Positions 1 to 8,962 of a DNA stretch of 8,962 nt are shown one piece after another. Numbering within the stretch: the first letter of the stretch is position 1; each line of letters opens with the position of its first letter. The stretch is from the sequence record NZ_CP136965.1; one strand, written 5' to 3'. Below the pieces are notes generated by a model. That model was not told the origin of the DNA. It worked only from the letters and a program-made list of their open reading frames with translations, and made no database searches. A program made the translations under genes and the position numbers. The stretch comes from a plasmid.

Positions 1-780
1 ATGAGTGAGTCTAAATATAAAAGTGTTACTAGATTTAACAATGATATAAATACTATCCCTATGAGAAATTGGACTACTGAAGAAATGAATTTTTTCTTTG
101 CTGTATTAACAAGAATGAGGGATGAAGGTACACAGACTGTAGTGATGGATAAATACGAATTAGCAGAAATGGCTCGGTATACTATAGAGCATAATCAACG
201 TTATCAATCTACGTTGCATAATTTAACTAAAAAATTACAATCACTTTCATACTTTAAAGAAACTGATAATTCCTTAGTGATGATGCCCTTATTTACATAT
301 TTTGAGGCTCATTGGAATGATGATTTATCAGATATGACCTTAGAAATAGATGTAAATAAACGGTTTGAATATATTTTAAATGAATGGAACGAGGGAAACT
401 GGACACAGTTCATGTTAGACGAATTTTTAGATATAAAATCTACTTATTCAAAAACTTTGTTTAGATTATTAAAACAATATAGAGTTGCTGGAAAACGTGA
501 TTTTAGTATCGATGAGTTCAAATCTTTAATGGATATACCTAAATCTTATTCTACTGGTATGATTACGACACGTGTTGTAGAAAAAGGGGTTAAAGATCTG
601 AAATCTTATTTTGAAAATTTAAAGGTTAATAAAATCACATCAAATAAGCGTGGTAATCCTATTATAGGATATGAATTCACTTTTGAGCCAGAACGGGTTG
701 GAGCTTGGATCGAAGATAAATATGAGCGGAAAGAAGAACCATATTTGCCGTTTAAAAAATGGTTAGAAGAGGATGTTTAA
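1..780 (+). CDS. rep: Plasmid replication initiator, Rep_3-like (iteron-binding, winged-helix)
   Basis: 259-aa ORF. The N-terminal stretch NDINTIPMRNWTTEEMNFFFAVLTRM fits the Rep_3 N-terminal pattern. The C-terminal stretch FSIDEFKSLMDIPKSYSTGMITTRVVEKGVKDLKSY...KRGNPIIGYEFTF fits the Rep_3 C-terminal winged-helix signature (F..EF..L.IP.SY....I..RV....EL....KKGR.I..F.F). Copy 1 has its promoter at the end of copy 2, which is seen for copy 2 at 4426..4483. It sits directly downstream of the 21-bp iterons. Family assigned from remembered motifs, not from a search. Confidence 0.85.
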   Translation: MSESKYKSVTRFNNDINTIPMRNWTTEEMNFFFAVLTRMRDEGTQTVVMDKYELAEMARYTIEHNQRYQSTLHNLTKKLQSLSYFKETDNSLVMMPLFTYFEAHWNDDLSDMTLEIDVNKRFEYILNEWNEGNWTQFMLDEFLDIKSTYSKTLFRLLKQYRVAGKRDFSIDEFKSLMDIPKSYSTGMITTRVVEKGVKDLKSYFENLKVNKITSNKRGNPIIGYEFTFEPERVGAWIEDKYERKEEPYLPFKKWLEEDV

Positions 781-786
781 CTTAAT

Positions 787-802
787 AATGCTCTAGAGCA
801 TT
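787..802. repeat. Perfect 16-bp palindrome AATGCTCTAGAGCATT just after the rep stop codon
   Basis: The sequence is its own reverse complement. It sits 7 nt after the rep stop and has no T-run after it, so it is a poor intrinsic terminator. It may be a protein-binding site or a weak hairpin. Confidence 0.6.
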
Positions 803-822
803 ATAATATACAATGACGCACT

Positions 823-876
823 ATTTAAAAGTTATAAGCGTCTAAACAGTCTCTAGCAACTTGATTATAGCTAAAA
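823..876. repeat. Dispersed repeat A-prime, homologous to 2573..2646
   Basis: ATTTAAAAGTTATAAGC is an identical 17-mer at 823..839 and 2573..2589. It is followed by similar GTCTAAACAGTCTCTAGCAAC versus CTTTAAACTGCTTATAGCGAC, and later by ATAGCTAAA in both. Confidence 0.7.
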
Positions 877-1060
877 CTACTTAAATTTAAGCAAAATTAA
901 ATAGTAGATCTGTTTTTTGCAATTCGAGATGTGATAGAAAAAGAAAAAAATAACCCAACTAGTAGTACACATAATGAGATTATTCTTCATTTGAAGCTTA
1001 ATTAGTGCATACGCCATATATACTATGTAAAAAATATAATATTTAAAGTGAATTTAAAAA

Positions 1061-1089
1061 TTGAAAACGTTTTACAAAAAATATATGCT
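1061..1089 (+). promoter_or_regulatory. Putative sigma-A promoter of the small-peptide operon
   Basis: TTGAAA at 1061..1066, a 17-nt spacer, and TATGCT at 1084..1089. SD AAAGGAG at 1095..1101 and ATG at 1109 follow. Confidence 0.4.
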
Positions 1090-1108
1090 GTTTTAAAGGA
1101 GTAGAATT

Positions 1109-1216
1109 ATGAATAAACTTATTATTTATATTGTCAGTGTAATTTTAGTTTCAATTTTAGGTTTTTTAAGTATAAAAGCTAATGATAATCAACCTGCTAG
1201 TTTTTTAAAGAACTAA
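1109..1216 (+). CDS. 35-aa hydrophobic single-TM peptide (MNKLIIYIVSVILVSILGFLSIKANDNQPASFLKN)
   Basis: ATG with SD AAAGGAG seven nt upstream. An N-terminal transmembrane helix is followed by a polar tail, an architecture typical of Fst/Ldr-like membrane peptides. It is below the ORF-track length cutoff and was found by reading the sequence. Confidence 0.5.
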   Translation: MNKLIIYIVSVILVSILGFLSIKANDNQPASFLKN

Positions 1217-1306
1217 AAAGAATGGCAGGAATTTTATTTATTGATTCTATACTTATTTTTTTAGCAGTATATTTTCATTACAATTAAAAAGGAAGTTGGT
1301 TGGGTC

Positions 1307-1486
1307 ATGAAAGAAAGATTATTGTGGTTGTTAGTATATATAATTTGTTTATTAATTTTATATACTGTTAATTTTAAATTTGATATGTACTCATGGTATA
1401 TATTAACTTTTATAGCTTTAGGAATAGGACTAATTTCTTATATTTCATTAGAGTTAAAGATTAGTAAAAATAAAGAAGAGCATTAA
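1307..1486 (+). CDS. 59-aa two-TM small membrane protein (MKERLLWLLVYIICLLILYTVNFKFDMYSWYILTFIALGIGLISYISLELKISKNKEEH)
   Basis: ATG at 1307 with SD AAAGGAAG at 1288..1295. It has two hydrophobic segments and a charged C-terminus. The stop codon lies inside the bidirectional terminator hairpin. Confidence 0.5.
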   Translation: MKERLLWLLVYIICLLILYTVNFKFDMYSWYILTFIALGIGLISYISLELKISKNKEEH

Positions 1487-1504
1487 ATGCTCTTCTTTAT
1501 TTTG
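1472..1504. terminator. Bidirectional rho-independent terminator shared by convergent genes
   Basis: Stem AAGAAGAGCA (1473..1482) pairs with TGCTCTTCTT (1488..1497) around loop TTAAA. A T-run follows on the plus strand (TATTTT) and an A-run precedes it, which gives a U-run on the minus strand. It sits between the peptide operon (plus) and the secreted-protein gene (minus). Confidence 0.65.
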
Positions 1505-1973
1505 GTGTAGCGGTAAAATGGCTTACTACATAATATTTATCAGTTCCTTTTCTCAGGTATCTGTAATGTGCGGTTAATTTAAAATTTTTAGCACTTGATT
1601 TTTTCAAAGTATTATTAAGTTGATCAGAAGAATGAGGCAAAGTACTTGCAATTATAGTGGAGGCTACTCCTGTTGCTATAGATGCATAAGGAGATAAAGG
1701 AATAGCTATTAATGTTCCACCGAGAGATATACTAACGTCTCTTGTTATTTTATTACCAGTAGCTTGCTTAGCGATTTTATTTAATTCTGCTCTAGTGACG
1801 GTTGTAGATGTAGTGAAACCCTTTGTACCATATTTTTTATATAGTTTTGGAGATGCCCAAATTGTTTCACCAGCTGCTTTGGCTTTATTATGCTGGTTAG
1901 TCTCTGGAACAATCATTAATAGAACTGCAAAAACAAGAAAAACAGATAATGTTTTTTTGAAATAGGTATTCAT
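1497..1973 (-). CDS. 158-aa protein with Sec-type signal peptide and an internal hydrophobic segment; hypothetical secreted or membrane-anchored protein
   Basis: The ORF track gives 1497..2015. I place the start at the internal Met (MNTYFKK...) at 1973 because SD TAGGGAGGC (plus 1981..1989) lies 7 nt upstream of it. The track's upstream ATG has no SD and lies upstream of the predicted -10. Signal peptide: n-region MNTYFKK, h-region TLSVFLVFAVLLMIV, AKA-A cleavage motif. The internal stretch ISLGGTLIAIPLSPYASIATGVASTIIASTL may be a transmembrane segment. The C-terminal tail is basic. I do not recognise the family. Confidence 0.7.
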   Translation of the reverse strand: MNTYFKKTLSVFLVFAVLLMIVPETNQHNKAKAAGETIWASPKLYKKYGTKGFTTSTTVTRAELNKIAKQATGNKITRDVSISLGGTLIAIPLSPYASIATGVASTIIASTLPHSSDQLNNTLKKSSAKNFKLTAHYRYLRKGTDKYYVVSHFTATPK

Positions 1974-2013
1974 AGATAACGCCTCCCTAATATTTTGAAT
2001 TTTCTTACATTTC

Positions 2014-2042
2014 ATTATATTATCATAGTATATTATTAAAAA
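2014..2042 (-). promoter_or_regulatory. Putative promoter of the secreted-protein gene
   Basis: On the minus strand, a weak -35 TTTTTA (plus 2037..2042), a 17-nt spacer and TATAAT (plus 2014..2019). This gives a 5' UTR of about 33 nt carrying SD GGGAGG. Confidence 0.35.
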
Positions 2043-2248
2043 TATACTATTTAGGAGGATATGCAGATATTACTTTCACAAAAACAAGAATTGATACTTA
2101 TCATATGGGAGAGAAACTATATAGCAGATATGTAACTTCTAAAAAAATTCATGACACATACTTACTCGTAAAATATAAATAAAAGAAAAACTAACGCATA
2201 GGATAATGTCTTTACATAGCAAATAAAGACATCTAAATACCTTAATCA

Positions 2249-2277
2249 TGTTAGAAATTAATAGATCATGTTATAAT
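2249..2277 (+). promoter_or_regulatory. Strong extended -10 promoter (TGtTATAAT) for the candidate sRNA
   Basis: TG at 2269..2270, then T, then TATAAT at 2272..2277. A -35-like GTTAGA/TTAGAA lies at 2250..2256. Confidence 0.55.
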
Positions 2278-2283
2278 GTAATT

Positions 2284-2350
2284 AACAAATTTAGAAGTTC
2301 TATCATAGAACACACAAACCCCATCAGTCTGCATACTGATGGGGTTTTTT
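2284..2350 (+). ncRNA. Candidate small RNA of about 67 nt with an intrinsic terminator
   Basis: The predicted TSS is about 7 nt after TATAAT. The body contains the inverted repeat GTTCTAT-C-ATAGAAC. It ends in a strong terminator: stem AACCCCATCAGT (2317..2328), loop CTGCAT, stem ACTGATGGGGTT (2335..2346), then TTTT (2347..2350). No ORF with an SD lies inside it. Confidence 0.45.
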
Positions 2351-2446
2351 GTGCCTAAATTTAGGGCAACTGTTTACTTGTTGTGATGCGTATCTAGGTA
2401 ACGCTCTATCACTAACAAGATGACACCGACAATAATTGGTGCCACG

Positions 2447-2494
2447 AACAAATTTAGAAGTTCGTAAACCATAGAACACACCCCCTTTCGGGGC
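2447..2494. repeat. Degenerate paralogous copy of the sRNA body (B element)
   Basis: AACAAATTTAGAAGTTC is identical at 2284..2300 and 2447..2463. It is followed in both by CATAGAACACAC and a C4...G4 hairpin; here the hairpin is CCCC-TTTC-GGGG. On the minus strand this reads CCCC-GAAA-GGGG, a GNRA tetraloop, followed by a U-rich stretch. B has no promoter and no T-tail. Confidence 0.6.
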
Positions 2495-2572
2495 AGTTGC
2501 CATGTATGAGTATATCGGTTAAATATATACTACATCAATGCTTTATAGCCATTTAACTGATAACTATGCATG

Positions 2573-2646
2573 ATTTAAAAGTTATAAGCCTTTAAACTGC
2601 TTATAGCGACCTTAGATTTAGTTATTTAAGTCTAAAATAGCTAAAG
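2573..2646. repeat. Dispersed repeat B-prime, homologous to 823..876
   Basis: Shares the 17-mer ATTTAAAAGTTATAAGC and flanking similarity with A-prime. It contains the small hairpin ATAAGC-N9-GCTTAT. Confidence 0.7.
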
Positions 2647-2665
2647 AATCTGATTTAGTAGAAGT

Positions 2666-3094
2666 TTATAAATCATCAATTGTTATTCTTTGAAATCTTT
2701 TATCTTCCCTTTTTTCTACTAGTTCTTCTTTTTGTATTTTATTGTCGTTCATTAATTTATTTCTGTAATGTCTATCAATAGCTTCTTTACCTTTTATGGC
2801 TCTTAAAGAATCTCCATAATATAAATTAGAAACTTTAAGTTCCTGACGTTCCATCATGGAATAAGTAAATTGTATGTTCAGTTCTAATAAAGATTTAAGG
2901 TGCTTTACTTCATCAACAATTTGTTTATTTGTATAGTTATCTTCATTTTCTAAATCTAAAAGAGTTAAAATCGCATGTCTTAAAAACTCTGACCTTGTAA
3001 TGTATTTGTGTTTATTTTTCAGAATATGGATATCTAATTCCTTTAACAGATCTGTATCAATATCAAAATTTAATCGTTTAATTTCTTTAGTCAT
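2666..3094 (-). CDS. 142-aa ribbon-helix-helix (CopG/Arc/MetJ-like) DNA-binding protein with an extended charged C-terminal domain
   Basis: N-terminal KRLNFDIDTDLLKELDIHILKNKHKYITRSEFLRHAILTLL fits a beta-strand / helix A / turn / helix B RHH fold. SD GGGAGAGAG (plus 3100..3108) lies 5 nt upstream. The start ATG overlaps the upstream gene's stop by 8 nt (ATGACTAA), which indicates translational coupling. Family called from the motif only. Confidence 0.75.
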   Translation of the reverse strand: MTKEIKRLNFDIDTDLLKELDIHILKNKHKYITRSEFLRHAILTLLDLENEDNYTNKQIVDEVKHLKSLLELNIQFTYSMMERQELKVSNLYYGDSLRAIKGKEAIDRHYRNKLMNDNKIQKEELVEKREDKRFQRITIDDL

Positions 3095-3371
3095 TATTAC
3101 TCTCTCCCATTCCTAAAAGTTCTTTAAGCATATTTGCATGTATTTCATGCCAAATGTTTAATTCATTAATAGCTTTATTTTGTTTGTTCAACATTCTACT
3201 GACATCTGTTAGTACTCTTCTTTGTTCTATTTTTTGAGAATTACTATATTCTTCAGTGATATCTTCTCGAATTAAATTTAGTATATATTCATTCATGGAT
3301 ACGTCTTTTTTTTTAGCAATTTCTGAAAGATATGAATGTAATTCTGATGGTAAACGTAGTAGAAAATTCAT
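3087..3371 (-). CDS. 94-aa ribbon-helix-helix protein with a C-terminal coiled-coil-like helix
   Basis: N-terminal FLLRLPSELHSYLSEIAKKKDVSMNEYILNLIRED is a classic RHH motif. The C-terminal half (QKIEQRRVLTDVSRMLNKQNKAINELNIWHEIHANMLKELL) is helical with heptad-like spacing. SD AGGGGAGA lies just upstream. It is the first gene of a two-gene operon and sits directly downstream of the palindrome array. Confidence 0.75.
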   Translation of the reverse strand: MNFLLRLPSELHSYLSEIAKKKDVSMNEYILNLIREDITEEYSNSQKIEQRRVLTDVSRMLNKQNKAINELNIWHEIHANMLKELLGMGESNND

Positions 3372-3392
3372 AAAATCTCCCCTTTATTATTT

Positions 3393-3586
3393 AATTAAAA
3401 ATTAATCATACAATGATAAATACACTTTTATTTTAACTTATACCGATTAAAAATTAATCAAACTACTTAAAAACGATATCATTAACGATTAATTTCTAAT
3501 CATAAGATTAATATTTAATCATTTGGTTTGTCAATAGAAAAACAGTTGGCACTGCCAACTTATCACTCATGATTAATTTTTAATCA
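3393..3586. promoter_or_regulatory. Array of five 16-bp palindromes, consensus GATTAA-N4-TAATCA, upstream of the RHH operon (operator or centromere-like)
   Basis: Site 1 at 3393..3408 (AATTAA-AAAT-TAATCA). Site 2 at 3445..3460 (GATTAA-AAAT-TAATCA). Site 3 at 3487..3502 (GATTAA-TTTC-TAATCA). Site 4 at 3506..3521 (GATTAA-TATT-TAATCA). Site 5 at 3571..3586 (GATTAA-TTTT-TAATCA, extended to the perfect 9-3-9 inverted repeat CATGATTAA-TTT-TTAATCATG at 3568..3588). Site 1 overlaps the likely -10 (TATGAT on minus, plus 3405..3410) of the RHH operon. Confidence 0.7.
3544..3560. repeat. GC-rich perfect palindrome AGTTGGCA-C-TGCCAACT inside the palindrome array
   Basis: An 8-1-8 perfect inverted repeat between site 4 and site 5. 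It is unusually GC-rich for this replicon. Confidence 0.6.
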
Positions 3587-3599
3587 TGAAAAGTGATAT

Positions 3600-4160
3600 T
3601 GTTTTTCCTTATGCTCTTTAAAAAAGACAAAAAATGGGCTGTTTCTTCAAAAAAAGTGAATTGGAATTTAAGATTTTTGTAACAATCTCTTATGATTTTT
3701 TGAGATTTAAGCCTTAAAAATTTCTAAAAAAGAATATTAAAAATGCTAAATTTCGAAAAATAATTCACTCTTAAATCTGATTCACTTTTTAAATCAATTC
3801 TTAAAAAATATCTCCTGTAAGCTCAAATTTTGACATCAAAATTAAATAAATACCCCGTATCCGAATTTTCAGGAAACGGAAAACTCTCTCTGAAAAGACC
3901 TATTCTTTTTCTTTTAATGGCCATGTAAGCGCTTGATTTAAGCTTAAAAAATACTTTAGGTATAAAAACACCTAAAATAAATTAGAATCGCTTAGAATGG
4001 CTTATTTAGGTTTATAGCTATGTTTAACCTCCTTAATTAAGCTTCAAAAATCATTTAAAGGCTCTTAGACGCTTTATTTTCTTTTCTACTACCTTTTTAT
4101 GCTTAAAAGATTTTTTAAGCGTTCTGAGACTCTTATTTAGAGTTAAAGATTAATTAAAAG
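3600..4160. repeat. About 560-bp non-coding AT-rich region with dispersed short motifs
   Basis: No ORF with an SD. TTAAGC(C)TTAAAAA occurs three times (about 3704, 3938, 4038). CTTAGAAT is tandemly repeated at 3983..4010. AAGCGTTCTGAGAC (4116..4129) and TTAGACGCTT (4066..4075, the inverse of AAGCGTCTAA at 838..847) share a motif with repeat A-prime. Confidence 0.5.
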
Positions 4161-4162
4161 TT

Positions 4163-4183
4163 GGTTTATGAGAACAAAATGTC
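4163..4183 (+). repeat. Distal fifth iteron (GGTTTATGAGAACAAAATGTC)
   Basis: A 21/21 match to the iteron unit, 137 bp upstream of the main iteron array, on the other side of the (CG)4 tract and the AT-rich element. Confidence 0.75.
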
Positions 4184-4217
4184 ATTAATTAAAATATAAA
4201 ATATTGGTGTGTTTTTT

Positions 4218-4233
4218 CGCGCGCGCACGTACA
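4218..4233. other. Alternating purine-pyrimidine tract CGCGCGCGCACGTACA (Z-DNA-prone; GC island in AT-rich DNA)
   Basis: Sixteen nt of perfect pyrimidine/purine alternation including (CG)4. It lies immediately 5' of a 45-bp 100% A+T stretch. Confidence 0.6.
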
Positions 4234-4235
4234 AC

Positions 4236-4280
4236 TATATTTAAATAATATTTAATATAATATTTATATATATATTTAGA
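4236..4280. other. DNA unwinding element of the origin (45 bp, 100% A+T)
   Basis: TATATTTAAATAATATTTAATATAATATTTATATATATATTTAGA lies between the distal iteron and the iteron array. Confidence 0.65.
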
Positions 4281-4319
4281 CACCTTATAAACATTGATAT
4301 GATAACCTTTATAAGACCT

Positions 4320-4413
4320 TATGAGAACAAAATGTCGGTTTATGAGAACAAAATGTCGGTTTATGAGAACAAAATGTCGGTTTATGAGAACAAAATGTCG
4401 GTTTATGAGAACG
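4320..4413 (+). repeat. Origin iterons: 4 x 21-bp TATGAGAACAAAATGTCGGTT plus a 10-bp partial
   Basis: Perfect direct repeats at 4320, 4341, 4362 and 4383, with partial TATGAGAACG at 4404..4413. The 21-bp period is two helical turns. The array sits immediately upstream of rep. Confidence 0.9.
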
Positions 4414-4425
4414 TTTTTTTATATA

Positions 4426-4483
4426 TTGTTCTCATAAACTTTTTATGATATTATAAGAACATAAAAATAAGAGGTGTTCTTAT
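4426..4483 (+). promoter_or_regulatory. rep promoter with inverted half-iteron and operator inverted repeat spanning the SD and start codon
   Basis: -35 TTGTTC at 4426..4431, a 17-nt spacer, -10 TATTAT at 4449..4454. The inverted half-iteron GTTCTCATAAAC at 4428..4439 overlaps the -35. The inverted repeat ATAAGAACA (4453..4461) / TGTTCTTAT (4475..4483) brackets SD AAGAGGTG and includes the rep ATG. The half-sites resemble the iteron core TAT(G/A)AGAAC. This is the classic Rep autorepression layout. Confidence 0.6.
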
Positions 4484-5261
4484 GAGTGAGTCTAAATATA
4501 AAAGTGTTACTAGATTTAACAATGATATAAATACTATCCCTATGAGAAATTGGACTACTGAAGAAATGAATTTTTTCTTTGCTGTATTAACAAGAATGAG
4601 GGATGAAGGTACACAGACTGTAGTGATGGATAAATACGAATTAGCAGAAATGGCTCGGTATACTATAGAGCATAATCAACGTTATCAATCTACGTTGCAT
4701 AATTTAACTAAAAAATTACAATCACTTTCATACTTTAAAGAAACTGATAATTCCTTAGTGATGATGCCCTTATTTACATATTTTGAGGCTCATTGGAATG
4801 ATGATTTATCAGATATGACCTTAGAAATAGATGTAAATAAACGGTTTGAATATATTTTAAATGAATGGAACGAGGGAAACTGGACACAGTTCATGTTAGA
4901 CGAATTTTTAGATATAAAATCTACTTATTCAAAAACTTTGTTTAGATTATTAAAACAATATAGAGTTGCTGGAAAACGTGATTTTAGTATCGATGAGTTC
5001 AAATCTTTAATGGATATACCTAAATCTTATTCTACTGGTATGATTACGACACGTGTTGTAGAAAAAGGGGTTAAAGATCTGAAATCTTATTTTGAAAATT
5101 TAAAGGTTAATAAAATCACATCAAATAAGCGTGGTAATCCTATTATAGGATATGAATTCACTTTTGAGCCAGAACGGGTTGGAGCTTGGATCGAAGATAA
5201 ATATGAGCGGAAAGAAGAACCATATTTGCCGTTTAAAAAATGGTTAGAAGAGGATGTTTAA
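4482..5261 (+). CDS. rep: Plasmid replication initiator, Rep_3-like (copy 2)
   Basis: Identical copy of 1..780. SD AAGAGGTG lies at 4469..4476, five nt before the ATG at 4482. Iterons lie immediately upstream. Confidence 0.85.
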   Translation: MSESKYKSVTRFNNDINTIPMRNWTTEEMNFFFAVLTRMRDEGTQTVVMDKYELAEMARYTIEHNQRYQSTLHNLTKKLQSLSYFKETDNSLVMMPLFTYFEAHWNDDLSDMTLEIDVNKRFEYILNEWNEGNWTQFMLDEFLDIKSTYSKTLFRLLKQYRVAGKRDFSIDEFKSLMDIPKSYSTGMITTRVVEKGVKDLKSYFENLKVNKITSNKRGNPIIGYEFTFEPERVGAWIEDKYERKEEPYLPFKKWLEEDV

Positions 5262-5267
5262 CTTAAT

Positions 5268-5283
5268 AATGCTCTAGAGCATT
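5268..5283. repeat. Perfect 16-bp palindrome (copy 2)
   Basis: Copy of 787..802. Confidence 0.6.
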
Positions 5284-5303
5284 ATAATATACAATGACGC
5301 ACT

Positions 5304-5357
5304 ATTTAAAAGTTATAAGCGTCTAAACAGTCTCTAGCAACTTGATTATAGCTAAAA
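5304..5357. repeat. Dispersed repeat A-prime (copy 2)
   Basis: Copy of 823..876. Confidence 0.7.
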
Positions 5358-5541
5358 CTACTTAAATTTAAGCAAAATTAAATAGTAGATTTGTTTTTTG
5401 CAATTCGAGATGTGATAGAAAAAGAAAAAAATAACCCAACTAGTAGTACACATAATGAGATTATTCTTCATTTGAAGCTTAATTAGTGCATACGCCATAT
5501 ATACTATGTAAAAAATATAATATTTAAAGTGAATTTAAAAA

Positions 5542-5570
5542 TTGAAAACGTTTTACAAAAAATATATGCT
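5542..5570 (+). promoter_or_regulatory. Putative promoter of the small-peptide operon (copy 2)
   Basis: Copy of 1061..1089. Confidence 0.4.
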
Positions 5571-5589
5571 GTTTTAAAGGAGTAGAATT

Positions 5590-5697
5590 ATGAATAAACT
5601 TATTATTTATATTGTCAGTGTAATTTTAGTTTCAATTTTAGGTTTTTTAAGTATAAAAGCTAATGATAATCAACCTGCTAGTTTTTTAAAGAACTAA
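5590..5697 (+). CDS. 35-aa hydrophobic peptide (copy 2)
   Basis: Copy of 1109..1216. Confidence 0.5.
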   Translation: MNKLIIYIVSVILVSILGFLSIKANDNQPASFLKN

Positions 5698-5787
5698 AAA
5701 GAATGGCAGGAATTTTATTTATTGATTCTATACTTATTTTTTTAGCAGTATATTTTCATTACAATTAAAAAGGAAGTTGGTTGGGTC

Positions 5788-5967
5788 ATGAAAGAAAGAT
5801 TATTGTGGTTGTTAGTATATATAATTTGTTTATTAATTTTATATACTGTTAATTTTAAATTTGATATGTACTCATGGTATATATTAACTTTTATAGCTTT
5901 AGGAATAGGACTAATTTCTTATATTTCATTAGAGTTAAAGATTAGTAAAAATAAAGAAGAGCATTAA
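5788..5967 (+). CDS. 59-aa small membrane protein (copy 2)
   Basis: Copy of 1307..1486. Confidence 0.5.
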   Translation: MKERLLWLLVYIICLLILYTVNFKFDMYSWYILTFIALGIGLISYISLELKISKNKEEH

Positions 5968-5985
5968 ATGCTCTTCTTTATTTTG
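5953..5985. terminator. Bidirectional terminator (copy 2)
   Basis: Copy of 1472..1504. Confidence 0.65.
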
Positions 5986-6454
5986 GTGTAGCGGTAAAAT
6001 GGCTTACTACATAATATTTATCAGTTCCTTTTCTCAGGTATCTGTAATGTGCGGTTAATTTAAAATTTTTAGCACTTGATTTTTTCAAAGTATTATTAAG
6101 TTGATCAGAAGAATGAGGCAAAGTACTTGCAATTATAGTGGAGGCTACTCCTGTTGCTATAGATGCATAAGGAGATAAAGGAATAGCTATTAATGTTCCA
6201 CCGAGAGATATACTAACGTCTCTTGTTATTTTATTACCAGTAGCTTGCTTAGCGATTTTATTTAATTCTGCTCTAGTGACGGTTGTAGATGTAGTGAAAC
6301 CCTTTGTACCATATTTTTTATATAGTTTTGGAGATGCCCAAATTGTTTCACCAGCTGCTTTGGCTTTATTATGCTGGTTAGTCTCTGGAACAATCATTAA
6401 TAGAACTGCAAAAACAAGAAAAACAGATAATGTTTTTTTGAAATAGGTATTCAT
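5978..6454 (-). CDS. 158-aa signal-peptide protein (copy 2)
   Basis: Copy of 1497..1973. Confidence 0.7.
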   Translation of the reverse strand: MNTYFKKTLSVFLVFAVLLMIVPETNQHNKAKAAGETIWASPKLYKKYGTKGFTTSTTVTRAELNKIAKQATGNKITRDVSISLGGTLIAIPLSPYASIATGVASTIIASTLPHSSDQLNNTLKKSSAKNFKLTAHYRYLRKGTDKYYVVSHFTATPK

Positions 6455-6494
6455 AGATAACGCCTCCCTAATATTTTGAATTTTCTTACATTTC

Positions 6495-6523
6495 ATTATA
6501 TTATCATAGTATATTATTAAAAA
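6495..6523 (-). promoter_or_regulatory. Putative promoter of the secreted-protein gene (copy 2)
   Basis: Copy of 2014..2042. Confidence 0.35.
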
Positions 6524-6729
6524 TATACTATTTAGGAGGATATGCAGATATTACTTTCACAAAAACAAGAATTGATACTTATCATATGGGAGAGAAACTA
6601 TATAGCAGATATGTAACTTCTAAAAAAATTCATGACACATACTTACTCGTAAAATATAAATAAAAGAAAAACTAACGCATAGGATAATGTCTTTACATAG
6701 CAAATAAAGACATCTAAATACCTTAATCA

Positions 6730-6758
6730 TGTTAGAAATTAATAGATCATGTTATAAT
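6730..6758 (+). promoter_or_regulatory. Extended -10 promoter for the candidate sRNA (copy 2)
   Basis: Copy of 2249..2277. Confidence 0.55.
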
Positions 6759-6764
6759 GTAATT

Positions 6765-6831
6765 AACAAATTTAGAAGTTCTATCATAGAACACACAAAC
6801 CCCATCAGTCTGCATACTGATGGGGTTTTTT
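6765..6831 (+). ncRNA. Candidate small RNA (copy 2)
   Basis: Copy of 2284..2350. Confidence 0.45.
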
Positions 6832-6927
6832 GTGCCTAAATTTAGGGCAACTGTTTACTTGTTGTGATGCGTATCTAGGTAACGCTCTATCACTAACAAG
6901 ATGACACCGACAATAATTGGTGCCACG

Positions 6928-6975
6928 AACAAATTTAGAAGTTCGTAAACCATAGAACACACCCCCTTTCGGGGC
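6928..6975. repeat. B element (copy 2)
   Basis: Copy of 2447..2494. Confidence 0.6.
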
Positions 6976-7053
6976 AGTTGCCATGTATGAGTATATCGGT
7001 TAAATATATACTACATCAATGCTTTATAGCCATTTAACTGATAACTATGCATG

Positions 7054-7127
7054 ATTTAAAAGTTATAAGCCTTTAAACTGCTTATAGCGACCTTAGATTT
7101 AGTTATTTAAGTCTAAAATAGCTAAAG
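7054..7127. repeat. Dispersed repeat B-prime (copy 2)
   Basis: Copy of 2573..2646. Confidence 0.7.
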
Positions 7128-7146
7128 AATCTGATTTAGTAGAAGT

Positions 7147-7575
7147 TTATAAATCATCAATTGTTATTCTTTGAAATCTTTTATCTTCCCTTTTTTCTAC
7201 TAGTTCTTCTTTTTGTATTTTATTGTCGTTCATTAATTTATTTCTGTAATGTCTATCAATAGCTTCTTTACCTTTTATGGCTCTTAAAGAATCTCCATAA
7301 TATAAATTAGAAACTTTAAGTTCCTGACGTTCCATCATGGAATAAGTAAATTGTATGTTCAGTTCTAATAAAGATTTAAGGTGCTTTACTTCATCAACAA
7401 TTTGTTTATTTGTATAGTTATCTTCATTTTCTAAATCTAAAAGAGTTAAAATCGCATGTCTTAAAAACTCTGACCTTGTAATGTATTTGTGTTTATTTTT
7501 CAGAATATGGATATCTAATTCCTTTAACAGATCTGTATCAATATCAAAATTTAATCGTTTAATTTCTTTAGTCAT
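7147..7575 (-). CDS. 142-aa RHH-domain protein (copy 2)
   Basis: Copy of 2666..3094. Confidence 0.75.
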   Translation of the reverse strand: MTKEIKRLNFDIDTDLLKELDIHILKNKHKYITRSEFLRHAILTLLDLENEDNYTNKQIVDEVKHLKSLLELNIQFTYSMMERQELKVSNLYYGDSLRAIKGKEAIDRHYRNKLMNDNKIQKEELVEKREDKRFQRITIDDL

Positions 7576-7852
7576 TATTACTCTCTCCCATTCCTAAAAG
7601 TTCTTTAAGCATATTTGCATGTATTTCATGCCAAATGTTTAATTCATTAATAGCTTTATTTTGTTTGTTCAACATTCTACTGACATCTGTTAGTACTCTT
7701 CTTTGTTCTATTTTTTGAGAATTACTATATTCTTCAGTGATATCTTCTCGAATTAAATTTAGTATATATTCATTCATGGATACGTCTTTTTTTTTAGCAA
7801 TTTCTGAAAGATATGAATGTAATTCTGATGGTAAACGTAGTAGAAAATTCAT
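7568..7852 (-). CDS. 94-aa RHH protein (copy 2)
   Basis: Copy of 3087..3371. Confidence 0.75.
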   Translation of the reverse strand: MNFLLRLPSELHSYLSEIAKKKDVSMNEYILNLIREDITEEYSNSQKIEQRRVLTDVSRMLNKQNKAINELNIWHEIHANMLKELLGMGESNND

Positions 7853-7873
7853 AAAATCTCCCCTTTATTATTT

Positions 7874-8067
7874 AATTAAAAATTAATCATACAATGATAA
7901 ATACACTTTTATTTTAACTTATACCGATTAAAAATTAATCAAACTACTTAAAAACGATATCATTAACGATTAATTTCTAATCATAAGATTAATATTTAAT
8001 CATTTGGTTTGTCAATAGAAAAACAGTTGGCACTGCCAACTTATCACTCATGATTAATTTTTAATCA
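7874..8067. promoter_or_regulatory. GATTAA-N4-TAATCA palindrome array (copy 2)
   Basis: Copy of 3393..3586. Confidence 0.7.
8025..8041. repeat. GC-rich palindrome (copy 2)
   Basis: Copy of 3544..3560. Confidence 0.6.
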
Positions 8068-8080
8068 TGAAAAGTGATAT

Positions 8081-8641
8081 TGTTTTTCCTTATGCTCTTT
8101 AAAAAAGACAAAAAATGGGCTGTTTCTTCAAAAAAAGTGAATTGGAATTTAAGATTTTTGTAACAATCTCTTATGATTTTTTGAGATTTAAGCCTTAAAA
8201 ATTTCTAAAAAAGAATATTAAAAATGCTAAATTTCGAAAAATAATTCACTCTTAAATCTGATTCACTTTTTAAATCAATTCTTAAAAAATATCTCCTGTA
8301 AGCTCAAATTTTGACATCAAAATTAAATAAATACCCCGTATCCGAATTTTCAGGAAACGGAAAACTCTCTCTGAAAAGACCTATTCTTTTTCTTTTAATG
8401 GCCATGTAAGCGCTTGATTTAAGCTTAAAAAATACTTTAGGTATAAAAACACCTAAAATAAATTAGAATCGCTTAGAATGGCTTATTTAGGTTTATAGCT
8501 ATGTTTAACCTCCTTAATTAAGCTTCAAAAATCATTTAAAGGCTCTTAGACGCTTTATTTTCTTTTCTACTACCTTTTTATGCTTAAAAGATCTTTTAAG
8601 CGTTCTGAGACTCTTATTTAGAGTTAAAGATTAATTAAAAG
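8081..8641. repeat. AT-rich motif-bearing non-coding region (copy 2)
   Basis: Copy of 3600..4160. Position 8593 is C where 4112 is T. Confidence 0.5.
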
Positions 8642-8643
8642 TT

Positions 8644-8664
8644 GGTTTATGAGAACAAAATGTC
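8644..8664 (+). repeat. Distal iteron (copy 2)
   Basis: Copy of 4163..4183. Confidence 0.75.
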
Positions 8665-8698
8665 ATTAATTAAAATATAAAATATTGGTGTGTTTTTT

Positions 8699-8714
8699 CG
8701 CGCGCGCACGTACA
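8699..8714. other. Alternating CG tract (copy 2)
   Basis: Copy of 4218..4233. Confidence 0.6.
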
Positions 8715-8716
8715 AC

Positions 8717-8761
8717 TATATTTAAATAATATTTAATATAATATTTATATATATATTTAGA
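8717..8761. other. DNA unwinding element (copy 2)
   Basis: Copy of 4236..4280. Confidence 0.65.
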
Positions 8762-8800
8762 CACCTTATAAACATTGATATGATAACCTTTATAAGACCT

Positions 8801-8894
8801 TATGAGAACAAAATGTCGGTTTATGAGAACAAAATGTCGGTTTATGAGAACAAAATGTCGGTTTATGAGAACAAAATGTCGGTTTATGAGAACG
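8801..8894 (+). repeat. Origin iterons (copy 2)
   Basis: Copy of 4320..4413. Confidence 0.9.
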
Positions 8895-8906
8895 TTTTTT
8901 TATATA

Positions 8907-8962
8907 TTGTTCTCATAAACTTTTTATGATATTATAAGAACATAAAAATAAGAGGTGTTCTT
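8907..8962 (+). promoter_or_regulatory. rep promoter/operator (copy 2, cut by the window end; would drive copy 1 of rep on a circle)
   Basis: Copy of 4426..4483, cut 2 nt short of the ATG. Confidence 0.6.

What the first reader, a model, noticed from the sequence alone, without database searches (positions are those of the whole stretch)
1..8962. Head-to-tail dimer whose two monomers differ only at two positions, both C/T at the cytosine of a GATC site
- The copies are identical over 4481 bp except 910 C (GATC) versus 5391 T (GATT), and 4112 T (GATT) versus 8593 C (GATC).
- Each monomer therefore has a GATC where the other has GATT, so neither monomer is simply the ancestral form.
- C-to-T at the C of GATC is what deamination of 5-methylcytosine produces. 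Sau3AI-type modification in staphylococci methylates that cytosine (M.Sau3AI is a C5 methyltransferase for GATC).
- The pattern is therefore consistent with a methylation-driven mutational hotspot, captured as a heterodimer of two plasmid variants.
- Alternatively the window is a circular-assembly overlap artefact, and the two differences are read-level heterogeneity.
- The replicon encodes no resolvase, and no good dif-like or res site is visible. That would let dimers persist.
Basis: partly seen in the sequence, partly recalled or inferred. Interest (0 to 1): 0.55.

Follow-up and report, generated by a model that had tools for sequence, protein, structure and literature searches.

The report
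Doubled plasmid contig, GATC basecalling errors
The window is a small Nosocomiicoccus massiliensis plasmid written out twice, and the few bases that differ between the copies, or from independent short-read copies, all sit in GATC sites, which fits sequencing errors at methylated DNA rather than real mutations.

Summary
The window is exactly 2 x 4481 bp with two differences, 910 C/5391 T and 4112 T/8593 C, both at the C of GATC.

The monomer is an ordinary Rep_3/iteron theta plasmid. An exact protein look-up ties it to an 8962-bp Nosocomiicoccus massiliensis record with two Rep accessions.

Independent short-read contigs of the same plasmid have GATC at both sites. The nearly full-length one (L020, 4324 bp, no gaps) differs from the window only at four places, all inside GATC motifs:
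- the two discordant sites;
- 3684, G to A in both copies;
- 1246-47, GATCTT to GATTCT in both copies.

No base elsewhere in the monomer is private to the window. Natural relatives show no excess of transitions at GATC (3/18 vs 297/1406 C/G columns).

C-to-T and G-to-A consensus errors at methylated GATC are the documented residual error of Nanopore R10.4.1 assemblies. Whole-plasmid duplication is a documented long-read assembler error.

Best reading (about 0.8): a doubled contig carrying methylation-linked consensus errors that fell differently in each copy. A deamination hotspot caught in a heterodimer is not supported. The sequencing platform and the host methyltransferase could not be checked. 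Interest is low.

The parts
1..4481 (.). Monomer copy 1 of the plasmid (complete replicon unit)
   Evidence: Exact period of 4481 bp, 4479/4481 identical to copy 2. The window starts at the ATG of rep.
4482..8962 (.). Monomer copy 2
   Evidence: The record length of 8962 equals the longest contig carrying this Rep, which has two protein accessions, WOS97025.1 and WOS97029.1.
907..910 (.). GATC site that is intact in copy 1 and reads GATT in copy 2 (5388-5391)
   Evidence: L002, L020 and L034 all have GATC here. T at 5391 is seen in no relative.
4109..4112 (.). GATT in copy 1 where copy 2 has GATC (8590-8593). It is the centre of a 20-bp palindrome, GCTTAAAAGATCTTTTAAGC, which is perfect only in copy 2 (8582-8601).
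   Evidence: All 12 relatives covering position 4112 have C. The palindrome was read from the sequence.
3684..3687 (.). AATC in both copies (also 8165-8168) where every relative has GATC. This is a G-to-A change at the G of GATC.
   Evidence: All 14 relatives covering the site have G, and the N. ampullae plasmid L001 also reads GATC there.
1243..1248 (.). GATTCT in both copies (also 5724-5729) where relatives have GATCTT. This is a TC-to-CT swap that removes a GATC.
   Evidence: Seven relatives, plus L034, all have GATCTT.
1..780 (+). rep gene for a Rep_3 family initiator, 259 aa (second copy 4482-5261)
   Evidence: Pfam Rep3_N 2e-20 and Rep3_C 1.9e-9. Named as N. massiliensis replication initiation protein WP_102167894.1.
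4319..4412 (.). Iterons: 21-bp unit x 4.5, perfect copies, just upstream of rep (second copy 8800-8893). There is also a lone iteron near 4163-4183 and an AT-rich stretch at 4236-4278.
2264..2503 (-). Conserved block read as an Fst/par-like type I toxin-antitoxin locus. It holds a 32-aa hydrophobic ORF at 2374-2472 (-), a hairpin at 2318-2349 that could terminate both strands, and 17-nt direct repeats at 2284 and 2447.
   Evidence: Rfam RF02848, sub-threshold, E 1.7e-5. Alignment of divergent copies. ORF. Pfam Fst_toxin, sub-threshold, 20.6 and 25.3 bits against a cut-off of 36.
2666..3371 (-). Two overlapping genes for small proteins with ribbon-helix-helix-like N-termini (94 aa at 3087-3371, 142 aa at 2666-3094). 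Palindromic GATTAATNTTTAATCAT boxes lie upstream at 3394-3587.
   Evidence: Pfam HicB/Arc. NCBIfam aCcr1, YlcI/YnfO and ORF56, all sub-threshold. Repeats D3, D5, D7 and I21.
853..2263 (.). Variable cargo module: 35-aa ORF at 1109-1216 (+), 59-aa membrane-like ORF at 1307-1486 (+), and a 172-aa ORF with an N-terminal hydrophobic segment (possible signal peptide, read by eye from the sequence and not run through a predictor) at 1497-2015 (-). Relatives carry other ORFs here.
   Evidence: Homology breakpoints at 852 and 2268 in L022-L028. Gene tables. A 74-nt direct repeat at 787-860 and 2537-2610.

Best explanation
The window is a GenBank record of a 4481-bp Rep_3/iteron plasmid of Nosocomiicoccus massiliensis. 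A long-read assembler emitted it as a circularised double-length contig, and it was then rotated to start at rep.

The host methylates GATC; whether as 6mA, 5mC or 4mC is undetermined. In native Nanopore reads, a methylated GATC makes one strand miscall the G as A. In the consensus this appears as C-to-T at position 4 or G-to-A at position 1 of the motif. Per-site read accuracy is only a little above one half.

Each copy of the doubled contig was polished with an arbitrary share of the reads that map equally to both copies. The consensus at such borderline sites therefore fell differently:
- wrong in both copies at 3684 and 1246-47;
- wrong in one copy only at 910/5391 and 4112/8593;
- right in both at the other five GATC sites.

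Shown here: the exact duplication, the GATC-only location of every window-private base, GATC at these sites in short-read copies, and no natural GATC hotspot in relatives.

Inferred: the Nanopore origin, the host's GATC methylation, and that the doubling is computational rather than a physical dimer.
For: - The window is exactly 2.000 copies and starts at the rep ATG. The same 8962-bp contig carries two Rep accessions from N. massiliensis.
- L020, a Logan short-read contig of 4324 bp, aligns without gaps. It differs from the window only at 910/5391, 1246-47, 3684 and 4112.
- Across the whole monomer, the only bases not seen in any relative are those four events, all inside GATC motifs of the relatives. 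The chance of this is about 4e-9.
- Window-private events are 4/4 at GATC, against 0/15 for natural close variants (Fisher p 2.6e-4).
- Natural relatives show no GATC transition excess.
- PMC11610603: R10.4.1 assembly substitutions are dominated by C2T and G2A at methylated sites. The sites were mostly GATC in E. faecium and K. pneumoniae. They are strand-specific, with 54-65% read accuracy and few indel errors. GAT5mC in S. aureus lowers accuracy at the G and the C.
- bioRxiv 10.64898/2026.01.14.699587: GATC accounts for about 80% of G2A error-prone sites in E. coli and K. pneumoniae.
- PMC11610573: R/Y ambiguous positions are methylation-linked, and not all of them become assembly errors.
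- PMC6966772 and PMC12460055: small plasmids fully duplicated in one contig are a common long-read assembler error.
Against: - The sequencing platform and pipeline of the record are unknown to me. A PacBio or short-read origin would not give this error type.
- The TC-to-CT swap at 1246-47 is not the simple C2T/G2A error the papers describe.
- The strain behind L020 is unknown, so the two changes shared by both copies could in principle be real strain differences.
- Sites 907 and 4109, the two discordant ones, are also polymorphic in some natural relatives, as AATC in L009/L010 and others. They are therefore not under strong constraint.
- Host GATC methylation was not demonstrated.
- Physical plasmid multimers do occur in cells and cannot be excluded from sequence alone.
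Confidence: 0.8

Rival explanations
1. First reader's reading. A real heterodimer of two plasmid variants, each carrying a genuine C-to-T mutation made by deamination of 5-methylcytosine at a Sau3AI-type GAT5mC site. The dimer persists because the plasmid has no multimer resolution system.
For: - Both inter-copy differences are C/T at the C of GATC, and 3684 is the same change on the other strand.
- GAT5mC methylation exists in the related family, in S. aureus.
- No resolvase and no dif-like site were found.
Against: - There is no excess of transitions at GATC in natural relatives, and none of the 15 close-variant polymorphisms is at GATC.
- The window has no private change outside GATC. With a 10- to 100-fold hotspot, four of four events at GATC has probability 2e-6 to 7e-3.
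- GATCTT to GATTCT cannot arise by deamination.
- By inference from ordinary mutation and recombination rates, a dimer would have to persist unresolved for very many generations to gather independent mutations in each half.
- The same pattern is a published sequencing artefact.
Confidence: 0.04
2. Real mutations fixed by selection for loss of GATC sites, that is, escape from a GATC-cutting restriction enzyme met on transfer to a new host. Different sites were lost in each half of a real dimer or in co-resident variants.
For: - All four private events destroy a GATC, including the non-transition swap at 1246-47.
- Selection, unlike deamination, does not care about mutation type.
Against: - Five GATC sites remain intact in both copies, so no escape is achieved.
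- GATC is not clearly depleted, with 9 observed against 11 expected.
- Relatives keep these sites.
- It needs four independent adaptive substitutions with no neutral ones, plus a stable heterodimer or heteroplasmy.
Confidence: 0.03
3. Physical dimers or multimers of the plasmid really are abundant in the culture, and the contig reflects a dimer molecule. The base differences are still methylation-linked consensus errors.
For: - No multimer resolution function was detected.
- Exactly 2.000 copies were circularised.
- From general knowledge, recA-proficient hosts form plasmid multimers, and long reads can span them.
Against: - Assemblers duplicate small plasmids without any physical dimer.
- Short-read assemblies of relatives close as monomer-size circles (4389, 4315, 3967 and 3988 bp), although short reads cannot reveal dimers.
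- Nothing in the sequence distinguishes the two cases.
Confidence: 0.15
4. A mixed population (heteroplasmy) of monomer variants with real C/T polymorphism at the two sites, which the assembler stitched into one chimeric double-length contig.
For: The two T alleles lie on different copies.
Against: - It needs two independent variants at intermediate frequency in a clonal culture, both at GATC cytosines (p 1.5e-4 among C positions).
- The T alleles are absent from every short-read copy.
- Methylation-linked miscalls produce exactly such apparent heterogeneity.
Confidence: 0.04

Closest known systems
Methylation-induced Nanopore (R10.4.1) consensus errors at GATC (Liu et al. 2024, PMC11610603; Lohde et al. 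2024, PMC11610573)
   Same: - Substitutions are confined to a short methylation motif.
- They are C-to-T at the C or G-to-A at the G of GATC.
- Indels are essentially absent.
- Only a fraction of motif copies is hit, so the outcome varies between replicate consensus calls.
   Different: - Here the two replicates are the two halves of one doubled contig.
- One event is a TC-to-CT swap, not a single transition.
- Platform, strand bias and methylation were not verified.
Whole-plasmid duplication in long-read assemblies, about 200% contiguity (Wick & Holt, PMC6966772; Autocycler paper, PMC12460055)
   Same: A small high-copy plasmid appears as exactly two head-to-tail units in a single contig treated as circular.
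   Different: The assembler is unknown. A true physical dimer cannot be excluded from the sequence.
5-methylcytosine deamination hotspots, such as Dcm CCWGG sites in E. coli lacI (from general knowledge)
   Same: C-to-T at the methylated cytosine of a methyltransferase motif. This is what three of the four events look like.
   Different: - Known hotspots are tens-fold, not thousands-fold, above background.
- Natural relatives show no enrichment.
- One event is not a transition.
Rep_3 iteron theta plasmids of Staphylococcaceae and related Bacillota, such as N. ampullae pDSM19163_1 (CP079111)
   Same: - Rep3_N plus Rep3_C initiator, 61% identical.
- Iterons upstream of rep.
- A shared non-coding backbone at 75-84% identity.
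   Different: This plasmid carries extra modules: two ribbon-helix-helix genes, an Fst-like locus and cargo ORFs. It is 4481 bp against 2626 bp.
par (Fst / RNA I-RNA II) type I toxin-antitoxin locus of Enterococcus faecalis pAD1
   Same: - A 32-aa hydrophobic peptide containing APIIVG.
- A hairpin that could terminate both strands.
- Direct repeats placed so that convergent transcripts would be complementary.
   Different: The Pfam and Rfam scores are below the curated cut-offs. No transcript evidence is available.

Membership tests
Long-read assembly duplication of a small circular plasmid | The contig is an exact integer multiple of one complete replicon unit. | tested here: met
   2 x 4481 bp, 4479/4481 identical. 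Each unit has one rep, one iteron array and the same genes.
Long-read assembly duplication of a small circular plasmid | Independent assemblies give the monomer. | tested here: inconclusive
   Short-read contigs of the same or related plasmids are monomer-size. L020 is 4324 bp, and relatives close as circles of 4389, 4315, 3967 and 3988 bp. Short-read assemblers would collapse a dimer anyway.
Long-read assembly duplication of a small circular plasmid | Raw reads or gels show monomer-length molecules only. | not testable with these tools
   No read data or wet-lab access.
Methylation-induced Nanopore consensus errors | Discrepancies with accurate short-read sequence are confined to one short motif. 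| tested here: met
   All four window-private events lie in GATC motifs and none lie elsewhere in 4481 bp. p is about 4e-9.
Methylation-induced Nanopore consensus errors | The error type is C-to-T or G-to-A. | tested here: inconclusive
   Three of four events fit (910, 4112, 3684). The fourth is C-to-T plus an adjacent T-to-C at 1246-47.
Methylation-induced Nanopore consensus errors | The record was made from native-DNA Nanopore reads, with strand-specific mismatch at the sites. | not testable with these tools
   Platform and reads are unavailable. The absence of indels against L020 is compatible with R10.4.1 but is not proof.
Methylation-induced Nanopore consensus errors | The host methylates the motif. 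| not testable with these tools
   The host was identified as N. massiliensis.
5mC deamination mutational hotspot | Changes are C-to-T (or G-to-A) at the methylated cytosine only. | tested here: not met
   GATCTT to GATTCT at 1246-47 needs a T-to-C as well.
5mC deamination mutational hotspot | Natural variants of the same replicon are enriched for transitions at the motif. | tested here: not met
   3/18 GATC C/G columns against 297/1406 other C/G columns (OR 0.75, p 0.77). 0 of 15 close-variant polymorphisms are at GATC.
5mC deamination mutational hotspot | The host has a C5-methyltransferase acting on GATC. | not testable with these tools
   As above. Only S. aureus GAT5mC is documented.
Rep_3 iteron theta replicon | Rep protein with Rep3_N and Rep3_C winged-helix domains. 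| tested here: met
   74 bits and 38 bits, both above the Pfam cut-offs.
Rep_3 iteron theta replicon | Tandem iterons next to rep, with an AT-rich region. | tested here: met
   21 bp x 4.5 perfect copies at 4319-4412, and (TA)-rich sequence at 4236-4278.
Fst/par type I toxin-antitoxin | Small hydrophobic toxin peptide of the Fst family. | tested here: inconclusive
   Pfam Fst_toxin gives 20.6 bits (window) and 25.3 bits (L001 homologue) against a cut-off of 36. The ORF is conserved in divergent copies.
Fst/par type I toxin-antitoxin | Convergent toxin mRNA and antitoxin RNA sharing repeats and a bidirectional terminator. | tested here: inconclusive
   A hairpin at 2318-2349 with compensatory changes and 17-nt repeats at 2284 and 2447. 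No promoter or transcript evidence.

The most novel reading that the evidence does not exclude
The 8962-bp molecule is a real, stably kept heterodimer in this N. massiliensis strain. A strain-specific process aimed at GATC has changed four of nine GATC sites while leaving the rest of the plasmid untouched. That process would be either extreme deamination at GAT5mC or selection for restriction-site loss.
Probability: 0.04. Interest if true: 0.5.

Novelty: not a real feature. Interest (0 to 1): 0.1.

Why it matters
- The result is mainly database hygiene. A public plasmid record appears to be twice its true length. It probably carries six wrong site-copies, eight bases in all: 1246-47 and 3684 in both copies, 5391, and 4112. 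Comparative or SNP analyses would misread these as variation.
- It is also a warning for sequence-only scans. Near-identical tandem copies that differ only at a methyltransferase motif are a signature of native-DNA long-read consensus error, not of biology.
- As a by-product, the error pattern predicts that N. massiliensis methylates GATC.
- The underlying plasmid is an ordinary member of a mosaic Rep_3 family that is common in the ENA and Logan metagenome assemblies searched here.

Tried and rejected
- PLSDB megablast with the monomer found only a partial 83% match to N. ampullae pDSM19163_1. The record itself is not in that collection.
- The genome-contig scan with Rep found only distant relatives of 56-73% identity.
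- Two JGI metagenome scans and one IMG/VR scan with patterns spanning 3684 and 4112 found nothing.
- A paper search for the run and sample accessions of the short-read contigs found nothing. The strain behind L020 and L034 therefore stays unknown.
- Papers on Nosocomiicoccus say nothing on methylation.
- A search for dif, cer or difSL-like Xer sites gave nothing better than shuffled sequence.
- Homopolymer differences against scaffold L002 (A7 vs A6, T6 vs T5) first looked like Nanopore indel errors. I dropped this because L020 agrees with the window at both.
- BglII-type AGATCT methylation was considered, because both discordant sites are AGATCT. I dropped it because 1243 (TGATCT) and 3684 (CGATCT) are also affected, while AGATCT at 595 and 3049 is not.
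- In one search, three minus-strand ORFs were looked up with the wrong end trimmed and so were not found. Only the Rep look-up is valid.
- The flank of L026 has no match in PLSDB.

Full report
**1. The observation**

The window is an exact head-to-tail duplication. At offset 4481, 4479 of 4481 positions match, against about 1300-1470 at neighbouring offsets.

The only differences are:
- 910 C against 5391 T (AGATCTG / AGATTTG);
- 4112 T against 8593 C (AGATTTT / AGATCTT).

Both lie at the cytosine of a GATC, and one T lies in each copy. With 7 GATC sites per monomer, the chance that two random positions both hit such a cytosine is 2.4e-6, or 1.5e-4 among C positions only. The observation and its non-randomness are confirmed.

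**2. What the unit is**

Each 4481-bp unit is a complete small theta-type replicon. It contains:
- a Rep_3 initiator gene at 1-780, with Rep3_N and Rep3_C above the Pfam cut-offs;
- 4.5 perfect 21-bp iterons at 4319-4412 directly upstream of rep, with an AT-rich stretch and a lone iteron nearby;
- two overlapping genes for small ribbon-helix-helix-like proteins at 2666-3371 on the minus strand, with palindromic boxes upstream;
- a cargo module of small membrane-like or possibly secreted ORFs;
- a conserved non-coding block at 2264-2503.

No recombinase or resolvase domain was found among the ORFs scanned. No dif- or cer-like site beats shuffled sequence.

The window starts exactly at the rep ATG, so the record was rotated to a start gene. 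An exact-sequence look-up shows that this Rep is 'replication initiation protein [Nosocomiicoccus massiliensis]'. It has two GenBank protein accessions, WOS97025.1 and WOS97029.1, on a contig of 8962 bp. The window is therefore a whole deposited plasmid record of N. massiliensis, deposited as a dimer. The host belongs to the Staphylococcaceae but is not a Staphylococcus.

**3. Independent copies of the same plasmid**

Exact look-ups of the plasmid's proteins returned about thirty contigs from ENA and Logan assemblies, with MEGAHIT- and SPAdes-style names or k-mer-length end overlaps typical of short-read assemblers. Several close as monomer-size circles.

- L020 (Logan SRR5945993) covers window 25-4348 without a single gap. 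It differs at only four places: 910/5391, 1246-47, 3684 and 4112.
- L002 has GATC at both discordant sites, and L034 has GATC at 907, the only one of the two it covers.
- At 3684 the window has AATC in both copies. All 14 relatives covering the site have GATC, and so does the N. ampullae plasmid.
- At 1243-1248 the window has GATTCT in both copies, and all eight relatives have GATCTT.

I scanned the whole monomer for bases carried by the window but by no relative. Exactly these four events came back and nothing else.

All four fall inside the nine GATC motifs of the short-read sequence. Those motifs make up 0.8% of the bases, so the chance is about 4e-9. Six of the 18 GATC site-copies in the window are altered.

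**4. Is GATC a natural mutational hotspot in this plasmid family?**

No.
- Among the short-read relatives, transitions occur at 3 of 18 GATC C/G columns against 297 of 1406 other C/G columns (odds ratio 0.75, p 0.77).
- Among relatives over 99% identical, the 9 substitutions and 6 indels include none at GATC.
- The contrast with the window is 4/4 against 0/15 (Fisher p 2.6e-4).

A real hotspot would need to be roughly 1000-fold above the background rate to make four of four likely. Known 5mC hotspots are far weaker (general knowledge). The TC-to-CT change cannot come from deamination at all.

A heterodimer would also need to persist unresolved long enough for each half to mutate independently, with no neutral change anywhere else.

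**5. What fits instead**

Published work on native-DNA Nanopore R10.4.1 assemblies describes this pattern.
- Residual errors are dominated by C-to-T and G-to-A substitutions at methylated motifs. The sites were mostly GATC in E. faecium and K. pneumoniae.
- They arise from strand-specific miscalls that vanish in amplified DNA. Overall read accuracy at such sites is only 54-65%, and indel errors are few (PMC11610603).
- GAT5mC in S. aureus also lowers accuracy at the G and the C.
- GATC accounts for about 80% of G-to-A error-prone sites in E. coli and K. pneumoniae reads (bioRxiv 10.64898/2026.01.14.699587).
- R/Y ambiguous positions are methylation-linked and only sometimes become assembly errors (PMC11610573).

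Whole small plasmids duplicated within one contig are a recognised long-read assembler failure (PMC6966772; PMC12460055).

Taken together, the picture is as follows. In a doubled contig, reads map equally to both copies, so each copy is polished with an arbitrary subset. At sites where the read evidence is near 50:50, the consensus can fall either way. That gives two sites wrong in both copies, two wrong in one copy, and five right in both.

From general knowledge, polishers that ignore multi-mapped short reads would also leave such errors uncorrected in a duplicated contig.

**6. Caveats**

- I could not learn the record's sequencing platform, see its reads, or check the N. massiliensis chromosome for a GATC methyltransferase.
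- The strain behind L020 is unknown, so the two changes shared by both copies could formally be strain differences. Their location in GATC makes that unlikely.
- The 1246-47 swap is not the textbook single-transition error.
- Sites 907 and 4109 are also polymorphic in some relatives, as AATC. They are intergenic and weakly constrained, but the family-wide test shows no excess.
- Physical dimers may exist in the cells. The sequence cannot decide that, but the two differences are not evidence for them.

**7. Verdict**

The link to GATC, and probably to GATC methylation, is real. The favoured interpretation, a deamination hotspot captured in a heterodimer, is not supported.

The best explanation, at about 0.8, is a doubled long-read contig with methylation-linked consensus errors. 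This is a known artefact on an ordinary Rep_3 plasmid, so interest is low.

The most novel reading still open is a real heterodimer with a GATC-directed mutational or selective process. I put it at about 4%.

**8. Seen in passing**

The conserved block at 2264-2503 looks like an Fst/par-type type I toxin-antitoxin locus. It has:
- a 32-aa ORF, MVYELLNLFVAPIIVGVILLVIERYLDTHHNK, at 2374-2472 on the minus strand, conserved as coding in divergent copies;
- sub-threshold Pfam Fst_toxin and Rfam RF02848 hits;
- a hairpin at 2318-2349 with compensatory changes;
- 17-nt repeats at 2284 and 2447.

The family is mosaic. The cargo between about 852 and 2268 is exchanged among relatives. Some relatives carry two diverged copies of the Fst-like block flanking their cargo.

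Noticed in passing
window 2264-2503 (and 6745-6984): A conserved non-coding block (78-90% identical in N. ampullae pDSM19163_1, a Phocicoccus contig and diverged family members) that looks like an Fst/par-type type I toxin-antitoxin locus. It has a 32-aa hydrophobic ORF at 2374-2472 (-), a hairpin at 2318-2349 that could terminate both strands, and 17-nt direct repeats at 2284 and 2447. The Pfam Fst_toxin and Rfam RF02848 (Enterococcus sRNA B11) hits are sub-threshold.
   Followed up: partly
window 787-860 and 2537-2610; breakpoints at 852 and 2268: A 74-nt direct repeat (72% identical) brackets the cargo module plus the Fst-like block. Homology to relatives L022-L028 breaks at 852 and 2268, and those plasmids carry other ORFs (190 or 194 aa) instead. 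This suggests cassette exchange at repeated elements.
   Followed up: partly
L019 591-855 and 1910-2163 (also L021, L029): These related plasmids hold two copies of the Fst-like block, one 99% and one 78.5% identical to the window's. Both are in the same orientation and flank their cargo ORFs.
   Followed up: no
window 3394-3587: Five or six copies of a 17-nt palindromic box, GATTAATNTTTAATCAT, lie upstream of the ribbon-helix-helix gene at 3087-3371 (-). They are probably an operator array for autoregulation.
   Followed up: no
window 8582-8601 (4101-4120 in copy 1): A perfect 20-bp palindrome, GCTTAAAAGATCTTTTAAGC, is centred on the GATC at 8590-8593. The T at 4112 breaks it in copy 1. Similar GCTTAAAAA-type motifs recur through 3700-4120.
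   Followed up: no
window 4219-4230: An isolated alternating CG island, CGCGCGCGCACG, sits in a 27% GC plasmid. It lies between the lone iteron and the (TA)-rich stretch of the origin region.
   Followed up: no
L026 8036-13077: A 19.9-kb metagenome scaffold (LARS22-1 scaffold_323) ends in 1.26 tandem copies (period 4009 bp) of a related plasmid. They are joined to about 8 kb of other DNA encoding CueP, two SLFN/AlbA_2 ATPases and an acetyltransferase. This is either a cointegrate or a scaffolding wrap-around. The flank has no match in PLSDB.
   Followed up: partly
L006 and L008: Contigs filed under Haloferula chungangensis (Verrucomicrobiota) carry a 70-72% identical Rep_3 and the Fst-like block of this Bacillota plasmid family. 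They are probably contamination in that assembly.
   Followed up: no
window 2329 and 2334: Relatives L012 and L019 change two bases, C to A and T to G, at the top of the 2318-2349 hairpin. In those sequences the self-complementary match across the hairpin rises from 94% to 100% over 32 nt.
   Followed up: no

Follow-up and report, generated by a model that had tools for sequence, protein, structure and literature searches.

A predicted par(pAD1)-type Fst toxin–antitoxin cassette on a 4.5-kb Rep_3 plasmid

Positions 2269–2538 of the stretch of plasmid sequence NZ_CP136965.1 analysed here very probably constitute a complete type I toxin–antitoxin cassette of the par(pAD1) Fst type, in which convergent promoters drive two RNAs, RNA I and RNA II; we put the probability of this reading at roughly 0.88. 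The whole stretch analysed (8,962 nt, hereafter referred to as the window) consists of two copies of a 4481-bp plasmid unit that differ at 2 positions, and all of the features described below therefore recur at +4481. The replicon is a small iteron-type plasmid, and its Rep protein is a Rep_3 initiator. A ~67-nt plus-strand small RNA in this region, to which an earlier note on this DNA had drawn attention, looks real and, judging from its sequence, would be the antitoxin RNA of a known plasmid 'addiction' module. Its transcription and that of the toxin mRNA, the toxicity of the peptide and the stabilisation of the plasmid are expected by analogy with characterized par loci, the defining features of which are listed in PMC7472228 and PMC4147584. 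The features of the cassette are collected in Table 1.

Table 1. Predicted features of the cassette and their positions in the window
Feature	Position	Strand	Remarks
RNA II extended −10 promoter, TGTTATAAT	2269..2277	+	Read from sequence; −35 weak
RNA II, predicted ~67-nt antitoxin sRNA	2284..2350	+	32-nt 5′ tail and terminator hairpin
RNA II 5′ tail contents	DRa copy 2284–2300; DRb copy 2304–2315	+	
Bidirectional intrinsic terminator common to RNA II and RNA I	2316..2347	both	AAACCCCATCAGT-CTGCAT-ACTGATGGGGTTT
RNA I promoter, TTGATG-18 nt-TATACT	2509..2538	−	Sigma-70-type; promoter scan
RNA I, predicted ~190-nt toxin mRNA	2312..2501 (2501–~2312)	−	RefB11 match, fold
5′-UH, 5′ arm, GGCAACUG	2494..2501	−	Pairs with CAGUUGCC
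5′-UH, 3′ arm, CAGUUGCC	2365..2372	−	Begins 1 nt past toxin stop codon
5′-SL, CCCC-GAAA-GGGG	2482..2493	−	Shine–Dalgarno GGGGG (2485–2481) sequestered
DRb target, GUGUGUUCUAUG	2470..2481	−	RNA I: last SD G, spacer, AUG
DRa target, GAACUUCUAAAUUUGUU	2447..2463	−	RNA I: toxin codons 4–9
Toxin ORF, 32 aa and stop, MVYELLNLFVAPIIVGVILLVIERYLDTHHNK	2374..2472	−	Fst-like
Second copy of entire module	6750..7019		First copy +4481; window carries plasmid unit twice

The strong extended −10 element described in the earlier note is indeed present upstream of RNA II, and a TGnTATAAT-like element is equally spaced from the RNA II 5′ tail in all seven par loci compared. The terminator that had been placed ~67 nt from the transcription start also holds up, with the hairpin at 2316–2347 and T6 at 2345–2350 giving a ~67-nt RNA from 2284, so that a non-coding plus-strand RNA bounded by a promoter and a terminator is supported; RNA II species are ~65–75 nt long according to PMC2887945. 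The predicted fold of a 69-nt form of this RNA is unusually stable (z = −6.0; 0/200 shuffles equally stable) and contains the hairpin GUUCUA-UCA-UAGAAC, the internal inverted repeat noticed previously. A local Rfam search of 2230–2560 (E ≤ 10) yielded no credible family for RNA II; the matches of the plus-strand RNA to SpF66, NsiR1, ncr1175 and similar families were terminator-driven noise. The same search gave no match of this RNA to RefA9 (RF02844), a model that matches the RNA II of a pAD1-like locus at 84 bits. The missing RefA9 match comes as no surprise, given that RNA II is filled by DR sequences and these are specific to each allele.

On the minus strand, the sequence that repeats part of RNA II, previously read as a degenerate copy of the sRNA gene, corresponds to the 5′ end of the mRNA of a convergent 32-codon toxin gene. 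The statement that this second element has no promoter is correct for the plus strand but not for the minus strand, on which a promoter (2538–2509) lies immediately upstream. Sequence predictions thus place convergent promoters on either side of the cassette, one for the toxin mRNA and one for the antitoxin RNA. The RNA I promoter is identical in a Nosocomiicoccus plasmid, and the spacing TATACT-CAT(T/A)CAT-GGCAAC is common to the window, pWZ1668 and pCRL291.1.

The toxin AUG lies 8 nt after the Shine–Dalgarno (SD) sequence AAAGGGGGUG; the earlier note overlooked this ORF, which an ORF list gave in a 35-aa GTG form. The predicted peptide has a hydrophobic core (LLNLFVAPIIVGVILLVI; Kyte–Doolittle 2.9), a PIIVG (PxxxG) motif and a polar/charged tail (ERYLDTHHNK), and it aligns without gaps with annotated Fst toxins, in that AP..V and L are invariant and PxxxG is present (the alignment comprised six Fst toxins, annotated publicly or predicted here from par-like loci, and FstpAD1). 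It carries the features of the Fst/Ldr superfamily, namely a length of ~30 aa, a transmembrane helix with P/D/S/TxxxG and a charged C terminus, with Tyr in place of the post-helix Trp; the aromatic character is kept, and Tyr also occupies this position in the annotated Aerococcus toxin. Its only credible profile matches are to the Pfam and NCBIfam Fst models, and both scores are below the respective cut-offs (Pfam Fst_toxin, PF13955: 20.6 bits, E = 4e-4, cut-off 36; NCBIfam Fst, NF033608: 17 bits, E = 4e-3, cut-off 26). The Pfam cut-off does not discriminate for this family, because FstpAD1 (22.8 bits) and the annotated pCRL291.1 toxin (24.2 bits) also fall below it. A tblastn search of plasmids with the toxin found the Nosocomiicoccus copy only (E = 4e-6), together with two weak matches, and an exact-sequence look-up of the 32-aa peptide returned no called gene.

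The predicted fold of RNA I (z = −6.6) shows a 5′-UH, a 5′-SL and the terminator, all three of which occur in 7 of the 7 loci and in the consensus of four close alleles. The pairing of GGCAACUG with CAGUUGCC that forms the 5′-UH is present in the minimum free energy and centroid folds, in the Rfam alignment and in the RNAalifold consensus of the four close alleles, and an A-U pair of this helix is replaced by G-C in the pAD1-like locus, a compensatory change. The 5′-SL, which the pAD1-like locus carries in a CCUC/GGAGG version, ties up four of the five SD G residues in the predicted fold, and would thereby sequester the ribosome-binding site. These UH and SL counts derive from per-locus duplex checks: a broad MAFFT alignment of RNA I misplaced two parts of the window clade, the 5′ arm and the short 3′ region, and was left out of the formal pair counts. 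The GAAA-capped hairpin had been taken for a terminator; it is instead the 5′ stem-loop that hides the SD, conserved in Fst loci without an upstream RHH operon, and on the minus strand it is followed by GUGUGUUCUAUGG, with no U-tract.

A single bidirectional terminator appears to serve both RNAs. Its arms (16 nt each) are 94% complementary, and a terminator scan called the 2316–2347 hairpin terminator-like on the minus strand. It is followed by T6 on the plus strand and, on the minus (RNA I) strand, by UUUGUGUGUU, a weak U-tract. Neither the RNA I terminator loop (AUGCAG) nor the RNA II loop (CUGCAU) contains the YUNR U-turn motif, which is present in six of the nine loci compared. According to a review (PMC7472228), not every homologue carries YUNR, and the motif is thus not membership-defining.

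The pairing potential of the two RNAs resides in two direct repeats. DRa (17 nt, 2284–2300) is repeated exactly at 2447–2463, and DRb (CATAGAACACAC; 12 nt, 2304–2315) is repeated exactly at 2470–2481 and is followed there by CCCC-TTTC-GGGG (2482–2493); the 17-nt repeat and the shortened hairpin had both been correctly located before. The direct repeats are beyond chance: 17 nt is the longest exact direct repeat in 2200–2700, whereas 1000 dinucleotide shuffles gave a maximum of 15 and none of 17, and at up to three mismatches the 17-mer occurs at only two sites per plasmid unit, against 0.25 expected. Because the convergent RNAs cross the two repeats in opposite directions over the toxin initiation region, the RNA II tail is the complement of the toxin's SD tail, AUG and codons 4–9, and is predicted to pair with them. 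The predicted duplex with the RNA I 5′ region comprises 31 bp with an energy of −38.8 kcal/mol, compared with −11.6 ± 2.6 kcal/mol (minimum −22.9) for shuffles. Elsewhere in the plasmid the tail has no other strong complementary site (next best, −20.7 kcal/mol). The DRa and DRb sequences are locus-specific in each of the seven loci, with cognate duplexes at −33.6 to −42.8 kcal/mol and non-cognate duplexes averaging −14.2 kcal/mol, and in three close alleles each DR difference is mirrored in both copies. The idea that the small RNA is an antisense regulator acting through its repeats consequently stands as far as the 17-nt and 12-nt blocks are concerned, but the 3′ end of the RHH mRNA must be dropped as its target.

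The Rfam model RefB11 (RF02848) aligns end to end with 2501–2345, at a score (39.9 bits; E = 1e-6 locally, 3e-5 window-wide) below the gathering threshold (GA) of 54. We settled that RefB11 is the par RNA I model and RefA9 the pAD1-like RNA II model by scanning four loci, of pCRL291.1, Aerococcus, pWZ1668 and the pAD1-like type, whose annotation reads 'type I toxin-antitoxin system Fst family toxin'. In these, RefB11 scored 102 bits in pCRL291.1 (Lactococcus lactis), 87 bits in the Aerococcus tenax plasmid, 80 bits in pWZ1668 (E. faecalis) and 53.3 bits, also below the GA, in the pAD1-like RNA I; the Nosocomiicoccus RNA I scored 30.9 bits. The first three loci have the overall layout of the window cassette and a nearly identical RNA I leader including the −10 element (TATACT-CATNCAT-GGCAACUGCCCCGAAAGGGGGUG), and the Aerococcus toxin has the RYLD motif in common with the window toxin. 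They differ in their higher RefB11 scores, in a different hairpin between the UH and the terminator, and in toxins only 28–41% identical to that of the window.

The closest relatives are an unannotated locus on Nosocomiicoccus ampullae pDSM19163_1 (NZ_CP079111.1) and alleles on the metagenomic plasmids L025/L026/L028 and L022/L024, with 84% DNA identity over 2264–2653 and toxins that are 66–78% identical. They share with the window the leader and the conserved flank upstream of the RNA I promoter, and have their own DRa/DRb and terminator-stem sequences, with mirrored changes. In the 2.6-kb Nosocomiicoccus plasmid, the cassette (the counterpart of window 2264–2653) lies directly after rep, without an RHH operon, whereas in the window it lies beside one; the PLSDB gene table for the RefSeq record lists rep alone, although this table may be incomplete. 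A second par cassette adjoins rep in L022 and L024. The presence of the cassette in an RHH-less plasmid and next to rep in related plasmids indicates that the module is autonomous.

The founding Gram-positive type I toxin–antitoxin and post-segregational killing system, par of E. faecalis pAD1 (RNA I/Fst and RNA II), is likewise plasmid-borne and resembles the window in its convergent promoters, common bidirectional terminator and DRa/DRb over the toxin start (PMC7472228), in a 5′-SL hiding the SD and a 5′-UH capping the 5′ end, and in a ~33-aa toxin whose transmembrane helix contains PxxxG and whose tail is charged, as well as in the size of the antitoxin RNA (~65 nt). By contrast, the window toxin is only 39% identical to pAD1 Fst, starts with AUG rather than GUG, and has Tyr at a position occupied by Val in FstpAD1 and by Trp in most of the family; the DR sequences are unrelated to those of pAD1; and the RNA I terminator loop lacks the YUNR motif that in pAD1 nucleates pairing (kissing complex). 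The UH-to-terminator spacer is shorter in the window, giving an RNA I of ~190 nt, where the corresponding part of the pAD1-like locus measures ~215 nt (the review PMC7472228 gives ~230 nt for pAD1 RNA I), and the host replicon is a 4.5-kb Rep_3 plasmid rather than a large pheromone plasmid.

Like other Fst-like systems of staphylococci, SprA1/SprA1AS (PepA1) belongs to the Fst/Ldr family, with a convergent antisense RNA over the 3′ end that acts at the 5′ translation start. In staphylococcal toxins the motif is PxxxGC, with a Cys (PMC7472228); the window toxin reads PIIVGV and has no Cys. These staphylococcal systems are chromosomal or on pathogenicity islands, with the antitoxin in large excess. 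Similarly, hok/sok of R1 is a plasmid type I system whose small membrane peptide and unstable antisense RNA bring about post-segregational killing. However, its toxin belongs to an unrelated family, the region that Sok overlaps in cis is the 5′ leader (mok), and control operates through 3′ processing and refolding of the hok mRNA (PMC7472228), with no DRa/DRb and no shared terminator.

By analogy with pAD1 par, the cassette may work as follows. The minus-strand RNA I (~190 nt) would be the mRNA for a 32-aa Fst-family membrane peptide, in which the GAAA-capped hairpin would hide the SD and an 8-bp helix would join the extreme 5′ end to sequence just past the stop codon. The plus-strand RNA II (~67 nt) would contact RNA I through its 5′ tail, complementary to the toxin start, and through the mutually complementary terminator hairpins of the two RNAs; its binding would block ribosome loading and yield a stable, silent complex. 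RNA II is presumed to be less long-lived than RNA I, so that upon plasmid loss it would not be replenished, the toxin would be translated and growth would stop. Such post-segregational killing would stabilise the plasmid.

We also considered whether the par module described above is coupled to its neighbour, in that read-through from the RHH operon into RNA I produces 5′-extended transcripts that bind or titrate RNA II. Such read-through transcripts would bear the toxin ORF with a buried 5′-UH and compete for RNA II, and RHH operon expression would then set the toxin/antitoxin balance. The minus strand of 2502–2670 contains no terminator-like site or significantly stable structure (z = −1.9), and the 150-bp spacer at 2502–2653 is 96–100% conserved between plasmids whose par alleles, rep genes and cargo differ; no other non-coding stretch is as well conserved among them. 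This evidence is purely permissive, however. The same spacer is kept in the Nosocomiicoccus plasmid, the only PLSDB plasmid with the 2525–2665 stretch, which has no RHH operon, and in L022 the sequence upstream of the second par copy is a different one; we regard coupling as improbable. It is likelier that DRa and DRb are diversifying 'specificity alleles' and that recombination at the invariant RNA I leader swaps them; a single 4.4-kb plasmid, such as L022 or L024, could then carry two orthogonal par modules.

The original proposal, that the small RNA acts in trans on the 3′ end of an RHH mRNA terminating at 2482–2493 and so controls the RHH module, is very hard to sustain. The RHH operon, with its end at 2666, is encoded on the strand that carries the target site, and the absence of a canonical terminator in 2666–2540 means that its transcripts could physically reach the target. 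Nevertheless, the target lies directly 3′ of its own promoter and spans the SD, the start codon and the opening codons of the Fst-like ORF; the supposed terminator, with GUGUGUUCUAUGG after it, matches the SD-sequestering 5′-SL of par loci that have unrelated upstream genes; and RHH genes are absent from the Nosocomiicoccus plasmid that carries the cassette, while L022 has a second copy of it by rep. The RNA II target is thus best placed at the 5′ end of a separate, convergent toxin mRNA with its own promoter.

Slighter still is the chance that the repeats are protein-binding sites or an inert duplication relic, without any RNA–RNA pairing. They are direct repeats at the DNA level, and identity alone cannot separate DNA-level from RNA-level constraint. 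Their placement and within-locus matching led us to reject this alternative, which the earlier note had also raised: they fall exactly in the 5′ tail of a bounded RNA and at the point where translation of a convergent ORF begins, in seven loci from five genera, and they differ between loci while matching within each locus. In addition, no candidate binding protein is encoded in the cassette (Rep is the sole protein encoded by the Nosocomiicoccus plasmid), and DRa/DRb pairing is experimentally established for pAD1 (PMC7472228, PMC4147584). Small size, a strong promoter, a terminator at the end and a small host plasmid would also suit a copy-number countertranscript of the pIP501, pT181 or ColE1 type, acting on a rep mRNA or primer, but Rep here is an iteron-type Rep_3 protein, rep lies on the same strand ~1.5 kb upstream of the small RNA, and the best other site of its 5′ tail is at the edge of the shuffle range, making this the least credible reading of all. 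As candidates for comparison, pIP501 RNAIII, pT181 RNAI and ColE1 RNA I were set aside, the only strong targets of the tail being its own antisense and the RNA I 5′ end.

Read as a par module, the cassette reveals no new mechanism, and its practical value lies in correct annotation: a 32-codon toxin gene and an antitoxin RNA are missed by gene callers, and with the toxin gene uncalled the locus looks like a lone sRNA accompanied by a repeat that is hard to explain. In the metagenomic contigs, mostly no gene is called at the cassette position. Recognition of the module would explain how cryptic plasmids of 2.6–4.5 kb can be stably kept in Staphylococcaceae-like hosts, and the close alleles with mirrored DRa/DRb changes, together with the two-module plasmids, offer a natural series for the evolution of antitoxin-RNA specificity. 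Finally, a scan of genome contigs for the conserved-leader motif found a single locus, in Vagococcus bubulae, which is identical to the pCRL291.1 type.

The sequence around the repeats downstream of the RHH operon indicates that the locus is a new, unannotated member of the well-known par-type Fst family. All elements listed in the earlier note were found where it had placed them; what it had missed is a minus-strand promoter, a leader and a 32-codon ORF. With these, the predicted locus comprises a minus-strand toxin mRNA of about 190 nt (RNA I) and a plus-strand antitoxin sRNA of about 67 nt (RNA II), which share two direct repeats, DRa and DRb.

Features of the predicted par locus and of the surrounding plasmid (window coordinates)
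Feature	Position	Strand	Details
RNA II promoter element	2269-2277	plus	TGTTATAAT
DRa	2284-2300		17 nt; exact repeat at 2447-2463
DRb	2304-2315		CATAGAACACAC; exact repeat at 2470-2481
Terminator	2316-2347		13-bp stem, 6-nt loop; T6 at 2345-2350
Toxin ORF	2472-2374	minus	32 codons; MVYELLNLFVAPIIVGVILLVIERYLDTHHNK
CCCC-TTTC-GGGG	2482-2493		directly after second DRb copy
RNA I leader	from 2501	minus	GGCAACUG-CCCC-GAAA-GGGG-G-UGUGUUCU-AUG
RNA I promoter	2538-2509	minus	sigma-70-type; TTGATG, 18 nt, TATACT; start placed at G2501
RHH operon	2666-3371	minus	94-aa and overlapping 142-aa proteins
Cargo gene	1497-2015	minus	172-aa protein; N-terminal hydrophobic segment
Inverted repeat	1467-1503		37 nt, 97%; between cargo gene and convergent 59-aa ORF
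Rep_3 initiator	1-780		Pfam Rep3_N/Rep3_C
Iterons	4319-4412		21 bp, 4.5 perfect copies

In the peptide encoded by the toxin ORF, a hydrophobic core is combined with a PIIVG (PxxxG) motif and a tail that is polar and charged. Credible profile matches came solely from Pfam Fst_toxin (E = 4e-4) and NCBIfam Fst ('type I toxin-antitoxin system Fst family toxin'; E = 4e-3). On the minus strand, 2501-2345 gives a full-length alignment to the Rfam model RefB11 (39.9 bits; E = 3e-5 over the whole window, 1e-6 locally). What RefB11 models was settled by scanning loci with an Fst family toxin annotated in their records: it matches the toxin mRNAs of pCRL291.1 (102 bits), an Aerococcus tenax plasmid (87 bits), pWZ1668 (80 bits) and a pAD1-like Enterococcus faecalis plasmid, and RefA9 matches the convergent short RNA of the last; RefB11 therefore represents par RNA I and RefA9 the pAD1-type RNA II. 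The toxin of the pAD1-like plasmid agrees at 32 of 33 residues with the FstpAD1 peptide, the sole difference being its GUG start. The window locus falls below the curated cut-offs of Pfam, NCBIfam and Rfam; the pAD1-like RNA I itself scores 53.3 bits on RefB11 against a threshold of 54, and the FstpAD1 peptide 22.8 bits on Pfam against a cut-off of 36. Curated thresholds thus do not discriminate for such short sequences, and the par-type Fst assignment is based on architecture, not on profile scores.

A review of the family describes five architectural features, among them convergent promoters, a terminator working in both directions, a 5′ stem-loop that conceals the Shine–Dalgarno (SD) sequence and an upstream helix that sequesters the 5′ end (PMC7472228); all five are found in the window. 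In the 190-nt RNA I fold (z = −6.6), the terminator closes the 3′ end, GGCAACUG (2501-2494) pairs with CAGUUGCC (2372-2365), an arm starting 1 nt past the toxin stop codon, and CCCC-GAAA-GGGG buries the SD. This fold and the par architecture identify the GAAA hairpin, previously read as the RHH operon terminator, as the SD-sequestering 5′ stem-loop. RNA II, folded as a 69-nt RNA containing the hairpin GUUCUA-UCA-UAGAAC, also surpasses its shuffles (z = −6.0). The window toxin starts with AUG, whereas pAD1 par uses GUG; the family Trp position is Tyr here and in the annotated Aerococcus toxin, and Val in pAD1; RNA I is shorter than the prototype's; and its terminator loop (AUGCAG) lacks the YUNR U-turn of pAD1, as do some par homologues (PMC7472228).

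The 17-nt repeat was matched in 0 of 1,000 dinucleotide shuffles of 2200-2700 (maximum, 15), and even when 3 mismatches are allowed the 17-mer has no additional site. Thirty-one base pairs join the 32-nt 5′ tail of RNA II to nucleotides 20-56 of RNA I, a stretch covering the SD tail, AUG and codons 4-9 (−38.8 kcal/mol versus −11.6 ± 2.6 for shuffled tails), and the terminator hairpins of the two RNAs are complementary by construction. By this pairing, the supposed promoter-less second copy is the antitoxin target site within the toxin mRNA. By analogy with pAD1 par, RNA II bound to RNA I would block ribosome loading; the complex would be stable and RNA II would turn over faster; and plasmid-free segregants would translate the membrane-active peptide and be inhibited, amounting to post-segregational killing (PMC7472228, PMC4147584).

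Seven loci from five genera were compared (window, Nosocomiicoccus, two Enterococcus, Lactococcus/Vagococcus, Aerococcus and the metagenomic L012). They share the layout, a near-invariant RNA I leader and a TGnTATAAT-type RNA II promoter; DRa and DRb are locus-specific, with matching copies inside every locus. Cognate duplexes between RNA II tail and RNA I range from −33.6 to −42.8 kcal/mol, against a non-cognate mean of −14.2. Among the closest relatives is the 2.6-kb Nosocomiicoccus ampullae plasmid pDSM19163_1 (84% identity over 2264-2653), in which neither RNA nor the Fst-like toxin (MMFHILSLFVAPIVVGVILLFIERYLNTYNDKKK) carries an annotation (NZ_CP079111.1, 128-525); the PLSDB gene table for its RefSeq record, a table that can be incomplete, gives only rep. 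The identical 142-aa RHH protein led to further plasmids, which have the window allele or else a third one (toxin MLYEFLTLFLAPIIVGVILLFIERYLNTHDNK). Across these three alleles, all repeat differences are mirrored in both copies, and duplexes reach −15 to −24 kcal/mol across alleles versus −32 to −39 for cognate pairs. The weak cross-allele pairing fits the published poor conservation of DRa/DRb and the failure of pAD1 RNA II to protect against a chromosomal paralogue (PMC7472228). Sequence analysis and computation demonstrate the cis-elements and the ORF, as well as a complementarity that co-varies in an allele-specific way.

The analysis gives a low probability to additional read-through of RHH transcription into RNA I, for which the stretch from 2666 to the RNA I promoter, free of terminator-like sites and stable structure, would leave room. 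The earlier proposal of an sRNA acting as antisense regulator through the repeats holds, but its target is the toxin mRNA, not the RHH mRNA 3′ end: in the Nosocomiicoccus plasmid the cassette directly follows rep, RHH genes are absent and homology to the window ends at 2653, short of the RHH stop codon by 13 nt, and in two metagenomic plasmids (L022 and L024) an additional cassette of the Nosocomiicoccus type adjoins rep and has an unrelated upstream flank. Copy control was rejected, since nowhere else in the plasmid, and in particular not near rep, does the RNA II tail find a strong target. This autonomy and target search likewise dispose of the repeats as binding sites or relics.

L022 and L024 (about 4.4 kb) each carry two par modules in one orientation (590-830 and 1900-2170 in L022), one with the window allele following the RHH operon and one with the Nosocomiicoccus-like allele beside rep; their predicted cross-pairing is weak because the repeats differ. 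In their terminator the 6-nt loop (window 2329-2334) is inverted (CUGCAU, not AUGCAG, on the RNA I strand), a hairpin-loop flip in a perfectly palindromic stem between otherwise identical cassettes; neither orientation contains YUNR. In three plasmids (L025, L026 and L028), the switch to the third allele comes right past the invariant leader GGCAACUGCCCCGAAAGGGGGUGU (window 2482), which suggests that recombination at this leader swaps the repeat, toxin and terminator part plus adjacent cargo. As a natural experiment in the specificity of antitoxin RNAs, the allele series and the plasmids bearing two modules are of some use.

Within RNA I, a hairpin UGCCCUAAAUUUAGGCA (2352-2368) and the upstream-helix 3′ arm are mutually exclusive because both use UGCC, and could form a conformational switch; the Nosocomiicoccus and L025 alleles are able to form a similar hairpin. 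In the RNA I fold DRa is likewise part of a hairpin, and the YUNR-type motif CUAA occurs in its 10-nt loop. A 20-bp tandem duplication (ATCATGTTAGAAATTAAT/ATCATGTTATAATGTAAT, 83%) makes up the RNA II promoter region (2245-2282); its upstream copy has a decayed −10 (TGTTAGAAA), and the Nosocomiicoccus plasmid lacks the duplication.

The spacer between RHH stop and RNA I start (2502-2653) is 96% identical in the Nosocomiicoccus plasmid, its only PLSDB match, and 100% in L021-L028, plasmids whose par alleles, rep genes (about 70-87% identity) and cargo vary. The spacer shows no significant fold (z = −1.9), and the second par copy of L022 is without it. Part of the RNA I-promoter upstream flank (2537-2610) recurs right after the rep stop at 787-860 (74 nt, 72% identity), behind a perfect 20-nt palindrome (785-804). 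A par cassette next to rep occupies the matching place in the Nosocomiicoccus plasmid, L022 and L024, so this copy looks like a scar left when such a cassette was lost or moved elsewhere.

The 94-aa RHH operon protein is HicB/Arc-like ribbon-helix-helix (Pfam HicB, E = 3e-7). The 142-aa protein, of which identical copies occur on 23 or more small contigs from numerous samples, gives only a weak RHH signal at its N terminus (RHH_1, E = 0.1; NCBIfam aCcr1, E = 1e-5, which misses the cut-off); copy control, partition and type II TA are candidate roles. The cargo protein has no Pfam or NCBIfam match, and in sister plasmids its place is taken by unrelated ORFs of 190 or 194 aa; the adjoining inverted repeat is probably a bidirectional terminator. 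The window comprises two head-to-tail copies of a 4,481-bp unit, a small iteron-type plasmid, and all features given here recur at +4481; the copies differ at unit positions 910 and 4112 (910 versus 5391, 4112 versus 8593), and a true dimer of the plasmid, a mixed population or an artefact of circular assembly could account for the doubling.

What the first reader, a model, noticed from the sequence alone, without database searches (positions are those of the whole stretch)
2666..3590. Two translationally coupled RHH proteins behind an array of five GATTAA-N4-TAATC palindromes: candidate minimal partition, regulatory or mobilisation-accessory module
Seen in sequence:
- Two overlapping genes (ATGACTAA overlap) of 94 and 142 aa both begin with unmistakable ribbon-helix-helix motifs.
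- The 94-aa protein adds a coiled-coil-like C-terminal helix.
- The 142-aa protein adds an approximately 90-aa charged domain I cannot place.
- Upstream are five near-identical 16-bp palindromes (GATTAA-N4-TAATCA) spread over about 195 bp. One is extended to a perfect 9-3-9 inverted repeat, and one overlaps the operon's -10.
- A separate GC-rich palindrome lies among them.

Interpretation:
- A single autoregulated operator would not need five spaced sites. Multi-site arrays in front of an RHH gene are the hallmark of centromeres bound by ParR/ParG-type adaptors (type Ib and type II partition).
- No ParA or ParM NTPase exists anywhere on this 4.5-kb replicon.
- This could therefore be (a) an NTPase-independent partition system of the single-protein kind described for staphylococcal pSK1 par, but built on RHH plus coiled coil rather than HTH plus coiled coil. 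It could instead be (b) an RHH antitoxin with an unconventional RHH-fused toxin, or (c) a pair of oriT accessory proteins (MobC/NikA-type RHH) serving a relaxase supplied in trans.
- I cannot discriminate among these from sequence.
Basis: partly seen in the sequence, partly recalled or inferred. Interest (0 to 1): 0.78.

Follow-up and report, generated by a model that had tools for sequence, protein, structure and literature searches.

The report
Relaxase-less transfer origin with own adaptors
The palindrome array and the two small DNA-binding proteins most likely form a conjugative transfer origin plus its two accessory proteins on a small Nosocomiicoccus plasmid that has no nicking enzyme of its own, so it probably borrows one from a conjugative element in the same genus.

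Summary
The window is a 4,481-bp plasmid written out twice. It holds two overlapping RHH genes (94 and 142 aa, minus strand) behind five GATTAA-N4-TAATC palindromes.

At 3608-3618 lies CTTATGCTCTT, the exact published oriT core of the pWBG749/pLS20 plasmid family (MobL/MobP2 relaxases). Immediately 5' of it is that family's three-way hairpin junction, supported by covariation across eight lineages.

In Nosocomiicoccus and Mammaliicoccus conjugative elements the same layout (core, hairpins, a lineage-specific palindrome array, RHH1, RHH2) runs straight into a MobL relaxase gene. The 94-aa protein is a SmpO homologue. The 142-aa protein occupies the pLS20 Aux2 position but shows no sequence similarity to Aux2. 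Its RHH end is divergent, while its C-terminal domain is about 97% identical in DNA to the helpers' copy.

The plasmid has no relaxase. The partition and toxin-antitoxin readings are not supported. A candidate Fst-type toxin elsewhere on the plasmid may account for stability.

This is a new variant of a known kind, with precedents in pCERC7/NikA and MGIVchHai6/MobI. No function has been tested experimentally.

The parts
3608..3618 (+). oriT core 5'-CTTATGCTCTT-3' (second copy at 8089-8099). The nic site is presumed to lie in or near it.
   Evidence: Exact 11/11 match to the core defined for pWBG749, pMG2200, pHTbeta, pGL5 and pMC189 (PMC4652767). Present once per unit with 0 expected. The same core is found in pWBG731, pNARUSE (pLS20-like) and all Nosocomiicoccus/Mammaliicoccus relatives. 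Its role as the nic site is inferred. In pLS20 the mapped nick lies about 45 nt away on the other strand (PMC5313138).
3537..3607 (+). Three-way ssDNA junction: outer stem 3537-3544/3600-3607, invariant GC hairpin 3545-3559, and variable hairpin 3561-3598, which encloses palindrome 5 (the 9-3-9 repeat at 3568-3588).
   Evidence: DNA fold -20.2 kcal/mol, z -6.0. The opposite strand gives z -5.6. The same architecture is predicted in 8 lineages and in pWBG731. Covariation: 97% of cells paired, 10/21 pairs changed on both sides, 0/500 shuffles, slid controls 32-55% paired.
3393..3520 (.). Accessory-repeat array: palindromes 1-4 (3393-3407, 3445-3459, 3487-3501, 3506-3520), lying between the junction and the RHH operon.
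   Evidence: Centre spacings are 52, 42, 19 and 65 bp. Sites 1, 2, 3 and 5 sit at 0, 4.95, 8.95 and 16.95 helical turns. The 42 + 52/53 bp geometry recurs with different motifs in L014, L015, L004, L016 and L013. Binding by the 142-aa protein is inferred from motif/beta-strand co-variation.
3475..3480 (.). GATATC, a second copy of the variable-hairpin arm motif (TATCA..., direct repeat 3477-3503 vs 3561-3587). It lies midway between palindromes 2 and 3 and is a candidate ossA-like site.
   Evidence: D5, 84-bp spacing, 85% identity. One search shows an arm-motif copy at the equivalent position in all 7 lineages. The analogy is to the SmpO ossA/ossB sites with their GNNNNC motif (PMC8136818). 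Binding by the 94-aa protein is inferred.
3087..3371 (-). 94-aa RHH protein with a long C-terminal helix: a SmpO/Aux1-type relaxosome accessory factor. RBS at 3377-3382.
   Evidence: hhalign against SmpO: 94.8% probability, E 5.4e-8. Against pLS20-type Aux1: 60.5%. RHH fold supported. Homologues are the first gene after the oriT in relaxase operons.
2666..3094 (-). 142-aa protein: N-terminal RHH (about residues 5-52), then a conserved helical C-terminal domain (about 59-121) and a charged tail. It is the second accessory factor, in the position of pLS20 Aux2.
   Evidence: Homologues lie between the SmpO-like gene and the MobL relaxase. Against helper copies the N-terminus is 31-36% identical and the C-terminal domain 81-86%. 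DNA identity at nt 241-360 is 28-30 per 30 nt, against about 15-18 per 30 in the N-terminal part. No similarity to pLS20 Aux2. The family is tiny.

Best explanation
Window 3393-3618, together with the two genes at 2666-3371, is a complete 'cis plus adaptor' half of a conjugative relaxosome of the pWBG749/pLS20 (MobL/MobP2) family. It sits on a 4.5-kb Rep3 theta plasmid of Nosocomiicoccus massiliensis that encodes no relaxase, coupling protein or pore.

Shown:
- the exact family core CTTATGCTCTT;
- a covarying three-way hairpin junction directly 5' of the core;
- an in-phase array of lineage-specific palindromes;
- homology of the 94-aa protein to the oriT-specificity factor SmpO;
- the same core-junction-array-RHH1-RHH2 layout leading into a MobL relaxase in conjugative elements of the same genus.

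Inferred mechanism:
1. The 142-aa protein binds the GATTAA-N4-TAATC palindromes through its RHH ribbon. One of these palindromes lies inside the variable hairpin next to the core.
2. The 94-aa SmpO-like protein binds the GATATC-containing hairpin arm and its second copy 84 bp away.
3. Together they bend or wrap about 190 bp of DNA into a plasmid-specific nucleoprotein platform. Because the array abuts their own RBS, they probably also repress their own operon.
4. The parts that are invariant across the clade are read by proteins supplied in trans by a co-resident conjugative element. [quoted passage not shown] The trans-supplied proteins are the 99%-conserved MobL relaxase, probably the conserved third RHH protein, and the coupling protein and T4SS.
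5. The relaxase nicks, and the plasmid is mobilised.

By carrying its own adaptors with a private DNA specificity, the plasmid does not need to match the oriT specificity of any particular helper.
For: - Core: exact match, 0 expected, as defined in PMC4652767. The same core occurs in pWBG731 and in a pLS20-like plasmid.
- Junction: fold z -6.0 and covariation in 10/21 pairs, 0/500 shuffles.
- Synteny: homologous pairs at about 60% identity lie directly upstream of a MobL relaxase (Pfam E 3e-83) inside elements with TraC-like, SSB, CHAP-lysozyme, TopA, sortase and primase genes. The arrangement oriT, 94 aa, 146-aa RHH, MobP2 relaxase is also found in Mammaliicoccus pWo27-9, with four GTCTGCT-N4-AGCAGAC palindromes.
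- SmpO homology of the 94-aa protein.
- Specificity-cassette pattern between helpers L002 and L004: relaxase 99.4%, RHH3 95.8%, but Aux1-like 31.5% and the Aux2-like N-terminus 36%. This mirrors pWBG749 and pWBG745, where SmpO and not the relaxase sets specificity (PMC4652767).
- Motif/protein co-variation across 7 lineages. The window and L014 share both the RLNFDIDTD strand and the GATTAA motif. L004 and L016 share VTFST and GYGACT-type motifs. L015 and L002 share the Aux1 strand but have different palindromes.
- Conserved 42/52-bp array geometry.
- Sibling plasmid pDSM19163_1 keeps the core and junction but lacks exactly 2654-3540. In that place it carries repeat arrays of three lineages.
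- Helper and plasmid co-occur in one assembly (L004 and L008, ERZ27315926) and in one species.
- An artificial oriT-smpO clone is mobilised by a non-cognate helper (PMC4652767, Table 3).
- pLS20 Aux1/Aux2 are two RHH proteins of similar sizes that are essential for transfer (PMC5675868).
Against: - No experiment exists for this plasmid or genus. Mobilisation, DNA binding and nicking are all inferred.
- The 142-aa protein has no detectable sequence similarity to pLS20 Aux2. Its C-terminal fold could not be modelled with confidence (pLDDT below 50 beyond residue 88; fold search empty).
- The nic position and the transferred strand are unresolved. pLS20's mapped nick lies about 45 nt from the core on the opposite strand (PMC5313138), and both strands fold equally well here.
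- The oriT is inverted relative to the RHH genes compared with pWBG749 and pLS20. This is clade-wide and includes the conjugative elements.
- The protein-to-site assignment rests on only seven lineages.
- Helpers carry a third RHH gene that the plasmid lacks. If that protein acts only in cis or needs a site missing here, transfer could fail.
Confidence: 0.78

Rival explanations
1. Decayed remnant. The module is a fossil of a conjugative or mobilisable element that lost its relaxase. The two proteins now act only as autorepressors or plasmid regulators, and the plasmid is no longer transferred.
For: The plasmid lacks the relaxase and the third RHH gene found in all conjugative relatives. The last palindrome abuts the RBS, so autoregulation is plausible.
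Against: - Both ORFs are intact and 99-100% conserved across dozens of independent assemblies with different cargo.
- The core, the GC hairpin and the junction pairing are perfectly maintained, with compensatory changes.
- The module also occurs on a contig without a Rep3 gene (L014).
Confidence: 0.1
2. NTPase-independent partition or positioning system. The RHH proteins bind the palindrome array as a centromere and improve segregational stability, either as their sole role or as a second job alongside transfer. A comparable case is R388 StbA, which binds repeats next to oriT (recalled from my own knowledge, not checked here).
For: There is a multi-site, helically phased array, no ParA/ParM, and a protein with a long oligomerising helix.
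Against: - The same array geometry sits in front of relaxase operons in conjugative elements.
- One palindrome lies inside the oriT hairpin next to the core.
- The related plasmid pDSM19163_1 lacks both genes yet is maintained.
- A candidate Fst-type type I toxin-antitoxin offers a separate stability function.
- No homology to ParR, ParG or pSK1 Par was found.
Confidence: 0.07
3. Type II toxin-antitoxin pair: a 94-aa HicB-like RHH antitoxin with the 142-aa protein as an unconventional toxin. This follows the public annotation of the 94-aa protein as a 'HicB family antitoxin'.
For: Pfam HicB E 2.9e-7, the NCBI name, and overlapping two-gene operon architecture.
Against: - The HicB hit covers only the generic RHH segment: protein residues 2-33, profile positions 19-50 of 51.
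- There is no HicA or any other toxin domain.
- The second protein itself begins with an RHH.
- In relatives the pair is the first part of a relaxase operon.
Confidence: 0.03

Closest known systems
pWBG749-family oriT and oriT mimics with the specificity factor SmpO (Staphylococcus aureus; O'Brien 2015 PMC4652767; Yui Eto 2021 PMC8136818)
   Same: - Identical 11-nt core.
- Branched IR1-IR3 hairpin immediately 5' of the core, with one conserved GC hairpin and one variable core-proximal hairpin carrying a specificity site.
- Further sites and accessory repeats upstream. One site pair here is 65 bp apart, matching the reported 65-67 bp ossA-ossB spacing.
- The RHH factor is homologous to the 94-aa protein (hhalign 94.8%).
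- The relaxase belongs to the same MobP2/MobL family.
- Small non-conjugative plasmids exploit the relaxase in trans.
   Different: - The described staphylococcal mimics carry only DNA, and SmpO comes from the helper. This plasmid encodes the factors itself.
- It has two RHH proteins rather than one.
- The oriT is inverted relative to the RHH genes, so the repeats overlie their promoter region.
- The repeat motif is a 15-bp palindrome present five times.
pLS20 relaxosome module oriT-aux1-aux2-rel (Bacillus subtilis; PMC5313138, PMC5675868, PMC8829557)
   Same: - Two consecutive N-terminal-RHH proteins of similar sizes (about 10.6 and 18.6 kDa there, about 11 and 17 kDa here) lie between the oriT and a MOBL relaxase.
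- The core CTTATGCTCTT is present.
- The smaller protein binds one specific site, while the larger one binds a region with several repeats.
- The larger protein has an RHH plus a helical oligomerisation domain, TraM-like.
   Different: - No sequence similarity between the 142-aa protein and Aux2, and only weak similarity between the 94-aa protein and Aux1.
- There is no relaxase on this plasmid.
- The oriT orientation is inverted.
pCERC7-type small E. coli plasmids with the R64 oriT and nikA only (Moran & Hall 2017, cited in PMC11389934 and PMC10123127), and MGIVchHai6 with its own MobI (cited in bioRxiv 10.64898/2026.01.13.699239)
   Same: These are relaxase-less hitchers that carry an oriT together with their own relaxosome accessory protein and borrow the helper's relaxase. 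NikA is also an RHH protein.
   Different: - They are Gram-negative systems using MOBP/IncI or IncC machinery, with a single accessory protein.
- In pCERC7 the oriT and NikA are the same as the helper's.
- Here the adaptors have a DNA specificity not seen on any helper found so far.

Membership tests
pWBG749/pLS20-type oriT (MobL/MobP2, 'MOB_MG' relaxases) | Conserved core 5'-CTTATGCTCTT-3' | tested here: met
   Exact match at 3608-3618, 0 expected by chance. Definition from PMC4652767.
pWBG749/pLS20-type oriT (MobL/MobP2, 'MOB_MG' relaxases) | Branched (three-way) hairpin IR1-IR3 directly 5' of the core | tested here: met
   Fold z -6.0. The same structure is predicted in 8 lineages and in pWBG731. 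Covariation in 10/21 pairs, 0/500 shuffles.
pWBG749/pLS20-type oriT (MobL/MobP2, 'MOB_MG' relaxases) | Accessory repeats or accessory-protein sites upstream of the hairpins, adjacent to an RHH accessory gene | tested here: met
   Five palindromes plus a duplicated hairpin-arm motif. The orientation relative to the gene is inverted compared with pWBG731 and pNARUSE.
pWBG749/pLS20-type oriT (MobL/MobP2, 'MOB_MG' relaxases) | Cognate MobL/MobP2 relaxase encoded next to the oriT | tested here: not met
   No relaxase ORF or remnant in the window. A relaxase is present next to the homologous module in L002, L004, L013 and L020. The locus is therefore filed as an oriT mimic or mobilisable module, not as a self-sufficient MOB locus.
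pWBG749/pLS20-type oriT (MobL/MobP2, 'MOB_MG' relaxases) | Nicked by the relaxase and mobilised by a helper | not testable with these tools
   Requires mating and nicking assays.
SmpO-type relaxosome accessory factor (94-aa protein) | N-terminal RHH followed by a helical oligomerisation region; homology to SmpO | tested here: met
   (RHH fold, helix 26-85). hhalign against SmpO gives 94.8% probability, E 5.4e-8 over 66 columns.
SmpO-type relaxosome accessory factor (94-aa protein) | Tetramer that binds GNNNNC-centred sites in the variable hairpin arm and about 65 bp upstream | tested here: inconclusive
   A GATATC motif lies at 3475-3480 and a related TATCAC arm in the variable hairpin, 84 bp apart. 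No binding data exist.
pLS20 Aux2 / F TraM-like connector (142-aa protein) | Sequence homology to Aux2_LS20 | tested here: not met
   hhalign probability 0.15%. No PDB sequence hit beyond the RHH.
pLS20 Aux2 / F TraM-like connector (142-aa protein) | N-terminal RHH plus a two-helix C-terminal tetramerisation domain | tested here: inconclusive
   The RHH is supported. Helices at 56-83 and 98-121 are predicted, but pLDDT is below 50 after residue 88. The fold search was uninformative.
pLS20 Aux2 / F TraM-like connector (142-aa protein) | Encoded between the first accessory gene and the relaxase | tested here: met
   True for the homologues in L002, L004, L013, L015 and L016.
HicAB type II toxin-antitoxin (public annotation of the 94-aa protein) | HicA toxin partner, and a HicB N-terminal domain in addition to the DNA-binding domain | tested here: not met
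   No HicA anywhere on the plasmid. The HicB hit covers only the RHH part, profile positions 19-50 of 51.
ParR/ParG-type partition adaptor with centromere | Partner ParM/ParA NTPase, or homology to ParR/ParG | tested here: not met
   No NTPase ORF is present, and there are no ParR/ParG hits.

The most novel reading that the evidence does not exclude
A natural 'bring-your-own-adaptor' hitcher in Gram-positives. The plasmid encodes two modular adaptors. Their RHH ends read a private DNA code found only on small plasmids. The helper-facing end of the larger adaptor, its C-terminal domain, is kept nearly identical to the helpers' by recombination. This would let the plasmid recruit the relaxase and coupling protein of any conjugative element of the clade, whatever that helper's own oriT specificity, and possibly compete with the helper for them. 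The same genus would then show the opposite strategy as well: pDSM19163_1 has no adaptors and stacks the binding arrays of three different helpers behind one nic region.
Probability: 0.45. Interest if true: 0.65.

Novelty: new variant of a known kind. Interest (0 to 1): 0.5.

Why it matters
Most small plasmids of Firmicutes look non-mobilisable because they lack a relaxase. The staphylococcal work showed that DNA-only oriT mimics explain much of this gap. It also showed that a mimic works only with helpers whose SmpO matches it.

A plasmid that carries the specificity factors itself would escape that restriction. If the mechanism is confirmed, tools that classify mobility by relaxase or by known oriT sequence would misclassify such plasmids; PLSDB already types the related pDSM19163_1 as non-mobilizable. 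Annotation pipelines that name the 94-aa gene a HicB antitoxin would mislabel transfer genes.

The locus also offers a compact natural system for study. It has two adaptors, about 230 bp of DNA, several swapped specificity cassettes and near-identical relaxases. It could be used to ask how RHH accessory factors encode oriT specificity and which surface contacts the relaxase or coupling protein.

Tried and rejected
- PDB sequence search with the 142-aa protein: no hit at E<=10.
- tblastn of the 142-aa protein against 72,556 plasmids: no match.
- AF2 monomer model of the 142-aa protein: pLDDT 61, C-terminal part below 50. Foldseek with it returned only noise, best E about 5.
- hhalign of the 142-aa family against pLS20-type Aux2: no relationship.
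- PADLOC: nothing meaningful.
- Promoter consensus scan: no minus-strand promoter upstream of the operon, so the claimed -10 overlap could not be verified.
- Metagenome scan for the double GATTAA palindrome: 8 hits, none with the core or GC hairpin, so they are unrelated.
- Folding of the non-coding region 3619-4300 as a possible single-strand initiation site: z -1.6, unremarkable.
- Using folding to decide the transferred strand: both strands fold equally well.
- Partition reading: considered and rejected because the array geometry is shared with relaxase operons.
- HicAB toxin-antitoxin reading: considered and rejected because only the RHH segment matches and no toxin is present.
Full report
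**1. What is in the window**

The 8,962-base window is two head-to-tail copies of a 4,481-bp circular replicon that differ at two positions. GC content is 27%. One unit carries:
- a Rep3-family initiator at 1-780 (Pfam Rep3_N E 2e-20), with 21-bp iterons at 4319-4423;
- a few tiny membrane peptides and a 172-aa secreted protein of unknown function;
- the two minus-strand genes of the finding: 94 aa at 3087-3371 and 142 aa at 2666-3094, overlapping by ATGACTAA.

Both exact proteins are in NCBI under Nosocomiicoccus massiliensis. Their public names are 'HicB family antitoxin' and 'ribbon-helix-helix domain-containing protein'.

**2. Checking the observation**

- All five GATTAA-N4-TAATC palindromes are present, at 3393, 3445, 3487, 3506 and 3571. 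The count is 20 strand-hits against 1.08 expected. Site 1 has one mismatch.
- The 9-3-9 perfect repeat is at 3568-3588 and the GC-rich palindrome at 3545-3559.
- The RHH assignment is solid for the 94-aa protein and weaker but consistent for the 142-aa protein.
- The claimed -10 overlap could not be verified.

**3.

At 3608-3618 on the + strand the sequence reads CTTATGCTCTT (none expected by chance). O'Brien et al. defined exactly this 11-mer as the oriT core shared by pWBG749, pMG2200, pHTbeta, pGL5 and pMC189. In those plasmids it is preceded by IR1-IR3, which form a branched ssDNA hairpin, and by accessory repeats (PMC4652767).

I found the same core in pWBG731, a named pWBG749-family plasmid, and in a pLS20-like Bacillus plasmid.

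In the window the core is immediately preceded by a three-way junction:
- outer stem 3537-3544 / 3600-3607;
- the 'separate GC-rich palindrome' at 3545-3559;
- a variable hairpin at 3561-3598, whose inner part is palindrome 5.

As ssDNA it folds at -20.2 kcal/mol, z = -6.0.

**4. Related loci**

The protein family is tiny and confined to Nosocomiicoccus, but its contexts are informative.
- In two contigs of 29-39 kb (L002, L004), a homologous pair at about 60% identity lies directly upstream of a third small RHH gene and a 462-aa MobL relaxase (Pfam E 3e-83). The surrounding element carries TraC-like, SSB, CHAP-lysozyme, TopA, sortase and primase genes.
- Mammaliicoccus sciuri pWo27-9 has the arrangement oriT, 94 aa, 146-aa RHH, MobP2 relaxase.
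- This relaxase family also includes the S. aureus pWBG749-type, B. subtilis pLS20-type and enterococcal plasmids.
- The gene order CHAP, two hypothetical genes, [oriT], RHH gene(s), relaxase is shared by all of them.

Upstream of every such pair I found the same sequence elements: AAAGAGCATAAGG, the invariant GTTGGCAsTGCCAAC hairpin, a variable hairpin, an outer stem, and then an array of palindromes whose sequence is specific to each lineage.

Across eight lineages the junction is 97% paired. Ten of 21 pairs change on both sides, 0/500 shuffles reach this, and slid controls drop to 32-55% paired.

**5. The proteins**

*The 94-aa family.* It is homologous to SmpO (hhalign 94.8%, E 5e-8) and weakly similar to pLS20-type Aux1 (60%). 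SmpO is the experimentally established oriT-specificity factor of pWBG749. It forms tetramers and binds GNNNNC-centred sites in the core-proximal hairpin arm and 65-67 bp upstream (PMC8136818).

*The 142-aa family.* It occupies the position of pLS20 Aux2 and has a comparable size and an N-terminal RHH, but no detectable sequence similarity to Aux2. Aux2 is an RHH protein with a TraM-like tetramerisation domain (PMC8829557).

It is strikingly mosaic:

| Region, compared with helper copies | Identity |
|---|---|
| N-terminal RHH (protein) | 31-36% |
| Residues 59-121 (protein) | 81-86% |
| nt 241-360 (DNA) | 28-30 of every 30 nt |
| N-terminal part (DNA) | about half |

Near-identity at synonymous sites suggests recent recombination rather than purifying selection alone.

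**6. A specificity cassette**

Identities between the two almost identical helpers L002 and L004:

| Component | Identity |
|---|---|
| Relaxase | 99.4% |
| Third RHH | 95.8% |
| Upstream 266-aa gene | 99.2% |
| SmpO-like protein | 31.5% |
| Aux2-like RHH end | 36% |

Their palindromes and variable hairpins also differ. This is the pWBG749/pWBG745 pattern in a more extreme form (PMC4652767).

The window plasmid carries exactly the variable parts: the array, the variable hairpin and the two adaptors. It also carries the invariant DNA, which is the GC hairpin and the core. It lacks every invariant protein, and no relaxase remnant is present.

**7. Which protein binds what (inferred)**

*Palindromes track the larger protein's beta-strand*:
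- The window and L014 share the strand RLNFDIDTD and the GATTAA-N4-TAATC motif.
- L004 and L016 share VTFST and related GYGACT-N3-ARTCRC motifs.
- L015, L002 and pWo27-9 each have a unique strand and a unique motif.

*The hairpin arm tracks the SmpO-like protein.* L015 and L002 share the SmpO-like strand (KFLLR) although their palindromes differ. That strand instead tracks the hairpin-arm motif: GATATCA-like in five lineages, and GGCACAAAA in the two KRINLR lineages.

*Geometry is conserved.* A second copy of the arm motif always lies midway between the two palindromes that are 42 bp apart. The 42 + 52/53-bp spacing holds whatever the motif. In the window, sites 1, 2, 3 and 5 lie at 0, 4.95, 8.95 and 16.95 helical turns.

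I therefore propose that the 142-aa protein binds the palindromes and the 94-aa protein binds the arm motif. This parallels pLS20, where Aux1 binds one inverted repeat and Aux2 binds a region with three repeats (PMC5675868).

**8. Independent support from a sibling plasmid**

N. ampullae pDSM19163_1 (2.6 kb) shares the Rep gene, the origin, the core and junction, and an Fst-like region with the window. It lacks exactly window 2654-3540, which is both genes and palindromes 1-4. In that place it carries three different arrays in series:
- its own type;
- an L015-type array with the same 42/53 spacing;
- an L002-type array.

So the array and adaptor block is a swappable module, with one breakpoint at the GC hairpin.

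Helper and plasmid co-occur in one assembly (L004 and L008, ERZ27315926). N. massiliensis NP2 carries a helper-type relaxase locus.

**9. Caveats**

- Nothing here has been tested experimentally.
- The nic position is unsettled. O'Brien et al. inferred that it lies in the core. In pLS20 the mapped nick is about 45 nt downstream on the template strand (PMC5313138).
- Both strands fold equally well, so the transferred strand is not known.
- Compared with pWBG749 and pLS20, the oriT of this clade is inverted relative to the RHH genes. This places the array over the operon's promoter region and makes autoregulation likely, as proposed for SmpO and recalled (not checked here) for TraM and TraY.
[quoted passage not shown] Its proposed helper-facing role rests on conservation and on the Aux2/TraM analogy.

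**10. Comparison with known systems, and novelty**

The oriT passes the sequence and structure criteria of the pWBG749/pLS20 family. It fails only the criterion of an adjacent relaxase, which makes it an oriT-mimic type of element.

Relaxase-less hitchers that carry their own accessory factor are already known in Gram-negatives. Examples are pCERC7 with NikA and MGIVchHai6 with MobI (cited in PMC11389934, PMC10123127 and bioRxiv 10.64898/2026.01.13.699239). An artificial oriT-smpO clone is mobilised by a non-cognate pWBG749 helper (PMC4652767).

What appears new:
- a natural Gram-positive MobL-family example with two adaptors;
- a DNA specificity not seen on any helper found here;
- a mosaic second adaptor from an otherwise unknown sequence family.

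I rate it a new variant of a known kind, of moderate interest. The partition and toxin-antitoxin readings are not supported.

Noticed in passing
window 2260-2510 (ORF 2374-2472, minus strand): A 32-aa ORF, MVYELLNLFVAPIIVGVILLVIERYLDTHHNK, hits Pfam Fst_toxin at E 4e-4, below the gathering score. It lies inside a full-length sub-threshold Rfam match to Enterococcus sRNA RefB11 (2345-2501, E 1.6e-5). It is flanked by 17-nt direct repeats at 2284 and 2447 and a terminator-like hairpin at about 2311-2347. This is a candidate par(pAD1)-like type I toxin-antitoxin and the likely stability module of the plasmid. The region is conserved in pDSM19163_1 (84%).
   Followed up: partly
L001 (N. ampullae pDSM19163_1, NZ_CP079111.1), about 2150-2626 and 1-130: This 2.6-kb plasmid has one oriT core and junction and no RHH genes. 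Behind the junction it carries three different repeat arrays: its own TGTGTGT-type (x4), an L015-type GAGTA-N5-TACTC array (x3, same 42/53 spacing), and an L002-type TTGACTCA array (x2, 52 bp apart). It looks like a multi-specificity oriT mimic aimed at several helpers. PLSDB types it as non-mobilizable.
   Followed up: partly
window 787-860 and 2537-2610: A 74-nt direct repeat (72% identity) brackets the variable cargo segment: small membrane peptides, the 172-aa secreted protein and the Fst-like locus. Sibling plasmids carry different cargo between conserved backbone parts. These may be recombination sites for cargo exchange.
   Followed up: no
L002 8438-8728, L004 8441-8731, L020 219-509: The conjugative elements encode a third small RHH protein of 96 aa between the Aux2-like gene and the relaxase. 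It is 95.8% conserved between helpers whose other adaptors are only 31-36% identical, and it is absent from the small plasmids. It may read the invariant GC hairpin or core together with the relaxase.
   Followed up: partly
L017 (pNARUSE) 1292-1627 and L019 (pWBG731) 1976-2230, compared with window 3393-3618: The oriT is inverted relative to the accessory genes in the Nosocomiicoccus/Mammaliicoccus clade. In pWBG749 and pLS20 types the order is repeats, hairpins, core, gene. Here it is core, hairpins, repeats, gene. This changes which DNA would enter the recipient first.
   Followed up: partly
window 1-8962: The record is a head-to-tail dimer of the plasmid with two single-base differences, 910 C/T and 4112 T/C. 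This could be an assembly artefact of a circular molecule, a mixed population, or a true dimer. In NCBI each gene accordingly appears twice.
   Followed up: partly
window 3087-3371 (public annotation): NCBI and UniRef name the 94-aa protein 'toxin-antitoxin system HicB family antitoxin'. The Pfam HicB match covers only the RHH segment and no HicA is present, so the name is probably misleading for a relaxosome accessory factor.
   Followed up: yes
L014 (SRR23636711 contig, 3262 bp): This contig carries a second relaxase-less copy of the module, with GATTAA-type palindromes and 62% identical proteins. It has no Rep3 gene. Next to the module is a 248-aa protein with only a C-terminal HTH hit, and the cargo is different. 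Its variable hairpin is of the pDSM19163_1 type. This suggests further shuffling of oriT sub-modules.
   Followed up: partly
L005 (ENA scaffold, 19.9 kb): One metagenome scaffold joins the small-plasmid sequence, with two Rep3 copies, to SLFN/AlbA-ATPase and acetyltransferase genes. It may be a cointegrate, a multimer or a misassembly.
   Followed up: no
window 4211-4232: A short GC-rich island, ttttttcgcgcgcgcacgtacaac, lies within the very AT-rich region between an isolated iteron copy (4166-4186) and the iteron array. Its function is unknown.
   Followed up: no
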